Shown piece by piece: positions 1 to 64,000 of a stretch of 64,000 nt of DNA (positions within the stretch are counted from its first letter, which is position 1; every line of letters begins with the position of its first letter). This DNA comes from Solirubrobacterales bacterium. Its GTDB lineage: Bacteria > Actinomycetota > Thermoleophilia > Solirubrobacterales > JBBDJG01. The notes under the pieces are model-generated. The model saw only the letters and a program-made list of their open reading frames with translations, had not been told where the DNA came from and searched no databases. The stretch covers positions 16,542 through 80,541 of the forward strand of contig JBBQNR010000002.1 in assembly GCA_038330145.1 (NCBI GenBank). The letters run 5' to 3'. A program made the translations under genes and the position numbers.

Positions 1-5
1 GCGCC

Positions 6-11
6 TAGCGT
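6..11 (+). promoter_or_regulatory. -10 box of leaderless comEA
   Basis: TAGCGT is followed by 8 nt and then ATG 20. Confidence 0.35.
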
Positions 12-19
12 CGGCGGCG

Positions 20-604
20 ATGGAGTCGGTCTCGAAGCAGCAGCTCGCCGTCTACGTCGCGGCGGCGATCGCGATCGCGCTGATCGGCGCGCGCTACTTG
101 AGACAGTCGCCGGCGGCCGCGCCCGGCGGCGGTGCGGCCCGCCCGCCCGCCGCGCTGCGTGTCGACCGCTCTCCGTCGGGCGTGCAGGTCTACGTGACCG
201 GCGCGGTTCGCCACCCGGGCGTCTACCGGCTGCCCGGTTGGGCGCGACTCGACCTGGCGCTTCGCCGTGCCGGTGGGGCGGCGCGTGGAGCCGACCTGCA
301 GGCGGTCAATCTGGCCGCGAAGGTCTCCGACGGGCAGCAGGTGATCGTGCCGCGTCGGGCGGCCGGCGCAGCGGGGGGAGTGGCCATTGAGGGCGGCGCG
401 GCGCCGGGATCGGGCCCCGTCAGCCTCAACACCGCGACGCTGGAGCAGCTCGACACGCTGGACGGCATCGGCCCCACCACGGCGCAGAAGATCCTCGACT
501 GGCGAAAGCAGCACGGCGGTTTCGGCTCCGTAGACGACCTGAAGCAGATCAGTGGCATCGGCCCCAAGCGGTTCGATGCGCTGAAGGAAAAGGTGCGCAT
601 GTAG
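20..604 (+). CDS. comEA: ComEA-type DNA-binding competence protein (SLBB domain plus helix-hairpin-helix pair)
   Basis: The C-terminus LNTATLEQLDTLDGIGPTTAQKILDWR...DLKQISGIGPKRFDALK carries HhH motifs. The gene sits directly upstream of comEC. Confidence 0.8.
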   Translation: MESVSKQQLAVYVAAAIAIALIGARYLRQSPAAAPGGGAARPPAALRVDRSPSGVQVYVTGAVRHPGVYRLPGWARLDLALRRAGGAARGADLQAVNLAAKVSDGQQVIVPRRAAGAAGGVAIEGGAAPGSGPVSLNTATLEQLDTLDGIGPTTAQKILDWRKQHGGFGSVDDLKQISGIGPKRFDALKEKVRM

Positions 605-2932
605 TTGGTCCGCGAGACGCTTGCGCGCCACCCTCGCCACGTCGCACTGACCGCTTTCGTCTGCGGCCTGCTGCTGTCGGCAGTGGGCGCCTGGGCAGCG
701 ATGGCGGCGCTCGCGTTTGCGGGCGTTGGTGCGTTCGCCCGCCGTGGAGCGCTGGTCGTGGCGGCGACCACGCTGGTGCTGGCCGGCGCCTGGGTCGGCG
801 GCGAGCGGCGCGAGGCGATCGACCGCTCGCGCCTCGGCCCGTCGATGGGCGACCGCGTTCTTGCGCTGGGAAACCTGGTCAGGCGCGAGCGGCCGGTGCG
901 CGGAGAGCTGCGGGCGCGGGTGCGGCTGGGCTCGCTCGGACCGCCTGGCGGTGGCCGCCGAGCGGTGGGGGAGGTGGTCCAGGTGCGGTTCCCGCGGGGG
1001 CTGCGTCTCCCGGCGATGGCGATCGGCGACGAGCTGGCGATCGAGGGTTCTCTGGAACCGCTGCGCTCACGGCCGGGCGCCGAGTTCGACTACGCGGCCT
1101 ACCTGCGCCGCTCCGGCGTTCACGCGCTTCTTCGCGCCGATGCTGTAAACGCCACCGGCGGTCGGCGAGCGGGCCTGGCCGGCCTGGTCGATTCGCTTCG
1201 GCGTCGCGCGGAGGCCGGTGTCGAGGCGGGCCTGGAGCCTGGTTCCGCCGCCCTCGCGAGAGGCGTCGTGCTGGGCCAGGACGAGCTGATATCGGAGCGG
1301 GTGTCCGACGACTTCAAAGATTCCGGACTCGCTCATCTCTTGGCCGTCTCGGGTCAGAACGTGACGCTGCTGGCGATCCTCGCACTGCCGCTGCTGGCCG
1401 CCCTCGGCCTCGGGCGCGTCACTCGTCTGCTGGGAGTGATCGGGCTGATCGCCCTCTACGTCCCGCTCACCGGCGCCGGGCCCTCGATCATGCGCGCCGG
1501 CGCGATGGGTGTCGCCGGAGCGGTCGCCGCGCTGGCCGGACGACCGGCGTCACGCTGGTACGCGCTGCTGCTTGCGGCTGCGTTCACGCTCGTCATGGAT
1601 CCGCGGGCGTGGCTGGACCCCGGCTGGCAGCTCAGCTTCGCGGCCGTGGCAGGAATCCTCGGCCTCGCAGCGCCACTGACCGCCGCGCTCGGACGCCTGC
1701 CACAGCCGCTCCCGGCCGCGCTCGCGGTGACGGTCGCCGCCACGCTGGCGACGGCGCCGCTGATGGCGCACCACTTCGGGCGCCTGTCGCTGGTGAGCCT
1801 GTTCGCCAACCTCATTGCGTTGCCGGCCGTTGCGCCGCTGATGTGGCTCGGGATGTTGTCGGCTGCGGCCGGGCAGGTCTCGCTCGAGGCCGCTGCTTTG
1901 CTCAACGGGCTGAACGGCTACTGCCTCGCCTACCTGAGCGCCGTGGCGCACTGGACCGCCGGCCTACCGCACGCGGCCATGGACGTCGACCTCGGGCTGC
2001 CAGCAATCGCCGGCATCTATGCCGGCCTCATGGCCTGCTGTGCGCTCACCGCCTGGTTGCGCAGGAAGGGCGGCGTGGATCGGATCGGTCCTCGGGCGCG
2101 CCATCCTCTGATCGCCGCGGCGGCTGTGATCGCGGCTTTGTTCGCGACCGCGCTGGCGCCCGGGGCGGCCCCGGCTCCTCTCAATCTGTTCAGGGTCACC
2201 TTCCTCGACGTCGGCCAGGGTGACGCAACGCTGCTCCAGGCGCCCGGCGACGTCGCGGTGCTGGTGGACGGCGGCCCGCCCGAGTCGGGCGTAGTGGGCA
2301 AGCTGCGCGCGGCGGGAGTTCGCTCGCTCGACCTCGTCGTGCTGACCCACGCCCAGAAAGACCACCAGGGCGGCCTCGAGCAGGTCGTCGAAGAGCTGCC
2401 CGTGGGTGTGCTGCTCGACGGCGGCGCCGGCGTGCGCGACTCGACGCACGACCGCATCGTCTCGGTTGCGCATCGGCGCGGCGCGCGCATCGTCGCGCCC
2501 AGGGCGGGAGAGGAGCTCCGCGCCGGCGCGCTGCGGCTGCGGATTCTGCATCCCTCGGGGGAGCAAGTCGATCCGGACGACGAGCCCAACGACCACGCCG
2601 TCGTCATGCTCGCCTCCTACCGCGGCACGGACGTGTTCCTGCCCGCGGATGCCGAGAGCAACGTCACCGCCGCGCTTCACCTGCCCGACGTGGAGGTGCT
2701 CAAGGTCGCCCACCACGGCAGCGAGGACGAGGGAATCACCTCGCTGCTGCGCCGGCTCGATCCCGAGCTGGCGGTGATAGAGGTAGGTGCCGACAACCGC
2801 TACGGGCATCCGCACCCGGCGACACTGTCGGCTCTCAGATCGCATGGTCCCCGACTGCTCAGGACGGACGTCAACGGCGATGTGCGGATCGAGCCGTCGA
2901 GTGTCGGACTCAGCGTCGAGACCGAGCACTAG
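605..2932 (+). CDS. comEC: ComEC/Rec2 DNA internalisation channel with C-terminal metallo-beta-lactamase domain
   Basis: This is a 775-aa polytopic ORF. It has an MBL block (VTFLDVGQGDATLL, LTHAQKDHQGG, KVAHHGS). The TTG start at 605 follows the comEA stop directly. Confidence 0.85.
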   Translation: MVRETLARHPRHVALTAFVCGLLLSAVGAWAAMAALAFAGVGAFARRGALVVAATTLVLAGAWVGGERREAIDRSRLGPSMGDRVLALGNLVRRERPVRGELRARVRLGSLGPPGGGRRAVGEVVQVRFPRGLRLPAMAIGDELAIEGSLEPLRSRPGAEFDYAAYLRRSGVHALLRADAVNATGGRRAGLAGLVDSLRRRAEAGVEAGLEPGSAALARGVVLGQDELISERVSDDFKDSGLAHLLAVSGQNVTLLAILALPLLAALGLGRVTRLLGVIGLIALYVPLTGAGPSIMRAGAMGVAGAVAALAGRPASRWYALLLAAAFTLVMDPRAWLDPGWQLSFAAVAGILGLAAPLTAALGRLPQPLPAALAVTVAATLATAPLMAHHFGRLSLVSLFANLIALPAVAPLMWLGMLSAAAGQVSLEAAALLNGLNGYCLAYLSAVAHWTAGLPHAAMDVDLGLPAIAGIYAGLMACCALTAWLRRKGGVDRIGPRARHPLIAAAAVIAALFATALAPGAAPAPLNLFRVTFLDVGQGDATLLQAPGDVAVLVDGGPPESGVVGKLRAAGVRSLDLVVLTHAQKDHQGGLEQVVEELPVGVLLDGGAGVRDSTHDRIVSVAHRRGARIVAPRAGEELRAGALRLRILHPSGEQVDPDDEPNDHAVVMLASYRGTDVFLPADAESNVTAALHLPDVEVLKVAHHGSEDEGITSLLRRLDPELAVIEVGADNRYGHPHPATLSALRSHGPRLLRTDVNGDVRIEPSSVGLSVETEH

Positions 2933-2935
2933 ACT
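2930..2935 (+). promoter_or_regulatory. -10 box of leaderless holA
   Basis: TAGACT (which includes the comEC stop) is followed by 6 nt and then ATG 2942. Confidence 0.4.
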
Positions 2936-2941
2936 CGCCTG

Positions 2942-3937
2942 ATGGCCGACGAGCTCAAACCCGCATACCTGATCCACGGCGACGACGAGGCGAAGATCGA
3001 CGCCTGGCGCAGACGCCTGCGCGCGAGGGCCCAGGCGGAGGCAGCTGAGGCGTCGCTCGAGGTTTTGCGCGGTGAGGAGCTGACCGCCGAGGCGACGGTG
3101 GCAGCGATCGGTGCGCTAACACTCGGCGCAGGCAGGCGCTACCTGTTGGCCGACGGTGTCCAGCGCTGGAAGGATCCACACGTCAAGCAGGTCGCCGCGG
3201 CGCTGGCGGACATTCCGCCCGACACCGTGATCGTCCTGCTGTCGTCGGGCGACGCGCCGGCCGCGCTCGTGAAGGCGGTCGAGAAGGCCGGCGGTGAGGT
3301 GCACGCGGGCGCGGCGCCGAAGGCGGCGGCCTATCCGGGCTGGGCGACCAAACGTGCGCAAGAGCTCGGCGTCGGGCTGGACCGAGAGGCCGCCCAGGCC
3401 CTCGTGGCGCAGGCGGCGCGAGACAAGAAAAACAAGATCAGACAGCACACGCTGGTTCGAGAGCTGGAGAAGCTAGCCGTGTTCGTAGGGGAGGGAGCCA
3501 CGATCGACGTCGAGGCGGTCGAGGCCGTCACGACCTCAGCGATCGAGTCGCGGATCTTCGACCTTGCTGACGCGATCATCGAAGGAGACTCGTCGCGCGC
3601 CCTGCGTGTCGCCGAGGACCTGCGCGATCACGACGACGACATCATGCACATCCTGTTCGCCATGGTGCGGCAGGTGCGCAACTGCCGTCGCGCCTGGACC
3701 CTGCTGGCGGCGGGCACCTCCGCGCAGGACATCCAGGCGGACCTCGGCCAACTGCCCTGGATAGCCAAGCAAACCATCGCGCAGGCGCGGCGAGCCGATC
3801 CGGAGCGGGTGGAGCGCGCGCTCGATCTGCTTGCAGAATTGGACTGGCAGATCCGGGGTGGGGGCGACCTGGACGTCGAGAGCGCCCTCACGCTCACCGT
3901 CTCCGCTGCCGCCTCGGACCCGAGGGCGGTCGCCTGA
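2942..3937 (+). CDS. holA: DNA polymerase III delta subunit
   Basis: The 331-aa ORF occupies the conserved position after comEC. It shows delta-subunit-like N-terminal and helical C-terminal organisation, recognised by context and overall pattern only. Confidence 0.65.
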   Translation: MADELKPAYLIHGDDEAKIDAWRRRLRARAQAEAAEASLEVLRGEELTAEATVAAIGALTLGAGRRYLLADGVQRWKDPHVKQVAAALADIPPDTVIVLLSSGDAPAALVKAVEKAGGEVHAGAAPKAAAYPGWATKRAQELGVGLDREAAQALVAQAARDKKNKIRQHTLVRELEKLAVFVGEGATIDVEAVEAVTTSAIESRIFDLADAIIEGDSSRALRVAEDLRDHDDDIMHILFAMVRQVRNCRRAWTLLAAGTSAQDIQADLGQLPWIAKQTIAQARRADPERVERALDLLAELDWQIRGGGDLDVESALTLTVSAAASDPRAVA

Positions 3938-3969
3938 CGTTTTCGGTGCCGGCCGGGCCTACGGGCCGG

Positions 3970-4233
3970 TCAGGAGGCGCTGGCCCGCAGGCGCGCGGCG
4001 CGTGCCTTCTTGCGGGCTGCGTTGTTGCGGTGAAGCGCTCCGTGCTCGGCGGCCTTGTCGATCTTGGACACCAGGGCACGGAACTCGGAGTCGATCGCAC
4101 CCGAGTCCTTGGACTCGACCGCCTGCTCGAGGCGGCGGAAGTACGTCTTCACGGTCGAGGTGCGGCGGCGGTTCTCGAGCCGCTCGCGCTCTGACCGGTT
4201 GTTTCGCTTTTCTTGAGAATGGATGTTGGCCAT
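3970..4233 (-). CDS. rpsT: 30S ribosomal protein S20
   Basis: The 87-aa basic protein begins MANIHSQEKRNNRSERERLENRRRTS, a typical S20 N-terminus. Confidence 0.9.
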   Translation of the reverse strand: MANIHSQEKRNNRSERERLENRRRTSTVKTYFRRLEQAVESKDSGAIDSEFRALVSKIDKAAEHGALHRNNAARKKARAARLRASAS

Positions 4234-4260
4234 AGAACGCCTTCTGCGATGCGGCGGCGA

Positions 4261-4266
4261 AGTATA
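4261..4266 (-). promoter_or_regulatory. -10 box TATACT for rpsT (short leader with AGAAGG Shine-Dalgarno)
   Basis: TATACT on the minus strand lies 27 nt before the rpsT ATG. Confidence 0.4.
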
Positions 4267-4298
4267 GCCGTGCCCCGCCGGATTCCCGGAAGGCCGCG

Positions 4299-5891
4299 GT
4301 GACGGCTCGCGAGGGCGAGGCGGGCCCCGGGCGCCGCCTGGCGCTCTCCACCGCGTTCTTCTCGTTCGCCACCGCGCTCTCGCGGATCGCGGGTCTGGTG
4401 CGGGAGGTCGTGGCCGCGAGCTACTTCGGCGTCAAGGGGCCGATGAGCGCCTTCACGATCGCCTTCCAGGTCCCGAACCTGATTCGCAGCCTGTTCGCGG
4501 ACGCAGCGTTGCAGGCGGCGTTCGTGCCCGTATTCACCGAAGAGCTGGAGAAAGGAAGCCGGGCCGAGGCGTTCAGGGTGGCGTCGGCGTTGGTGTTCGT
4601 GATCGCGGTCGTGCTCGGCCTGCTGACGGCGTTGTTCGTTCTGCTCGCTCCCGTGGTGATGCCGCTCTTCGCACCCGGATTCGACCAGCAGCTCACCGAC
4701 CTCACCGTCAATCTGGCGCGGTTGCTGTTCCCGATCGTGCTGCTTTTGGGGCTGACCGGCCTGGTGGTGGGGGTCCTCAACAGCTTCGACAACTTCGGTC
4801 CCGGTGCGATCTCGCCGCTGTTCTGGAACCTGGCGATCATCGCCACGCTGGTCGTGCTGACGCCCCAGTTTCACGGAGACGATCGCATCTACGCCTACGC
4901 GATCGGCGTCCTGATCGGCACCGTGGTGCAGCTGCTGCTGCCCCTGCCGTGGCTTCGCCGCACCGGCTTTCGCATCGTGCGCTCGTTCGACTGGCGCGAC
5001 GCCCGCGTGATGCGCGTGCTGAAGCTGATGTTCCCCGTCACGCTCGGCCTCGGGCTGATCAACTTCAACCTCTCGGTCGACAGCATCTTTGCGACGCTGA
5101 TCAGCGATGAGGCGCCGGCGGCTATTGACAAGGCGTTCCGCATCTACATGCTGCCGCAGGGTGTGTTCGCGGTCGCCGTTGCAACGGTGCTGTTCCCGAC
5201 GCTGTCGCGCTTCGCGGTGCGTGAGGACTGGCGGGGGCTGCGCCTGGTGCTGGGGACCGGCACCCGCCAGCTGCTGCTGCTGCTGGTCCCGACCGCAGCG
5301 ATGATGCTGGTCCTCAGCGACCCGATCACGCAGGTGATCTACCAACGCGGAGAGTTCGACGCCGCCCAGACCGATCTGGTCTCAGAGGCGCTCTTCTTCT
5401 TCGCGCTCTCGCTTCCGTTCGCCGGCATCAACCTGCTGCTGATCCGCGCCTACTTCAGCCTCCAGCGGCCCTGGGTACCGACCTGGATTGCGCTCGCCAA
5501 CCTGGGCGTCAACGCCGGCCTCGACGCGCTCTTTTACAAACCGATCGGGATCGGCGGCATCCCGCTCGCGACCGCGGTCGTCTCGCTGCTCACGAGCGTG
5601 GGCCTGGCCGTAGTGCTGCGGCCGCGCCTGGGCGGCATAGACGGCCGTCGCACCGTGGACGCCGCCGGCCGGATATTGATCGCCTCGGGTGCACTCGTGC
5701 TGGCGGCGATCGGGACGCGAGAAGCGCTCGACGGCGTTGTCTCGAGCGGCTTCGGCGGGCAGCTGGCCCTGATGATCGCCGCCGGGGCCGCTGGCACGGC
5801 GGTCTACATCGCGGGCGTCTTCGCGCTGCGCGTGCACGAGGCGCGCGAGCTCTGGAATCTGGCCCGCGGTGGCCTGGCTCGCCTTCGCTAG
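4299..5891 (+). CDS. murJ: Lipid II flippase MurJ/MviN
   Basis: The 530-aa multi-TM ORF has a MurJ-type N-terminus (FSFATALSRIAGLVREVVAASYFG). The start is GTG. Confidence 0.8.
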   Translation: MTAREGEAGPGRRLALSTAFFSFATALSRIAGLVREVVAASYFGVKGPMSAFTIAFQVPNLIRSLFADAALQAAFVPVFTEELEKGSRAEAFRVASALVFVIAVVLGLLTALFVLLAPVVMPLFAPGFDQQLTDLTVNLARLLFPIVLLLGLTGLVVGVLNSFDNFGPGAISPLFWNLAIIATLVVLTPQFHGDDRIYAYAIGVLIGTVVQLLLPLPWLRRTGFRIVRSFDWRDARVMRVLKLMFPVTLGLGLINFNLSVDSIFATLISDEAPAAIDKAFRIYMLPQGVFAVAVATVLFPTLSRFAVREDWRGLRLVLGTGTRQLLLLLVPTAAMMLVLSDPITQVIYQRGEFDAAQTDLVSEALFFFALSLPFAGINLLLIRAYFSLQRPWVPTWIALANLGVNAGLDALFYKPIGIGGIPLATAVVSLLTSVGLAVVLRPRLGGIDGRRTVDAAGRILIASGALVLAAIGTREALDGVVSSGFGGQLALMIAAGAAGTAVYIAGVFALRVHEARELWNLARGGLARLR

Positions 5892-5929
5892 TCACCAGGT
5901 AGGCGACCAGCCGGGAAGCGCCCCTATCC

Positions 5930-5959
5930 TTGACAGAACATCGAGTCGACTCGCCTAAT
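5930..5959 (+). promoter_or_regulatory. Sigma-70-like promoter upstream of lepA (TTGACA, 18 nt, CCTAAT)
   Basis: This is a direct read. It is the only clear -35/-10 pair I saw in the window. Confidence 0.4.
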
Positions 5960-6014
5960 GGCTCGCCGAACACTCACGATCCTCAGAGTCGGCTACGCCG
6001 CCTCCCATCATCAG

Positions 6015-7826
<1,812 letters not shown>

Positions 7827-7834
7827 TGCCCCGG

Positions 7835-7906
7835 AATACATAGCCGGCTTCGCCGGACACCTAAAGGCATGAGCATCGGCTGCGCGGCTGACGCCGCTAC
7901 GCCGCC
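7835..7906 (+). repeat. Family B intergenic element, copy 1 (downstream of lepA)
   Basis: AATACATAGCCGGCTTCGCCGGACACCTAAAGGCATGAGCATCGGCTGCGCGGCTGACGCCGCTACGCCGCC aligns along its length with 37683-37758. Confidence 0.75.
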
Positions 7907-7932
7907 GCCTGTCACTTTTCCCCCGCTCCGGA

Positions 7933-7938
7933 TAGGGT
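7933..7938 (+). promoter_or_regulatory. -10 box of the leaderless secreted-protein gene
   Basis: TAGGGT is followed by 8 nt and then ATG 7947. Confidence 0.4.
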
Positions 7939-7946
7939 TTGCGCCG

Positions 7947-8843
7947 ATGAGGGGATCCGCGAGAGCTGCGCTGTCTGGGGCGCTGTTAATGGCGCTGGCC
8001 TGGCCGGCGATGGCGCTTGCCAAGGACCGCGTCATCTCCACCGCTCGCACCGCCACCAACCTGAGCGCTTTCGGGCAGGGCCTGATCTGGTCCCGTACCG
8101 ACATCGACGGCCGCAGCAGGCTCGTGCTGCGGGGGTTCGGGGCGCCGACCGACGTACCTGTCGCTCCCGCCTCGGGCCAGTTCGACCCCGACCTCGGGCG
8201 TGACGCCACCGGAGCGACGGTCGCGGTCTATACCCGCTGTGCCGGCGTCTCCGGAAGCAACTGCGACATCTACGAGTTCAACTTCGCGACCAGCCGTGAG
8301 CGCAAGCTGCCCGGCGCCTCGAGCTCGCGTTGCTCCGAGTTCGCTCCCTCGGTCTCGCAGGGAGCGGTCGCGTTCGCCCGCCGTGGTCCCAAGGGCTGCA
8401 AGGGCCTCTACGTCAAGGGGCGCAAGGGCACGCCGCTCAAGCTCGAATCCCGGGTGCCGGCCGACACCGACTTCCGCGAGGGCCGGGTCGCATACCTGCA
8501 GGTGACCGGCAAGCGCACCCAGATCAGGGTCTTCACTATCGCCCAGGGGAGCTCGCGCGACGTCATCACCAGCCTCCGCACGGAGGGGGAGCGCACGCGT
8601 GTGTCGTATCCGACCTTCGCCGGCAGCTACCTGTACTGGCTGTTCGAGGACCAGCGCCGCAAGCGGTTCAGCGTTGGACGCAGCCGGGCACGCGCGGCCA
8701 ACCCGACGCTCGCCTTCTCCGAGCGCACCCTGCCGGGCAAGCCCGACTCGATCGCGCTCGACGGCCGTGAGCTCTTCTACACCAACGGTCGCGGTGTCTT
8801 CCAGGCCACCGACCCGCTGCCGAGCTTCAAGGCCGCGGGCTAG
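7947..8843 (+). CDS. Hypothetical secreted protein
   Basis: The signal-peptide-like MRGSARAALSGALLMALAWPAMALA begins at ATG 7947, which also has a leaderless-type -10 box 8 nt upstream. The ORF track opens at 7869. I recognise no family. Confidence 0.55.
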   Translation: MRGSARAALSGALLMALAWPAMALAKDRVISTARTATNLSAFGQGLIWSRTDIDGRSRLVLRGFGAPTDVPVAPASGQFDPDLGRDATGATVAVYTRCAGVSGSNCDIYEFNFATSRERKLPGASSSRCSEFAPSVSQGAVAFARRGPKGCKGLYVKGRKGTPLKLESRVPADTDFREGRVAYLQVTGKRTQIRVFTIAQGSSRDVITSLRTEGERTRVSYPTFAGSYLYWLFEDQRRKRFSVGRSRARAANPTLAFSERTLPGKPDSIALDGRELFYTNGRGVFQATDPLPSFKAAG

Positions 8844-8846
8844 ACT
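8841..8846 (+). promoter_or_regulatory. -10 box of the leaderless MaoC pair
   Basis: TAGACT (which includes the upstream stop) is followed by 9 nt and then ATG 8856. Confidence 0.35.
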
Positions 8847-8855
8847 GCCGCCGCG

Positions 8856-9296
8856 ATGGCGATCAAGGAGAGCCTGAAGGGCAGGACGCAAGCACCGTTC
8901 GAGTACGAGGTGGGGCGGGAGAAGATCCGCGAGTACGCGCGCGCGGTGGGCGAGGAGAACCCCGTTCACCACGACCCCGAGGCGGCTCGTGCAGCCGGTT
9001 TCTCGAACGTCGTCGCTCCGCCTATGTTCTGCGTCGTCTACTCGGCGGGCGCGATGGGCCCGGCGGTGCTCGATCCGGAGCTGGAGATCAACCTCATGAT
9101 GATGGTCCACGGCTCGCAGCAGTTCGAGTGGTTCGAGCCGGTCGTCGCCGGCGACACGATCACGACCACGGCGACGCTCAAGGACCTCTACGACAAGAAC
9201 GGCATGCAGTTCTACGTCTTCGAGTCCGAGTCGACGAACCAGCAAGGTAAGCCCGTCGTGAAGGGAACCTGGACCAACATAGTGAGGGCAGGCTGA
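8856..9296 (+). CDS. MaoC-like dehydratase, N-terminal-type subunit (HadA-like)
   Basis: The 146-aa hot-dog fold ORF (REYARAVGEENPVHHD) is paired and overlapped (ATGA) with the next MaoC ORF. Confidence 0.7.
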   Translation: MAIKESLKGRTQAPFEYEVGREKIREYARAVGEENPVHHDPEAARAAGFSNVVAPPMFCVVYSAGAMGPAVLDPELEINLMMMVHGSQQFEWFEPVVAGDTITTTATLKDLYDKNGMQFYVFESESTNQQGKPVVKGTWTNIVRAG

Positions 9297-9712
9297 TGGC
9301 ACAGACACCGGAAGGGCTCACGGCGCAGGCCGGGGCGGAGCTCCCTCCTCTCTCGGTCACGCCCGACAAGTACGTGCCGCATCGCTACGCGGGCGCGTCG
9401 GGAGACTTCAACCCGATTCACATCGACCCCGAGTTCGCCAAGGCGGTTGGTCTGCCCGGCAACATCCTGCACGGGCTCTACTCGATGGCGCAGGTCGCGC
9501 GCGCCGCCACGGCCGGCGCCGGGGGAGACCCGCGCTCGCTGAAGCGGCTGTCGGTTCAGTTCCGCGGCATGGGCCGCCCGGAGGTGGAGATCCGCGTCAC
9601 CGGCTCCGTGCGCGAGGCCGCCGGCAAGCGCGCGATCGTCGACGTGGTCGCCGAGCAGGAGGGCAACCGGATCATCCGCAACGCCGAGGCGGAGCTGGAG
9701 CTCCAGGCCTAG
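9296..9712 (+). CDS. MaoC family (R)-specific hydratase/dehydratase (HadB-like)
   Basis: It carries YAGASGDFNPIHIDPEFAKAVGLPGNILHG, the MaoC hydratase motif. Confidence 0.75.
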   Translation: MAQTPEGLTAQAGAELPPLSVTPDKYVPHRYAGASGDFNPIHIDPEFAKAVGLPGNILHGLYSMAQVARAATAGAGGDPRSLKRLSVQFRGMGRPEVEIRVTGSVREAAGKRAIVDVVAEQEGNRIIRNAEAELELQA

Positions 9713-10686
9713 AGAAGGTTCGACGCCTCGAGCGTGCGGCGAACGCCCTGCTCGAGCTCCGTCGGCTGCCAGCCCAGCTCGCGCTGCGCCTTGCTCGAGT
9801 CCGGCGCGGCGTTCCAGAGGAAGAAGTGAAGCTGTCCCGTTGACAGCAGTGGCGGGCGCCGGATCACCTTCGACAGCGCCTCGCCGCCGACGGCCAGCGT
9901 GCGGGCGAGCGCCGCTGGCAGGGTGGGAGGGACCCTGCCGCGGCCGGCAACCCTGACGACCGTCTGCGCGAGCTCCCGCAGCGTAACGTGGCGGTCGCAG
10001 AGGATGTAGCGCTCGCCGTCGCGGCCCTGATCGGCAGCGAGCAGATGTCCGCTCGCGACACCGTCGATGAAGGCGACGCCCAGGCCGCCCGGCGGCAGCG
10101 CCGGCAGCCGCTTGCGCACCAGCGGGGCGAACAGGTCCTTGTCGACGGAGACCGTCGGCGACGGCCCCGGCCCGTAGACACCGGACGGGTTCACGATCAC
10201 GACCTCGAGACCGTCGCGAGCCTCCAGCGCGAGCTGCTCGGCACGCTGCTTGGAGCGCTCGTAGACGGTTCCCTTCGGGTAGTCGGCGACCTGGGACTCG
10301 TCGAAGCGGGCGCCCCGATCGGCGTGGAAGACGTCCTCGGTGCTGGTATGGACCAGCCGCCGCACGCCGGCCTCACGAGCCGCTCTCGCCACCGTCTGGG
10401 TTCCCTGAGCGTTGACGCGGTCGAACAGCGATTGGTCGGCCAGCCACTGCTCCGGGATGCCCATCGCGTTGAAGACCAACTCGCAGCCCGCGACGGCGCT
10501 CGCCACCGAAGCCGGATCGGTCACGTCCCCCTGCACGGTCTCGACTCCTGGCGGCAGCAGCGACCGTGCGCGGGCCTGGTCGCGAACCAGGGCCCGCACC
10601 TCGTCGCCGCGCTCGGCCAGCGCTCGCGCGACGGCGTTTCCCACCTTGCCGGTGGCGCCTGTGACCAGCACCTTCACGGCCGCCAA
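9709..10686 (-). CDS. NAD-dependent epimerase/dehydratase family (SDR) protein
   Basis: The N-terminus has the Rossmann motif VLVTGATGKVGNAV. The ORF is 325 aa with a TTG start. Confidence 0.75.
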   Translation of the reverse strand: MAAVKVLVTGATGKVGNAVARALAERGDEVRALVRDQARARSLLPPGVETVQGDVTDPASVASAVAGCELVFNAMGIPEQWLADQSLFDRVNAQGTQTVARAAREAGVRRLVHTSTEDVFHADRGARFDESQVADYPKGTVYERSKQRAEQLALEARDGLEVVIVNPSGVYGPGPSPTVSVDKDLFAPLVRKRLPALPPGGLGVAFIDGVASGHLLAADQGRDGERYILCDRHVTLRELAQTVVRVAGRGRVPPTLPAALARTLAVGGEALSKVIRRPPLLSTGQLHFFLWNAAPDSSKAQRELGWQPTELEQGVRRTLEASNLL

Positions 10687-10699
10687 TCTATCCGCCTCC

Positions 10700-10705
10700 T
10701 AAAAT
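10700..10705 (+). promoter_or_regulatory. -10 box of near-leaderless hrcA-dnaJ-prmA
   Basis: TAAAAT is followed by 10 nt and then ATG 10716. Confidence 0.4.
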
Positions 10706-10715
10706 CAATGGGGCG

Positions 10716-11747
10716 ATGTTGACCGAACGCCAGCAGCTCCTGCTCAGCAAGGTGATCGAGGGCCACGTCGAGCTCGGCCGCCCGGTCGGCTCACGCTGGC
10801 TCTCGGAGCAGCCCGAGATCGGCTGGAGCTCCTCCACGATTCGCTACGAGCTCTCGGCGCTGGAGGAGGGTGGATTCCTCAATCATCCGCACACGTCGGC
10901 GGGTCGTGTCCCGACCGATTCCGGCTACCGCTATTACGTCGACCGGCTGCTGCGCGAGGGGTCGCAGGGCCTTGCGCCGCGCCGGACCGAGTTCTCGCTC
11001 GAGCTCACCAGCATGCGCCGAGAGGTCGACGACGCCATGCGCGCGACCACGGAGACCCTCTCGCGGGTGACCGACCTCGTGGCCGCCGTCTCCGCTCCTC
11101 CACTCCACACGGCGACGATCAAGCACGTGGAGGTGCTGCTGCTTCAGCCGCGTGTCGCCCTTGCCGTCGTCATCAGCTCCAGCGGAGCCGTCACCAAGCG
11201 GGCGTTCACGTTCGACGACCCGGTGGACGCCGGCCTTGCCGACTGGGCGGCCAGCTACCTCAACGAGCGCCTGACCGGGATGGAGCTGGGGGCGCTGATG
11301 CTGCGCTCCAGGCTCGAGGACCCGGAGCTCTCGCAGCAGGAGCGAAGCTTCCTCGAGGCGCTCTCGCCTGTCTTCTCCGATCTTGCGGAGACCAGCGAGC
11401 AGACGCTCTACATAGACGGCGCCGCGCGCCTGCTTGCCGGCGACCGCTTCGGCGACCTGTCGGCCGTCAACGACCTGATGCGAATGCTGGAGCGGCGCGT
11501 GACGATGCTGGCTGTTCTTCGGTCCGCGCTCGGTGCGTCGACCCTGTACCTGCGGATCGGGGGCGAGAACGAGGAACCCGAGCTACGCGCGGCGAGCGTG
11601 GTGGCCGCCAACTACGGCCTCGGGCACCGCACGCTCGGCACCGTGAGCGTGATCGGCCCCGTGCGAATGAACTATCCGCAGGCGATCCAGTCGGTGCGCT
11701 CGGCCGCCCGGGCTCTGAGCACGTTTGTAGAAGAGGTATATGAGTAA
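10716..11747 (+). CDS. hrcA: Heat-inducible transcription repressor HrcA
   Basis: The N-terminus is [28 protein letters not shown]. The gene is followed by, and overlaps, dnaJ. Confidence 0.85.
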
Positions 11748-12876
11748 GGACTACTACGAGGTGCTCGGCGTCCAGCGCGGCGCGAGCGAGGCGGAGATCA
11801 AGAAGGCGTTCCGCGGCCTTGCGCGAGAGCTTCACCCGGACGTCAACAAGCACGACGCCGATGCGGAGGAGCGCTTCAAGGAGGCGGCCGCCGCATACGA
11901 GGTGCTGAGCGACGGTGAGAAGCGCGCCGTCTACGACCGCTTCGGCCACGAGGGGCTGCGCTCCGGCGGCTTCGAGCCCAACGTCGGGGACTTCTCGGGC
12001 CTGGGCGACATCTTCGAGGCGCTGCTCGGTGGCGGCGACGCCTTCTCGTCCATCTTCGGCGACCGTCGCTCCGCAACCGCGCGCGGCGAGGACATCGCCG
12101 TCGAGGTCGACATCACGCTCGAGGACGTCGCGCATGGCGTCACGCGCGAGGTCGAGGTCGATGCGCTCGCACGCTGCTCGGACTGCAACGGCAACGGCGC
12201 CGAGCCGGGTACGCCGATCGTGAGCTGCTCGCGCTGCCAGGGGACCGGCCAGCTGCAGTTCGTTTCCCGCACCCCGTTCGGTCAGCTCGTTCGCAACCAG
12301 GTCTGCGACCACTGCCACGGCGAGGGCCGCGTCGCGGAGCAGCCCTGCGCCACCTGCGACGGCGCCGGCCGCGCACGGGAGCGGCGCACGGTCCCGATCG
12401 ACGTGCCGGCCGGCATCGGCGATGGGCAGCGCATCCGCATCGGTGGTGCCGGCCATGCGGGGACGCGCGGCGCGCCCAACGGCGACCTCTACGTGCTCGT
12501 CACAGTGCTCCCCGACCCGCGCTTCGAGCGGCGGGGAGACGACCTCATCACCAAGGTCGACGTGCCCTTCACCGATGCGGCGCTGGGAGCGACGGTGCAT
12601 GCGCCGACGCTGGAGGGGGACGAGGAGTTGAAGCTCGAGCAGGGCACGCAGCCGTCGACGGTCATGCGTCTGCGTGGCCGCGGGCTGCCCTCGCTGCGCG
12701 GTCGTGGACGGGGAGACCTGCACGTGATCGTTAGCGTGATGGTGCCGCGCAACCTCAGCGACGAGCAGCGAGAGATGCTGGAGCGCTTTGCCGTCTCTGC
12801 CAACGGTGAGAACTATCCCGAGCCCGAGCAGCGGTCCGGGCTGTTCGACCGCATCCGCCACGCCTTCGGCGGTTGA
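11740..12876 (+). CDS. dnaJ: Chaperone DnaJ
   Basis: It has a J domain (DYYEVLGV...HPD) and four CxxCxGxG zinc-finger repeats. Confidence 0.9.
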
Positions 12877-13736
12877 TCCGACTCGCCCTACGCTGCCGCA
12901 GCGGTGAGGCTGAGGCGGTGCTGGCAGAGCTGCTGGAGCTGGCCCCGGGAGGAGTCGAGGAGGTGAACGAGCCGGACGGCCGCGCCGGCGTGGTCGAGTA
13001 CGCGATCTATGGCGCGCCCGGCGAGTTGCCCGAGCTCGGTGAGCTACAGGCCGTCGCGGGAGACGCGCTCGTCGAGGTCCGCAGCGAGCCGCTGGCCGAC
13101 AACTGGGAGCAACGTTGGAAGCGCTTTTACCAGCCACTGCTGGTGGCGGGCCGGGTCTACGTCAGGCCTCCGTGGGAGCGGCCGGCCGAGCGCGGCGGCG
13201 TCGCGGAGGTGGTGATCGATCCCGGCCGCGCGTTCGGCACGGGCACTCATGCGACCACCGCCATGTGCCTCGAGCTGCTGGTCGGCGCGGCGCCGCGCGC
13301 CCCGCGGCTATTGCAACGGCTGGTCGGGCGACGGCGCTCGTTCTGCGACCTCGGCTGCGGCTCGGGAGTGCTCTCGATCGCTGCCGCCAGGCTCGGCTTC
13401 GAGCCGGTGCTGGGCGTCGACTTCGAGCGAGCGGCAGTCGAGGAAAGCGACCGCAACGCAAGGCTCAACCACCTCCAGCTCGAGCTTCGCCGGGTCGACC
13501 TGCGCCGGGAGCCGGCGCCGGTGGCCGACCTGTCGGCCGCCAACCTCACCACCGGGCTGCTGAAGGAGGTGGCGCAGCTCTGGGCCGAGGCGGGAACACG
13601 CCCGGGCTCGCTGATCGCCTCCGGGTTCCTCGCGCACGAGGCCGGGCAGGTGACGGAGGCGATGGGCGCCGCCGGGCTGCGCCCGCGAGGCTCTCTGGAG
13701 CGTGGCGAGTGGGGCGCGATGCTGCTCGTCGCGTAG
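12873..13736 (+). CDS. prmA: Ribosomal protein L11 methyltransferase
   Basis: It occupies the conserved position after dnaJ and has the SAM motif [13 protein letters not shown]. The TTG start overlaps the dnaJ TGA. Confidence 0.7.
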
Positions 13737-13744
13737 CTCCCAGC

Positions 13745-13750
13745 TAGTCT
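13745..13750 (+). promoter_or_regulatory. -10 box of the leaderless GatB/YqeY gene
   Basis: TAGTCT is followed by 7 nt and then GTG 13758. Confidence 0.4.
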
Positions 13751-13757
13751 TGATCGG

Positions 13758-14204
13758 GTGACGATCACGGAGCAGGTCCAATCGGACATGGCGGAGGCGG
13801 CAAAGGCGCGTGACCAGCGTCGCCTGCAGACGCTGCGGCTCGTGCTCGACTCGCTCAGGAAAGCCGCCAAGGAGGAGCGCGACGAGCTCGACGAGCAGGC
13901 CGAGATCGCGGTGCTGAAGCGGGAGCGAAAGCGCCGCGTGGAGGCTGCGGAGGCGTTCCGTGGCGCCGGGCGAGAGGAGTCGGCCGACGCCGAGCAGGCC
14001 GAGGCGGCGTTGATCGACGTCTATCTGCCGGAGCAGATCTCCGACGGCGACCTGGCTGCGATCGTCAGCGACGCCGTCGCGGAGACCGGCGCCCAGTCGC
14101 CGGCCGAGATCGGCAAGGTGATGTCGGCGGTGATGCCGAAGGTAGGAGGGCGGGCCGACGGCAAGCGCGTCAGCGAACTGGTCCGCCAGAAGCTCGGAGC
14201 GTGA
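13758..14204 (+). CDS. GatB/YqeY domain protein
   Basis: The 148-aa ORF has a YqeY-like pattern (RLVLDSLRKAAKEE...GKVMSAVMPKVGGRADGKRVSELV). Confidence 0.75.
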   Translation: MTITEQVQSDMAEAAKARDQRRLQTLRLVLDSLRKAAKEERDELDEQAEIAVLKRERKRRVEAAEAFRGAGREESADAEQAEAALIDVYLPEQISDGDLAAIVSDAVAETGAQSPAEIGKVMSAVMPKVGGRADGKRVSELVRQKLGA

Positions 14205-14226
14205 TGGGGAGCCTGCGGGCATAGCC

Positions 14227-15204
14227 GTGCGCGAGCAGCTGACGCTCGATCCGGCGGTGGCGGCCGAGCTGGCCGGGTCCGAGGACGTGGTGTTGAAGGC
14301 GCTGGAAGGTCACCTCGGCTGCGACGTCTTCCTGCGCGGCAACGTGCTGACGCTGGACGGCGACGAGCGCGAGGTGGGAGTCGGACGTGAGGTGATACGC
14401 GAGCTGTCCGAGCTGATCGCCCGCGGGCACGAGATCGCTCCCGGCACGATCGAGGCGGTCACGTCGGCCCTCGACCAGCACGAGAGTCCGTCCACGATCC
14501 TCGGCGACGTCGTCTGGACGCACCGCGGCAACCGCGTTGCGCCCAAGACCGTGAACCAGAAGCGCTACGTCGACTCGATCCGCAACAACACGATCACCTT
14601 CGGGATCGGGCCCGCGGGCACGGGCAAGACCTACCTCGCCATGGCGATGGCGACGGCGGAGCTGTCGCGCCGCCAGGTCAACCGCATCATCCTGACGCGC
14701 CCGGCCGTCGAGGCCGGCGAGCGCCTCGGCTTTCTTCCCGGAACGATGATGGAGAAGGTCGACCCCTACCTGCGCCCGCTGTTCGACGCGCTCTACGACA
14801 TGATGGAGGCCGAGCGTGTCAACGCGCACATCGAGCGCGGCGTGATCGAGGTGGCGCCGCTGGCGTTCATGCGCGGTCGCACGCTGAACGACGCATTCAT
14901 CATCCTCGACGAGGCGCAGAACACGACACCGGAGCAGATGAAGATGTTCCTGACACGGCTCGGCTTCAACTCGACGATGGTCGTCACGGGCGACATCACT
15001 CAGATCGACCTCGAGTCGAACCAGCGCTCCGGCCTGGTGGTCGTGCGCGACATCCTCGGCGACGTCGGCGACATCGACTTCATCACCTTCGGCGGCGAGG
15101 ACGTCGTGCGGCACAAGCTGGTGCAGCAGATAGTCGAGGCCTATTCGGAGCAGGGGCAGAGCCAGGCGCCCGATCTGCGCTCGGCCCGCTCTCGCAAGAG
15201 TTAG
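14227..15204 (+). CDS. phoH: PhoH-like ATPase (YbeZ)
   Basis: It has the Walker A motif GPAGTGKTYLAMA and PhoH family blocks. It is followed by ybeY. Confidence 0.85.
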   Translation: MREQLTLDPAVAAELAGSEDVVLKALEGHLGCDVFLRGNVLTLDGDEREVGVGREVIRELSELIARGHEIAPGTIEAVTSALDQHESPSTILGDVVWTHRGNRVAPKTVNQKRYVDSIRNNTITFGIGPAGTGKTYLAMAMATAELSRRQVNRIILTRPAVEAGERLGFLPGTMMEKVDPYLRPLFDALYDMMEAERVNAHIERGVIEVAPLAFMRGRTLNDAFIILDEAQNTTPEQMKMFLTRLGFNSTMVVTGDITQIDLESNQRSGLVVVRDILGDVGDIDFITFGGEDVVRHKLVQQIVEAYSEQGQSQAPDLRSARSRKS

Positions 15205-15250
15205 TGCCCCATCTGGTAATCCAGGCCCGCTTTTGGCCTAGTCCAGGCCG

Positions 15251-15619
15251 TTGAACCGGCACGAGATCGAGTGCCCGCCGCAACTGCTGCCGGCGGCGGA
15301 GGCGGCGCTGCGCGCCTCCGGCATCGCGGACGGCCACGTCAGCGTCGTGCTGGTGGACGAGCAGCGGATCAGGGAGCTGAACCGCGCGCACAGGGGGCTC
15401 GACGAGCCGACCGACGTGCTGTCGTTCCCGGTCGACGAGCGAGCGCCGACGCCGGGCCCGCGCGAGCTGGGCGACGTCGTGATCTGCCCGCAGCAGACGG
15501 AGGACCTCGAAGAGGCCGTCGTGCACGGCATCCTTCACCTTGCCGGGCACGACCACGAGACCGACGGGGGAGAGATGCTGGCGCTTCAGGAAAGCGCGCT
15601 GGCGGAGCTGCGGCGATGA
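15251..15619 (+). CDS. ybeY: rRNA maturation endoribonuclease YbeY
   Basis: The metal-binding motif HGILHLAGHDHE is present. The start is TTG. Confidence 0.85.
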   Translation: MNRHEIECPPQLLPAAEAALRASGIADGHVSVVLVDEQRIRELNRAHRGLDEPTDVLSFPVDERAPTPGPRELGDVVICPQQTEDLEEAVVHGILHLAGHDHETDGGEMLALQESALAELRR

Positions 15620-16521
15620 CCCGCTCGGGCTTCGTCGCGGTCGCCGGTCGCCCCAATGCCGGCAAGTCGACACTCGTCAACTCGATCGTGGGTCAGAAGG
15701 TGGCCGTCATCTCGGACAAGCCGCAGACGACCCGCCGCGCCATTCGCGGCGTCGTCAACGGCGAGCACGAGGGCGAGCGCTGGCAGCTCGTGCTCGTCGA
15801 TCTTCCCGGAGTGCAGCGCCCGCGTGACGCGCTCACCGAGCGCATGCAGCGTCGCGTCGAGCGCGAGCTGAGTGACTGTGACGCGGCGCTGTTCGTGCTC
15901 AATGGCGCGGAGCGGATCGGCGGCGGCGACCGCTTTATCGCCTCGGCGCTGGGCAGATCGCCAGTGCCCGTCGTGGCGGCCGTCAACAAGATCGACCTGC
16001 TCGACACCGCTGCCACGGCGCACGCGTTGTCCGGTACAGCCGACCTTGAGCGGGAGGGAGTCGACCTGCGTGAGATCTTCCCGGTATCGGCCAAGACCGG
16101 CCGCGGCGTTCCCGACCTGGTGCGCTCGCTCGTCTCGACGTTGCCGCAGGGGCCGCTGCTCTATCCCGACGACGTGCGCTCCGACCAGCCGCTCGAGACC
16201 GCGCTGGCAGAGCTGGTTCGCGAGCAGGCGCTGGCCCGCACACGCGAGGAGGTGCCGCACTCGATCGAGGTCCAGGTGCAGGAGATCGAGGCGGGCGACG
16301 ATCTGACCCGCGTCAGGGCGGTGATCTGGGTCGAGACCGAGTCGCAGAAGGGAATCCTGGTCGGAAAGAACGGCATCATGGTGCGCGAGATCGGGACCGG
16401 AGCGCGCAAGGAGATGGAGCGAATGCTGGGCCGGCGCGTGTTCCTGGACCTGACCGTTCGAGTGCGTCGCGGCTGGCGCCGGGACGAGGGGTTGCTCGAC
16501 CGGCTCGGCATCGAGGGGTAG
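15616..16521 (+). CDS. era: GTPase Era
   Basis: G motifs GRPNAGKSTLVN, DLPG and NKIDL are present, with a KH-like C-terminus. ATG 15616 overlaps the ybeY stop (ATGA). Confidence 0.9.
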   Translation: MTRSGFVAVAGRPNAGKSTLVNSIVGQKVAVISDKPQTTRRAIRGVVNGEHEGERWQLVLVDLPGVQRPRDALTERMQRRVERELSDCDAALFVLNGAERIGGGDRFIASALGRSPVPVVAAVNKIDLLDTAATAHALSGTADLEREGVDLREIFPVSAKTGRGVPDLVRSLVSTLPQGPLLYPDDVRSDQPLETALAELVREQALARTREEVPHSIEVQVQEIEAGDDLTRVRAVIWVETESQKGILVGKNGIMVREIGTGARKEMERMLGRRVFLDLTVRVRRGWRRDEGLLDRLGIEG

Positions 16522-16585
16522 CGCCTGCAGGCGATCTCCCGCCGGCCGGGCGGACCAGCCCCCGGGAGGGCCACGGTCACCCCCG

Positions 16586-16591
16586 TAGAAT
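16586..16591 (+). promoter_or_regulatory. -10 box of leaderless hisIE-trpEGDC
   Basis: TAGAAT is followed by 8 nt and then ATG 16600. Confidence 0.45.
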
Positions 16592-16599
16592 TCGCTGCA

Positions 16600-17244
16600 A
16601 TGGAAGTCGATTCGGTGATCGATGGGGCGGGGATCGCGTTCGGTGACGACGGCCTGATCCCATGCGTGGTGCAGGACTGGTCGACCGGCGAGGTGCTGAC
16701 GGTCGCCTACATGAACCGCGAGGCGCTCGGGCGCACGCTCGAGAGCGGTGAGACCAACTTCTGGAGCCGCTCGCGGCAGGAGCTTTGGCACAAGGGCGAG
16801 ACCTCCGGCAACGTGCAGCGGGTCCGGTCGCTGCGCTACGACTGCGACGCCGACGCCCTGCTGGCCCTGGTCGACCCGGCCGGCCCGGCCTGCCACACCG
16901 GAGAGAGGACCTGCTTCCACCGCTCGATCGGCGAGGCCCGCGTTGCCGTGCACGAGGCGCTCCCCACGCTTGGCCGAACGCTGGCCGAGCGCCACCGCGA
17001 GCTGCCCGACGGCAGCTACACCGCCGAGTTGCTGCTCTCGGGGCCGGCGGCGATCGGCGACAAGGTGACGGAGGAGGCGGAGGAGGTCGTGCGTGCCGCT
17101 CTCACCGAGACCGACCAGCGCGTGAAGGAGGAGGCGGCCGACGTGCTGTACCACCTCGGCGTGCTGCTGGAGGCGAGAGGCCTGTCGTTCGCGAGCGCGC
17201 TCGACGAGCTGACCGAGCGAATGCAATCCTCGCCGAGTCGCTGA
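16600..17244 (+). CDS. hisI: Bifunctional phosphoribosyl-AMP cyclohydrolase / phosphoribosyl-ATP pyrophosphatase
   Basis: A HisI block ([13 protein letters not shown]...CHTGERTCF) is followed by a HisE block (SYTAELL...EEAEEV). Confidence 0.85.
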
Positions 17245-18770
17245 TGGCGCTTGCAACCAGATCACGGCTGCCGCTGCGCCCGAGTCTCGAGCAGGCACGC
17301 GAGCTGGCGCGCGACCACAACGTGATCCCGCTTCGCCACACTTTCATCGACGACTGCGAGACGCCGGTATCGGCGTTCCTGAAGCTGAGAGGACGCGGGC
17401 CGGCGTTCCTGCTCGAGTCCGCCGAGCAGGGACAGCGCTTCGGCCGCTTCTCGTTCCTGGGCTTTCGCCCACGCGCGATCCTGCGCTACGAGCACGGCCG
17501 CACAACGCTCCAGGAACAGGGCGAGTCACGCGAGCTGAGCGCGGCCGACCCGTTCGCCGCCGTGGCGGACTACCTCTCCACATATCGCGTGGCGCCGGTG
17601 GATGACCTGCCGCCGTTCGCGGGTGGGGCGGTCGGCATCTTCGGATACGACCTCGTGCGCACTGTCGAGCGCCTGCCGGAGCCCAACCCCGACGACATCG
17701 GCGCTCCGGACATGGCGCTGATGGTCTCCGACGCGTTGATCGTGTTCGACCACCTTCGCCATCAGGTCACGATCATGGTGAACGCGTTCGTCGGCTCGGA
17801 CAACGACGTCGACTCCGCCTACGAGCGGGCGGCTGAGCTGATCGAGCGCGCGCGCAGCCTGCTCGCTGAGCCGGTGCCGCGCTTCGACCCAGCCGACGCC
17901 GCGACCGCCGAGCGGGGCTTCGACCGCGACACTTTCAGCGCCAACATGACGCGAGCGCAATTCGAGCAGTCGGTCGAGCGCTCGCGTGACTACATCCACC
18001 AGGGCGACGCCTTCCAGATCGTTCCATCCCAGCGCTGGTCTGGTACCTGCCCTGTCGAGCCCTTCTCGGTCTATCGCGGCCTGCGCAACGTCAACCCGTC
18101 GCCGTACATGTACTTCCTCGAGTTCGACGACTTCGCGATCGCCGGCGCGTCGCCGGAGCCGTTGGTGAAGGTGAGCGGAAGCCGCGTGGAGAGCCGGCCG
18201 ATCGCCGGCACGCGCCCGCGCGCAGCGACGCCGGAGGAGGACATCGAGCGTGCCCAGGAGTTGCTGGAGGACGAGAAGGAGCGCGCCGAGCACGTGATGC
18301 TGGTGGATCTCGGCCGCAACGACCTCGGTTCCGTCTGCGAGTACGGAAGCGTGAAGGTCGAGGAGCTGATGGGGATCGAGACCTACTCCCACGTCATGCA
18401 CATCGTCTCCTCGGTGACGGGCACGCTGCGGCCCGAGTTCGACGCCATGGACGCGCTGCGCGCCTGCCTGCCCGCCGGCACCCTGTCGGGCGCGCCCAAG
18501 ATCCGGGCGATGGAGATCATCGACGAGCTGGAACCGACCAAGCGTGGGTTCTACGGCGGCGCGGTCGGATACCTGAGCTACTCGGGCGACCTCGACACCT
18601 GCATCCACATCCGCACCGTCGTGTTCAGGGACGGCGTCGCGCACGTGCAGGCCGGCGCCGGCATCGTGGCCGACTCGGACCCCGCATACGAGTACCGGGA
18701 GACGATCTCGAAGGCGGCAGCCGTCTTCGACGCCATCGAGCTCGCCGTCGAGCAGCGGGATTGGCCTTAG
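17244..18770 (+). CDS. trpE: Anthranilate synthase component I
   Basis: The chorismate-binding C-terminus is present (SGAPKIRAMEIIDELEPTKRGFYGGAVGY). The ATG shares one nt with the hisIE stop. Confidence 0.9.
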   Translation: MALATRSRLPLRPSLEQARELARDHNVIPLRHTFIDDCETPVSAFLKLRGRGPAFLLESAEQGQRFGRFSFLGFRPRAILRYEHGRTTLQEQGESRELSAADPFAAVADYLSTYRVAPVDDLPPFAGGAVGIFGYDLVRTVERLPEPNPDDIGAPDMALMVSDALIVFDHLRHQVTIMVNAFVGSDNDVDSAYERAAELIERARSLLAEPVPRFDPADAATAERGFDRDTFSANMTRAQFEQSVERSRDYIHQGDAFQIVPSQRWSGTCPVEPFSVYRGLRNVNPSPYMYFLEFDDFAIAGASPEPLVKVSGSRVESRPIAGTRPRAATPEEDIERAQELLEDEKERAEHVMLVDLGRNDLGSVCEYGSVKVEELMGIETYSHVMHIVSSVTGTLRPEFDAMDALRACLPAGTLSGAPKIRAMEIIDELEPTKRGFYGGAVGYLSYSGDLDTCIHIRTVVFRDGVAHVQAGAGIVADSDPAYEYRETISKAAAVFDAIELAVEQRDWP

Positions 18771-18785
18771 GGTGGTGCGCTAGGC

Positions 18786-19349
18786 ATGAAGGTGCTGGTG
18801 CTCGACAACTACGACAGCTTCACCTACAACCTGGTCCAGTACCTGGGTGAGCTGGGCGCGGACCCCGAGGTGGTGCGCAATGACGCCGCGGCGGTCGACG
18901 AGCTGCTCGAGCGAGCCCCGGACCGGCTCGTGATCTCACCCGGGCCATGCCGGCCGGCCGACGCGGGTGTGTCCGTCGAGGCTGCGCGACGCTTCGCCGA
19001 GGCGAACATCCCGGTGCTGGGCGTTTGCCTGGGGCATCAGGCGCTGGCCGAGGCGTTCGGCGGCACTGTCGTGATCGGCGACCCGGTGCACGGAAAGGTG
19101 GCGGAGGTTCGGCACGACGGCAAGTCGATCTTCCGGGGCGTGCAGAACCCTCTCGTGGCCGGGCGCTATCACTCGCTGATCGTGGACCCGGACGTCCCCG
19201 ACGAGCTCGAGGTGTCGGCCCAGTCAGGGGATGTGGTGATGGGGATCCGCCACCGCGAGCTGCCGGCGGAAGGAGTGCAGTTCCATCCCGAGTCGGTGCT
19301 GACCGAGACCGGCAAGCAGATGCTGCGCAACTTCCTCGAGCCACGATGA
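18786..19349 (+). CDS. trpG: Anthranilate synthase component II (glutamine amidotransferase)
   Basis: It is a class-I GATase (GVCLGHQ, FHPES). Confidence 0.9.
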   Translation: MKVLVLDNYDSFTYNLVQYLGELGADPEVVRNDAAAVDELLERAPDRLVISPGPCRPADAGVSVEAARRFAEANIPVLGVCLGHQALAEAFGGTVVIGDPVHGKVAEVRHDGKSIFRGVQNPLVAGRYHSLIVDPDVPDELEVSAQSGDVVMGIRHRELPAEGVQFHPESVLTETGKQMLRNFLEPR

Positions 19350-20383
19350 CCAACCCCGCGGTCGCGGAGGCCATAGACCTGGTCGCCTCCGGCACCGACC
19401 TCAGTGCCGAGCAGGCGCAGACGGTTCTGAGGGAGATCATGAATGACGCCGTCGGGGAGGCTCAGACCGCCGCCTTCCTGATCGGGCTGCGGACCAAGGG
19501 CGAGACGGTGGACGAGCTGACCGGCCTGGCGCGAACGATGCGTGAGCTCTCGCTCAAGGTGGTCGTCCCGGGCGACGACCTGCTGGACACGGCCGGCACC
19601 GGCGGAGGAACGCCGACCTTCAACGTCTCGACGACGGCGGCCTTCGTCGCGGCCGGCGCGGGCTGCCGCGTCGCCAAGCACGGCAACCGCTCCGCCACCA
19701 GCCTCTGCGGCTCGGCCGACCTGCTGGAGGCGCTCGGCGCTCGCATCGACCTCGAACCCGCAGCGGTCGCGGACTGCATAGCCGAGGTCGGATTCGGATT
19801 CATGTTCGCGCCTCGCCATCACGAGGCCACGCGCCACGTCGTGCCGGTGCGCAAGGCGCTCGGGGTGCGCACCATCTTCAACTTCCTCGGGCCGCTCACC
19901 AACCCGGCCGGCGCCACGCGCCAGCTGATCGGCATCTCCGACCCCGCCTATCTGGAGCTGATGGCGGGAGCGCTGGTGCAGCTCGGTTGCCGGCATGCGC
20001 TCGTGGTATCAAGCGAGGATGGGATGGACGAGATCAGCATCACCGCCGAGACGCGCGCGGTGGAGGTTTCCCCGGACGGGCTCAACTACTTCATGATCTC
20101 GCCGGAGCAGGCGGGGCTCGAGCGCGCGGAGCCCGACGCGCTGGTCGGGGGGGACCCCGAATGCAACGCGGACATCACGCGAGCGGTGCTCGACGGAGCG
20201 TCCGGCCCACGGCGCTCGCTGACGGTGCTGAACGCCGGCGCGGCGCTGATGGTGGGCGGCCGGGCATCCAGCCTCGAGGACGGGGTTCGGCTCGCCGAGC
20301 AGACGATCGACTCCGGCGCGGCGCGCGAGGCGATGGAGCGCTTCGTGGCCAGGACGCAGGAGCTCTCGGCGCACAGGGTTTGA
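19346..20383 (+). CDS. trpD: Anthranilate phosphoribosyltransferase
   Basis: The motifs DTAGTGGG and KHGNRS are present. The ATG overlaps the trpG stop. Confidence 0.9.
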   Translation: MTNPAVAEAIDLVASGTDLSAEQAQTVLREIMNDAVGEAQTAAFLIGLRTKGETVDELTGLARTMRELSLKVVVPGDDLLDTAGTGGGTPTFNVSTTAAFVAAGAGCRVAKHGNRSATSLCGSADLLEALGARIDLEPAAVADCIAEVGFGFMFAPRHHEATRHVVPVRKALGVRTIFNFLGPLTNPAGATRQLIGISDPAYLELMAGALVQLGCRHALVVSSEDGMDEISITAETRAVEVSPDGLNYFMISPEQAGLERAEPDALVGGDPECNADITRAVLDGASGPRRSLTVLNAGAALMVGGRASSLEDGVRLAEQTIDSGAAREAMERFVARTQELSAHRV

Positions 20384-21177
20384 GCGCGCTCGAGCCCATA
20401 ACCCGGGCCGTACGAGAGGACCTGGAGCGCCGCAAGCGTGAGGTCCCGCAGGCTCAGCTCGAGCAGGCGATCTCCAGCCACCCCGAGGGCCGGCCGTTCA
20501 GCGAGGCGCTCGCCGCCCCCGGCATATCCCTGATCGCCGAGTACAAGCGACGCTCTCCCTCGGCCGGGGAGCTTCCACTCGCATCCACGCCTGTGGCCGA
20601 TGTCGTGCGTGCCTACGAACGGGGAACCGCCGCGGCGCTCTCGATCCTCACCGACGGGCCCAGCTTCGGCGGCTCACTCGACGACCTGCGTGAGGCGCGC
20701 GCGGCCACGGACCTGCCGATACTTCGCAAGGACTTCACCGTCGACCCATACCAGCTCTACGAGGCCGTGGCCGCCGGCGCCGATGCGGTGCTGCTGGTCG
20801 TGGCGGTGCTGGAACCGGAGGAGCTGCAGCGTCTCTATGCCGAGGCGAGCGAGCTCGACCTCGACTGCCTGGTCGAGGTTCACGACGTCGAGGAGCTGGA
20901 GCGGGCGCTGGAGATCGAGGCCGACGTGATCGGCATCAACAACAGGAACCTGTCGGATTTCTCGGTCGACGTCTCGCGGACGTTCGAGCTGCTCACCGAC
21001 GTACCGGCCGGCAAGACGGTCGTCTCCGAGAGCGGCATCGGATCCCGCGCCCAGGTCGAGGAGCTGGAGCGGATCGGCGTCGATGCGGTGCTGGTCGGGG
21101 AGCTGCTGATGAGGTCCAGCGACCCGGAGCAGGCCTGCCGCGAGCTGACGCGCGGCGAGGAGCCCACCCAGGTCTAG
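20380..21177 (+). CDS. trpC: Indole-3-glycerol phosphate synthase
   Basis: IAEYKRRSPS and LPILRKDF blocks are present. The inferred TTG start at 20380 overlaps the trpD TGA. Confidence 0.85.
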   Translation: MSALEPITRAVREDLERRKREVPQAQLEQAISSHPEGRPFSEALAAPGISLIAEYKRRSPSAGELPLASTPVADVVRAYERGTAAALSILTDGPSFGGSLDDLREARAATDLPILRKDFTVDPYQLYEAVAAGADAVLLVVAVLEPEELQRLYAEASELDLDCLVEVHDVEELERALEIEADVIGINNRNLSDFSVDVSRTFELLTDVPAGKTVVSESGIGSRAQVEELERIGVDAVLVGELLMRSSDPEQACRELTRGEEPTQV

Positions 21178-21251
21178 CGCCCTGCAGCTCTTATCAGGCC
21201 CTTGCGTACTCCTTAGGGTGTTTTCACAAGGGGCGGCTACAAACTAGACGC

Positions 21252-22493
21252 ATGCAGCGACCGTCTTTCTTCTCACGCGTGCAGGATCTGCTCGCCAAGC
21301 CCTTCGGCGCGGCGCTATTCGGTGCGCTGATCGTGCTGATCGTAGGCGCGATCGCCGTCGAGGCGGGCTGGATCGGCAAGGAGCAGCGCACGGTCGTCAA
21401 CCAGAGCGCCGTCACGACGCCGACCGCGAACGATGGCGGGGCGCTGACCGTCAACCAGATCTACAAGAAGGACGGCCCCGGGGTGGTCTTCATCCGGTCC
21501 CAGATCGAGACTCAGGTCGAATCGCCCTTCGGCCTTCCTCAGCGCCAGAGCGGCGAGGCAACGGGCTCGGGCTTCGTGGTCGACAAGCAGGGCCACATCG
21601 CCACCAATGCCCACGTCGTCGAGGGCGCAAGCAAGATCACCGTCGGCTTCGGGGAGTCGCGCGTCGTAAACGCCAAGCTGGTCGGCAAGGACACCAGCAA
21701 CGACGTCGCGCTGCTGAAGGTGAACGTCGACCAGAACACGCTCGACCCGCTCACGCTCGGCGACTCGACCAAGGCGCAGGTGGGTGACCCTGTGGTTGCG
21801 ATCGGCAACCCATTCGGCCTCGACCGCACGGTCACGACCGGCATCGTGAGCGCGCTCGCGCGCCAGATCAAGGCCCCCAACGGCTTCACGATCCAGAACG
21901 TGATCCAGACCGACGCCGCCATCAACCCCGGCAACTCCGGCGGCCCGCTGATCGACGGACAGGGACGGGTGCTGGGCATCAACTCCCAGATCGCGACGAC
22001 CGGCGGCGGCAACGTGGGCATCGGCTTCGCCGTGCCCGTCAACACGGCCAAGGACATCATCAACCAGCTCAAGAAGAGCGGCAAGGTGGAGCGAGCCTTT
22101 CTCGGAGTGACGGGGTTGACGATCAGCCCGCAGCTCGCCGACAGCCTCAACCTTCCGGCGAACAAGGGAGTGCTGGTGCAGGACGCGACCGGCCCCGCCA
22201 AGAGCGCGGGTGTCAAGGGCGGCGACACACCGGTGACGATCAACGGGGAGCAGCTGCAGCTCGGCGGCGACGTGATCGTCCAGATCGACGACAAGCAGGT
22301 TGAATCCATGACCGATGTCGTTAGCAAGGTCGACAGCAAGAAGCCTGGAGACGAAGTGACTTTGAAGCTGCTGCGAGGATCGAAGGGCAGAACGGTGAAG
22401 GTGAAGCTGGGCAAGCGCCCGGACAACATCAACGCCAACAAGGGCGGCCAGAGCAGCCCCAACGGGCAGGGCTCGCCCACCCCGATCCCGTAG
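21252..22493 (+). CDS. HtrA/DegP-like trypsin-family serine protease with PDZ domain
   Basis: It has an N-terminal TM segment, the catalytic GNSGGPL motif and a C-terminal PDZ-like region. Confidence 0.85.
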   Translation: MQRPSFFSRVQDLLAKPFGAALFGALIVLIVGAIAVEAGWIGKEQRTVVNQSAVTTPTANDGGALTVNQIYKKDGPGVVFIRSQIETQVESPFGLPQRQSGEATGSGFVVDKQGHIATNAHVVEGASKITVGFGESRVVNAKLVGKDTSNDVALLKVNVDQNTLDPLTLGDSTKAQVGDPVVAIGNPFGLDRTVTTGIVSALARQIKAPNGFTIQNVIQTDAAINPGNSGGPLIDGQGRVLGINSQIATTGGGNVGIGFAVPVNTAKDIINQLKKSGKVERAFLGVTGLTISPQLADSLNLPANKGVLVQDATGPAKSAGVKGGDTPVTINGEQLQLGGDVIVQIDDKQVESMTDVVSKVDSKKPGDEVTLKLLRGSKGRTVKVKLGKRPDNINANKGGQSSPNGQGSPTPIP

Positions 22494-22502
22494 CCGGACC
22501 GG

Positions 22503-22570
22503 CGAAGGGAACCCCCTCCTCCCTTCGTCCCCTCCTTCAGGACCCGGAGCCGGCACCGGCCGGCTCCGGG
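22503..22570 (+). terminator. Two hairpins downstream of the htrA-like gene (22503-22527 and 22543-22570)
   Basis: The first is CGAAGGGA, 9 nt, TCCCTTCG. The second is CCCGGAGCCGG, 6 nt, CCGGCTCCGGG. The second lies over the -35 position of the trpF promoter. Confidence 0.4.
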
Positions 22571-22579
22571 GCCAGGCCG

Positions 22580-22585
22580 TACACT
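22580..22585 (+). promoter_or_regulatory. -10 box of leaderless trpFBA
   Basis: TACACT is followed by 7 nt and then ATG 22593. Confidence 0.45.
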
Positions 22586-22592
22586 CAATTTC

Positions 22593-23234
22593 ATGCCTAC
22601 GCAGGTGAAGATCTGTGGCATCACCACCCTCGCCGACGCCGAGCTGGCGGCGGGCCACGGCGCCTGGGCGGTGGGCCTCAATTTCGCTCCGGAGAGCCCG
22701 CGTCGCTGCGATCCCGAGGTTGCGGCCGAGATCGCATCGGCGCTCACGCGCCGCACCGAGGTCGTCGGCGTGTTCGTAAACGCCGTGCTGGACGATCTGG
22801 TCGCCACCGCGCAGTCGGTCGGACTGACGATGCTCCAGCTGCATGGCGAGGAGGGTCCGTCCTACTGTGCGGAGGCGCGGCGGCGCAGCGGTCTGCCGGT
22901 GATCAAGGTTGCCCGCGTGCGGGACTCGGCGGCGGTGCGGGCCCTGTCGGCATACAGGACCGATTTCCACATGCTCGACGCCCACGTCGAGGGGGAGCGC
23001 GGCGGCACGGGGCAGACATTTGACTGGTCGCTGGCGGCCACGCATCGCGGCAAGCCGCCCCTGATCCTCTCCGGTGGCCTCACCCCCGACAATGTTCAGG
23101 AGGCGATCGCGATCGTGCGGCCGCTCGCCGTCGATGTCGCGAGCGGCGTCGAGGCCTCACCGGGACACAAGGACCCCGAGCGGTTGAGCCAGTTCTTCGA
23201 GGCGGTCCGGGCCGCGACGCCGGCCACCGTCTGA
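22593..23234 (+). CDS. trpF: Phosphoribosylanthranilate isomerase
   Basis: It begins VKICGIT and contains [10 protein letters not shown]. It is followed by trpB. Confidence 0.85.
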
Positions 23235-24406
23235 TGGCCACCCCGGAGCTGGAGCGGCGCTTCGGCCGCTACGGGGGTCGCTACGTCCCCGAGACGCTGA
23301 TGCCGGCGCTCGAGCAGCTCGAGCAGGCATGGAACGATGCTCGCTCGGATCAGCAATTCGGGCACCAGCTCGACCTGTTGCTGCACCGCTACGCCGGCCG
23401 GCCAACGCCGCTCTACGAGGCGACGCGCCTGTCGGAGCGAGTCGGCGCTCGAGTCTTTCTCAAGCGTGAGGACCTCCTTCACACCGGCGCTCACAAGATC
23501 AACAATGCGCTCGGCCAGGCATTGCTCGCCCGGCGCATGGGCAAGCGCCGTGTGATCGCGGAGACCGGCGCCGGGCAGCACGGTGTAGCGACCGCGACCG
23601 CGTGCGCACTGCTCGGGCTCGACTGCGTCGTCTACATGGGAACCGAGGACATGAGGCGCCAGCGGCCGAACGTGGAGCGCATGGAGTTGCTCGGAGCCAC
23701 CGTGGAGCCGGTGGAGACCGGAGCCAGAACGCTCAAGGAGGCCGTCAGCGCCGCCATCCGGGACTGGGTCGCGAACGTGGACAGCACTCACTACGTGATC
23801 GGCTCGGCCGTCGGCCCAGCGCCCTATCCGCTGCTGGTGCGCGACCTTCAGCGTGTGATCGGCGACGAGGCGCGCGCCCAGATCCTGGACCAGGCGGGCC
23901 GGCTGCCCGACCGCGTCGTCGCCTGCGTCGGCGGTGGAAGCAACGCCATCGGCACCTTCCACCCGTTTGTGCCCGACGACGAGGTCGAATTGGTTGGAGT
24001 CGAGGCTGGGGGCGAGGGGCTGGAGAGCGGACGCCACGGCGCGTCGCTTGCCGCCGGCAGCGCCGGCGTGCTGCACGGCGCGCTGTCGTCGGTGTTGCAG
24101 GACGCCGACGGCCAGATCGTCGAGGCGCACTCGGTCTCCGCCGGGCTCGACTATCCCGGCGTCGGACCCGAGCACGCTCATCTGCGCGACACCGGTCGCG
24201 TCCACTACGAGTCGGTGACCGACGAACAGGCGCTGGCCGCCTTCCGCGAGCTTGCACGCCTCGAGGGCATCATCCCAGCGCTCGAGCCGGCACACGCGAT
24301 CGCGTGGGTTCTAGTCAACCCCGGGCGCGAGGGCTCGATCACCCTGGTCACCCTCAGCGGACGCGGCGACAAGGACCTGGCAGAGGTGCTCGGAAAGGCC
24401 GGTTGA
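23234..24406 (+). CDS. trpB: Tryptophan synthase beta chain
   Basis: The motifs HTGAHKINN and GGGSNAIG are present. Confidence 0.92.
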
Positions 24407-25221
24407 TCGCACGGGTGAGCGCAACAGCCGGCGCCGAGCGGATAGCAGGCGCCTTTGCTTCCGCCCCGGGCAGGGCGGCGCTGATGCCCTACATGATGGG
24501 CGGCTTCCCCGAGCTGCCGGCATCGCTGCTCATCGGCCAGGAGCTCGCCGGTGCCGGCGCGGACCTGATCGAGCTCGGCATTCCCTTCTCCGATCCGCTC
24601 GCGGACGGCCCGGCTATCCAGGCGGCGGGCGAGCGCGCGCTGGAGGGGGGCGCGACCTTCGAGCGCGTGCTGGAGCAGGTCGCCGCGCCGCTGGCGCCGG
24701 CTGTCCCGCTGGTAGTGATGTGTTACGTCAACCCGTTGCTGAAACGGGGCTTCGACCAGGTCGCCGGCCGTCTTGCCGAGCTAGGCGTCGCGGGCCTGAT
24801 CGTGCCGGACCTGCCCGCCGAGGAGGCCGGCGAGCTGCGCGCGGCATGCGACATCCACGGCGTGGCGCTGGTGCCGCTGGTAGCGCCGACCACCCCTCCG
24901 CGGGCGGTCGAGCGGATCGCCGCGCTCGCGCGAGGCTTCGTCTACGTCGTCTCGGTGACCGGGGTGACCGGCGAGCGCTCGAGCCTGCCGCCAGAGTTAT
25001 CGGCCGTGGTCGAGCGGGTGCGAAGCGCCGCGACGGTACCGGTCGCTGTGGGATTCGGCGTCGGAACATCGGAGCAGGTCGCCCAGGTGGGCGAGATCGC
25101 CGACGGCGTGATAGTCGGGAGCCGGCTGGTGCGAGCGATCGCCGATGCCTCCGGACTGGCGCAGGGCATCGACGATGCGCGCCAGTTCATGCACGCCGCC
25201 GGCCAGGCCCTCACCCGGTGA
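24403..25221 (+). CDS. trpA: Tryptophan synthase alpha chain
   Basis: The block [17 protein letters not shown] is present. The inferred TTG start at 24403 overlaps the trpB TGA. Confidence 0.88.
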
Positions 25222-25298
25222 CGCTTCGCGTTCCCGGCGAACGATCCTCACGCAGTGACGCTTCCGTTCCCGGCGAACGTTCCGAGCAGCGCCACGAG
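25218..25298 (+). repeat. Family A 3'-arm fragment, tandemly duplicated (37-nt unit then 44-nt unit)
   Basis: GTGACGCTTC(G)CGTTCCCGGCGAACG(A/T)TCC occurs twice. The second unit continues ...GAGCAGCGCCACGAG, which matches the 3' arm of copies 1-3. It starts at the trpA stop. Confidence 0.7.
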
Positions 25299-25389
25299 AG
25301 CGTCTCGGCCTTCACGTGATCGGCTGTCGTATCGTATGGCGGCTGTTCGCGACCACCGCCCGTTCAGGACACCGACCAGGAGCGCCGAG

Positions 25390-25554
25390 ATGATCGTCTA
25401 CCTTGCCGCCGTCATCGGAGCATGCATCTTCGTCGTGCTCTGGGCGACGGGCCTGAACGCGGACGTCGCCGGGCTGATCGCCCTGGCGATCCTGGGAGCC
25501 GGGATCCTGGGACACATGGCCACGTCGGCGGGCACAGACGAGGAACGCACCTAG
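25390..25554 (+). CDS. Small hypothetical membrane protein (54 aa, two predicted TM helices)
   Basis: An AGGAG Shine-Dalgarno lies about 6 nt before ATG 25390. Third codon positions are strongly G/C. The protein is hydrophobic (MIVYLAAVIGACIFVVLWATG...). Confidence 0.5.
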   Translation: MIVYLAAVIGACIFVVLWATGLNADVAGLIALAILGAGILGHMATSAGTDEERT

Positions 25555-25606
25555 TGGGCCTTCTCGGAACGTTCACCAGGTGAAACGGTTTGAGAGGGGC
25601 CTCTAG
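25551..25606 (-). repeat. Family A core-less mini-element (two arms joined as one long hairpin, inverted orientation)
   Basis: It reads CTAGTGGGCCTTCTCGGAACGTTCACC-AGG-TGAAACGGTTTGAGAGGGGCCTCTAG. The first arm matches the reverse complement of the copy 2 3' arm. It starts at the TAG of the small ORF. Confidence 0.7.
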
Positions 25607-25628
25607 CTTCCTGGCCGTGCGCGCGTCG

Positions 25629-25663
25629 GCTCGCCATTCGCCGGCGAACCTTTCGACTGAGGC
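25629..25663 (+). repeat. Family A 3'-arm-like fragment
   Basis: GCTCGCCATTCGCCGGCGAACCTTTCGACTGAGGCC resembles CTCGCCGTTCCCTGGCGACCGTTCCGAGCCAGACC of copy 3. The similarity is weaker than for the other fragments. Confidence 0.4.
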
Positions 25664-25665
25664 CG

Positions 25666-26703
25666 TTACCCGAAGAAGGTCCGCGCCAGCCTCAGGTACG
25701 AGAGGTCGATGCGCTTCAGCCCCGTGACCTCGCTGAGCGGCACGCTCGTGATCTCCTGACCGTGCAGGGCCACCATGCGCCCGAAATCGCCGCTCTCGAC
25801 CAGCTCGGCCGCCTTGACGCCATAGCGCGTTGCCAGCACGCGGTCGGAGGCCGTCGGTGTGCCCCCGCGCTGGACGTGGCCGAGCGTCGTGACCCTCGTC
25901 TCGAAGCCGGTGCGGGACTCGATCTCCTCTCCCAGCGCGAGGCCGATGCCACCGAGCCTCGGATAGCCGTACTGGTCGGTCACCTCCGAGGTGCGTATCT
26001 GCCGCTTCTCGCCTGACTGGAAGGCAAGCTGGGCGCCCTCCGCGACGACCACGATCGAGAAGTCCTTGCCCCGCTCGTGGCGCAGGTTGATGGACTCGCA
26101 GATCTCCTCCACGGTCAGCTCGAGCTCGGGGATCACGATCGCGTCGGCGCCGCCGGCAATGCCGCTGAAGACGGCGATCCAACCGGTATTGCGACCCATC
26201 ACCTCGATCACCATCACCCGGTCGTGTGACTGGGCCGTGGTGTGCAGGCGGTCGATCGCGTCGCTCGCAACCTGGACCGCGGTGGCAAAGCCGAAGGTGA
26301 AGTCGGTGCAGGGCACGTCATTGTCGATCGTCTTGGGAACGCCGACCATCGGCAGGCCAACCTCGTCGTTGAGCCGCCGGGTGATGGACATCGTGTGCTC
26401 GCCGCCGATCGCGACCACGGCGTCGAATTCGTCCTCGTGAAAGGTGGCCTTAACGAGCTCGACGCCGTCCGTATGCCGGAAGGGGTCGTAGCTCGAGGTC
26501 GAGAGGATCGTTCCGCCCAGCGGCAGGATGCCCGACACCGTGCGCATGTTGAGCGGCTCGTACATCCGCTCCGCCAGGCCGAGATAGCCCCTTCGCAGCC
26601 CCAGCACCTGGTGGCCTCCGTTGAGGCAGCGCCGAGTCACCGCCCGGATCACGGCGTTCAGGCCAGGGCAGTCGCCGCCGGCTGTGAGCACGCCGACCTT
26701 CAC
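25666..26703 (-). CDS. pfkA: 6-phosphofructokinase (ATP- or PPi-dependent, not resolved)
   Basis: It begins MKVGVLTAGGDCPGLNAVIRAV and has PFK family blocks. The start is GTG. Confidence 0.88.
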   Translation of the reverse strand: MKVGVLTAGGDCPGLNAVIRAVTRRCLNGGHQVLGLRRGYLGLAERMYEPLNMRTVSGILPLGGTILSTSSYDPFRHTDGVELVKATFHEDEFDAVVAIGGEHTMSITRRLNDEVGLPMVGVPKTIDNDVPCTDFTFGFATAVQVASDAIDRLHTTAQSHDRVMVIEVMGRNTGWIAVFSGIAGGADAIVIPELELTVEEICESINLRHERGKDFSIVVVAEGAQLAFQSGEKRQIRTSEVTDQYGYPRLGGIGLALGEEIESRTGFETRVTTLGHVQRGGTPTASDRVLATRYGVKAAELVESGDFGRMVALHGQEITSVPLSEVTGLKRIDLSYLRLARTFFG

Positions 26704-26711
26704 CTCGGCGG

Positions 26712-26717
26712 ACTATA
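26712..26717 (-). promoter_or_regulatory. -10 box of leaderless pfkA
   Basis: On the minus strand, TATAGT is followed by 8 nt and then GTG (26703-26701). Confidence 0.45.
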
Positions 26718-26864
26718 TAGCCGTCCCCGGGGGGCTCTGAGAGCCACAAAGAAATGCCCGCTGTGCCTCGGAGCTGGCCGGCTCGCGACGGGCGGGCCCT
26801 GCGCAGGCGGCTGCCGCGGTCTGCACGGCGCATTAGAATCGCGCCTCCCCGGCCTGCCCCTGAT

Positions 26865-28112
26865 TTGACGAGAGCCCCCATCACAGCCGCGATCGTGGCC
26901 GTCGCGCTGGCGGTCGCCGGTTGCGGCGGAGACCAGAGCCGCGGCGGCGAGATCTCCGGCGACACGCTCACGGTCTACTCGAGCATGCCGTTACAGGGGC
27001 CGTACGCCGCTCATTCGAAGGCGATCATCAACGGTGAGAAGCTTGCCCTGAAGCAGGTCGGTGGCAAGGCCGGGTCCTTCAAGGTCAACTTCGCCGCGCG
27101 CGACGACGCGAAGGCGGGCGGCTCCGAGACGCCGAGGTGGAGCCCCGATCGCACCGCCGACAACGCCACCAAGGCGGCGCAGGACTCGCGCACGCTCGGC
27201 TACGTCGGCGAGTTCGACTCCGGGGCGACGGCGATCTCGATCCCGATCACCAACGAGGCGAGCTTCGTACAGGTGAGCCCGGCGGCGACCGCGGTCGGCC
27301 TCACCAAGCTGGTGCCCGGGGCGGACAAGGGCGAGCCCGACAAGTACTACCCCTCGGGCGAGAGGACCTTCGCGCGGGTGATCCCGGCCGACGACGTGCA
27401 GGCATCGGCGGGTGCCGCGTGGGCGAAGCGCCTGGGCGTGCGCAAGGTCTTCGTGGTCGACGACAAGAGCGTCGGCGGCGAGGGCCTCGTGAACCAGTTC
27501 TCGGACGCGGTCGAGCGACTCGGCGGAGGCATGCGGGTCGTGGGTCAGAAGGGGATGGACCCGCGCGCAAGCGAGTACCGCGCCTTCGTCCGCGAAATCG
27601 CCAAGGCGGATCCCGACCTCGTCTACTTCAGCGGCGGCGCGGAGAGCAACGCGGTGCGCTTCTGGCGCGACCTGCGCGGCGAGCTGCCCGATGTGCGCGC
27701 GATGGCATCCGGCCGGCTGCTGACGCCGGACTTCTACGGCAGGCTCGGCACGACTGCCGGCGAGACATACATCACGTCGCCGGCACAGGACCCGCGCCAG
27801 CTCCCGGCCGAGGGGCAGCGCTTCCTGCGCGAATATCGGACCGAGTTCGGCGGGCGCCCGGACCCCTACGCCGCCTACGGCCACGCCTCGATGGCCCTGC
27901 TGCTCGACGCCATCCGGCGCGCGGGCGACAAGGCCGGCAAACGCAGCGAGATCGTCAACCGGGTCTTCGACACGAAGGGCTTCCGCAGCGTGATCGGGAC
28001 GTTCTCGATCGACGACAACGGGGACACGAGCCTGGTGAAGGTTGCCGGTTACCGCCTGCGGGGCGGAAGGCCCCTATTCGTCGAGGGCCTGCAGGGCGAG
28101 GCGCGAGGGTAG
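26865..28112 (+). CDS. ABC transporter substrate-binding lipoprotein (LivK / branched-chain amino acid type)
   Basis: It has a lipobox (AVALAVAGCGG) and a type-I periplasmic binding fold pattern. The ORF opens at 26754, and the start is inferred at TTG 26865. Confidence 0.7.
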   Translation: MTRAPITAAIVAVALAVAGCGGDQSRGGEISGDTLTVYSSMPLQGPYAAHSKAIINGEKLALKQVGGKAGSFKVNFAARDDAKAGGSETPRWSPDRTADNATKAAQDSRTLGYVGEFDSGATAISIPITNEASFVQVSPAATAVGLTKLVPGADKGEPDKYYPSGERTFARVIPADDVQASAGAAWAKRLGVRKVFVVDDKSVGGEGLVNQFSDAVERLGGGMRVVGQKGMDPRASEYRAFVREIAKADPDLVYFSGGAESNAVRFWRDLRGELPDVRAMASGRLLTPDFYGRLGTTAGETYITSPAQDPRQLPAEGQRFLREYRTEFGGRPDPYAAYGHASMALLLDAIRRAGDKAGKRSEIVNRVFDTKGFRSVIGTFSIDDNGDTSLVKVAGYRLRGGRPLFVEGLQGEARG

Positions 28113-28129
28113 CCCCCGCCGGCGGGGGC
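28112..28129. terminator. Bidirectional GC hairpin between the convergent substrate-binding protein and malic enzyme genes
   Basis: GCCCCCGCCGGCGGGGGC is a perfect 18-nt palindrome with no U-tract. Confidence 0.45.
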
Positions 28130-28152
28130 GCGGCGCGAGGTGGCGCTGAGGC

Positions 28153-29598
28153 TCAGCCGACCTGAAGCTGGACGCCGGTCGGCTGCTCCCCGCGCACGAC
28201 GCCGGCGCGGCGAGCCTCCTCGGCGACGAATCCGGCCACCGCCGTGACGACGTCGCGATTGAAGACGCTCGGGATGATGTAGTCCTCGGTCAGCTCGGAG
28301 TCGGGGATGACGTCGGCGATCGCGTGTGCGGCCACCAGCTTCATCTCCTCGGTGATCTTGACCGCCCGCGCGTCCAGCGCTCCGCGGAAGATGCCGGGGA
28401 AAGCAAGCACGTTGTTGATCTGGTTCGGGTAGTCCGAGCGTCCGGTGGCCACGATGCGTACGTATGGAGCGGCCTCCTCCGGCATCACCTCGGGCTCGGG
28501 GTTGGCCATCGCGAACACCATCGCGTCGTCGTTCATCCTGCGCAGCGCCTCCGGGCGGATCACCCGCGCTCCCGAAAGGCCGATGAAGAGGTCCGCTCCG
28601 TCGAGCACGTCCTCGGGGCCGCCGGAGCGCTTGGCGAAGTTCGAGTTCTCGGCATACCAGCGCTTGAGCGGGTGCATCTCGTCCCAGTCGTCGCGCTCGG
28701 TGTGGATCATGCCGTGCGTGTCGCAGCCGACGATCTCGCCGACGCCGGCGCGCAGCAGCATGCGCGTGACCGCGATCCCCGCCGCGCCGAGGCCGACCAT
28801 GCCGACGCGCATGTCCTCCAAGCGCTTGCCCGTGATCTTGAGAGCGTTGAAGAGCGCCGCCATCACGACCACCGCGGTGCCGTGCTGGTCGTCGTGGAAG
28901 ACCGGGATGTCGAGGTCCTCGTTGAGGCGGTCCTCGATCTCGAAGCAGCGCGGAGACGAGATGTCCTCGAGGTTGATGCCGCCGAAGACCGGCGCTATGG
29001 CGCGCACCGTGGCGACGATCTCGTCGGGGTCGGTGGTGTCGAGGCAGATCGGGAACGCGTCGACGTCGGCGAACTCCTTGAAAAGCATCGCCTTGCCCTC
29101 CATCACCGGCAGGGCCGCCCTGGGGCCGATGTCGCCGAGACCCAGCACAGCCGTGCCGTCGGTCACGACGGCGACGTAGTTCTGCTTGATCGTGTAGCGA
29201 AACGCCTTCTCCGGGTCCTCGTTGATGGCGAGGCAGACCCGCGCCACACCCGGCGTGTAGGCCATCGAAAGGTCGTCCCGTGTCTCCAGGCGGTGCTTGT
29301 TTCGCTGGCTGATCTTGCCGCCCAGGTGAAGCCGGAAGGTGCGGTCCTGGACCTCCAGCAGCTCGACGCCCTGAATCGCCTTGACCGCGTTCATGATGTC
29401 GTCCCAGTGCTCGCGGTCGCGAGCGTCGACGGCGACGTCTCGCAGCAGCCAGTTGTCGTGGGTCTCGACGATGTCGATCGCCCCGATCTGCCCGCCTGCG
29501 CGACCGATCGCCGAAGTGACCTCGCCGAGCACGCCCGGTGAGTTCTCGAGCTTGAGTCGAAGGGTGAGGCTGTAAGAGGCGCTGGGAGTAAGCGGCAT
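28153..29598 (-). CDS. NAD(P)-dependent malic enzyme with N-terminal ACT domain
   Basis: Malic enzyme blocks are present (AYTPGVARVC, VVTDGTAVLGLGDIG, GAGAAGIA), preceded by an ACT-like segment of about 70 aa. The start is inferred at ATG 29598; the ORF opens at 29766. Confidence 0.85.
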   Translation of the reverse strand: MPLTPSASYSLTLRLKLENSPGVLGEVTSAIGRAGGQIGAIDIVETHDNWLLRDVAVDARDREHWDDIMNAVKAIQGVELLEVQDRTFRLHLGGKISQRNKHRLETRDDLSMAYTPGVARVCLAINEDPEKAFRYTIKQNYVAVVTDGTAVLGLGDIGPRAALPVMEGKAMLFKEFADVDAFPICLDTTDPDEIVATVRAIAPVFGGINLEDISSPRCFEIEDRLNEDLDIPVFHDDQHGTAVVVMAALFNALKITGKRLEDMRVGMVGLGAAGIAVTRMLLRAGVGEIVGCDTHGMIHTERDDWDEMHPLKRWYAENSNFAKRSGGPEDVLDGADLFIGLSGARVIRPEALRRMNDDAMVFAMANPEPEVMPEEAAPYVRIVATGRSDYPNQINNVLAFPGIFRGALDARAVKITEEMKLVAAHAIADVIPDSELTEDYIIPSVFNRDVVTAVAGFVAEEARRAGVVRGEQPTGVQLQVG

Positions 29599-29765
29599 CG
29601 CTTGCCGGGCTCCTCGTCGGTTTGGAAAGCGCAAAGTCCCGCACATCATACTTTCGCGCACGTTGCGCAGTTCGCGCTCGCTTTCATGCGACACGATGTA
29701 TGCGCCCCCGGACCGGCCCGACTCCACCATCACCGGAGGGCCGCCGCCGCAACTGCATCGCCTCA

Positions 29766-29771
29766 TATCCT
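29766..29771 (+). promoter_or_regulatory. -10 box of leaderless polA
   Basis: TATCCT is followed by 9 nt and then ATG 29781. Confidence 0.35.
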
Positions 29772-29780
29772 TGGGGCACT

Positions 29781-32411
29781 ATGGCCACTCGCGAGCTCTA
29801 CCTGATCGACGGCAACAGCCTCGCCTACCGGGCGTTCTTCGCCCTGCCCGAGTCGATCGCGACCTCGGACGGTCGTCCGACGAACGCGATCTTCGGCTTC
29901 GCGAGCATGCTGGTGAAGATCCTGACCGAGCATGGGCCCAAGGCGACGGTGGTCGTGTGGGACGCGGGCATGTCCGGCCGCGAGCAGGAGTACGAGCCAT
30001 ACAAGTCCCAGCGCAAGCCGCGCCCCGACCTGCTGCGAGAGCAGTGGCCGCACCTCGAGCCGCTGGTCGAGGCCTTCGGCTACACCAACATCAGGGTCGA
30101 TGGCTACGAGGCCGACGACGTGATCGCCAGCCTCGCCGAGCGGGCGAAGGAGGCCGACATCGACGTGATGGTGGTCACCGGCGACCGCGATGCCTACCAG
30201 CTTCCCGACGACGGCCGAGTGCGCGTGATGACGACCTCGCGCGGGATCACCGACACGCACGTCTACGACCGCGAGGGGGTGATAGAGCGTTACGGCGTGC
30301 CGCCGGAGCGTGTGCCGGACTTCATCGGGCTGAAGGGCGACACCTCGGACAACATCCCCGGCGTGCCCGGCATCGGCGACAAGACCGCCGCGCAGCTGCT
30401 TCAGAAGTACGGGACGCTCGAGGAGGTGCTGGCGCACGTCGACGAGATCTCCGGCAAGAAGCGCCAGGAGAACCTGCGCGAGAACAGCGATCTCGCGCGC
30501 ATCTCGAAGCAGCTCGCCACCCTCAAGCGCGACATCGAGACCGGCCTCGACGTGACCGAGGTGGTGGCCGAGCCGGCGGACCGCTCACGGTTGCGTGACG
30601 TCTTCCGGGATTTCGAGCTTCGCGACCCGCTTCGGCGTCTGGAGGAGGCGCTGGGGACGGAGGACGCCGCTCCGCGGCCAAAGGGCGTCGAGCGTGTCGA
30701 GGTCAGGCACCGTGCCGGCGAGCTGTCGTCGCTGGCGGCCGGACCTGTAGCGGTCGCGCTGGCTGCCGACGGCCCGCGTCTGCGCTGGGCCGCGACGAGC
30801 GGCGGCGACGTGATGGTGGGCGAGGCCCCCGACCTGGATTCGTTCCTGCAGGGGTGGGGCGACCGCCCGCTGGTGGCACACGACTGGAAGCAGACGAGCC
30901 GGGCGGTAACGTCGGCGCTGACCTCGGAGACCGAGGGCCGCGTCGCTCCGGAGCTGCTCGCGCACGACGTCACGATCGCCGCCTATCTGCTCAACCCGGC
31001 CCGTCGCACGTACCCCCTGACCGAGCTTGCCGAGGAGGCGGGTCTCGAGATCGACGCCGGCGGCGAGGAGGACCCCCAGGCGGCTCTTGCGGCGGAGGGC
31101 GAGGAGGACCCCGTCGCGGCTCTTGCGGCGGAGGCCGCCACCGTTCATGCGCTTGCTGAGCTTCAGCGACCGCGGATCGAGGAGCTTGGTCTGAAGCCAC
31201 TGTTCGAGCAGGTGGAGCTGCCGCTGGTCGAGGTCCTCTGCATGCTCGAGCGCGTGGGCGTGAAGCTCGACACCTACCGTCTGGCGGAGCTGGCGGCGGG
31301 CGTCGCGGACGAGATCGAAGCGCTCCAGCACGGGATCTGGGAGCTGGCGGGCGAGGAGTTCACGCTCGGCTCGCCGCAGCAACTGGCCCCGATCCTGTTC
31401 GAGAAGCTGGGACTTTCACGCAAGCGCCGTGGCAAGACCGGCTTCTCGACCGACGCTCGGGTGTTGCGGGCGATCCGGGACGAGCATCCGATTGTCCCCA
31501 AGATCGAGTCGTGGCGAGAGCTGTCCAAGCTGAAGAGCACCTACTTCGACGCGCTTCCGGGACTCATCTCTCCCGACACCGGCAGGCTGCACACGACGTT
31601 CAACCAGACGTCGACCACCACCGGCCGGCTGTCGAGCACCAACCCCAACCTGCAGAACATCCCGATCCGCACGGAGCTGGGGCGCAAGATCAGAGGCTGC
31701 TTCGTGGCCGAGCCTGAGTCTCTCCTGATATCGGCCGACTACTCGCAGGTGGAGCTGCGCATCCTCGCCCACGTCGCGGGCGAGGATGTGTTGAAGGAGA
31801 TCTTCGAGCGCGGCGAGGACGTTCATGCGGCGACGGCCGCCGAGGTGCTGAAGCTGCCTCCGGATCAGATCGGCCCCGGTGAGCGCTCTCGGGCCAAGGC
31901 CGTCAACTTCGGCATCGTCTACGGGCTCAGCGCTCATGGCCTGTCGGAGCAGCTCCAGATCCCGCACGACGAGGCCGGCGAGTACATCGAGCGCTACCTG
32001 AGCCGCTTCCCCGCGGTGCAGAAGTTCATCGAGGTGACGATCGCGAGCGCGATCGAGGAGGGGCACGTCGAGACGCTGTTCGGCCGCCGGCGCCCGATAC
32101 CCGAGCTGCGCTCGCGCAACTGGCAGACGCGCTCCCAGGGCGAGAGGCTGGCGGTCAACACCATCATTCAGGGCACCGCCGCGGACATAATGAAGGTCGC
32201 CATGGTCGCCAGCCACGACCGCCTGCGCGAGAGCGGCCTGAAGACGAGGCTGGTGCTGACGATCCACGACGAGCTGCTGTTCGAGGGGCCCGAGAGCGAG
32301 GTCGCGACCGCTTCGGAGATCGTGCGCGCGGAGATGGAGTCGGCCTACGAGCTGGACCCGCCGCTGAAGGTCGACCTTGGCGTGGGGGAGAACTGGCTGG
32401 ACGCGAAGTGA
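29781..32411 (+). CDS. polA: DNA polymerase I
   Basis: It has a 5'-nuclease N-terminus (LYLIDGNSLAYRAFFAL) and Pol A motifs (DYSQVELRILAH, QGTAADI). The start is ATG 29781. Confidence 0.92.
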   Translation: MATRELYLIDGNSLAYRAFFALPESIATSDGRPTNAIFGFASMLVKILTEHGPKATVVVWDAGMSGREQEYEPYKSQRKPRPDLLREQWPHLEPLVEAFGYTNIRVDGYEADDVIASLAERAKEADIDVMVVTGDRDAYQLPDDGRVRVMTTSRGITDTHVYDREGVIERYGVPPERVPDFIGLKGDTSDNIPGVPGIGDKTAAQLLQKYGTLEEVLAHVDEISGKKRQENLRENSDLARISKQLATLKRDIETGLDVTEVVAEPADRSRLRDVFRDFELRDPLRRLEEALGTEDAAPRPKGVERVEVRHRAGELSSLAAGPVAVALAADGPRLRWAATSGGDVMVGEAPDLDSFLQGWGDRPLVAHDWKQTSRAVTSALTSETEGRVAPELLAHDVTIAAYLLNPARRTYPLTELAEEAGLEIDAGGEEDPQAALAAEGEEDPVAALAAEAATVHALAELQRPRIEELGLKPLFEQVELPLVEVLCMLERVGVKLDTYRLAELAAGVADEIEALQHGIWELAGEEFTLGSPQQLAPILFEKLGLSRKRRGKTGFSTDARVLRAIRDEHPIVPKIESWRELSKLKSTYFDALPGLISPDTGRLHTTFNQTSTTTGRLSSTNPNLQNIPIRTELGRKIRGCFVAEPESLLISADYSQVELRILAHVAGEDVLKEIFERGEDVHAATAAEVLKLPPDQIGPGERSRAKAVNFGIVYGLSAHGLSEQLQIPHDEAGEYIERYLSRFPAVQKFIEVTIASAIEEGHVETLFGRRRPIPELRSRNWQTRSQGERLAVNTIIQGTAADIMKVAMVASHDRLRESGLKTRLVLTIHDELLFEGPESEVATASEIVRAEMESAYELDPPLKVDLGVGENWLDAK
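31062..31133 (+). repeat. In-frame 36-bp tandem duplication in polA, encoding GEEDP(Q/V)AALAAE x2
   Basis: Units 31062-31097 and 31098-31133 differ at three positions. Confidence 0.75.
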
Positions 32412-32445
32412 CGTCTTGCGCAGCAAACAGTCGCGACACCAGGCG

Positions 32446-32892
32446 ATGGACCGGACGCTTCTAGCCGGCCTCGCCACGGTCGTGGTCGGGGGACTGATCG
32501 CCCTTCAGGCGCCGATCAACTCCGGCCTGGGCAAGGCAACCGGCACCTTCGCCGCGGCCGCGATCTCGTTCACGGTCGGCACGGTGCTGCTGGTCGGCAT
32601 CGTGGTCGTAACGGGCGAGCTCGACAAGGTCTCCGGCGCCTTTCACGTCCCCGCCTACTACCTGGTCGGGGGCATTCTCGGCGCCTGTTACGTCACGACG
32701 GTCCTGCTCACGATCCGCACGCTGGGCGCGGGCGGAGTGACGGCCGCCACCGTGGCAGGCCAGCTATCGACGTCGGTGGTGCTGGACCGAGTCGGGTTCC
32801 TGGGACTGGAGGAGACCCCGATCTCGCTCATGCGAGTGATGGGAGTGCTGCTCCTGTTCGCCGGTACGTGGTTGGTGATCCAGGGGCGTTAG
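32446..32892 (+). CDS. DMT-superfamily small membrane protein (DUF606/YdcZ-like)
   Basis: The 148-aa ORF has about 4-5 TM segments and contains ALQAPINSGLGK. The start is ATG 32446. Confidence 0.6.
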   Translation: MDRTLLAGLATVVVGGLIALQAPINSGLGKATGTFAAAAISFTVGTVLLVGIVVVTGELDKVSGAFHVPAYYLVGGILGACYVTTVLLTIRTLGAGGVTAATVAGQLSTSVVLDRVGFLGLEETPISLMRVMGVLLLFAGTWLVIQGR

Positions 32893-32970
32893 CGCGACGG
32901 GGACAGACGTCGGTCCGCCCGCCACCTGACCGCCAACCTGCGGCACTGGTGACGAGCGGACCTATCTCGA

Positions 32971-32992
32971 TCAGGGCCTGTTCGCGCCCTGA
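32971..32992. terminator. Hairpin between the convergent DUF606 and csbD genes
   Basis: TCAGGGC is followed by 8 nt and then GCCCTGA (7-bp stem). Confidence 0.4.
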
Positions 32993-33005
32993 GCGTCCAC
33001 TAGCT

Positions 33006-33194
33006 TCAGGTTTTCCGTTCCAGGTCGGCGACCTCCTCGGCCTTGCGCTCCTCCTTCTCCTGGGCGCGGTCGAGCTGGTCCTTTGCCTCGCCCTTGCGCT
33101 CCTCGCGCGCACCCTGGCGGCGCAGCGAGGCGTCGTCGGTGAGGTCGCCGGCGGCCTTCTTGGCGCGGCCGGTGATCTTGTCCATGATGCTCAT
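33006..33194 (-). CDS. CsbD-family general stress protein
   Basis: The 62-aa protein begins MSIMDKITGRAKKAAGDLTDDASLRRQG, a typical CsbD pattern. Confidence 0.8.
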   Translation of the reverse strand: MSIMDKITGRAKKAAGDLTDDASLRRQGAREERKGEAKDQLDRAQEKEERKAEEVADLERKT

Positions 33195-33271
33195 CTCGGT
33201 CCTTTCCGCGGTTTCCCTTGCAGCGTTGAGGGTTGCCGCGAGCGACCGGGCGCAAACGTGAGCGGGCGTGC

Positions 33272-34444
33272 CTATGCGGCTTCAGACAGCTCTGCCAGGG
33301 GCCGGCGAGCCGGTGTTTCCACCGCCTGCGCAAAGCTCGGGTGGGCGATGTTGAGGTAGTGATTGAAGGACCAGCGCACCAGCCGTTCGTTGCCGATCGC
33401 GCGGATGGCGGCGGCCAGGAGTGGGGGAGGCACGCGGGGCACGATGCGCTGCCCCAGCAGCATCGAGCGGAACTTCCATTCGTGGCGGGCGGAGAATGCG
33501 CCGTAGCGGCGCAGCGCGGAATCCCGAGAAGCCCTGCCCTCGAGAACGCCGCGGATCTCTCTTCCGCAGGCGATGCCGAAGTAGAAGGCGGTGCGGATTC
33601 CCTCGGCCGTCAGCGGCAGGCAGTGGCCGGCGGAGTCGCCGGCGAAGAAGATGCCATCGCCGGTGGCCGGCCGCAGCTTGTGCGGGATCCAGTTGCCCTG
33701 GTAGCGAACGGCGTCGCGCCGCAAGCGTTCGGCGAGGTCAACCGTCGGCTCCTTGACGTGGAAGCGCGGGTCGAAGGAGCCGACGCCGACTCTCATCTCG
33801 TCGTCCGCCGGAAAGCTCCAGCCGTATCCGGCCGGCACGATCGAGCGCTCGATCCAGATCTCGAGGTCGCGGCCGTTTCCGGGCGGATGCACCTCGAGCC
33901 CGCGCGAGAGCGGCGCGTCCGGAGGCTGGTAGCCGTCGACGTCGAGCACCCGGCGCCAGCCGAGCGCGTCGACGACCAACGGCGCCGACACGTCGCCGCG
34001 GTCAGTGCTGATCGTGATGGAGCCGGAACCGTTGGCGCCTGGCCGCCGTCCCTGGACGGTCGCGGTCTCGAATTGAGCGTCGTTCTGATCGTCCAGGAGG
34101 GAGCAGAGCTGCGGGTAGTCGAAGGTCGAGAAGCTGAACGGCAGGCGGTAGCGCGCCGTGTCCAGGGGGGTGTGGATGACCAGCTCCGAGAAGGTCTGCC
34201 GGACCGAGGGCTCCAGCTCGAGAGCCTCCAGCCATGCGGTCGGCGCAGCGCAGGCGGAGGTCTGCTTCTCCCCGACGTCGTAGCGGTCCAGCACCAGCAC
34301 CCGAGCGGGCCGCCCGCCGATCCTCGCACTCGCCAGCTCCCGGGCCACGGCCAGCCCGGCGAAGCTCGCCCCACAGACCAGCACGTCGTAGTCTCCGGCG
34401 AGAGCCGTCCGCGCCGATCCTCGCTTTGTTCTCCTGCGTGGCAC
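33272..34444 (-). CDS. FAD-dependent oxidoreductase (geranylgeranyl-reductase-like family)
   Basis: It has the dinucleotide-binding motif YDVLVCGASFAGLAVA. The ORF is 390 aa with a GTG start. Confidence 0.7.
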   Translation of the reverse strand: MPRRRTKRGSARTALAGDYDVLVCGASFAGLAVARELASARIGGRPARVLVLDRYDVGEKQTSACAAPTAWLEALELEPSVRQTFSELVIHTPLDTARYRLPFSFSTFDYPQLCSLLDDQNDAQFETATVQGRRPGANGSGSITISTDRGDVSAPLVVDALGWRRVLDVDGYQPPDAPLSRGLEVHPPGNGRDLEIWIERSIVPAGYGWSFPADDEMRVGVGSFDPRFHVKEPTVDLAERLRRDAVRYQGNWIPHKLRPATGDGIFFAGDSAGHCLPLTAEGIRTAFYFGIACGREIRGVLEGRASRDSALRRYGAFSARHEWKFRSMLLGQRIVPRVPPPLLAAAIRAIGNERLVRWSFNHYLNIAHPSFAQAVETPARRPLAELSEAA

Positions 34445-34495
34445 TGGAGGACCAGCTTAGTGGGGCATCGGGGTGGGAAGTCACCCTGCTGGCGC

Positions 34496-34501
34496 TATAG
34501 T
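34496..34501 (+). promoter_or_regulatory. -10 box of leaderless rpsA
   Basis: TATAGT is followed by 7 nt and then GTG 34509. Confidence 0.45.
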
Positions 34502-34508
34502 TCCGCAC

Positions 34509-36086
34509 GTGCCGCAGGTCGACACGCCCCCGCAGGCTGCGCCCGGGGTCGAGACTTTCAACGGCAGCGACCTCATGATCGAGGTCGATGGCCAGCTCGT
34601 CCCGAACTACGACGCGACCATCAAGCCCTTCGAGGAGGGAGATGTCGTCACGGGCAAAGTCGTGCGCATCGACAAGGACGAGGTCCTGGTCGACATCGGC
34701 TACAAGTCGGAGGGCGTCATACCCATCAGCGAGCTTTCGATCCGGCGCTCGGTCGATCCCTCCGAGGAGGTCGAGCTGGGCGAGGAGGTGGATGCGCTGG
34801 TCCTCACCAAGGAGGATCAGGACGGCCGCCTGCTGCTTTCGAAGAAGCGCGCCCGCTTCGAGCGCGCGTGGCGCAAGATCGAGGAGGCGGCGACAACCGG
34901 CGAGCCCGTCGAGGGCAAGGTGATCGAGGTCGTCAAGGGCGGTCTCATAATCGACCTCGGGGTACGCGGATTCCTGCCCGCCTCGCTGGTCGACATCCGC
35001 CGGGTGCAGAACCTCGACGAGTACCTCGGGCAGACCATCGAGTGCAAGGTGATCGAGCTCAACCGCAGCCGCAACAACGTCGTGCTCTCGCGGCGAGCGG
35101 TGCTGGAGGAGGAGCGCAAGGAGGCCCGCCAGCAGATCCTCGACCGGCTCCAGAAAGGCGAGGTCGTGGAGGGCACGATCTCCAACATCGTCGACTTCGG
35201 CGCCTTCGTCGACCTCGACGGCATCGACGGCCTGATCCACATCTCCGAGCTTTCGTGGGGCCACGTCAACCACCCGTCGGAGGTGCTCACGATCGGTCAG
35301 ACCGTGAGCGTCAAGGTGCTCGACATCGACCGTGACCGCCAGCGCATCTCGCTTGGTCTCAAGCAGACCCAGGAGGACCCGTGGCAGCGGGTCGTCAGCA
35401 CATACACCGTGGGCGACGTGCTCGAGGGCAAGGTGACAAAGGTGGTCGCCTTCGGAGCCTTCGTCGAGGTGATGGAGGGCGTCGAGGGCTTGGTCCACAT
35501 CTCCGAGCTTGCACAGCACCACGTCGAGAACCCGCGTGAAATCGTCAACCCGGGCGACGTCGGCCGCGTCAAGATCCTCGAGATCGACGAGGAGCGCCGC
35601 CGCCTGTCGCTGAGCTTCAAGCGCGTCGAGGACCAGATACTGCCGATCCGCGACCGCATGGTTGCGCCGCCGGCGGAAGACGGAGGCGAGGCCGGTGACG
35701 CGCCGGAGCTGGGTCTTTCAGAGGACGTCTTCACGTCGGAGCCGGCCGAAGTCGAGGCCGCGCAGGTGGCTGCGCCGGAGCTTGAAACCGAGGCCCCCGT
35801 TGCGGCCGAGCCCGTGCCGGCGGAGGCCGAGCCTGCGCCAGCGGAGGCAGAGCCCGAGGCCGCGGAGGCAGAGCCCGAGGCCGCAGAGGCAGAGCCCGAG
35901 GCCGCAGAGACTGCGCCCGAGGCGCCGATCGACGCTGAGCCCGAGGCCGTGCCGGAGCCAGAAGCCCCGGCTGCGGAGGCTCCAGCGGAGGAGCAGCCCG
36001 CCGCGGACGCCGGCGGCGAGCAGCCGGAGACGGCGCAGGACGCGGACGCGGCCCCGGACGAGCCCGCAGACGAGCCCGCGCCCTAA
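34509..36086 (+). CDS. rpsA: 30S ribosomal protein S1 with acidic Ala/Glu/Pro C-terminal tail
   Basis: It has four S1 repeats (GDVVTGKVVRID..., GKVIEVVKGG..., VEGTISNIVDFGAFVDL, LEGKVTKVVAFGAFVEV). The start is uncertain among GTG 34473, GTG 34509 and ATG 34575. I prefer 34509 because TATAGT lies 7 nt upstream. Confidence 0.88.
   Translation: MPQVDTPPQAAPGVETFNGSDLMIEVDGQLVPNYDATIKPFEEGDVVTGKVVRIDKDEVLVDIGYKSEGVIPISELSIRRSVDPSEEVELGEEVDALVLTKEDQDGRLLLSKKRARFERAWRKIEEAATTGEPVEGKVIEVVKGGLIIDLGVRGFLPASLVDIRRVQNLDEYLGQTIECKVIELNRSRNNVVLSRRAVLEEERKEARQQILDRLQKGEVVEGTISNIVDFGAFVDLDGIDGLIHISELSWGHVNHPSEVLTIGQTVSVKVLDIDRDRQRISLGLKQTQEDPWQRVVSTYTVGDVLEGKVTKVVAFGAFVEVMEGVEGLVHISELAQHHVENPREIVNPGDVGRVKILEIDEERRRLSLSFKRVEDQILPIRDRMVAPPAEDGGEAGDAPELGLSEDVFTSEPAEVEAAQVAAPELETEAPVAAEPVPAEAEPAPAEAEPEAAEAEPEAAEAEPEAAETAPEAPIDAEPEAVPEPEAPAAEAPAEEQPAADAGGEQPETAQDADAAPDEPADEPAP
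35841..35924 (+). repeat. In-frame 21-bp tandem repeat x3-4 in the rpsA tail, encoding (AEAEPEA)n
   Basis: GC(G/A)GAGGCAGAGCCCGAGGCC occurs three times, followed by a degenerate fourth unit. Confidence 0.8.
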
Positions 36087-36251
36087 GTGGCGCTCTTCGA
36101 AACGTTTCACCGCAAACGGCGGCCTCCGGAACCGCCATGCGGCGTCCTCGGTCGCCCACGTACTCACCGAGTACGCGGGCTTCCTGCGTCCTTGCCTGGC
36201 AGCCCCGGAACTGCGCCGTTTCCTGGCGAACGTTCCGGCGAACGCCACTAG
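36084..36251 (+). repeat. Family A structured intergenic element, full copy 1 (rpsA-coaE spacer)
   Basis: It runs from TAAGTGGCG to CGCCACTAG. The outer ~27-35 nt are inverted complements. Internal hairpins lie at 36118-36136 and 36155-36179. Its ~70-nt core differs from copy 3 at only two positions. Confidence 0.85.
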
Positions 36252-36257
36252 CCCTAG

Positions 36258-36857
36258 TTGCTCTTCATTGGCCTGACCGGCGGTATCGGGGCGGGCAAGT
36301 CGGAAGCCCTCGCCGCATCCGAGCGGCTGGGCGCCGCGGTGCTGTCCACGGACGCGGTCGTGCACGAGCTGCTGGGCAGCGACGAGTTGCGCGAGGCGCT
36401 GTCCGAGCACTGGGGCGAGCGGGTGCTGGCAGCAAGCGGCGAGGTCGACCGCGCCGCGGTGGCGGAGATCGTGTTCGAGAGCCCGGAGGAGCTTCGCTGG
36501 CTGGAGTCGGTGGTGTTTCCCCGCGTCGGCGAGCGCGTCGTCGCCTGGCGGGCGGACCTCGAGGCGGCACCCGATCCGCCGCCGGCTGCCGTGGTGGAGG
36601 TGCCCCTGCTGTTCGAGGCCGGTATCGAAGGTATCTTCGACACAACGATTGCGGTGGTGAGCGCGGAGCAGACTCGCGCCCAGCGCGCCGAGGACCGCGG
36701 CCAGCCCGGCCTGGGCGGCCGCGAGGCGCGCCAGCTCACCCAAGAAGAGAAGGCCGAACGGGCGGATCACGTGGTGCGAAACGAGGGAACGCTGGAGGAG
36801 TTGGAGCAGTCGATGCGGGAGGTGCTGGGCTCGCTGACGCGCGGTGATACGCGTTGA
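36258..36857 (+). CDS. coaE: Dephospho-CoA kinase
   Basis: It has the P-loop IGLTGGIGAGKS. It occupies the conserved position after rpsA. The start is TTG. Confidence 0.85.
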   Translation: MLFIGLTGGIGAGKSEALAASERLGAAVLSTDAVVHELLGSDELREALSEHWGERVLAASGEVDRAAVAEIVFESPEELRWLESVVFPRVGERVVAWRADLEAAPDPPPAAVVEVPLLFEAGIEGIFDTTIAVVSAEQTRAQRAEDRGQPGLGGREARQLTQEEKAERADHVVRNEGTLEELEQSMREVLGSLTRGDTR

Positions 36858-37489
36858 GCGGCGCAAGCAGGCTCAGGAACTCGTCGGCTGAGCGCCGGGC
36901 AGGAAGGGGCGGCGAACGGCGGCGGCTCGGCAGGCGTCGCAGCGTCGGGCTGGTCGCATTGGCCATCGCCGTCGCAGTGGGAGTGGGGATCGCCCTCAGC
37001 AGCCCGATCGAGGACGCGATCAAGGAGCTGACGCTGCCGCTGCGCCACGACGACATCATCCGGCAGCAGGCGCGCGACAAGAACCTCGACCCGGCGCTGA
37101 TCGCCGCCATCATCTACCGCGAGTCGAAGTTCCGAGACCAGACCTCCAAGGCCGGCGCCAAGGGGCTGATGCAGATCCTTCCCTCGACGGCCGAGTTCGT
37201 CGCCCGCAAGTCCGGGGGGACGGAGTTCACCAAGGGCGACCTCGGCGACCCGCAGATCAACATCTCCTACGGTTGCTGGTACTTTCGCTACCTGCTCGAC
37301 CTCTACGACGGCAACGAGGTGGCGGCGATCGCCGCCTACAACGCCGGCCACGGGCGCGTCGACGACTGGGGCGGCGCCCAGCTCCGGGTGGAGGACATCC
37401 GCTTCCCCGAGACCAGGCAGTACACACGCGAGGTGCTGCAGAAGCGCGGCGAGTACGCCGACCACTATCGCGACGAGCTCGGCCTCTAG
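36854..37489 (+). CDS. Lytic transglycosylase (SLT domain) with N-terminal membrane anchor
   Basis: SLT blocks are present (AIIYRESKF, GLMQI, AAYNAG). The TTG start overlaps the coaE TGA. Confidence 0.8.
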   Translation: MSGASRLRNSSAERRAGRGGERRRLGRRRSVGLVALAIAVAVGVGIALSSPIEDAIKELTLPLRHDDIIRQQARDKNLDPALIAAIIYRESKFRDQTSKAGAKGLMQILPSTAEFVARKSGGTEFTKGDLGDPQINISYGCWYFRYLLDLYDGNEVAAIAAYNAGHGRVDDWGGAQLRVEDIRFPETRQYTREVLQKRGEYADHYRDELGL

Positions 37490-37497
37490 GCGGCGGC

Positions 37498-37680
37498 GTG
37501 GCCCCCGCGCGCGGATGGAAGGGCAGGACGGCGGTCATCTCGGCGGTCGCGCTGGGGCTGGCCACGCTGTGGGCGGACGATTCCTACGAGCTGATCTTCT
37601 GGCTCACGATCGCCGGCGGCGCCGTGCTGCTGGCCGACGTGCTGATCCAGCTTCGAAGACCGCGAAGACGCCGCAGCTAA
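37498..37680 (+). CDS. Small hypothetical membrane protein (60 aa, two predicted TM helices)
   Basis: The GTG start lies 8 nt after the SLT stop. Third codon positions are strongly G/C. The protein is hydrophobic with an Arg-rich tail. Confidence 0.35.
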   Translation: MAPARGWKGRTAVISAVALGLATLWADDSYELIFWLTIAGGAVLLADVLIQLRRPRRRRS

Positions 37681-37682
37681 CA

Positions 37683-37758
37683 AAAACATCGAGCCGGCTT
37701 CGGCGGACACCTAAGGTCCTGAGAGTCCGCTGCGCCGCCTGACGGCTGTTACGCGGCC
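37683..37758 (+). repeat. Family B intergenic element, copy 2 (upstream of uvrB)
   Basis: The sequence is AAAACATCGAGCCGGCTTCGGCGGACACCTAAGGTCCTGAGAGTCCGCTGCGCCGCCTGACGGCTGTTACGCGGCC. The hairpin at 37727-37756 covaries with 7877-7904. Confidence 0.75.
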
Positions 37759-37760
37759 TC

Positions 37761-37766
37761 TAACAT
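37761..37766 (+). promoter_or_regulatory. -10 box of leaderless uvrB
   Basis: TAACAT is followed by 6 nt and then GTG 37773. Confidence 0.45.
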
Positions 37767-37772
37767 CAGATT

Positions 37773-39803
37773 GTGCCCCCGTTCAAGTTCAACCCCGCCT
37801 ATAAGCCCGTCGCGGACCAGCCCCAGGCGATCAGCCGGCTGGCCGAGGGCCTCGATCGTGGCGATCGCTTCCAGACGCTGCTGGGGGTGACCGGCTCCGG
37901 TAAGACGGCGACGATGGGCTTCACGATCGAGCAGATCCAGAAGCCGACGCTCGTGCTTGCCCACAACAAGACCCTGGCGGCCCAGCTCTGCAGCGAGTTC
38001 CGGGAGTTCTTTCCCGACAACGCCGTGGAGTACTTCGTCTCCTACTACGACTACTACCAGCCTGAGGCCTATGTCCCGCAGCAGGACCTCTACATAGAGA
38101 AGGACTCCTCGATCAACGACGAGATCGACCGCCTGCGCCACTCGGCCACGGCGGCCCTGTTCGCGCGCAGGGACGTCATCATCGTGGCCTCGGTCTCCTG
38201 CATCTACGGCATCGGCTCCCCCGACCTCTACAAGGAGAAAATGCTGTTGCTGAGGGTGGGGGACTGGGTCGATCGTGACGCCACGCTGCGCCAGCTTGTG
38301 TCGATGCAGTACAGCCGCAACGACCAGAACCTGACTCGCGGCACGTTCAGGGTGCGCGGAGAGGTTCTGGAGGTCCATCCCTCCTACGCCGACAGCGCCT
38401 ACCGCGTGCAGCTCTTCGGCGACGAGGTCGAGCGCATCCAGCACTTCGACCCGCTCACCGGCGAGATCCATCACGAGCTCAGCCACGTCGACGTCTGGCC
38501 CGCCACCCACTACGTGACCTCGCCCGACATCATCGAGCGCTCGCTGCACGAGATAAAGCACGAGATGGAGGAGCGCTGCGCCTGGCTCGAGGCCAACGGC
38601 AAGCCGCTCGAGTCGCACCGGCTGCGCCAGCGCACGCAGTACGACATGGAGATGCTGAAGGAGATGGGGTTCACCTCGGGGATCGAGAACTACTCGCGCA
38701 TCCTCGACGGCCGTCCCGCCGGCTCGCCGCCGCACACGCTGATCGATTACTTCCCCGACGACTTCGTCTGCTTCATCGACGAGTCGCATCAGACGGTTCC
38801 GCAGGTGGGCGGCATGTACGAGGGCGACCGCTCCCGCAAGCAGACGCTGATCGACTTCGGCTTCCGGCTGCCGTCGGCGCTCGACAACCGGCCGCTGCGC
38901 TTCGACGAGTTCCTCAAGCGCGTTCCTCAAATCGTGTTCGCCTCGGCGACGCCGGGGCCGTACGAGCGTGAGCACTCGGAGCAGGTCGTTGAGCAGATCG
39001 TGCGCCCGACGGGGATCGTCGACCCGGAGGTCGAGGTGCGCGAGACCAAGCACCAGATCGACGACCTCATGAACGAGATCCGCGTGCGGGCGGAGGCCGA
39101 CGAGCGCGTTCTGGTCACGACGCTGACCAAGAAGATGGCCGAAGACCTGACCGGCTATCTGCTCGAGTACGGCTTCCGGGTGCGCTACCTGCACTCGGAG
39201 ATCGACACGCTGGAGCGGATCCAGATCATTCGCGACCTGCGGCTGGGCGAGTACGACGTTCTGGTGGGTGTGAACCTGCTGCGGGAGGGCCTGGACCTGC
39301 CGGAGGTCTCACTGATCGGAATCCTCGACGCCGACAAGGAGGGCTTCCTACGCGGAGAGACCAGCCTGATCCAGACCATCGGCCGGGCCGCCCGCAACGT
39401 CAACGGCCGGGTGCTGATGTACGCCGACCGCGAGACGGCATCGATGCGGGCCGCGATCGGGGAGACGGATCGTCGCCGAACCATCCAGCTCGCCTACAAC
39501 GAGGAGCATGGCATCACGGCCGCGACGGTGAAGAAGGGCATATCCGACATGTCCGACTTCCTGTCGCTGGAGTCACAGGCCGTGCCGCGCTCGAAGAGGC
39601 GGCGCGCCGACCGCGACGAGGACGTGCGCACTCCCGAGGAGCTCGAGCGCCTGATCGTCGAGATCGAAGAGGAGATGCTCGCCGCCGCGGAGGACCTGCG
39701 CTTCGAGTACGCGGCGAAGCTGCGCGACGAGATCCGTGAGCTGCGCCGCGAGTACGAGCTGGCGGGCGGCAGCCGCACCGCCGGCGACACCAGCTCGACC
39801 TAG
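37773..39803 (+). CDS. uvrB: Excinuclease ABC subunit B
   Basis: The motifs [10 protein letters not shown], a helicase DExx block and a C-terminal UVR domain ([13 protein letters not shown]) are present. The start is GTG. Confidence 0.93.
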
Positions 39804-39968
39804 TGGCCCTTCTCAAAACGTTTCAGCGGGAACGGCGGCCTCCGGGGGCCGCCATGCGGCGTCCTCTGTCGACCCTGTACTGACCGGTACAGGGTCTCCC
39901 TGCGTCCTTGCCTGGCGGCCCCGGGCGCCTCGCCGTTGCCTGGCGAACGCTCCGAGAAGGCCCACCAG
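39801..39968 (+). repeat. Family A structured intergenic element, full copy 2 (uvrB / DUF2182 convergent spacer)
   Basis: It has the same architecture, running from TAGTGGCCC to GGCCCACCAG. Hairpins lie at 39834-39853 and 39871-39896, with compensatory changes relative to copies 1 and 3. Confidence 0.85.
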
Positions 39969-39980
39969 GAGCTCGAAGAT

Positions 39981-40757
39981 CTACGCCGGCAGGCCCGACC
40001 CCGCCAGCAGCACCACCGCGGCAAGCGCGAGCAGGGTCACGCCGACGACCGGCACGGCACGCCGGCCACCCCGGGCCGTCTTCTCGTAGACCATCAGGGC
40101 GGTCAGGGCCGCCATCCACCACAGGCTCGCGACGCCGGCGGCGAACATCACCAGCATCAGGGCCCAACAGCAGCCGAGGCAGTAGACGCCATGGCCACGG
40201 CCGAGCCGGAATGCCCCACCGGCGCCGCGCTCATAATGAGTCAACAGATAGGAGCCGGGGTGCCGGCACTGCTTCAAGCAGGCATCCTTGAGGCTCGAGA
40301 ACTGGAAGGCGCCTGCAAGCGCCAGCGCACCCCCCGCGATCAGCCACGGTCGCGCAGCCAGCCACGGCACGCTGTCGACGGTCGCGTGGATCCCGAGGTC
40401 ACCCATGAACGCCAGCGCGCCGAACGCGCTCCACACCAGCGCGTATCCGCCCAGGAAGGCTGCCATCGCTGCCCGCGGGCGAGGCTGGCGCTGCGACGCG
40501 ACCGCGAACAGGCGCACCAGCGGCAGCGACGACGGCAGCATCATGGCGGCGATCATCGACTGCCATGCGAGCAGGAACAGGATCAGCGCCAGCCCGTAGG
40601 GGAGGCCGGAGTGGATCAGGCGGTCGTGGTGGAGAGAGCCCGCCAGGCCGCCGGACTGCGCCGCGATCGCCAGCAGCCATGCCGCGGCTATGGCCAGCGG
40701 CACCGCGGCCGGGACGCCGCTCCAGCGAGTGCTCAGCGCTCGGGCGGCAGCGCTCAC
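39981..40757 (-). CDS. DUF2182-family integral membrane protein (predicted metal-binding)
   Basis: The 258-aa polytopic ORF is paired with DUF1326 upstream through a GTGA overlap. The family assignment rests on my recollection of this conserved pair. Confidence 0.6.
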   Translation of the reverse strand: MSAAARALSTRWSGVPAAVPLAIAAAWLLAIAAQSGGLAGSLHHDRLIHSGLPYGLALILFLLAWQSMIAAMMLPSSLPLVRLFAVASQRQPRPRAAMAAFLGGYALVWSAFGALAFMGDLGIHATVDSVPWLAARPWLIAGGALALAGAFQFSSLKDACLKQCRHPGSYLLTHYERGAGGAFRLGRGHGVYCLGCCWALMLVMFAAGVASLWWMAALTALMVYEKTARGGRRAVPVVGVTLLALAAVVLLAGSGLPA

Positions 40758-41383
40758 CCGGCGTGAACCATCTTCCAGTCGGCCTGGATCGCGTTCTTCT
40801 TCTCCCGCTCCCAGGTCATGCCGTACTTGGGCAGGTCGATCTTCTGGTGATCGGCGACCCCGACGTAGGCGGGTGAGCCAGGAACCGTGGAGAAGATCGA
40901 GTTCTGAAGCGTGGTCGTGGAGCCGTCGGGGCCGGTATAGGGGTGCATGTCCGCCGATATCGCGTCTCCGACCCTCAGCTTTCCGGCACCGTCGCTGATC
41001 TCGTGCGACATCGGTGCCCGCTCGACCGCGAGGCGCTCGCCCACGAGGCCGGCCAGGTCCGCCATCGGGCCGCCGAGCTCGCCCGTCATCATCGCCACGA
41101 TCGCGTCGAACTGCTCGTCGGTGGCCTTGTCGTCGACGAGCAGCACCTGCTTCCAGTTGCCCGCCAGCACGTTGCCCGGTATGTAGACGGCCGCCGCGAC
41201 CGCCAGGCCCGACACGTCGACCCCGCGGATCGTCCCCTTGTCGAAGGTGTACGCGACCACGCTCTCGCAGTCGCCGTTGTCCGGATCCTCACCGATCCAG
41301 CATGGACAGAGCACGTCGCAGGAGCAGACCTCCAGCAGCGTTCCCTCGAGGTCGTACCCGCTGCCCGTCGCCGTTGCTGCCAT
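40754..41383 (-). CDS. DUF1326-family Cys-rich protein
   Basis: The 209-aa ORF has the N-terminal motif [23 protein letters not shown]. Confidence 0.6.
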
Positions 41384-41384
41384 C

Positions 41385-41425
41385 TTCCGCCTCCCTCACT
41401 CGTGGAATGGTCCTCTGAGGCGGAA
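41385..41425 (-). promoter_or_regulatory. 5'-UTR hairpin sequestering the Shine-Dalgarno of the DUF1326 gene
   Basis: On the minus strand, UUCCGCCUC is followed by 23 nt and then GAGGCGGAA-G-AUG. This is a perfect 9-bp stem whose 3' strand contains the GGAGG RBS. Confidence 0.5.
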
Positions 41426-41470
41426 ACCTACCGGCGGGAGGCCTCCGTATCCAGCCCCAAGCCGGGCTTT

Positions 41471-41512
41471 GGCAGCGGGGGTCCGGCAGCGGGGGTCCGG
41501 CAGCGGGGCTCC
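41471..41512. repeat. 14-bp tandem direct repeat x3 (GGCAGCGGGG[G/C]TCC) in the DUF1326 / uvrA divergent region
   Basis: The units are 41471-84, 41485-98 (identical to the first) and 41499-512 (one substitution). The repeat ends 21 nt before the uvrA -10 box. Confidence 0.8.
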
Positions 41513-41533
41513 GGGCACCCTCCGGGCCGTACA

Positions 41534-41539
41534 TACAAT
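41534..41539 (+). promoter_or_regulatory. -10 box of leaderless uvrA
   Basis: TACAAT is followed by 7 nt and then ATG 41547. Confidence 0.5.
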
Positions 41540-41546
41540 TGGATAC

Positions 41547-44489
<2,943 letters not shown>

Positions 44490-44499
44490 ACCCGCGCCC

Positions 44500-45375
44500 T
44501 TGAGACGACTGGGCGAGCTGGCGCTGGTCGCGGTCGCGGCCGTCTGGGGCCTGACGTTCGTGATGGTCCAGGACGCGATCGAGCATCTGGAGCCGATGGC
44601 GTTCCTGGCCTACCGCTTCCTGCCGGCGGCCGCGCTGGTGGCAATTGCTTTTTGGGGCCCGCTGCGCCGGCTCTCACGCGCGGGTTGGTTGTCAGGGCTT
44701 GCGATGGGCGTCTTCCTGACCGCCGGCTATGTCTTTCAGACCTACGGGCTGCAGCACACGACCGCGTCCAACGCCGGCTTCATCACCGGTTTGTTCGTAG
44801 TGCTGACGCCGCTGTTCGGGGCCCTTCTGTGGCGGCTCGATGTCGGTCGGACCACCTGGCTGGCGGCCGGCGTGTCGGCGGTCGGGCTGCTGCTGCTCTC
44901 CGGTGCCGGCGGCGACCTCAACCTGAAGGGCGACGGCGTGGTGTTTCTGTGCGCGTGCGCGTTCGCGGCTCACATCCTGGTGACGGCGAGGGCCGTCACG
45001 AACCACAACGTCGGTGCGCTGGTGGCAGTGCAGCTCGGGCTCTGTGGACTGTTCTGTCTCGTGGTGGCCGGCATCGCCGGCCAGCTCGAGGCTCCCCGCG
45101 GCTCCACCGTCTGGAGCGCCCTCGTCGTCACTTCGCTGATGGCGAGCGCACTGGGCTTCCTTGTCCAGAGCTACGCGCAGCAGCACGCCTCGCCGGCACG
45201 CACGGCGCTGATCCTGGCAGCCGAGCCGGCCTTCGCGGGCCTGTTCGGCTACCTGCTCCAGGACGAAAGGCTCTCGCTGCTCGCCTGGGCCGGCGCCGCG
45301 CTGATCATGGCGGCGATCGTGGCGGTTGACGTCGTGCCTCGCCTGCGGCCACCCCGGCCGCTGCCGGAGGGCTAG
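44500..45375 (+). CDS. EamA/DMT family transporter
   Basis: The 291-aa ORF has about 10 TM segments in a duplicated EamA pattern. Confidence 0.75.
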   Translation: MRRLGELALVAVAAVWGLTFVMVQDAIEHLEPMAFLAYRFLPAAALVAIAFWGPLRRLSRAGWLSGLAMGVFLTAGYVFQTYGLQHTTASNAGFITGLFVVLTPLFGALLWRLDVGRTTWLAAGVSAVGLLLLSGAGGDLNLKGDGVVFLCACAFAAHILVTARAVTNHNVGALVAVQLGLCGLFCLVVAGIAGQLEAPRGSTVWSALVVTSLMASALGFLVQSYAQQHASPARTALILAAEPAFAGLFGYLLQDERLSLLAWAGAALIMAAIVAVDVVPRLRPPRPLPEG

Positions 45376-45380
45376 CTCGA

Positions 45381-46202
45381 TCACTCCAGGATCCGCTTCG
45401 GGGGATCGGCGCCGAACCACCTGCGGTAGATCTCGGCGTAGGTCCCATCCTTCTTCAGCTTCCCGAGTGCCTCGTTCACGGCCCCTCGCAACGCGTCGCT
45501 GTGCTTGGCGAACGCGAAGCCGTACTGGTCCCCGGTCGGCATCACCTGCACGACGCTCAGCTGAGGACGCCGCTGCTGGGCATAGTTCAGGACCGCGAAG
45601 TCGTGGATGACGGCGTCGACCTGTCCTGCCTCCAGTGCCTGGTAAGCGTCGTCGATGAGGTCGAAGGTCCTCACCGTCTTCGCGTCCGTCTTGTCCCGTG
45701 CGTAGTCGGCGCCGCCGGTGCCGAGTTGTGCCGCGACCACCCGGCCCTTCAGGTCGTCGACTGATCCGATCGCGCTTCCTTTCCTCACCATCAGCGACTG
45801 GTCGGCGGGCAGGTACGGGTCAGAGAAGGCGACCGTGCCCTTGCGATCGGCTGTGATCGGAACAGCGGATGCGACCATGTCGAACCGGTCCTGCGCGAGC
45901 TGGCGCAGGCTCGCCTCGAAGGACGTCTTCACGGATCTGACGTCCAGTCCGAGCTGCTTGCCCAGCTGCCTCACAACGTCGACGTCGAAGCCGACGTAGC
46001 GGCCCCCGCGCCTGAACTCGAACGGCTCGTACGGAATCTCGGATCCGACCGTGAGGGTGCCGGCCCTGATCGTCTCGATCTTTCCCCTTTGCACAGGCTC
46101 CGGGGCCCGGTTGTCGTCGCAGCCGGAGATCCAAAGCGCTGCAAGGATCAGCGCAGCAGGTGCGAGCAGTCGTCGCGACGTCGGGCCGGGCATGGCGATC
46201 AT
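45381..46202 (-). CDS. Polar amino acid ABC transporter substrate-binding lipoprotein (family 3)
   Basis: It has a lipobox (ALWISGCD) and an SBP_bac_3-like pattern (TLTVGSEIPYEPFEF). Confidence 0.75.
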   Translation of the reverse strand: MIAMPGPTSRRLLAPAALILAALWISGCDDNRAPEPVQRGKIETIRAGTLTVGSEIPYEPFEFRRGGRYVGFDVDVVRQLGKQLGLDVRSVKTSFEASLRQLAQDRFDMVASAVPITADRKGTVAFSDPYLPADQSLMVRKGSAIGSVDDLKGRVVAAQLGTGGADYARDKTDAKTVRTFDLIDDAYQALEAGQVDAVIHDFAVLNYAQQRRPQLSVVQVMPTGDQYGFAFAKHSDALRGAVNEALGKLKKDGTYAEIYRRWFGADPPKRILE

Positions 46203-46274
46203 GGGTCTACGGTCGTCCTCTCACCGGCGCCCGACCATACATTCCGCCTGCGAACCGAGCGCGGGTCACTTGCG

Positions 46275-46280
46275 TAGACT
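46275..46280 (+). promoter_or_regulatory. -10 box of the leaderless speA-speB-acetyltransferase operon
   Basis: TAGACT is followed by 7 nt and then ATG 46288. Confidence 0.45.
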
Positions 46281-46287
46281 CGCCGCA

Positions 46288-47832
46288 ATGGCAGAGCCGA
46301 ACGCCGGCGCGCCGGGAACACGGGAATCCGCCGACCAGACGGAGGTCCCATACCTCGATGCGCTGCTGGCCTACGCGGCGCGCAACCCGGGAAGGTTCCA
46401 CGTCCCCGGACACAAGGGCGGCAGCGGCGCCGATCCAATGCTTCTCGACGCCATCGGCGCCAGGGCGCTCGCTCTGGACATTCCCGCCCTCACATACGGC
46501 ATCGACGCGGGACCGGCCCCGACCCCGTTCCAGCAGGCGCAGCATCTGGCTGCGGATGCATGGGGCGCTCGCCGCAGCTGGTTCCTGATCAACGGCGCAA
46601 GCCAGGGCAACCACGCCGCCTGCCTCACGCTCGCGCAGCGCGGAGACCGCGTCGTGGTACAGCGAAACGTCCACTCGAGCACGGTCGACGGGCTGATCCT
46701 GTCCGGCCTGCGGCCGACATTCGCGGCGCCCGAGCTGGACCCGGAGCTCTCGATCGCGCATTGCCTGGAGCCCGAGTCCCTCGACCGTGCGCTCGATGCC
46801 ACGGAGGGCGCCGCGGGTGCGGTGGTCGTGTCGCCGACCTACTTCGGAGCCGCCGCCGACGTGCGTGGTCTCGCGGCGGTGGCGCACCGGCACGATGTGC
46901 CTCTCGTCGTCGACGAGGCATGGGGAGCCCACCTGCACTTCCACGACGAACTGCCGGAGGACGCGCTCGCAGCCGGCGCCGATCTCGTCATCTCGAGCAC
47001 GCACAAGATCGTCGGCAGCCTGACGCAGTCCGCGATGCTGCATCTGTCCCATGGATCGCTCGGTCTCGTGGACGAGCAGGTCGTCGACCGCGCGGTCACG
47101 CTGGTGGAGTCCACCAGCCCCAGCGCGCTGCTCTCCGGCTCACTGGACGCCGCCCGGCGCCACGCGGTGCTGCACGGAAAGGACCTCGTCGGCGAGACGA
47201 TCACGGCGCTGCGCGACGTGCGCGATCAGATCCGCTCGATCCCCGGGCTGGACGTGCTCGACGAGCGGCTGGTGGGGCGGCCGGGTGTGCACGGGTACGA
47301 CCCGCTGCGGCTGGCCGTCGACGTGCGGGGCACAGGCCTGAGCGGCTTCGAGATCGCGCGCATCCTGCGCGAGCAGGACGACGTCAACTTCGAGCTCGCC
47401 GCCGAGGCCGTCGTCGTCGCGGTGTTCGGGATGGGCGAGCCGGCGGCTGAGCACGGCCGGCGCCTGGTGAGGGCCTTCGAGGTGGCGGTGGAGAGCCTGG
47501 GGGATCGGCAACCCGGTCACCGCGCCGCCTTCGCGCCGCCGCCGCCCTGGGGTCCGCTCGAGATGACCCCTCGCGAGGCGTTTCTCGGCCGCCAGGAGGC
47601 CGTCCCGATAGCGCAGGCCGTGGGACGTATTGCGAGCGAGTCGCTGGCGGCCTATCCACCTGGGATACCCAACGTGCTGCCCGGCGAACGGCTGACGGCT
47701 GAGACGCTGGAGTACATCCGTGAGACGCTGCGACTGGGGGGAACACTGCGCGGAGCGAGCGACAGGACCCTGACCACGGCCCGAGTGGCGGTCGAAGGGA
47801 GCGACCAGCAGGTGGAGGAACGCCCAGCGTGA
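46288..47832 (+). CDS. speA: Orn/Lys/Arg decarboxylase family PLP enzyme, probably arginine decarboxylase (Bacillus SpeA type)
   Basis: The N-terminus is PYLDALLAYAARNPGRFHVPGHKGG, and the STHK lysine motif is present. Agmatinase lies immediately downstream. Confidence 0.7.
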   Translation: MAEPNAGAPGTRESADQTEVPYLDALLAYAARNPGRFHVPGHKGGSGADPMLLDAIGARALALDIPALTYGIDAGPAPTPFQQAQHLAADAWGARRSWFLINGASQGNHAACLTLAQRGDRVVVQRNVHSSTVDGLILSGLRPTFAAPELDPELSIAHCLEPESLDRALDATEGAAGAVVVSPTYFGAAADVRGLAAVAHRHDVPLVVDEAWGAHLHFHDELPEDALAAGADLVISSTHKIVGSLTQSAMLHLSHGSLGLVDEQVVDRAVTLVESTSPSALLSGSLDAARRHAVLHGKDLVGETITALRDVRDQIRSIPGLDVLDERLVGRPGVHGYDPLRLAVDVRGTGLSGFEIARILREQDDVNFELAAEAVVVAVFGMGEPAAEHGRRLVRAFEVAVESLGDRQPGHRAAFAPPPPWGPLEMTPREAFLGRQEAVPIAQAVGRIASESLAAYPPGIPNVLPGERLTAETLEYIRETLRLGGTLRGASDRTLTTARVAVEGSDQQVEERPA

Positions 47833-48785
47833 GTGAAAACCCGCGTTATGGCCCCGAGGACGCCTCGAGAGCGCCGCGCTACACCAGCATGCGCACCTTT
47901 GCCCGCTGTCCCCACGTCACCGACCCGGAGGGGGTGGACGTCGCCGTTGTCGGCATCCCCTTCGACACCGCGACCAGCTATCGCTCGGGCGCCCGCTTCG
48001 GTCCCGATGCGATCCGGGGCGCGTCAGCATTGCTGCGCCCCTACCACCCGCAGCTCGACGTCGACGTCTTCGAGCGGCTGTCGGTGGTGGACTGGGGCAG
48101 CCTCGACATCACGCCCGGCAATGCAGAGCGGTCGCTGGATCAGATCGCCGCCGCCCTCGGGCCGATGATCGAGGCGGGCGTGACGCCGCTCGCCCTCGGT
48201 GGCGACCACTCGATCGTGCTCGGCGAGCTGCGCGCCCAGCGGGCCATCCACGGCCCGGTGGCGCTCGTGCTACTGGATGCACACGCCGACACCTGGGACC
48301 GCTACTACGGCGAGCGTTACTTCCACGGCACCCCCTTCCGTCGCGCGGTCGAGGAGGGCCTTCTGCTGCCGGAGCGCTCGATCATGGCGGGCATGCGCGG
48401 GTCGCTGTACTCGGCCGGCGACCTCGCGGCGGCTCGTGACCTCGGCTTCGAGCTGGTGTCGGGCGATGAGCTGCGGCGCATGGCGCCGCAGAAGTACGGC
48501 GCGCGCGTGCGCGAGCGTGTCGGCGACGCGCCCGCGTTCTTCAGCTTCGACGTCGACGTGATCGACCCCGCCTTCGCGCCCGGCACGGGCACCCCCGAGG
48601 TCGCCGGCCTCAGCTCGCACGAGGCGCTTGCCCTGATCCGTTCGCTGGCGGGCATGCGATTCACCGGCTTCGACGTGGTGGAGGTCTCGCCTCCGTACGA
48701 CGATCGGGGCGAGACGACCGCGCTGCTGGCCGCCAACGTCGCGTATGAGTTCCTGGCGCTGCTCGCGTTCAGCCGCCGCGGATGA
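47829..48785 (+). CDS. speB: Agmatinase (ureohydrolase family)
   Basis: Mn-binding blocks are present (LGGDHS, LDAHADT, SFDVDVIDP). The GTG start overlaps the upstream stop. Confidence 0.85.
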   Translation: MSENPRYGPEDASRAPRYTSMRTFARCPHVTDPEGVDVAVVGIPFDTATSYRSGARFGPDAIRGASALLRPYHPQLDVDVFERLSVVDWGSLDITPGNAERSLDQIAAALGPMIEAGVTPLALGGDHSIVLGELRAQRAIHGPVALVLLDAHADTWDRYYGERYFHGTPFRRAVEEGLLLPERSIMAGMRGSLYSAGDLAAARDLGFELVSGDELRRMAPQKYGARVRERVGDAPAFFSFDVDVIDPAFAPGTGTPEVAGLSSHEALALIRSLAGMRFTGFDVVEVSPPYDDRGETTALLAANVAYEFLALLAFSRRG

Positions 48786-49405
48786 GCCGGCCGCTGAACC
48801 GGCAGGCGAGGCTCTACCTGCAGAAGCGCCGCTACTACGAGCGTAACTCGCGCCTTGCGCGCAGACTGAGGCTGCACTGGCACTTCCTGCGGCGCGACTC
48901 CTACCTGCGACTGCCGGTGCACGGGAACCTGCTGGAGGCGCTCGACGAGGGCCGCGCAGAGGTCGGTCCTCACGTGCTGATCGAGCCCGGCTGCTGGTTC
49001 GCTCTCTATCCGGAGACGGCGCGGCTGGAAATCGGCGAGGGCTCGATCCTCAACCTGGGCTGCATGGTCGCCCCGACGCTGCGGATCACGATCGGCAAGC
49101 ACTGCATGTTCGCCAACTACTGCTTCGTGGCCGACGCCGAGCACCGCTACGACGACCCGGAGCTTCCGGTCACCTGGCAGGGGATGCAGACGAAGGGCAC
49201 GGTGACGATCGGCGACAACTGCTGGTTCGGCACCAACTGCGTAGTGACCGGAGGCGTCACGATCGGCGAGCGCACGGTCGTGGGAGCGAACTCGGTCGTG
49301 ACGCGAGACCTGCCCTCGGGCGTCGTCGCAGCCGGTGCGCCGGCGAGGGTGATTCGCGAGATCGAATTCAGGAAGCGAGACGGCGACGGCATGAGGACCC
49401 GATAG
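48782..49405 (+). CDS. Left-handed beta-helix (hexapeptide-repeat) acetyltransferase
   Basis: Hexapeptide repeats are present (IGDNCWFGTNCVVTGGVTIGERTVVGANSVV). The start overlaps the speB stop (ATGA). Confidence 0.75.
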   Translation: MSRPLNRQARLYLQKRRYYERNSRLARRLRLHWHFLRRDSYLRLPVHGNLLEALDEGRAEVGPHVLIEPGCWFALYPETARLEIGEGSILNLGCMVAPTLRITIGKHCMFANYCFVADAEHRYDDPELPVTWQGMQTKGTVTIGDNCWFGTNCVVTGGVTIGERTVVGANSVVTRDLPSGVVAAGAPARVIREIEFRKRDGDGMRTR

Positions 49406-49421
49406 GGGCCCTGCTCAGGGT

Positions 49422-49838
49422 CTAGCCGATCACCTGCACCATCACGGTGCGCTCCCGCGGCGTGTCGTCGAAGTCGATCAATACGAACTGTTGCCAGGTT
49501 CCCGTCTGAAGCTCGCCACCCTTGATCGGCGCGATCTCGGAGGGGCCGATCACCGCCGCGCGCAGGTGCGCGTGGGCATTGGTGTCTCCCGCCGTGCGGT
49601 TGTGGTGATAGTCGTGCCCGGCCGGCACCAGCTTCTCCATCAGCTCCTCGAGATCGAGCACACCGCCAGATTCGTACTCCATGAGGCTGATCGCGGCCGT
49701 GGAGTGGGCGACGAAGACGCTCACCAGGCCGTCCTCGATGCCCGCCATGTCGACGACCTCGAGCACGCCTCGGGTGATGTCGGTGATGTCGCCGTTACCC
49801 TCCGTGGAGACGCGGATCTGAGCGCTGTGAACGGCCAT
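49422..49838 (-). CDS. YjbQ/UPF0047 family protein (secondary thiamine-phosphate synthase family)
   Basis: The 138-aa ORF has the motifs HSTAAI and HNRTAGDTNAHAHL. Confidence 0.8.
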   Translation of the reverse strand: MAVHSAQIRVSTEGNGDITDITRGVLEVVDMAGIEDGLVSVFVAHSTAAISLMEYESGGVLDLEELMEKLVPAGHDYHHNRTAGDTNAHAHLRAAVIGPSEIAPIKGGELQTGTWQQFVLIDFDDTPRERTVMVQVIG

Positions 49839-49845
49839 CGGGTGG

Positions 49846-49851
49846 ACCCTA
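49846..49851 (-). promoter_or_regulatory. -10 box of leaderless yjbQ-family gene
   Basis: On the minus strand, TAGGGT is followed by 7 nt and then ATG (49838-49836). Confidence 0.4.
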
Positions 49852-49918
49852 ACCCACGGGGCGCCCGAGGCCGACAGCCCCGCGGCGCGGGGGAGGCCTT
49901 CGGCGCGAGCCCGAGGGC

Positions 49919-50866
49919 TCAGCCCATCGCGTCGGCGACGTCCCAGGCCTTGCCCGGCGCGATCACCTCGCGGAAGCGCTCGAGCTCGCCCGGGTCGATG
50001 CTGTAGCAGTGCTCGTCGGAGGGGAAGCTGCGTTCGCGGACCTCGCGTGCGAATGCGCTCACGCCCTCCACCATCGCGGGCTTGAGGTGTGCGTAGCGCT
50101 TGGCGAAACGCGGCGCGTGACCCTCATAGATCCCCAGCAGGTCGTGGAACACCAGCACCTGGCCGTCGGTCGCGGGGCCCGCGCCGATCCCGATCACCGG
50201 AACCTCCATTCGCTCCATGATCGTCTCGGTCACCGCTGCCGGGATCGCCTCGAAGACGATCGCAAAGCAGCCGGCGTTCTGGAGCGCGAGCGCGTCGTCT
50301 GCCACCTGCACCGCCTCGCGGGCGGTGCGTCCCTGGGCGCGATAGCCGCCCAGCGCCGTCGCGCTCTGCGGCGTCAGCCCGACGTGGCCCATCACCGGGA
50401 TGCCGGCCGCCGCTATCGCGTGGGCGCGGCTGACGCTCTCGTGCTTGTCGGCGAGGCCCGCGCCGAGGCCGGCCATCTCGACCTTGACCGCGTCGCAGCC
50501 TGCCTCCTTGACGAAGCGGGAGGCCGACTTGATTGCCTGCTTGCGGGAGCTCTGATAGCTGCCGAAGGGAAGGTCGCCGACCAGGAGGGGCGTGCGCAGG
50601 CCGCGCCGGGCGGCGGCGGCGAGCATCAGCATCTCGTCCATCGAGACCGGCACCGTGGACTCGTAGCCGAGCACGACGTTGGCGGCCGAGTCGCCGACCA
50701 GCACCACGTCCACGCCGGCCTGCTCGGCGACCTGGGCGCTGGGAAAGTCGTAGGCGGTCACCATCACGATCGGCTCGCCGGAGTGCTTCATCTCGGCAAG
50801 CCGGCGTACGGTCACGGCCGGTCGCTCGCTGGGCGGAGTGTCTGGTGTTCGAGGAGGCGTGCTCAT
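49919..50866 (-). CDS. panB: 3-methyl-2-oxobutanoate hydroxymethyltransferase
   Basis: PanB blocks are present (VTAYD, LVGDS, VKVE). Confidence 0.9.
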   Translation of the reverse strand: MSTPPRTPDTPPSERPAVTVRRLAEMKHSGEPIVMVTAYDFPSAQVAEQAGVDVVLVGDSAANVVLGYESTVPVSMDEMLMLAAAARRGLRTPLLVGDLPFGSYQSSRKQAIKSASRFVKEAGCDAVKVEMAGLGAGLADKHESVSRAHAIAAAGIPVMGHVGLTPQSATALGGYRAQGRTAREAVQVADDALALQNAGCFAIVFEAIPAAVTETIMERMEVPVIGIGAGPATDGQVLVFHDLLGIYEGHAPRFAKRYAHLKPAMVEGVSAFAREVRERSFPSDEHCYSIDPGELERFREVIAPGKAWDVADAMG

Positions 50867-50873
50867 CCCGGCC

Positions 50874-51251
50874 TCAGACCACGCTAGCCGGATCGGCGTC
50901 GACGCGCACGACTTCGTTTCCGGCGTCGACGTGGACGACCCTGGGCTCGAGCGTGTCCAGCTCCATCTCGTGGTACAGCCCGTAGGACACGATGATCACC
51001 CGGTCCCCCCGCTGGACCAGGCGGGCCGCAGCGCCGTTCACCTGCACCTCGCCGGAGCCGGCCGGGCCCTCGATCACATACGTCTCGAAGCGTTCCCCGT
51101 TGTCGACGTCGAGCACGTGGACCAGCTCGTTCGGCAGCAGGTCCGCGTGCTTCATCAGGGCCGAGTCGATCGTGATGCTGCCCGCGTAGTGAAGGTCGCA
51201 GGCCGTCACGGTCGCGCGATGGATCTTGGACTTCAACATCTGCCTGTGCAT
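50874..51251 (-). CDS. panD: Aspartate 1-decarboxylase
   Basis: It begins [12 protein letters not shown] and has the pyruvoyl-forming site in YAGSITID. Confidence 0.9.
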
Positions 51252-51257
51252 GCGAGC

Positions 51258-52157
51258 TCAAACCCCCCTTGTCGTCGTGCGTCCCTGGGCGGTGCCGGCG
51301 GGCACGCTCACAATCGCGTTGTCGATCAGCCGCGTGCGCCCGACCCTGGCGGCGATCGCGATCAAGATTTCTTCTCCCTCCAGCCGCTCGAGCGGCGCCA
51401 GGTCACGCGCCGACACGACCTCGACGTACTCGGCCTCGACACCGGAGCGCTCCAGCTCCTCTCGCGCCAGCGTCGCGGCCGCGGCCGCGTCCAGCAGGCC
51501 GCCCGCGATCGCCTCCTGCGCCAGGGCGAGCCCGCGGCTGAGGCCAAGTGCGCTCTGCCTCTCGTCGTGGGACAAATGGGCGTTACGCGAGCTGAGCGCC
51601 AACCCGTCCGCGTCGCGGACCGTGGGGCAGACCTCGATCCTGACCGGGATGTCGAGATCCCGCACCAGGCGCCTGATCACCGCCGTCTGCTGGAAGTCCT
51701 TGGCGCCGAAGTAGGCGACGTCGGGGCCGCACATGTTGAGAAGCTTCGTGACCACCGTGGCCACGCCTCGGAAGTGCTCGGGTCCGCGCTGCTCCGGCGC
51801 CCCGCAGAGAGTCTCGCCGATGCCGGCCACCTCGACCGTGGTCGAGAACCCCTCGGGGTAGACCTCGTCGAACGACGGGGCGAACAGCACGTCTACTCGC
51901 TCCTGTCGAGCCAGCCCGGCGTCGCGCTCGAGGTCGCGCGGATAGCGCGCGAGGTCGTCGCCGTCTCCGAATTGACTGGGGTTCACGAACACGCTCACCA
52001 CGACCAGGTCGCAATCCTGCCGGGCGCGCCGGATCAGGCTCAGGTGACCGTCGTGGAAGGCGCCCATGGTCGGCACCAGGCCGACGGTTCTGTCGCCCTC
52101 GCGTCGAGTGGCTTCGACGGCGTCGCGAAGTTGCGCGACCGTATGAATGATCCTCAC
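51258..52157 (-). CDS. panC: Pantoate-beta-alanine ligase
   Basis: The motif VPTMGAFHDGHLSL is present. The start is inferred at GTG 52157, which is preceded by GGAGA. The ORF opens at 52241. Confidence 0.88.
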   Translation of the reverse strand: MRIIHTVAQLRDAVEATRREGDRTVGLVPTMGAFHDGHLSLIRRARQDCDLVVVSVFVNPSQFGDGDDLARYPRDLERDAGLARQERVDVLFAPSFDEVYPEGFSTTVEVAGIGETLCGAPEQRGPEHFRGVATVVTKLLNMCGPDVAYFGAKDFQQTAVIRRLVRDLDIPVRIEVCPTVRDADGLALSSRNAHLSHDERQSALGLSRGLALAQEAIAGGLLDAAAAATLAREELERSGVEAEYVEVVSARDLAPLERLEGEEILIAIAARVGRTRLIDNAIVSVPAGTAQGRTTTRGV

Positions 52158-52285
52158 GCGGTGTCTCCGTTCCAGTTCCCGGGTCGAGATACCAGACGGC
52201 GGTCTGCCTGTTCGCCCGCCTCGACCGGCCGCCGGGTCCATCCCTTACGGTGACGGCCCTGGCCCGAGCAGGCAGAGAAACTATA
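52158..52285 (-). promoter_or_regulatory. Putative panCDB promoter (-10 TATAGT at 52280-52285) and ~115-nt structured leader
   Basis: A minus-strand TATAGT is present. The leader contains nested complementary segments (CTGCCTG...CAGGCAG, GGTCGAG...CTCGACC). GGAGA lies 6 nt before GTG 52157. Confidence 0.4.
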
Positions 52286-52425
52286 GCCAGCGGCACAGAT
52301 CCGGCCGTCCGGGCGCCTTTGTGGGCGGCATGTCCAGGCCGGCCAGGCGCCCTTGCGCGAGACATCTACAGGCCTATGATGCGCCCCGTGCGCCGCGGCG
52401 CCCCGCTTCTATCCGTTCCGATTCC

Positions 52426-52431
52426 TAGCAT
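52426..52431 (+). promoter_or_regulatory. -10 box of leaderless udg
   Basis: TAGCAT is followed by 8 nt and then GTG 52440. Confidence 0.4.
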
Positions 52432-52439
52432 CAGCCACC

Positions 52440-53261
52440 GTGGCTACCGTCGACGCCGACACCCGCCGCCAGCAGCTGGTCGATTTCTGGCATGAGCTGC
52501 AGGACTGCCAGAAGTGCCCGCTCGCCGAAGGCCGCACACAGGTTGTGTTCGGGACCGGCAACGCCGACTCGGACCTGATGTTCGTGGGCGAGGCTCCCGG
52601 GTTCCACGAGGACCGTCAGGGAAAGCCGTTCGTGGGCCAGGCGGGCAAGCTGCTCGACAAGCTGTTGGCCGAGATCGGGCTCGAGCGCAAGCAGTGCTTC
52701 ATCGCCAACGTGCTCAAGTGCAGGCCACCGGGAAACCGCGACCCGCGCCCCGACGAGATCGACGCCTGCAAGGACCATCTCCTGAAGCAGATAGAGCTGA
52801 TTCAGCCCAAGGTCATCTGCACGCTCGGCAACTTCGCGACCAAGCTGCTGACGGGTCGCCCGGACGGCATCACCAAGGTGCACGGCACTCCGCAGACCCA
52901 CGAGATCGCCGGGCAGACGCTGTTCCTCTACCCGATCTTCCACCCCGCGGCGGCGCTCTACACGCCGGCCATGCTGGAGCAGCTGCGCGCCGATTTCGGC
53001 CGTATCCCGGAGTTGCTGAAAGCAAAGGCAGGAGGGACGACGCCTCCGAAGCTGGAGCGGCCGGTGCCTCCGGCGGTACCGGAGCCCACGCCTCCGCCGA
53101 TCCCCGAGCCAACCCCGCCGCCGATCCCGGAGCCAACGCCTCCGCCGATCCCGGAGCCAACGCCTCCGCCGATTCCCGAGCCGACGCCTCCCCCGGAGCT
53201 GGTCGGAGCGATGGCCGGCGCGGCCGAGAGCCCGGACGACGAGCAACTGGGCCTGTTCTAG
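52440..53261 (+). CDS. udg: Family-4-type uracil-DNA glycosylase with Pro-rich repeat tail
   Basis: The motifs GEAPG and CRPPGNRDP are present, with 4Fe-4S Cys residues. The C-terminus carries (PPPIPEPT)n. Confidence 0.85.
   Translation: MATVDADTRRQQLVDFWHELQDCQKCPLAEGRTQVVFGTGNADSDLMFVGEAPGFHEDRQGKPFVGQAGKLLDKLLAEIGLERKQCFIANVLKCRPPGNRDPRPDEIDACKDHLLKQIELIQPKVICTLGNFATKLLTGRPDGITKVHGTPQTHEIAGQTLFLYPIFHPAAALYTPAMLEQLRADFGRIPELLKAKAGGTTPPKLERPVPPAVPEPTPPPIPEPTPPPIPEPTPPPIPEPTPPPIPEPTPPPELVGAMAGAAESPDDEQLGLF
53094..53189 (+). repeat. In-frame 24-bp tandem repeat x4 in the udg 3' region, encoding (PPPIPEPT)n
   Basis: CCGCCGATCCC(C/G)GAGCCAAC(C/G)CC(G/T) units are read directly, and a partial unit precedes them. 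Confidence 0.8.
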
Positions 53262-53266
53262 GTAGT

Positions 53267-53292
53267 CCGGGCGCCGATGATCCGGCGCCAGG
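53267..53292 (+). terminator. Hairpin downstream of udg
   Basis: GGCGCCG-ATGATC-CGGCGCC is extended by CC/GG with one mismatch. Confidence 0.35.
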
Positions 53293-53321
53293 GCGGATGC
53301 AGCGGCCGCGCCATAACCATC

Positions 53322-53327
53322 TAGGCT
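53322..53327 (+). promoter_or_regulatory. -10 box of leaderless tsaE-tsaB-rimI-tsaD
   Basis: TAGGCT is followed by 6 nt and then ATG 53334. Confidence 0.4.
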
Positions 53328-53333
53328 CGTTCC

Positions 53334-53807
53334 ATGCCGGAGATCGAGCTCGACAGCGAGTCGGCCGAGCAGACCGAGCGCATAGCCGCATCGCTCGCCG
53401 AGGGACTGCAGACCGGCGACGTCGTGCTCGTGGCCGGCGACGTGGGAACCGGAAAGACGACCTTCGTCCGCGGCGCGTGCCGGGCGCTGGGCGTCTCCGG
53501 CACAGTCGCCAGCCCGTCGTTCGCGATCGGCAGGACCTATGACGGCAGTGTGGCCGTCTCGCACCTGGACCTTTTCCGGCTCGAGTCGCTCGATGACGAG
53601 GACCCGGCGCTGCTCGACGACTATCTCGCCCCCGACGCGGTGGCTTTCGTCGAGTGGCCGCAGGCCGCGGCTCCGAGGCTGGAGCCGGAGCGGGTGGCGC
53701 TGAGGGTCGATCTCTCGCACCGCGGCGGCGACCGCCGGGGGATTCGAGTCGAGGGCGCTACGCGGATGCTCCAGCTCGTGGGTGGAGACGTGCCTGACGT
53801 GCCATGA
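53334..53807 (+). CDS. tsaE: tRNA t6A ATPase TsaE
   Basis: It has the P-loop GDVGTGKTTFVRG. Confidence 0.85.
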   Translation: MPEIELDSESAEQTERIAASLAEGLQTGDVVLVAGDVGTGKTTFVRGACRALGVSGTVASPSFAIGRTYDGSVAVSHLDLFRLESLDDEDPALLDDYLAPDAVAFVEWPQAAAPRLEPERVALRVDLSHRGGDRRGIRVEGATRMLQLVGGDVPDVP

Positions 53808-54526
53808 CGACGATCGGCTTCGACACCTCGCTTGCCTCCACGACGGCCTGCATGCTGCGCGCCGACGGGCAGGCGTTCGCCACACCACCGCCTTCCGCCG
53901 AGCGGCTGCTCGGGCCGGCGGCCCATTCGCAGGAGCTGTTGCCCGAGCTGGAGCGGGTGATGAGCGAAGGCGGGGTCGGCTGGGGTGACGTGAGCACGAT
54001 CGCGGTCGGCGTCGGCCCGGGCACCTTCACCGGCTTGCGGATCGGAGTCGCGACGGCGAGGGCGCTGGCCCAGGCGCTCGCGCTGCCGGTGGCGCCGGTG
54101 TCGTCGCTCGAGGCGCTGGCAGCCGGCGCGGGCGAGCGCGGCGGCCTGGAGCGCGGCGATCCCGTGCTGGCGTTGATAGATGCGCGCCGCGGCCAGGTCT
54201 TCGCGGCGCTCTACCGTCACGGCCGGCGGCCGGAGCAGGTGTGGCAGCCGCAGGTGCTCGAGCCCGCCTCGTTGCTTGCACGTGTCGACGCGCTCGGCGC
54301 AACGCCGCTGGCGGCCGGAGACTGGGCGCTAAGATCTCGGCAGGAGCTGGAGCGTGTCGGTGCGCACGTTCCGGAGCCCGATTCGGGCCTTCACGCCGTC
54401 GATGCCGTCCAGGTCTGCAAGCTGGCTCGCGATGTCGAGCCGGTGGCGGCGAAGGAGGTCTATCCGGTCTACCTGCGGCTGCCGGACGCCGAGGTCAACA
54501 TGCGGCTCACACCACAAAAAGGTTGA
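53804..54526 (+). CDS. tsaB: tRNA t6A protein TsaB
   Basis: The block VGVGPGTFTGLRIGV is present. Confidence 0.85.
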   Translation: MTTIGFDTSLASTTACMLRADGQAFATPPPSAERLLGPAAHSQELLPELERVMSEGGVGWGDVSTIAVGVGPGTFTGLRIGVATARALAQALALPVAPVSSLEALAAGAGERGGLERGDPVLALIDARRGQVFAALYRHGRRPEQVWQPQVLEPASLLARVDALGATPLAAGDWALRSRQELERVGAHVPEPDSGLHAVDAVQVCKLARDVEPVAAKEVYPVYLRLPDAEVNMRLTPQKG

Positions 54527-54990
54527 TGGCGACGAGAATCGACGACCGGCCGCGCCTGGAGGTGGAGATCCGCCGCCTGGCGTACGCGGACCTCCCGTCC
54601 GTGATCGCGATCGAGCGCCGCTCCTTTCCGGCGCCGTGGTCGCTTGCGATGTTCGTGCTGGAGCTGTCGAAGCCGACCGGCAACTGCTTCGCGGCAGTGC
54701 ACGGTGGCGAATTGATCGGGTACCTCTTCTGCTCGCGCTACCACACGGTCTGGCACGTGATGAACATCGCGATCGACGCCGACTACCGCCGCAGGGGCGT
54801 GGCCACCGCGCTGATGGAGCGGTTGCTCGCCGAAACCGGCGACGGCGAGCGCTACACGCTCGAGGTCCGTGTCTCGAATGCCGAGGCGATCGCGATGTAC
54901 GAGTCGTTCGGGTTTCGAAGCGCCGGCGTGCGTTGTCGCTACTACCACGACAACAACGAGGATGCGCTCATCATGTGGCGCAGCCCGTGA
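54526..54990 (+). CDS. rimI: Ribosomal-protein-alanine N-acetyltransferase
   Basis: It has a GNAT motif (RRRGVATALM) and sits in the canonical tsaB-rimI-tsaD context. Confidence 0.8.
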   Translation: MATRIDDRPRLEVEIRRLAYADLPSVIAIERRSFPAPWSLAMFVLELSKPTGNCFAAVHGGELIGYLFCSRYHTVWHVMNIAIDADYRRRGVATALMERLLAETGDGERYTLEVRVSNAEAIAMYESFGFRSAGVRCRYYHDNNEDALIMWRSP

Positions 54991-56000
54991 CGTTGCCGCA
55001 GCGGCCCCTGCTGGCCTTAGAAACCTCCTGCGATGACACGTGCGCGGCTGTCGTCACGCCGGACGGGCAGATCCTCAGCAACGTGATCTCGTCGCAGGCT
55101 CGCTTCCACGAGCGCTACGGGGGAGTGGTGCCCGAGGTGGCGTCGCGCCACCACCTCGAGCTGGTGAATGCCGTCGTCGACGATGCTCTGGCGACTGCGG
55201 GCGTGTCCATCGGCGAGCTGGGTCGGGTCGCCGCCACCAGCGGCCCGGGGCTGATAGGGGCGCTTCTGATCGGGCTCTCGACAGCCAAGGCGCTGGCTGC
55301 GGCTGCCGGGCTGCCGTTCGTGCCGGTCGATCATCTGCAGGGGCACGTGGCGGCCAACTTCCTTGCTCCCGACGCGATCGAGCCGCCGTTCCTGTGCCTG
55401 GTCGCGAGCGGCGGCCACACGCTGCTGGCAGAGGTGGAGGACCCGGCTGGATACCGATTGCTGGGGGAGACCCGCGACGACGCCGCCGGCGAGGCCCTCG
55501 ACAAGGCGGGGCGGCTGCTCGGCCTCGGCTTCCCGGGCGGTGCCGCGATCGACCGCCTGGCCCACGAGGGCGACCCCCACGCCTTCGACTTTCCGGTCGG
55601 GATGCGCGACCGTTCGTCGCTCGACTTCAGCTTCAGCGGTCTGAAGACCGCCTTCGTCTACAAGGTCCGCGACCTCGGTACGGAGGCGGCCGTCGCTCGC
55701 AGGGCGGACCTCGCCGCCTCGTTCCAGAGCGCGGTCGTCGACGCCCTTGTCTGGAAGGTCGAGCGAGCGCTGGAGCAGACCGGCGCGCGCACGCTCGCGA
55801 TCGGCGGTGGCGTCGCGGCAAACTCGGAGCTGCGCGCCCGCCTGGGTGTTCTCGGCGCCGACCGCGGTCTGCGGCTCAAGGTGCCGCCGCCCGAGCTCTG
55901 CACCGACAACGCTGCCATGATCGCCTCCGCCGCGCGCTTCCTCGAGGTGGTGCCGCATCCGGGCTACCTCGGATTCGACGCCTTCGCACGGGCCGCCTGA
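54987..56000 (+). CDS. tsaD: tRNA N6-adenosine threonylcarbamoyltransferase
   Basis: The blocks LALETSCDDT and HH.E are present. The GTG start overlaps the rimI stop. Confidence 0.9.
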   Translation: MTLPQRPLLALETSCDDTCAAVVTPDGQILSNVISSQARFHERYGGVVPEVASRHHLELVNAVVDDALATAGVSIGELGRVAATSGPGLIGALLIGLSTAKALAAAAGLPFVPVDHLQGHVAANFLAPDAIEPPFLCLVASGGHTLLAEVEDPAGYRLLGETRDDAAGEALDKAGRLLGLGFPGGAAIDRLAHEGDPHAFDFPVGMRDRSSLDFSFSGLKTAFVYKVRDLGTEAAVARRADLAASFQSAVVDALVWKVERALEQTGARTLAIGGGVAANSELRARLGVLGADRGLRLKVPPPELCTDNAAMIASAARFLEVVPHPGYLGFDAFARAA

Positions 56001-56011
56001 CGCGCATGCCT

Positions 56012-56046
56012 GGACAGGCCGTTGCCCCGCAACGGCTATCCTGTCC
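56012..56046 (+). terminator. Nested hairpin downstream of tsaD
   Basis: The sequence is GGACAGG-CCGTTGC-CCC-GCAACGG-CTAT-CCTGTCC. Confidence 0.45.
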
Positions 56047-56131
56047 CGATCGGACGGGCGCGCTCGACGGAGCGCAGGAACGACGGCCAACCCCTACCCC
56101 CAGCTCGTCCCGTGTCAGCTTCGGTCCGCCG

Positions 56132-56365
56132 ATGTCCAAAGTGAAGCTCTACACGAAACCCGACTGCTGCCTGTGCGAGGAGGCCCTCGAAGTGATCGAG
56201 CAGGTGCGCAGTGAGCGACCCTTCGAGCTCGAGACGGTCGACATCAGCCTGCACGAAACGCTTGCCCGCGAGTACGGTGAGCGCATCCCAGTCGTCGCCG
56301 TGAACGGGGTCGATGCCTTCGAGTACCGCGTCGACGCCGAGCGGCTGAAGGAGCTTGTCGCTTGA
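56132..56365 (+). CDS. Glutaredoxin-like small protein (DUF836-type)
   Basis: The 77-aa ORF begins KLYTKPDCCLCEEA. Confidence 0.7.
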   Translation: MSKVKLYTKPDCCLCEEALEVIEQVRSERPFELETVDISLHETLAREYGERIPVVAVNGVDAFEYRVDAERLKELVA

Positions 56366-56390
56366 CCGCGCCGACGCGACACCGGATCCC

Positions 56391-57068
56391 ATGACCTTCC
56401 GCGAGGAGATTCTCGCTGCAGAGACGGAGCTCGACGACGCCAAGCCACTGACCGAGCGGCTCTCACTCGGCGTCGCAGCTCGTCTTTCGCGCTACCTCCA
56501 GGTGCTGACGCAGGCGAAAAAGATGGGCAAGGAGACGATCTCCTCCCAGGAGCTGTCGGACTACACGCACATCAACTCGACCCAGATCCGGCGCGATCTC
56601 TCGGGCTTCGGCAAGTTCGGCAAGCGGGGGGTTGGATACAACGTCGACTCGCTCGTCTCGCAGATTCGCAAGATCCTGCGCACGTCCGGGCAGCACAACA
56701 TCGCGCTCTTCGGCGCCGGCAACCTGGGCCAGGCGATCGCCAGCTCCGACATCTTCGCCGACCACGGGTTCCGGGTCGTGGCGATCTTCGACGTGGAGCC
56801 GAAGAAGGTGGGCAAGAAGGTGGGCACCCTCGAGGTGCGCGCCAACGGCTCGCTGCGCGAGGTGGTGGACGAGGAGGACATCGTCGTCGGCGTGCTCGCC
56901 GTCCCAGCCGCCGCGGCGCAGCAGGTGGCCGACGACCTGGTGGAAGCCGGCATCCGGATCATCTTCAACTACTCCGACGCGCTGCTCCAGGTGCCGCCCG
57001 ACGTAACTGTTCACACATCGAGCCCCGCGGTGGACCTGCTGTACGCGCTCTACTTCTACCTGACCTAG
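56391..57068 (+). CDS. rex: Redox-sensing transcriptional repressor Rex
   Basis: It has the wHTH sequence SSQELSDYTHINSTQIRRDLSGFGKFGKRGVGY and the Rossmann motif LFGAGNLG. An alternative TTG start lies at 56355. Confidence 0.88.
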   Translation: MTFREEILAAETELDDAKPLTERLSLGVAARLSRYLQVLTQAKKMGKETISSQELSDYTHINSTQIRRDLSGFGKFGKRGVGYNVDSLVSQIRKILRTSGQHNIALFGAGNLGQAIASSDIFADHGFRVVAIFDVEPKKVGKKVGTLEVRANGSLREVVDEEDIVVGVLAVPAAAAQQVADDLVEAGIRIIFNYSDALLQVPPDVTVHTSSPAVDLLYALYFYLT

Positions 57069-57232
57069 TGGCCTGTCTCGTAACGTCTCGCCGGAACCGG
57101 CGGTCTTCGGAACCGCCATGCAGCGTCCTCGGTCGCCCACGTACTCACCGAGTACGCGGGCTTCCTGCGTCCTTGCCTGGCGGCCCCGAAGCCTCGCCGT
57201 TCCCTGGCGACCGTTCCGAGCCAGACCACTAG
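57066..57232 (+). repeat. Family A structured intergenic element, full copy 3 (rex-GCS2 spacer)
   Basis: It runs from TAGTGGCC to GACCACTAG. The rex stop codon is the first three nt of the element. Confidence 0.85.
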
Positions 57233-57239
57233 CACTGCT

Positions 57240-58436
57240 TTGGGCCTCGACCTCGACCAAGCGAGGGAGGTGTTCGAGTCGTCGACCGACTTCACGGTCG
57301 GGCTCGAGGAGGAGTTCGGGCTGCTCGACCCGAGCAGCCTCTCGCTCGTCAACGCCTTCGAGGGCCTGGCCGAGGAGGGCCGCCAGGACGAGGTGCTCGC
57401 CGACTCGCTGGCGGGAGAGCTGATCTCCTCGGAGGCGGAGATCCGCTCCGGCAAGGGCGCCGACTTCGCCGATGCCGTCGCGCGGCAGATGGAGCGTCGC
57501 AACCGCCTCTTCGCACTTGCCGCCCGGCGTGGCATAGCGCTCGGCGCAATGGGCACCCACCCCTGGAGCCCATGGCAGGAGCAGCACATCATCGACACAC
57601 CTCACTACCGCCGCGTCGAGGACGACCTGCGCTACGTCGCCTGGCGCAACAACACCTTCAGCGTGCACGTGCACGTCGGCATCCAGGGCCCGGACCGGGC
57701 GGTGGCCGTCTCCGACGCGATGCGTCCGCTGCTTCCCACGCTGCTTGCCATATCCGCCAACTCCGCCTTCGTGGAAGGGGTCTTCTGCGGCCTGCACTCG
57801 GCGCGCACGCAGGTTTTCACGAGGAGCTTCCCGCGCTGCGGGGTGCCCGACTTCTTCGGCGACTGGCCTACCTACCGGGACTACGTGGCACTGCTGCAGA
57901 AAACGAACTCGATCATCGAGTACACCCAGGTCTGGTGGAGCGTGCGGCCCCACCTGGGCTTCGGCACGGTCGAGCTGCGAATCATGGACGCCCAGTCGCG
58001 CGGTGACGAGTCGTTCGCGCTGGCGGCTCTGGCCACCGCCTGTCTGGTGCAGGCGGCATTCGACTTCGACGACGGCATTCGGCCGCAGCCGGTTCCGCAG
58101 CGCCTGATCGAGGAGAACATGTGGCGGGCGATCCGCTACGGGATGGATGGAGATCTGATCGACTTCGACCACGAGCGGGAGCAGCCCGCCCGAGCTGCGG
58201 TCGAGGGTTTGCTCAAGTGGTCGGAGCCCGCGCGCGCGGCCCTCAACCTGGACGCCCATCTGGAGGGGTTGGGGAGGGCGCTGTCGGAGGGCAACGGCGC
58301 GCAGCGCCAATGGCGCCGGCACGAGCGGGGCGATCCCGCACGAGACATCTACGCGGCGAGCGTGGCCGAGACCTGCGCGACCTACCCGGACGCGAGCACC
58401 GAGTCATGCGGCCATCTCGAGGGGGTAATGACGTGA
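57240..58436 (+). CDS. Carboxylate-amine ligase, GCS2 (YbdK) family
   Basis: GCS2 blocks are present (GLEEEF, HVHVG, ELRIMD). The start is TTG. Confidence 0.8.
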   Translation: MGLDLDQAREVFESSTDFTVGLEEEFGLLDPSSLSLVNAFEGLAEEGRQDEVLADSLAGELISSEAEIRSGKGADFADAVARQMERRNRLFALAARRGIALGAMGTHPWSPWQEQHIIDTPHYRRVEDDLRYVAWRNNTFSVHVHVGIQGPDRAVAVSDAMRPLLPTLLAISANSAFVEGVFCGLHSARTQVFTRSFPRCGVPDFFGDWPTYRDYVALLQKTNSIIEYTQVWWSVRPHLGFGTVELRIMDAQSRGDESFALAALATACLVQAAFDFDDGIRPQPVPQRLIEENMWRAIRYGMDGDLIDFDHEREQPARAAVEGLLKWSEPARAALNLDAHLEGLGRALSEGNGAQRQWRRHERGDPARDIYAASVAETCATYPDASTESCGHLEGVMT

Positions 58437-58993
58437 ATGCAGAGCAGACGCCGAGCGACGACCAGACTCGCGCAGAGGGCGAGGCGCAGTCAGGTCAGGC
58501 TCAGTCGGGTCAGGCTCATGAGCCACCGTTCGAGCAGCAGATGCCCAGCGAGGAGGAGATCCGCGCCCGCCTGGAGGAGGAGCTGAAGCGGATCTCGGTG
58601 CGCGACGTGCTGTTGCAATCCGCTGTGACGCTGGTCAACCTCGGTGGCCAGAGGTTGGGATTGAGCGCGACCAGCCGCGACTCGCGCAACCTCGAGGAGA
58701 GCAGGATCGCGATCGAGGCGTTGCGAGCTCTGGTCCCGCTGCTCGAGCAGCAGGACGCCGAGGAGGTGCGACCGCTTCGGGACGCGCTGGCCCAGCTACA
58801 GATGGCCTATGCGCACGAGGCCCAGTCCGCCGGCGCCGACCGCGACCCCGGCGCCGAGGACGGTGGGCCCGCCCCCCCGCCGGGCCAGGGCCGGCCGGAG
58901 GCAGCGCCAGATCCGGGTGCGCGGCAGGCCGGGGCAGGCCGCCGACCCTCCCCGCGCGGAGGCCTCTGGGTCCCGCCCGGAAGCGACGGCTAG
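58433..58993 (+). CDS. Hypothetical acidic protein, possibly DUF1844-like
   Basis: The GTG start overlaps the GCS2 stop (GTGA). It has a central VLLQSAVTLVNLGGQRLG segment and a Pro/Gly-rich tail. The family guess is weak. Confidence 0.45.
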   Translation: MNAEQTPSDDQTRAEGEAQSGQAQSGQAHEPPFEQQMPSEEEIRARLEEELKRISVRDVLLQSAVTLVNLGGQRLGLSATSRDSRNLEESRIAIEALRALVPLLEQQDAEEVRPLRDALAQLQMAYAHEAQSAGADRDPGAEDGGPAPPPGQGRPEAAPDPGARQAGAGRRPSPRGGLWVPPGSDG

Positions 58994-59014
58994 GCTTGCC
59001 GGGCCCCGCGCTGA

Positions 59015-59040
59015 AGGGATCAGGCCGTTGCAGGATCCCT
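59015..59040 (+). terminator. Hairpin downstream of the hypothetical gene, ahead of the hppA leader
   Basis: AGGGATC is followed by 12 nt and then GATCCCT. Confidence 0.3.
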
Positions 59041-59182
59041 GCCCCTACGGCTTTTCGGGTGCAAGGCTCGATAGACTGCCGCCGGTTTTCACCCCGATGG
59101 CTATTCGCACTGATGCCCGCGGCCAAAGGTACGCGGGCTTAATCACGATTCAGGCGAGAGCAGCGAAGAGAACGGAGGGTTC

Positions 59183-61246
59183 TTGAAGGAGTTCTTGACC
59201 GATTACGGCATCGTCGTTGCGCTTGGCTGCGCCGCATGCGCTGTCCTCTATGGCGCCCTGACGACGCGCTGGCTGCTCAGGCAGTCGCCTGGCAACGAGG
59301 AGATGCAGAGCATCTCGAAGGCGATTCAAGAAGGTGCCGCCGCGTACCTGAACCGCCAGTACGCGATCATCGGCATCGTCGCCATTGTGCTGGCGGTGGT
59401 GATCGCGATAGCGCTCAACATCGAGACCGCGGTCGGATTCGTGATCGGCGGTCTTCTCTCCGCTCTTGCCGGCTACGTCGGGATGAACGTGGCGGTGCGC
59501 GCCAATGCGCGTGTGGCCGAAGCCGCGCGAGAGGGGGTCCCGAGGGCACTCGACGTCGCCTTCAAGGGCGGGTCCGTGACCGGAATGCTGGTGGTCGGGC
59601 TTGCGCTGATCGGTGTCGCCGGCTTCTACGGCGTCCTGCTCCTGTTCGACGAGACCGACAGGGACGCGATCGATGCCCTGCTGGGCCTCGGCTTCGGCGG
59701 CAGCCTGATCTCCGTCTTCGCCCGTCTGGGCGGTGGCATCTTCACCAAGGGCGCCGACGTCGGCGCGGACCTGGTGGGCAAGATCGAGGCGGGGATCCCC
59801 GAGGACGACCCGCGCAACCCAGCGGTTATCGCCGACAACGTGGGCGACAACGTGGGCGACGACGCGGGCATGGCGGCCGACCTGTTCGAGACCTACGCGG
59901 TCACTGCAGTCGCGGTGATGCTGCTGGGAGTCCTGACCTTCAACGAGCAGCGCGAGGTGGCCATGTACCCCCTCGTGCTCGGCGCCGCCTCGATCCTCGC
60001 CTCGCTGGCGGGCACGTTTGCCGTGCGCTCCAGGAGCGGCAACGTCGAACGCGCCCTCTACCAGGGCGTGATCGTGAGCGCCGTGCTGGCGGCCGTCGTG
60101 TTCCTGCCGATCACCTCATGGCTGATGGACGACCTCACGCCCAAGAACGCCGGCATCGACCCGCCGTCGGTCGGCGATCTTTGGCTCTGCACGCTGATCG
60201 GGCTGGGAATCACGGCGATGATCTTCGTCATCACCGACTTCTACACCTCGACCCGCTTCCGCCCGGTGAAGAAGATCGCCGAGGCGTCGCTGACGGGGCA
60301 TGCCACCAACATCATCCAGGGGCTTGCGCAGGGACTTCAGTCGACTGCGGCGCCCGCGCTTCTGATCGCTCTCGGCATCCTGGGCGCGAACGAGCTGGCG
60401 GGCGTCTACGGCATCGGCGTCGCCGTCATGGCACAGCTTTCGTTGACGGGCATGATCGTGGCGCTGGACGCCTTCGGCCCGATCACCGACAACGCCGGTG
60501 GCATCGCCGAGATGGCCGACCTGCCGGAGTCGGTCCGCAACGTCACCGACCCACTCGACGCCGTCGGCAACACCACCAAAGCGGTCACGAAGGGCTACGC
60601 CATCAGCTCGGCGGCCCTGGCGGCCCTGGTGCTGTTCGTGAGCTGGCGCGAGGAGGTGGTGGAGGAGCTCCAGAAGGGCGGCGAGACGATCAAGTCCTTC
60701 GACCTCACCAGCCCGGAAGTCCTGATCGGGTTGCTGATCGGAGGCATGATGGTCCACCTGTTCGCCTCGCTCGCGGTGGAGGCCGTGGGGCGGGCCGGCG
60801 GCGAGGTCGTCGAGGAGGTGAGGCGCCAGTTCCGGGAGAAGCCGGGCATCATGGACCGCACCGAGAGGCCCGACTACGGTCGCTGCGTCAGCATCGTGAC
60901 GAAGCGGGCCCAGCGCGAGATGATCCTGCCGGCCCTGATACCGATCCTGGTGCCGGTCGTCGTCGGGGTGCTGTCCTATCAGGCCCTGGGAGGCCTCTTG
61001 ATAGGGGTGATCGTGACCGGGCTGTTCGTTGCGGTCTCGATGACGTCTGGCGGCGGCGCGTGGGACAACGCCAAGAAGCTGATCGAGGACGGTGCCTACG
61101 GCGGCAAGGGATCCGAGGCGCATGCGGCCGCGGTCACGGGAGATACCGTCGGCGACCCGTACAAGGACACGGCGGGACCGGCCATCAACCCGATGATCAA
61201 GGTCGCCAACATCGTCGCACTGCTGATGATCCCCTACATCACGTAA
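59183..61246 (+). CDS. hppA: Membrane-bound proton/sodium-translocating pyrophosphatase
   Basis: The 687-aa ORF has about 16 TM segments. The motifs [27 protein letters not shown] and GDTVGDP are present. A GGAGGG Shine-Dalgarno precedes TTG 59183. Confidence 0.93.
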
Positions 61247-61292
61247 GCGCATTGCCTCACCCCCCAGAGGGAACGCAGTCACCCGCGGAGAT

Positions 61293-61754
61293 ATGCTTCT
61301 TTCGATGCCTGGCGTCGTGGAGCAAATCGTGATCGGTCCAATCCCCGAGCAGCTTCCGCAGCCGGTCGATCGGATCGAGGTGCTCGCAGGCCAGGGGCCG
61401 GTCGGGGACCGCAAGTTTGCCCCCGAGCCGGCCGAGCGCCACGGCAAGGACCTGACCCTGATCGAAGCCGAGGCGCTGGAGGCGTTCAACGCCGAGACGG
61501 GTATCGAGTTCAGCCACGAGGAGTCGCGGCGCAACGTGCTCACGCGCGGCGTCAGCCTGAACGACCTCGTCGGCAAGAGCTTCCGCGTCGGTGAGGTCGA
61601 ATGCGTGGGCGTGGTGCTGAACGAGCCCTGCGCTCACCTCGAGAAGCTGACGCGCTCGGGCGTCTTGAAGGGATTGGTGCATCGGGGCGGTCTGCGCGCG
61701 AACGTCATCCGCAGCGGCAAGATCTCGGTCGGGGACGAGGTCGTAGAGCTGTGA
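61293..61754 (+). CDS. MOSC domain protein
   Basis: The 153-aa ORF has the MOSC-like pattern (NVLTRGVSLNDLVGKSFRVGEVECVGVVLNEPC). Confidence 0.7.
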   Translation: MLLSMPGVVEQIVIGPIPEQLPQPVDRIEVLAGQGPVGDRKFAPEPAERHGKDLTLIEAEALEAFNAETGIEFSHEESRRNVLTRGVSLNDLVGKSFRVGEVECVGVVLNEPCAHLEKLTRSGVLKGLVHRGGLRANVIRSGKISVGDEVVEL

Positions 61755-62830
61755 GGCGCGGCCGCTCGCTGCCTTGCTGGGTGGCGGTGGCGACTTCGCT
61801 GATCCTGATCGCGTCGCTGCCGAGTGCAGCCGCCGCGCGCGCTCCCAAGACGGTGTCCCGGGCCGTCACGTTCTCGGTCCAGAACCTGAACCGCTCCAAG
61901 CTCGCATGCGCCACCGACGGATTGGCGTATCAGCTGCATGGCCATGTCGTCGGGCCACGTTCGGCCCTCTCCAGCGCCAAGAAGCGCAAGCGTGCGGCCG
62001 CGACTCTCTACCTGCACGGGCTCGGCTTCGGGGAGTGGTTCTGGACCTTCACCGCCGTGCGGGGCTACGACTACGCCACGGCGCAGGCCAGGCTCGGCCA
62101 CGTCTCGGTCGTGATCGACCGACTGGGCTATGACTCGAGCGGCAGACCGCCGGGCAAGGCGAGTTGCATCGGTGGGCAGGCCGACATGGCGCACCAGGTC
62201 GTGCAGCAGCTGCGCAAGGGCACATACGCGGTCGCGGGCGGCAAGCCACGGCGGTTCAAGAGGATCGCGCTGGCGGGGCACTCCGCCGGCGGGGAGATCT
62301 CGAACGTCGAGGCGTATTCATTCCGTGACGTCGATGCTCTGGTCGTCATGAGCTTCTCCTTCTCCAACCTGCCGCGGGCCCAGCTGGCCCTGGGACCGAC
62401 TCGTGACCTGTGCCTCACGGGCGGCGAGCCGGCAGAGCCCGGTGCCCCGTCGGGCTACGCCTACTACGGTCAGCCGCCCGCGAACGACTTCACGTCGATC
62501 ATGTTCGCCAACGTGGCGCCGGCGGTCGCGGCGGCAGCCACGGGCCTTCGCAACCGCGACCCCTGCGGCGACACCGACTCGATCACCAGGTCGCTCAGCC
62601 AGCAGAGCCGCTACGTCCCCACGATCAAGGTTCCCGTTCTCGTCGTTTGCGGAACGCGCGACGCGCTCTACTCGCAGCTCGGCTGCAGCTTCCAGGAGGA
62701 GCGCTACACCGGTGCGAGCAGCAGCACGCTCCAGATCGTCAAGGGCGCGGGCCACGGGCTCACCCTGGAGCGGTCCGCCGGAGGTTTTCGCAAGCGTGTC
62801 TCGCGCTGGCTTCTGCGCCACGGCTTCTGA
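61751..62830 (+). CDS. Secreted alpha/beta hydrolase
   Basis: It has a signal peptide (LILIASLPSAAAA) and the nucleophile elbow GHSAGG. The GTG start overlaps the MOSC stop. Confidence 0.7.
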   Translation: MRRGRSLPCWVAVATSLILIASLPSAAAARAPKTVSRAVTFSVQNLNRSKLACATDGLAYQLHGHVVGPRSALSSAKKRKRAAATLYLHGLGFGEWFWTFTAVRGYDYATAQARLGHVSVVIDRLGYDSSGRPPGKASCIGGQADMAHQVVQQLRKGTYAVAGGKPRRFKRIALAGHSAGGEISNVEAYSFRDVDALVVMSFSFSNLPRAQLALGPTRDLCLTGGEPAEPGAPSGYAYYGQPPANDFTSIMFANVAPAVAAAATGLRNRDPCGDTDSITRSLSQQSRYVPTIKVPVLVVCGTRDALYSQLGCSFQEERYTGASSSTLQIVKGAGHGLTLERSAGGFRKRVSRWLLRHGF

Positions 62831-62919
62831 ACCTCCGTCCTTCGACACGCTTCCCGATACGCAATCATTTGAGCCCTCCGGCATGGGGCCGGGCGCCTCG
62901 CCACTCCACCTCCTGACCG

Positions 62920-64000
62920 ATGGCTAACTACCGCCCCAAGGGCCTCGGGCTCGAGCGCGTGCTCGGCAGCGGCGCGCTGTTCGCAGCCGCCTACGGCAAC
63001 GTCGGCTCCTCGATCTATTACGCGCTCGGCCTGGTCGCAGCGTTCGCGCTCGGCCTGACCCCGATCGTCTACATCCTCGCCGGTGGGCTGTTCGTGGCGA
63101 CGGCGATGACCTACACCGAGGCGGCCTCGAACTTCCCCGAGGCCGGGGGGTCGTCGAGCTTCGCTCGCCGCGCCTTCAACGAGCTGGTCAGCTTCATCGC
63201 CGCCTGGGGCCAGATGCTCAACTACATCATCACGGTCGCGATCTCCGCCTTCTTCGTGCCGCACTACCTGGGTGTCTTCTGGGAGCCGCTGCGCACCAGC
63301 CCCGGCGACATCATCGGCGGCATCGTGATCGTGATCCTGCTGTGTGTGGTCAACGTGATCGGCGTTCGAGAGTCCGGGCGCCTGAACCTGCTGCTGGCGG
63401 TGATCGACTTCGCGACCCAGGCGCTGCTACTGATGCTGGGCGTCTTCCTGGTGCTCAACTTCGACACGCTGGTGCACAACATCCACTGGGGCGTCGCGCC
63501 GCGGTGGGACGACTTCTTCCTCTCGATCACGGTCGCGATGATCTCCTACACGGGAATCGAGACGATCGCCAACATGGCGGAGGAGGTGCGCGAGCCCCGC
63601 CGCCTGATCCCGCGTTCGATGCGCTACGTGGTTCTGGCGGTGATGGTGATCTACACCGGACTGCCCGCCGTCGCACTCTCGGCGATGCCGGTCACGGAGA
63701 CCTCCTCCGGCTTTACGACGCCGCTCGCGGAGCAGTACGCGGGCGACCCCATCCTCGGGGTCGTCGCCAACATGAACCTGGGGGTGTTCCAGACGGCGAT
63801 GGAGTACTACGTCGGCATCCTCGCCGGCACGATCCTGCTGATCGCCTCCAACGCGGGCATCATCGGTGTCAGCCGTCTCACGTACTCGATGGGGCAGTAC
63901 CAGCAGCTTCCCGACAGGCTGCGGCGGATCAGCCCGCGGTTCAGGACTCCGGTGGTCGGCATCGCGGTATTCGGCCTGATTGCCTGCATCGTGATGCTTC
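62920..64000 (+). CDS. APC-family amino acid permease (3' end outside window)
   Basis: This ORF is not in the track because no stop occurs before the window end. My hand translation from ATG 62920 is open to position 64000. It gives a polytopic APC-like protein (GSGALFAAAYGNVGSSIYYALG...FPEAGGSSSFARRAF). Confidence 0.8.
   Translation, partial: MANYRPKGLGLERVLGSGALFAAAYGNVGSSIYYALGLVAAFALGLTPIVYILAGGLFVATAMTYTEAASNFPEAGGSSSFARRAFNELVSFIAAWGQMLNYIITVAISAFFVPHYLGVFWEPLRTSPGDIIGGIVIVILLCVVNVIGVRESGRLNLLLAVIDFATQALLLMLGVFLVLNFDTLVHNIHWGVAPRWDDFFLSITVAMISYTGIETIANMAEEVREPRRLIPRSMRYVVLAVMVIYTGLPAVALSAMPVTETSSGFTTPLAEQYAGDPILGVVANMNLGVFQTAMEYYVGILAGTILLIASNAGIIGVSRLTYSMGQYQQLPDRLRRISPRFRTPVVGIAVFGLIACIVML

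Follow-up and report, generated by a model that had tools for sequence, protein, structure and literature searches.

A probable new mobile DNA element of soil actinobacteria that seems to be tolerated in stop codons by letting ribosomes read on to the next gene

Between rpsA and coaE in a 64,000-nucleotide stretch of Solirubrobacterales DNA (hereafter the window) lies a palindromic block of 168 nt, and similar blocks stand beside uvrB and rex. What are these blocks, and how can one of them occupy the end of rpsA? The first-pass annotation considered either a MITE-like non-autonomous mobile element or a dispersed structured RNA module. From comparisons within the window and with related genomes, the blocks probably represent a small mobile DNA element of soil actinobacteria (class Thermoleophilia) that had not been described before. 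Its tolerance in stop codons seems to depend on ribosomes reading straight on to the next gene.

Copies, family and fold

The three blocks in the same orientation are present as first described, at 79-86% identity to one another (85.6% between copies 1 and 3, 81% between 1 and 2, and 78.7% between 2 and 3). BLASTN between the copies inside the 64-kb window gives E-values from 1e-34 to 5e-44, and their flanks are unrelated. In the alignment, copies 1 and 3 have only the two core differences noticed before, and the additional fragments mentioned with them could be located as well. The features are listed below.

36084..36251, plus strand: copy 1, the entire element plus the stop triplet on either side, between rpsA and coaE (sequence, alignment, nhmmer 109.9 bits)
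36084..36086, plus strand: TAA, the present rpsA stop (end of the ORF 34473..36086) and the left one of the two TA(R) copies
36087..36248, plus strand: the 162-nt body GTGG...CCAC, a 54-codon pass-through frame with unconserved peptide (translation open to TAG; family statistics)
36249..36251, plus strand: TAG, the original rpsA stop, now closing the pass-through frame, with the coaE TTG start at 36258; TAG-CCCTAG-TTGCTCTTCAT is identical in the L201 empty site
36142..36150, plus strand: core direct repeat 1, GCGTCCTCG, nearly invariant in 67 aligned copies and outside the search pattern
36186..36194, plus strand: core direct repeat 2, GCGTCCTTG, inside the 18-mer CCTGCGTCCTTGCCTGGC; kept also in nhmmer-found copies without the exact 18-mer
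36155..36179, plus strand: apical hairpin, varying in sequence between genomes with pairing preserved (9 of 11 pairs with double, compensatory changes)
39801..39968, plus strand: copy 2, after uvrB and before a convergent gene; frame closed by TGA, right TAG now CAG
57066..57232, plus strand: copy 3, between rex (TAG stop 57066-57068) and the GCS2 gene (TTG start 57240); 54-codon frame intact, ending at TAG 57230-57232
25551..25606, plus strand: 56-nt mini-palindrome CTAGTGGGCC...GGGGCCTCTAG, family outer arms only, beginning at the TAG stop of a small ORF
25222..25298, plus strand: two tandem 3'-arm-like fragments, immediately after a TGA stop
34457..34460, plus strand: TTAG, a target site that is empty in the window and holds a family copy at exactly this position in L201 (filled/empty comparison)

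Copy 2 is a decaying copy. The mini-palindrome is probably an internally deleted derivative, and the tandem fragments are probably remnants. Two observations at these loci were set aside: a parS-like reading of GTTCACC..GGTGAAAC in the mini-palindrome was taken as a coincidence of the AACGTT arm motif, and a 7-nt AGCTCGA repeat flanking copy 2 (39792-39798 and 39970-39976), found at copy 2 only, was taken as chance. The description of the blocks as lying in spacers next to unrelated genes is right in that the sites are functionally unrelated, but they are not merely adjacent to those genes: the ends of the element form the upstream stop and often the downstream start context.

The prediction of many more dispersed copies was borne out in sequence from outside the window. 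The 18-nt core occurs at at least 115 loci from about 100 Thermoleophilia MAGs, and nhmmer recovered a further 16 family copies that do not contain the exact core. Carriers span Gaiellales, Solirubrobacterales and Thermoleophilales, among which the core direct repeats are invariant. Copies lie in ribosomal-protein and ATP-synthase operons, including rplW-rplB, rplB-rpsS and atpA-atpG, and they are single palindromic units except at one locus with two adjacent copies (L116). Four proteobacterial core matches (L017, L028, L053 and L083) were thrown out as chance, a search of viral contigs with the 18-mer gave one chance match with no element surrounding it, and blastn against a plasmid collection gave no match. 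A metagenome scan anchored on CoaE returned 80 loci at 53-70% identity with 0 full copies, that is, distant empty sites only; there were no exact-protein records for CoaE and P0001. The core motif was also considered as a dispersed binding site and rejected, as it is not enriched outside the elements. The view that this is not a known RNA family agrees with an Rfam scan of the whole window, which gave 0 matches at gathering thresholds. At E<=10 only sub-threshold noise appeared, the best match reaching 14.7 bits against a threshold of 44 (PrrB/RsmZ, minus strand); this weak RsmZ-like match reflects minus-strand GGA motifs and was discarded.

The family was analysed with nhmmer, RNAalifold and pair counting in place of a covariance model. 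Most of its counts refer to 86 copies; the copies are phylogenetically non-independent, and gene strands were taken from a codon-usage model, not from annotation. The inverted termini were confirmed: over its full length the element forms a single long imperfect hairpin, whose outer 20-pair helix, with the ends GTGG.. and ..CCAC, is 94.7% paired and includes 19 covarying pairs. Standard pairs make up 91.4%, against 69.7% in shuffles and 37-43% in slid controls, and double changes are seen in 37 of the 46 pairs; these observed values were reached by 0 of 500 shuffles. Folding z-scores are -5.4 for the plus strand and -9.0 for the minus strand. As for the two hairpins previously drawn in the core, that at 36155-36179 is apical, variable and strongly covarying, but that at 36118-36136 has no family support, and its sequence pairs with the 3' arm instead. 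Two direct GCGTCCT repeats of the core face each other as a symmetric bubble. The arms differ among subfamilies, and the central core is invariant over the three orders.

Empty and filled sites

The suggestion of a MITE-like mobile element is backed by precise pairs of empty and filled sites in close relatives. In the nearest relatives, whose flanking proteins are 89-95% identical, all three sites of the window are empty. The rpsA-coaE site of copy 1 is empty in L201, L203 and the P0004 contig, and the uvrB site of copy 2 is empty in L201, L202 and L203. The rex-GCS2 site of copy 3 is empty in L205, and L204 has an unrelated spacer there. A reciprocal pair was also found, in which L201 carries a copy at 587-750, flanked by TTAG on both sides, and the window is empty at 34457. 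Ribosomal-protein junctions likewise differ between species, some carrying a copy and others none. Copies at different loci of the same genome were nearest neighbours in 16 of 34 cases (identity 81% vs 69%). Like MITEs, the element is smaller than about 300 bp (162-nt body), contains the 54-codon frame as its only ORF and no transposase gene, has terminal inverted repeats and is polymorphic for presence or absence between relatives.

These pairs also define the target. At site 1, GCGACC-TAG-CCCTAG in L201 corresponds to GCGCCC-TAA-(162-nt GTGG..CCAC)-TAG-CCCTAG in the window; the element has entered the stop codon of rpsA, and TA(R) stands on either side of it. Among the 86 copies, the left end is TAGTG in 42 and the right end is a stop triplet in 68. 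An upstream stop is found within about 5 nt of the left end, and TAG accounts for 43 of 72 such stops. The commonest junction is C-TA-GTGG..CCAC-TA-G, and sites 1 and 3 are compatible with insertion at TA and its duplication. Identical end triplets occur in 31 of 86 copies against 24.6 in shuffles, and the 2-3-nt repeat merges with the palindromic ends. No duplication beyond TA(G) was detectable around family copies. In 12 of 86 copies the right end is TGATG and has no TA, where a TA duplication needs an A>G change after insertion. One-nucleotide asymmetries are present at site 1 and in the L201 copy. Given these asymmetries and the TGATG class, a 3-nt duplication (TAR/TTA) or another mechanism may apply instead of TA.

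Within 1.3 Mb of related sequence, a small sample, there were no two family ends in inverted orientation at a spacing of 0.25-4 kb, and a generic inverted-repeat scan of this sequence for an IS-like element with family ends gave none. Since there is no autonomous partner in this 1.3 Mb, we only infer that a transposase mobilises the element; the leading candidate would be a TA-duplicating DDE transposase of the IS630/Tc1-mariner type.

A frame from stop to stop

The body of the element is exactly 54 codons long. Its GTG overlaps the new stop codon, and the frame closes on the original stop of the gene, which often overlaps the start of the next gene. The right end overlaps or abuts a start codon in 36 of 86 copies (TAGTG, TGATG, TAATG or an adjacent start). 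The modal length of 167 nt is shared by 50 of 86 copies and is reached via several different partitions of arm and loop, and the frame is uninterrupted and in phase in 44 of 86. The first-pass annotation held that no frame is conserved. This is true of the peptide, but not of the openness and phase of the 54-codon frame, which is intact in 29 of 41 intercistronic copies in sense context and in 4 of 19 elsewhere (p=6e-4). Length phase is similarly kept in 34 of 41 sense-context copies vs 6 of 19 elsewhere (p=2e-4). The 3' arm bears a Shine-Dalgarno-like motif in 37 of 52 copies vs 1 of 17 (p=2e-6), kept only where a sense-strand gene follows, and at co-directional sites 45 copies are sense and 9 antisense (p=7e-7).

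Open frames are common by chance at this G+C content, and the two remaining plus frames are free of stops in 48 and 61 of the 86 copies. The invariant core is read in all three frames (..AAMRRPRS..LPASLPG.., ..RRHAASSVAP..APCVLAWL.. and ..PPCGVLGR..), and the encoded peptide is therefore not the conserved thing. Compensating indels shift the frame within the element, and copy 2, as had been noticed, carries an in-frame TGA where copies 1 and 3 are open. A minus-strand ORF starting from a conserved Shine-Dalgarno-like GAGGAC..ATG was rejected; its phase does not match that of the terminal TAG, and it continues into the flank.

A likely explanation of the target and the frame together is a non-autonomous palindromic MITE-like element with MIRU-like translational coupling across its insertion in a stop codon. 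Integration would take place at the TA within (C/T)TAG-type sites, which in a genome of 69% G+C are mostly stop codons. The sequence comparison shows TA(G) repeated at filled sites, where the upstream gene stops on TA plus the first G of the element. The GTG overlapping this new stop opens the 54-codon frame across the whole element to the original stop, and the original stop retains its earlier overlap or adjacency with the start of the next gene. Ribosomes leaving the upstream gene may start again at the GTG or open the outer stem, pass through the hairpin while translating and stop beside the downstream start; translational coupling of the operon would therefore survive the insertion. The orientation bias and the context-limited conservation of frame, length and Shine-Dalgarno motif could be understood because a sense-oriented element would be nearly harmless in operons.

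Rival readings and comparison with known systems

The invariance of the core with variable arms is the reverse of what is predicted for a transposase-bound MITE. The two strands also differ: G.U pairs number 347 vs 55, with much better pairing on the minus strand, and the minus strand is more stable in 86 of 86 copies, by about 24 kcal/mol. A double-stranded cut-and-paste model does not account for this bias. The direct-repeat core and the bias point to a putative extra strand-specific interaction. Because the asymmetric core is invariant class-wide and the minus strand systematically pairs better, the element is possibly not a passive cut-and-paste MITE. It might use a strand-specific ssDNA or RNA intermediate with a conserved enzyme, or be a co-opted intercistronic RNA device, the partner of some conserved host factor, now distributed over the operons of an entire bacterial class; we regard this as a minor but serious possibility.

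Unlikely, in our judgement, is a host-functional cis-acting structured RNA module that has spread through the genome to serve in intercistronic processing or stability, to regulate translation or to offer a platform to Rho or an RNA-binding protein, with a functional core presented by the arms. Such a module would fit the core direct repeats that are invariant in three orders while the arms covary, the strong orientation bias, the local adaptation of the 3' arm to bear the Shine-Dalgarno motif, the copies inside ribosomal-protein and ATP-synthase operons, and the C-rich, G-poor plus strand (C 37%, G 29%). However, the rpsA-coaE, uvrB and rex junctions of close relatives have neither the element nor a substitute, and it is thus dispensable at each site. 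The sites are also functionally unrelated, Rfam gave no match, neither a promoter nor an intrinsic terminator was detected at the element, and the pairing bias favours the antisense strand rather than the mRNA. A module of this kind and mobility are compatible.

More doubtful still is a strand-specific mobile element that passes through a minus-strand ssDNA or RNA intermediate, recognised at the GCGTCCT bubble, by HUH/Y1 (REP/RAYT, IS200/IS605) or retroelement machinery. IS200/IS605-type elements use the lagging-strand template, whereas the better-folding strand of the present element in co-directional operons is the leading-strand template. The greater stability of the minus strand and the wobble pairs concentrated on it would suit this machinery, but selection to weaken the hairpin of the sense RNA could give the same bias. 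An invariant core within a variable hairpin follows REP-like logic, yet at 162 nt the element is four to eight times as long as a REP. Although no clear duplication extends past TA(G), two precise empty/filled pairs repeat TA(R) or TTAG on both sides, which is unexpected from HUH transposition. The ends are tagged with TAG, as in stop-donating GTAG-REPs (PMC3733652).

A very stable G+C-rich hairpin directly after stop codons could also be an intrinsic, factor-independent terminator or attenuator. This is very improbable: a scan found 0 terminator-like sites in 35900-36400, no T-run follows any of the three copies, convergent sites number only 10 among those classified, and most copies lie between tightly coupled operon genes such as rplW-rplB, rplB-rpsS and atpA-atpG, where termination would be lethal. 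A real family of 54-residue small proteins is hardly credible at all and effectively refuted by frame heterogeneity, for although the frame is open with start and stop in 44 of 86 copies and the peptides of copies 1 and 3 resemble each other, all three frames are used over the invariant core in different subfamilies, the frame is displaced within the element by compensating indels, copy 2 is interrupted and the sequence is constrained by palindromy, not by codons.

The preferred reading, a MITE-like element coupled to its neighbours by translation, has several consequences. With this element, an abundant but little-studied class of soil bacteria gains a large repeat family that has gone unannotated. 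The element will be mislabelled by gene callers as 54-aa 'hypothetical proteins', predicted stops and starts can be shifted, and the element is a likely cause of assembly breaks in MAGs. It offers a sequence-level case of a selfish element surviving in essential operons (ribosomal proteins, ATP synthase and rpsA), to which it brings its own stop and restart codons, a body whose length is an exact multiple of three (3n) and, in contexts that call for one, a Shine-Dalgarno motif. Coupling of this sort has so far been described for the MIRUs of mycobacteria, and a palindromic MITE would extend it. The presence/absence polymorphism provides strain markers, and the invariant core and the strand bias provide handles for finding the mobilising or binding factor.

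MIRUs are direct tandem units of 46-101 bp in Mycobacterium. They share with the present element an internal frame, ends that overlap flanking stop and start codons, and the coupling logic proposed for it here. MIRUs insert at start codons with -4 overlaps and are not long palindromes, whereas the present element is a single 162-nt hairpin with inverted ends, a TA-in-stop target and a Thermoleophilia host, and has no sequence in common with them. As apparently mobile intergenic repeats of actinobacteria, MIRUs give a precedent for harmlessness through coupling (PMC12548453).

RUP, other MITEs derived from IS630/Tc1-mariner and Correia/NEMIS elements are likewise small and non-autonomous with inverted ends; they insert at TA and duplicate it. 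RUP has been attributed to IS630-Spn1 by its similar ends. IS630 targets CTAG and duplicates TA, and this target matches the C-TA-G junctions seen here. Unlike these elements, however, the present one has no cognate IS in the 1.3 Mb, its ends vary and its centre is conserved, and some right ends are TGATG with no TA.

YPAL/RU-2 and ERIC/IRU are imperfect palindromes of 127-168 bp in transcribed intergenic regions, with TA termini and target duplication; they form long stem-loop transcripts co-transcribed with upstream genes, and empty and filled sites occur between close species (PMC2229807). YPAL itself is 168 bp long with a contiguous 56-aa ORF (PMC2229807). The palindrome size, TA termini, contiguous ORF and empty/filled sites recur in the present element, but those families are richer in A+T, gammaproteobacterial and unrelated to it in sequence, with no described systematic use of the ends as stop and start, no fixed 3n coupled body and no class-wide invariant asymmetric core.

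REPs and BIMEs are similar as high-copy extragenic palindromes with a conserved motif beside a covarying hairpin and strand-specific features. In GTAG-tagged REPs, the adjoining ORF often takes its stop codon from the tag, which contains TAG (PMC3733652). REPs are 20-40 nt long, are tagged with GTAG or CGTC, leave their target unduplicated and are associated with a gene for a Y1 transposase, in contrast to an element of 162 nt with CTAG/TAG at both ends and TA(G) repeated at its insertion sites. Finally, the RPEs of Rickettsia are palindromic repeats of about 100-150 bp; they remain translatable, and coding contexts tolerate them because the reading frame is preserved. They lie in frame inside genes and join the protein, whereas the present element ends the upstream gene and forms a coupled frame of its own between genes.

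Copies, distribution and mobility

The first-pass annotation described three near-identical copies of the repeat on the same strand of the window (68.8% G+C), and this was confirmed. Their flanks are unrelated, pairwise identities are 79-86%, and BLASTN comparisons within the window give E-values of 1e-34 to 5e-44. Shorter pieces were also found. One is a mini-palindrome beginning at the stop codon (TAG) of a small ORF on the plus strand; it probably arose from a copy by internal deletion. Three arm-like fragments look like decayed remnants.

Family members and related pieces in the window
36084-36251, copy 1, between rpsA and coaE
39801-39968, copy 2, same strand, after uvrB and before a convergent gene
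57066-57232, copy 3, same strand, between rex and the GCS2 gene
25551-25606, mini-palindrome, 56 nt, outer arms of the family only, CTAGTGGGCCTTCTCGGAACGTTCACC/AGGTGAAACGGTTTGAGAGGGGCCTCTAG
25222-25298, two tandem 3'-arm-like fragments directly 3' of a TGA stop, the second ending GCGCCACGAG
25630-25660, further arm-like piece, 330 nt downstream of the fragments at 25222-25298

Tandem repeats occur in the window as well: 21-nt units at 35793-35897, just upstream of copy 1, encode the repetitive Pro/Ala/Glu-rich C-terminal tail of RpsA, and at least five 24-nt units (GCCTCCGCCGATCCCGGAGCCAAC-like) lie at 53042-53195. A metagenome contig with a coaE homologue (L136, 2370-3140) contains a pair of perfect inverted repeats (63 bp each, 771 bp apart), unrelated to the element.

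As the annotation had expected, the family far exceeds three copies. Its most conserved stretch, the core 18-mer CCTGCGTCCTTGCCTGGC, matches at least 119 genome blocks, and about 115 among the matches listed carry the element; four proteobacterial matches were set aside as chance. Among the matches listed, about 100 different MAGs carry it, from Solirubrobacterales, Gaiellales, Thermoleophilales and Conexibacteraceae; by a UvrB search, the window itself belongs to a Solirubrobacterales MAG. Searching the same 0.9 Mb with a family HMM (67 copies) yielded 16 extra copies without the exact 18-mer. The plasmids and viral contigs searched gave no match to the element, and a literature search turned up no earlier account of a repeat like this in Thermoleophilia.

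All window copy sites are empty in the closest relatives available. In two relatives, L201 (UvrB 95% identical) and L203 (89%), rpsA and coaE are separated by 6 nt, and the spacer after uvrB measures 18 and 14 nt, respectively. The rpsA-coaE spacer is 42 nt in a third relative contig (90% identical), and the rex-GCS2 spacer is 14 nt in L205, a relative with Rex 91% identical. Site 1 reads GCGACC-TAG-CCCTAG-TTGCTCTTCAT when empty in L201 and GCGCCC-TAA-[GTGGCG...CGCCAC]-TAG-CCCTAG-TTGCTCTTCAT when filled in the window, so that the right-hand stop is the original stop codon of the upstream gene. Reciprocally, L201 has a family copy with TTAG on both sides at a position where the window shows one unoccupied TTAG (34457-34460), and the unoccupied target at 14190-14230 of the window corresponds to a junction holding a copy in L107. 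The rplW-rplB, rplB-rpsS and other junctions hold a copy in certain species but not in others. Same-genome copies at different loci are mutual nearest neighbours in 16 of 34 cases, and mean identity is 81% within a genome versus 69% between genomes. Together, the site comparisons and the within-genome similarity show that copies have come and gone at many sites and have multiplied within lineages. Between the alternatives originally offered, the MITE-like one is backed by the empty/filled pairs, and it can be said with high confidence that the element is a mobile repeat. In one MAG (L116), two full copies stand head to tail with a single TAG in common (1007-1336); another near-identical copy, at a distance of 4 kb, points to a very recent burst there.

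Fold, ends and target site

Full-length copies are 161-171 nt long; the modal length, 167 nt with both terminal TAG triplets counted in full, is found in 50 of 86. A shorter class, about 101-107 nt long (L082, L020, L043, L071), has the inner arms and core only; its members end TGACGG...CGTCA, the left-end TGA being the stop codon of the upstream gene. Two core hairpins per copy had been proposed; instead, each copy folds as a single long imperfect hairpin (copy 1: plus strand -83 kcal/mol, z -5.4; minus strand -109 kcal/mol, z -9.0). The arms vary between subfamilies with pairing kept. In a minus-strand alignment, the 46 consensus pairs are 91.4% standard, against 69.7% for column shuffles and 37-43% for slid partners; both sides have changed in 37 of them, with 673 compensatory cells, and none of 500 shuffles reached the observed values. 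The apical hairpin is enlarged in copies of L001, L069, L088 and L092, and an extra hairpin of about 45 nt is nested within the 5' core repeat region at L037 (~2950-3040) and L077 (432-640).

The commonest junction, C-TA-GTGG...CCAC-TA-G, would fit insertion at the TA inside (C/T)TAG with the TA duplicated. IS630 inserts at TA inside such sites and duplicates the TA. TA insertion with duplication is also a feature of IS630-related MITEs such as RUP (PMC2229807). CTAG is rare in the window (30 sites in 64 kb); at 69% G+C it is mostly a stop following a C-ending codon, which would account for the element's location on stop codons. The target duplication is only 2-3 nt long, none was found farther out than TA(G), and two well-defined empty/filled pairs have a one-nucleotide asymmetry. 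The right end TGATG of 12 copies requires a change from TAATG after insertion. An autonomous element with these ends was not found in 1.3 Mb, and the transposase type can only be guessed. A 7-nt direct repeat, AGCTCGA, brackets copy 2 (39792-39798 and 39970-39976) just outside CCTAG...CCAGG. It is absent around every other copy and is probably due to chance; if real, a different insertion event would have to be assumed.

A pass-through frame and its gene context

Upstream genes on the element's plus strand have their stop codon no more than about 5 nt from the left end, and 43 of 72 such stops are TAG. The left end is TAGTG in 42 of 86 copies, so that a GTG start overlaps the stop. At the right end, 68 of 86 copies have a stop triplet, and in 36 of 86 this end overlaps (TAGTG, TGATG, TAATG) or abuts a start codon. 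Since the body GTGG...CCAC is 162 nt, or 54 codons, a frame from the left GTG ends on the right-hand stop. This frame is uninterrupted and in phase in 44 of 86 copies and ends 2-7 nt later in 12 more. Arm/loop partitions differ (58+40+69, 59+40+68, 57+41+69), each totalling 167. The three plus-strand frames are open in 48-66 of 86 copies, the three minus-strand frames in 15-41.

That no reading frame is conserved, as first stated, is right for the peptide, as the invariant core is read in all three frames across subfamilies, and for copy 2, whose frame is broken and which faces a convergent gene. It does not hold for the frame itself, which is intact in copies 1 and 3 and kept in most sense-context copies. 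Gene strands came from a frame caller based on codon usage and trained on long ORFs of the window; it recovered known genes, among them rpsA, coaE and those of r-protein operons. With p-values that are indicative only, because copies are not independent, orientation at co-directional sites is 45 sense to 9 antisense (p=7e-7); the frame is intact in 29 of 41 copies with sense genes on both sides versus 4 of 19 with the downstream gene opposite or the element antisense (p=6e-4), the length is in phase in 34 of 41 versus 6 of 19 (p=2e-4), and the 3' arm has an SD-like tetramer among its final 16 nt in 37 of 52 copies before a sense gene versus 1 of 17 before an antisense gene (p=2e-6). Convergent sites number 10 and divergent sites 2. 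Selection for translational continuity predicts this pattern.

Strand bias, invariant core and classification

Arm mismatches, scored symmetrically, are of the A.C type on the plus strand (G.U on the minus strand) in 481 cases versus 124 of the opposite type, and 73 of 79 elements show this bias. Among the 46 consensus pairs, G.U occurs 347 times on the minus strand versus 55 on the plus strand, and the minus strand is more stable in 86 of 86 copies, with a mean difference of 24 kcal/mol. Yet at most sites it is the plus strand that has the mRNA sense, and the element carries this bias as its own in either orientation. The counts fit purifying selection on a minus-strand fold, as antisense RNA or a single-stranded DNA intermediate; they equally fit selection that weakens the sense-RNA hairpin while the ends are kept similar.

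The element centre is GCCATGCGGCGTCCTCGGTCGC-[variable hairpin]-GCTCCCTGCGTCCTTGCCTGGC, and in core-only copies the minimal conserved unit is two direct repeats GCGTCCT(C/T)G, 44 nt apart, around the hairpin. Because these repeats are direct, they break the palindrome and make the element polar. Invariance of the 18-mer in the sample follows from collecting copies by it; independent evidence for core conservation comes from the first direct repeat and the copies found only by the HMM. The core is invariant across three orders and the arms change, the inverse of the MITE conservation pattern, which suggests that a conserved trans-acting partner may exist. On the minus strand of 36109-36230, the core reads AAGGACGC and GAGGACGC-CGC-ATG; these are SD-like GGA motifs upstream of a start codon. 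Such motifs account for a weak resemblance to RsmZ-type RNA (14.7 bits versus a threshold of 44). The element was not recognized as a known RNA family, in agreement with zero Rfam matches at gathering thresholds over the whole window and only noise at E<=10.

Sequence comparison shows that the element inserts precisely into stop codons, that the upstream gene keeps a stop and that the 3n body ends at the original stop/start context. A ribosome terminating at the new stop may re-initiate at the overlapping GTG or melt the outer stem; the hairpin would be translated and thereby unwound, and termination at the original stop beside the downstream start would preserve coupling. When untranslated, the outer stem would keep the SD and start region of the 3' arm paired to the 5' arm, which is CCUCC-like. 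We hold this putative translational coupling with moderate confidence. Its logic is that described for MIRUs (PMC12548453), and the element also resembles ORF-bearing palindromic MITEs such as YPAL (PMC2229807) and TAG-donating REPs (PMC3733652). The element is best placed among bacterial MITEs/palindromic repeats, as a new form with proposed MIRU-like translational coupling.

Follow-up and report, generated by a model that had tools for sequence, protein, structure and literature searches.

A class-wide family of palindromic insertions in Thermoleophilia whose pairing is conserved on one strand

The window analysed here, a stretch of 64,000 nucleotides, contains three copies of a repeat that the initial annotation had named family A. 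Family A is a previously undescribed, class-wide family of hairpin insertions of about 165 bases. It is a non-coding palindromic insertion element with a fold under selection: pairing is conserved by compensatory change, and wobbles count as pairs only on the window minus strand, hereafter the F strand. Our reading, to which we give a probability of roughly 0.48, is a MITE- or REPIN-like element in which single-stranded DNA of the F strand would fold and present the core to a putative protein.

The three copies are present at the positions first reported for them (Table 1), and an inverted-repeat scan of the window gave just chance GC-rich pairs beyond this family. An invariant 18-mer, located at 39899-39916 in copy 2, occurs three times in the window against 0.23 expected. 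The core block at 39851-39871 is almost invariant in 102 copies (alignments A2 and A3), and AAGGACGCAGG, in the core block at 39896-39916, is retained even in copies recovered without the 18-mer. The central hairpin P3, the "hairpin 2" of the initial annotation, reads CCCACGTACTC-ACC-GAGTACGCGGG in copies 1 and 3 and has the form given in Table 1 in copy 2, as had been written; the two double substitutions noted there were recovered, together with one A.C at 36158/36176. The genes flanking copy 1 encode S1 and CoaE domains (Pfam scan). Copy 2 was correctly placed in the 3′ UTR of a convergent minus-strand PpoB2/DUF2182 gene, whose stop lies 13 nt from the end of the copy, but this site is an exception within the family, not the rule.

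Table 1. Coordinates of family A copies, their parts and their immediate surroundings in the window.
Feature	Position	Strand	Description
Copy 1, long form (GTG...CAC)	36087-36248	-	R1 139.6 bits on minus, 42.3 on plus
Copy 1 flanks	36084-36086; 36249-36251; 36258		TAA, rpsA stop; TAG; coaE start TTG
Copy 2, long form	39803-39965	-	R1 136.9 bits on minus, 40.6 on plus
Copy 2, 5′ edge	39801-39803		uvrB stop TAG, its G being the first base of the copy
Copy 2, 3′ flank			Degenerate, CAG
Copy 2, P1+P2 arm, plus-strand 5′ side	39803-39850	-	Starts on stop codon; pyrimidine block CCCTTCTC
Copy 2, core block	39851-39871	-	Plus reads GCCATGCGGCGTCCTCTGTCG; F reads CGACAGAGGACGCCGCATGGC; one RAGGACGC repeat and UGGC half of closing stem
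Copy 2, P3 central hairpin	39872-39895	-	ACCCTGTAC-TGACCG-GTACAGGGT
Copy 2, core block	39896-39916	-	Plus reads CTCCCTGCGTCCTTGCCTGGC; F reads GCCAGGCAAGGACGCAGGGAG; second RAGGACGC repeat and GCCA half of closing stem
Copy 2, P1+P2 arm, plus-strand 3′ side	39917-39965	-	Purine block GAGAAGG 5-11 nt before end
Copy 3, long form	57068-57229	-	R1 139.9 bits on minus, 40.9 on plus
Copy 3 flanks	57066-57068; 57230-57232; 57240		rex stop TAG, its G being the first base of the copy; TAG; start of GCS2-family gene
56-nt hairpin without core	25551-25606	+	CTAGTGGGCCTTCTCGGAACGTTCACC-AG-GTGAAACGGTTTGAGAGGGGCCTCTAG; termini and outer arms as in family A

The coreless 56-nt hairpin is oriented opposite to the three copies, begins on TAG and matches the covariance model R1 weakly (21.3 bits, model positions 1-172). 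It is probably an internal-deletion derivative of family A. The reverse history, in which the long form is a short form nested in such a mini hairpin, was rejected: no TA is found at the inner boundary, which makes internal deletion the likelier origin.

More than 115 copies of the family were recovered, all of them in Thermoleophilia MAGs, where genomes across the class carry about one copy per 20-65 kb. They occur in two lengths, a long form of about 165 nt and a short form of about 108 nt (range 108-175 nt). The second core block lies at a fixed spacing from the 18-mer in 113 of 124 matches to the latter, and R1 recovers additional copies devoid of the 18-mer. The central 21+21 nt are nearly invariant, and the ends keep only (A)GTG...CAC(U). 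Copies sharing one locus are mostly very divergent, with 29-54% arm identity, and therefore give no sign of a recent burst. The family is non-coding and shows no conserved encoded peptide: the ATG of the plus-strand core is not conserved (CCTGG is a common alternative), nor are the codons downstream of it, and an SD-AUG on the F strand was considered as a peptide start and rejected along with it. Rfam returned nothing relevant, either in a gathering-threshold scan of the whole window or in a permissive scan of the element, and searches of the literature on the core sequence and on repeats in Thermoleophilia yielded no matching description. Carriage by plasmids or phages was also discarded, with no plasmid match and a single viral-contig match that was a chance match to the 18-mer.

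The fold is one long irregular rod built around an invariant, non-palindromic core, which is asymmetric and reads GCCAGGCAAGGACGCAGG-GA-(variable hairpin)-GA-CYGAGGACGCCGCAUGGC on the F strand. In a structural alignment of 109 rows, pairing extends to 90.3% of the cells; shuffles reach 67.3% and slid partners 37-42%. Double substitutions are found at 62 of 68 pairs. Cells with double changes number 1454, compared with 459 in shuffles, and none of 500 shuffles reached the observed value. Helices 1-3, which form the outer and middle arm, have double substitutions at 50 of 55 pairs with 88-93% of cells paired; in helix 5 (P3) all 11 pairs have them, and a conserved U-A pair is kept in 72 of 99 cells. 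The P3 loops differ in sequence, triloops being the most frequent. The covariation announced from three copies thus holds in the larger alignment, and a selected fold is massively supported. The separate local "hairpin 1" of the initial annotation fared poorly, since local hairpins pair 73.2% of cells against 70.4% in shuffles. The cloverleaf drawn there, with local hairpins in each arm, shows almost no covariation and was abandoned in favour of the single rod; the local stems consist of conserved GGCG/CGCC words.

The initial annotation had also proposed that selection acts on the minus strand, pointing to pairs with A.C or C.A mismatches on plus. Direct reading of 39815/39953, 39816/39952, 39818/39950, 36158/36176 and 57072/57225 shows all of them to be of this type. 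We then used a strand-neutral alignment, in which each arm is compared with the reverse complement of the other and transitions are counted as wobbles on the minus or on the plus strand. Minus and plus wobbles numbered 7 and 2 in copy 1, 9 and 1 in copy 2, and 4 and 0 in copy 3. The asymmetry persists in 107 homologous copies from other genomes, with 470 minus against 60 plus wobbles inside the element and a ratio of about 1:1 just outside; minus is favoured in 96 of these copies and plus in 6, with 5 ties. Twenty-four mutually dissimilar representatives gave 125 against 30, and a model-based alignment 556 on F against 130 on plus. Almost every stem position contributes to the asymmetry. On the F strand, G.U alone is enriched, A.C being no commoner than other mismatches (130/617); on the plus strand, G.U is no commoner than any other mismatch and A.C is four to eight times commoner. 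Predicted energies agree with the choice of strand made in the initial annotation, which wobble counts and energies now extend to the whole family. Copy 2 folds at -95.6 kcal/mol on plus and -106 kcal/mol on minus, and RNA parameters make F the more stable strand of every one of 106 copies (mean advantage 21.8 kcal/mol), DNA parameters of 105 of them. The plus-strand hairpin has a mean energy of -84 kcal/mol.

Biases linked to replication or transcription produce C-to-T changes on the exposed sense or leading strand. Mutational bias was rejected as the cause of the asymmetry, which is opposite to the expected bias and independent of context (F-favouring ratios of 321:65 in antisense, 32:9 in sense, 49:9 in convergent and 70:19 in divergent settings), with a local GC skew of only 0-5%. 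G.T wobbles are also tolerated in single-stranded DNA hairpins.

The orientation of the element relative to genes is strongly biased. Using a home-made GC3-based caller restricted to open GC3-rich frames directly adjoining the element, we found the F strand antisense to co-directional flanking genes in 56 copies and sense in 8 (about 7:1), with 12 further copies in convergent contexts; these counts supersede those of a first, less strict caller (74:21). The suggestion that the functional strand is antisense to the upstream genes is therefore true family-wide, and the host operon would transcribe about 1 in 8 copies in the folding orientation. The flanking genes are unrelated housekeeping genes from 176 Pfam families with no common function. 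Insertions lie within essential operons (S10/spc ribosomal protein, atp, rpsA-coaE), and some sites are common to several species.

Placement between stop and start codons is precise. The ends have the form (C)TA|GTG...CAC|TA(G), and the upstream stop usually overlaps the first bases of the element. For 44 of 46 copies it falls between -11 and +1 relative to the terminus, and an in-frame start codon follows the last base by +1 to +3 in at least 27 of the 46. TA adjoins GTG on the 5′ side in 49 of 80 copies and CAC on the 3′ side in 44 of 80, in a TA-poor genome (TA 696 vs 1559 expected; CTAG 30 vs 184 expected). Most operon insertions bring their own purine block 5-9 nt upstream of the next start; purines make up a fraction of 0.67-0.94 from -11 to -5, and 48 of 81 copies contain SD-like words, compared with 17% of random 22-mers.

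Family A is an insertion: related genomes have the orthologous gene junctions without it. In 241 kb, no element was found in any of 80 coaE relatives, which have just a short stop-to-start spacer at the junction occupied by copy 1 (3-21 nt where the stop codon can be seen). Occupied and empty versions were also paired in MAGs at rplW-rplB, rplB-rpsS, rpsQ-rplN, atpH-atpA and other junctions. One such pair (L112 vs L050) shows the change cccTAccgg to ccccTA[...]TAgcgg, which fits a TA duplication; with complementary termini, insertion between T and A without duplication yields the same sequence. Among 60 pairs from different genomes with at least 75% arm identity, 58 have non-homologous flanks. 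The insertion nature of the repeat, its class-wide spread and its stop-to-start position in operons had been left out of the initial account.

Our preferred reading combines these observations. Folded single-stranded DNA of the F strand would be the substrate, and a class-wide putative protein would recognise it by its core during copying, movement or recombination of the element. This would follow, by analogy, the logic of transposition in REPINs and IS200-type elements or that of attC bottom strands in integrons. The orientation bias might reflect the persistence of copies whose folding strand is rarely exposed and, in addition, of copies whose mRNA-sense strand is the weaker, pyrimidine-looped hairpin. 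The mRNA hairpin could mask the downstream ribosome-binding site in its basal stem, and a ribosome terminating on the stop codon at the hairpin base may open this stem, so that translational coupling would be preserved.

Several observations weigh against folded single-stranded DNA. No transposase, recombinase or autonomous parent element was found by tblastn and Pfam scans, which were weak. In particular, tblastn over about 1.2 Mb of loci detected neither an IS200 TnpA-like (Y1) gene nor a RAYT gene with an approximate IS200 TnpA query; transposases are absent from the 25 most frequent Pfam families of flanking genes, and no integrase was seen among flanking genes. TA on both flanks is a hallmark of IS630/Tc1-type MITEs (ERIC, Correia), which are mobile as double-stranded DNA, so the TA flanks count against this reading. 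The IS608 rule assigns the active strand to the lagging-strand template; were genes and replication co-oriented here, the F strand would fall on the leading-strand template, contrary to that rule. The strong divergence of copies sharing a locus, with no sign of a recent burst, also counts against it. Finally, MITEs and REPINs are built the other way round, and a centre that is kept while the ends vary could point to a host function instead.

The F strand may instead act as a structured RNA, antisense or in 3′ UTRs, made from every copy or from the sense-oriented minority, with the purine-rich core binding a protein or another RNA. The strong covariation, the tolerance of G.U on F alone and the greater stability of F with RNA parameters speak for it. 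A helix containing bulged adenines and, beside P3, a tandem G.A is possible in the core, and one pair alternates between G-C and G.U (66 vs 38 sequences). Copy 2 lies 13 nt past a minus-strand operon, and transcription could yield the F strand of 8 co-directional copies and of the 12 convergent ones. We nevertheless consider this unlikely. A scan for the sigma-70-type consensus and for intrinsic terminators found no sigma-70-like promoter or terminator in or beside the copies on either strand; the flanking genes are unrelated, which makes a shared external promoter impossible; and for 56 of the 64 co-directional copies, operon transcription would yield the strand opposite to F. There is no Rfam match and the P3 loops have no RNA-specific stable motif. 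Presence/absence polymorphism and subfamilies at non-orthologous sites indicate a mobile sequence and not a fixed gene, and the stability asymmetry appears with DNA parameters as well. From the proposal of the initial annotation, the selected fold, the minus strand and the antisense position are retained; an RNA nature of the folded molecule is less likely.

The sense mRNA could also be the functional molecule. The element would then be a domesticated intercistronic module, composed of stop codon, hairpin and Shine-Dalgarno sequence, that couples translation of the downstream gene to upstream termination, with a host factor such as Rho, S1 or an RNase reading the pyrimidine-rich core loops (GCGUCCUC, CUGCGUCCUU). 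Plus is indeed the mRNA strand in 56 of 64 co-directional contexts and its hairpin is still very stable; the stop on the first bases, the start 1-3 nt past the last base, the purine block at -11 to -5, the sites inside essential operons and the sharing of certain sites by several species all fit. Yet plus-strand pairing is not selected: G.U is no more frequent there than any other mismatch, whereas A.C, which does not pair in mRNA, is four to eight times more frequent, and the asymmetry is unchanged in the few oppositely oriented copies. The flanking genes have no common function, and the stop/start geometry is a consequence of insertion at TA within junctions of the TAATG or TAGTG type, in a genome poor in TA. 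We regard this explanation as quite improbable.

An ordinary double-strand cut-and-paste IS630-like MITE with TA duplication, in which the full-length palindrome would be a relic of the element's origin and the asymmetry would stem from mutational bias or from descent from a small number of asymmetric masters, is very improbable: the small, non-coding, insertion-polymorphic element, the frequent TA on both sides (49/80 and 44/80), the one site fitting TA duplication and the precedent of ERIC-type MITEs, which have TA at both termini, fold as RNA and have no known transposase (PMC3184786), speak for it, but mutational biases predict the opposite asymmetry and local GC skew is only 0-5%, the asymmetry covers nearly all stem positions in 24 dissimilar lineages and is gone just outside the element, neutral decay does not produce compensatory changes at 62 of 68 pairs, and the ends, the expected target of a DDE transposase, vary around an invariant centre.

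Comparison with known systems places family A near several of them. Like bacterial MITEs, which measure 70-300 bp and have terminal inverted repeats, it is short and non-coding, with arms complementary over their whole length and presence/absence polymorphism, but the conserved ends and free interior of MITEs are reversed. The TA-flanked ERIC (IRU) and Correia/NEMIS elements of Enterobacteriaceae and Neisseria are likewise non-coding near-full palindromes of 100-170 bp. They are intergenic and co-transcribed, and form large RNA hairpins that affect neighbouring genes, with no cognate transposase known (PMC3184786, PMC3733652). Family A belongs to another phylum and has no sequence similarity to them. 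It further differs in its class-wide invariant centre and variable ends, its one-strand wobble asymmetry and 7:1 orientation bias, its exact stop-to-start placement with a ribosome-binding block within the arm, and the strong divergence of most copies within one genome.

REPINs, which are REP doublets mobilised by RAYT tyrosine HUH transposases, resemble family A in being extragenic hairpins, about 100 nt long, with copy numbers in the tens to hundreds. Their hairpins "in ssDNA or mRNA" are kept by compensatory changes, and a single-stranded DNA action was proposed, with a "clover" of local hairpins as the alternative to the long hairpin; they also persist for long within a lineage, as family A does (PMC3116915). 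This is a precedent for our reading: the hairpin of family A is similarly kept by compensatory change, and we infer its single-stranded state. In REPINs the ends are conserved, as a pair of inverted GTAG-tagged REPs, and the spacer is free, whereas family A has central direct repeats (RAGGACGC twice on F) and no GTAG tag. REPINs are found mainly in Proteobacteria (PMC3733652) and family A in Actinomycetota. In CGTC REPs, stems of 8-9 bp with A-T in the first two positions carry loops of 4-5 nt and a CCA tail, with the tag at the stem foot (PMC3733652). Family A resembles them in having a small conserved module within longer complementary arms and CGTC in both plus-strand core blocks, but its CGTC lies 6-10 nt from a variable stem of 9-12 bp, and its two tags are direct, not inverted.

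Integron attC sites conserve structure above sequence, lie directly after ORFs, and are marked by unpaired bases that designate one strand; that strand only, antisense to the cassette genes, folds and recombines as single-stranded DNA. Family A shares the primacy of structure over sequence, the location after ORFs and the single folding strand, usually antisense to genes. Unlike attC, its ends do not have the R″/R′ core sites (RYYYAAC...GTTRRRY), its neighbours are housekeeping operon genes and not cassettes, and its copies are dispersed and not arrayed. The PATEs derived from IS200/IS605 have dissimilar left and right subterminal hairpins, lack inverted termini and insert on the 3′ side of a set tetra- or pentanucleotide, whereas family A is symmetric from end to end. 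A riboswitch or leader does not correspond to a covarying strand that is antisense in 56 of 64 copies, to neighbours from 176 Pfam families without a theme or to the lack of an Rfam match; nor does a small-RNA gene correspond to an element in which the sigma-70-type scan detected no promoter or terminator of its own. We tentatively entertain an unrecognised Thermoleophilia system, neither REP/RAYT nor integron nor DDE-type MITE, in which a conserved protein would read the asymmetric core on a strand-specifically folded DNA hairpin and the elements would have adapted to the stop-start gaps of essential operons by a stop-compatible end and a ribosome-binding block.

For annotation, R1 allows these 165-nt blocks to be masked or labelled in Thermoleophilia MAGs, and family A is a lineage marker for the class. 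The strand test can tell sequences selected in folded single-stranded form from DNA that is palindromic and nothing more; with family A it gives an unusually clean result, in favour of the strand that in most contexts is not the messenger. Should the mRNA-sense hairpin be of importance as well, dozens of junctions in essential operons, among them those of ribosomal protein operons, of the ATP synthase operon and of rpsA-coaE, would hold their downstream ribosome-binding site in a stem of about -84 kcal/mol that a terminating ribosome would need to open. If the folded strand is DNA, family A would open the way to a new system of single-strand mobility or recombination in an abundant, poorly studied soil lineage, and its invariant core could be used as bait for the protein partner.

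Family A, a hairpin repeat of about 165 nt, occurs three times in the window, always in the same orientation and with a mean column identity of 85%. The 18-mer CCTGCGTCCTTGCCTGGC is common to the three copies without change (0.23 matches expected by chance). A covariance model, R1, built from 44 long-form copies (alignment A3), gave 137–140 bits on the minus strand versus 41–42 bits on the plus strand, at copies 1–3 only. The initial annotation had described the central hairpin (P3) as existing in two versions separated by two double substitutions, listed A.C and C.A positions, and put the end of copy 2 13 nt away from the minus-strand gene's stop codon; all three readings were correct. A 56-nt hairpin at 25551–25606 (plus strand) matches R1 weakly and lacks the core, i.e. 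the two blocks flanking P3. It has family A termini and outer arms, starts at the upstream gene's TAG stop codon, runs in the opposite orientation to the full copies, and probably arose from family A by internal deletion.

Full-length copies of family A in the window (plus-strand coordinates)
Copy	Positions	Extent	Location
Copy 1	36087–36248	terminal GTG to terminal CAC	between rpsA (S1 domains) and coaE
Copy 2	39803–39965	terminal GTG to terminal CAC	between uvrB and the convergent PpoB2/DUF2182 gene
Copy 3	57068–57229	terminal GTG to terminal CAC	between rex and a GCS2-family ligase gene

A scan with the 18-mer, using a single genome for each species, produced at least 119 stretches. The true matches listed are all from Thermoleophilia MAGs: Solirubrobacterales (including Conexibacteraceae and Paraconexibacteraceae), Gaiellales and Thermoleophilaceae. 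In 113 of the 124 matches listed, the spacing to a second conserved block is fixed, and the rest of the element is absent from four matches in other phyla. R1 revealed further copies without an exact 18-mer in the fetched loci (about one extra per 65 kb; the window holds three per 64 kb). The collection of copies was seeded by the exact 18-mer, its homologues all come from MAGs, and the copies counted are phylogenetically non-independent. Two forms, long (~165 nt) and short (~108 nt), share the same core.

On the strand that is minus in the window (hereafter F), the consensus runs outer arm, 5' core block (GCCA GGC AA GG A CGC A GG), GA, P3, GA, 3' core block (CY GAGG A CGCCG CA UGGC), outer arm. 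P3 is 9–12 bp long and free in sequence except for one conserved U-A pair. RAGGACGC is repeated directly, one unit on each side of P3, so the core is non-palindromic. Three loci (L001, L088, L092) carry an additional small hairpin nested within P3, and the copy at L037:2870–3091 contains ~50 nt of inserted sequence. In about three quarters of copies the 3' core block of F (e.g. 39851–39871, minus) also reads as a ribosome-binding site and start codon, GAGGA-N6-AUG, followed by a short non-conserved ORF; this could render F-sense insertions harmful.

The full-length hairpin is kept by compensatory change. Folded as a single rod in a 109-row alignment fitted to the structure, 90.3% of cells are paired, versus 67.3% in shuffles and 37–42% with slid partners. 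Both sides have changed in 62 of 68 pairs, with 1454 double-change cells versus 459 in shuffles; none of 500 shuffles reached the observed values, which bears out the initial claim that the fold is selected. In a strand-neutral alignment, Watson-Crick pairs are equally varied across almost all stem positions. The separate local 'hairpin 1' proposed from the sequence is not well supported (73.2% paired versus 70.4% in shuffles): conserved GGCG/CGCC words make up this local fold, and because its covariation is poor the long rod is preferred.

Selection was likewise attributed at the outset to the minus strand, and the arms agree. When the 5' arm (named by the plus strand) was compared with the reverse complement of the 3' arm, scoring both kinds of transition alike, 470 transitions gave G.U on F and 60 gave G.U on the plus strand (107 copies, stem positions 8–52), whereas the ratio immediately outside the element is about 1:1. 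Per copy, F is favoured in 96, the plus strand in 6, and 5 are tied. The model-based alignment gave 556 versus 130, and 24 representatives with mutual arm identity below 55% gave 125 versus 30 (21 versus 2 by copy). A.C mismatches on F (130 of 617 non-pairs) are what two of ten mismatch types would give, so that G.U alone is enriched, the hallmark of pairing being selected only in F. F also folds better than the plus strand in 106/106 copies with RNA parameters (means −106.0 versus −84.2 kcal/mol) and in 105/106 with DNA parameters (−54.6 versus −45.2). The asymmetry persists under every flanking gene direction. Were deamination of the exposed strand (sense or leading) responsible, the opposite asymmetry would be expected, and GC skew in the window is only 0–5%; we reject this mutational cause.

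The selected strand is usually antisense to its host operon. With a home-made gene caller that accepts only open, GC3-rich frames immediately adjacent to the element, F proved to run antisense to the two flanking genes in 56 copies and sense to them in 8, in agreement with the antisense placement first suggested; 12 copies lie between divergent and 12 between convergent genes. Among 46 full-length antisense cases, the upstream stop begins at −11 to +1 of the terminal GTG in 44 (mode −2, TA|G; TAG in 28), and at least 27 have an in-frame start codon 1–3 nt past the terminal CAC, with junctions of the types cacTGATG, cacTAATG, cacTAGTG and cacTAGATG. The last arm bears a purine block at −11 to −5, and 48 of 81 copies contain SD-like words, versus 17% of random 22-mers. 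In three short-form loci (L029, L040, L070) an upstream membrane-protein ORF runs into the element and stops at the central-hairpin TAG, so that the element encodes its last ~10 residues; these orthologous copies show a compensatory CGG/CCG to CAG/CTG difference. Flanking proteins belong to 176 Pfam families without a theme, including ribosomal proteins, ATP synthase subunits, FtsZ, triose-phosphate isomerase and transporters.

Outside the core, copies within one 8-kb locus are usually only 29–54% identical (70–78% for the three in the window), whereas copies of different genomes can reach 75–95%; of 60 such pairs, 58 occupy non-homologous sites. Family A thus comprises several old subfamilies side by side, each of which has moved. 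The few sites common to different species hold orthologous copies differing by compensatory changes. Junctions such as rplW-rplB, rplB-rpsS, rpsQ-rplN and atpH-atpA are occupied in some MAGs and elsewhere are stop-start overlaps (TGATG, GTGA, ATGA) or short spacers. One occupied/empty pair reads cccTAccgg to ccccTA[GGACG...CGTCC]TAgcgg, and TA adjoins each side in about 55–60% of copies; since the two ends complement each other, a TA duplication would look the same as an insertion between T and A. TA and CTAG are rare in the window (696 versus 1559 and 30 versus 184 expected), making stop codons and TAATG- or TAGTG-type junctions natural targets. Element termini account for seven of the 30 CTAG sites. 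At L116 (reverse-complement coordinates ~6630–6960) two head-to-tail copies have one CTAG in common, and the intergenic region at ~14197–14235 of the window is the unoccupied counterpart of the element-bearing site at L107:3236–3406. The element is absent throughout 241 kb around 80 relatives of the window's coaE from soil metagenomes (L120–L199; 53–70% protein identity), where the upstream stop, if readable, lies 3–21 nt from the coaE start; family A may be patchy even in related lineages.

The initial annotation took the folded F strand to act as RNA, which is possible but less probable. A consensus scan of the copies and their immediate surroundings detected neither a sigma-70-like promoter nor an intrinsic terminator, a shared external promoter is impossible, F is seldom the transcribed strand, and the sequence behaves as mobile DNA. 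For these reasons we infer that F folds as single-stranded DNA, read by a putative protein during copying or movement. In integron attC sites, too, the folding strand is antisense to adjacent genes. REPINs, hairpin repeats with compensatory changes like those of family A, offer a precedent for action as single-stranded DNA (PMC3116915). Several points count against this reading. TA flanks are usual in double-strand MITEs, ERIC among them (PMC3184786), and if genes follow replication, the element's orientation runs contrary to the IS608 rule. The layout of a conserved centre with free ends resembles no described MITE or REPIN (PMC3733652). A partner protein was found neither among the Pfam families of flanking genes (no transposase among the 25 most frequent) nor in a weak test, tblastn over ~1.2 Mb of loci with an IS200 TnpA query.

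Rfam holds no family matching the element, plasmid and phage records gave no match, and the searchable literature reports neither the core sequence nor any Thermoleophilia repeat. We file family A as a small palindromic mobile repeat (MITE/REPIN-like). It is a class-wide non-coding insertion element with an invariant asymmetric core. In the mRNA of the host operon its hairpin must form as well, and the ribosome-binding block for the next gene would then lie hidden in the basal stem, across from the stop codon; from this geometry it follows that a terminating ribosome would open the basal stem and expose the block.
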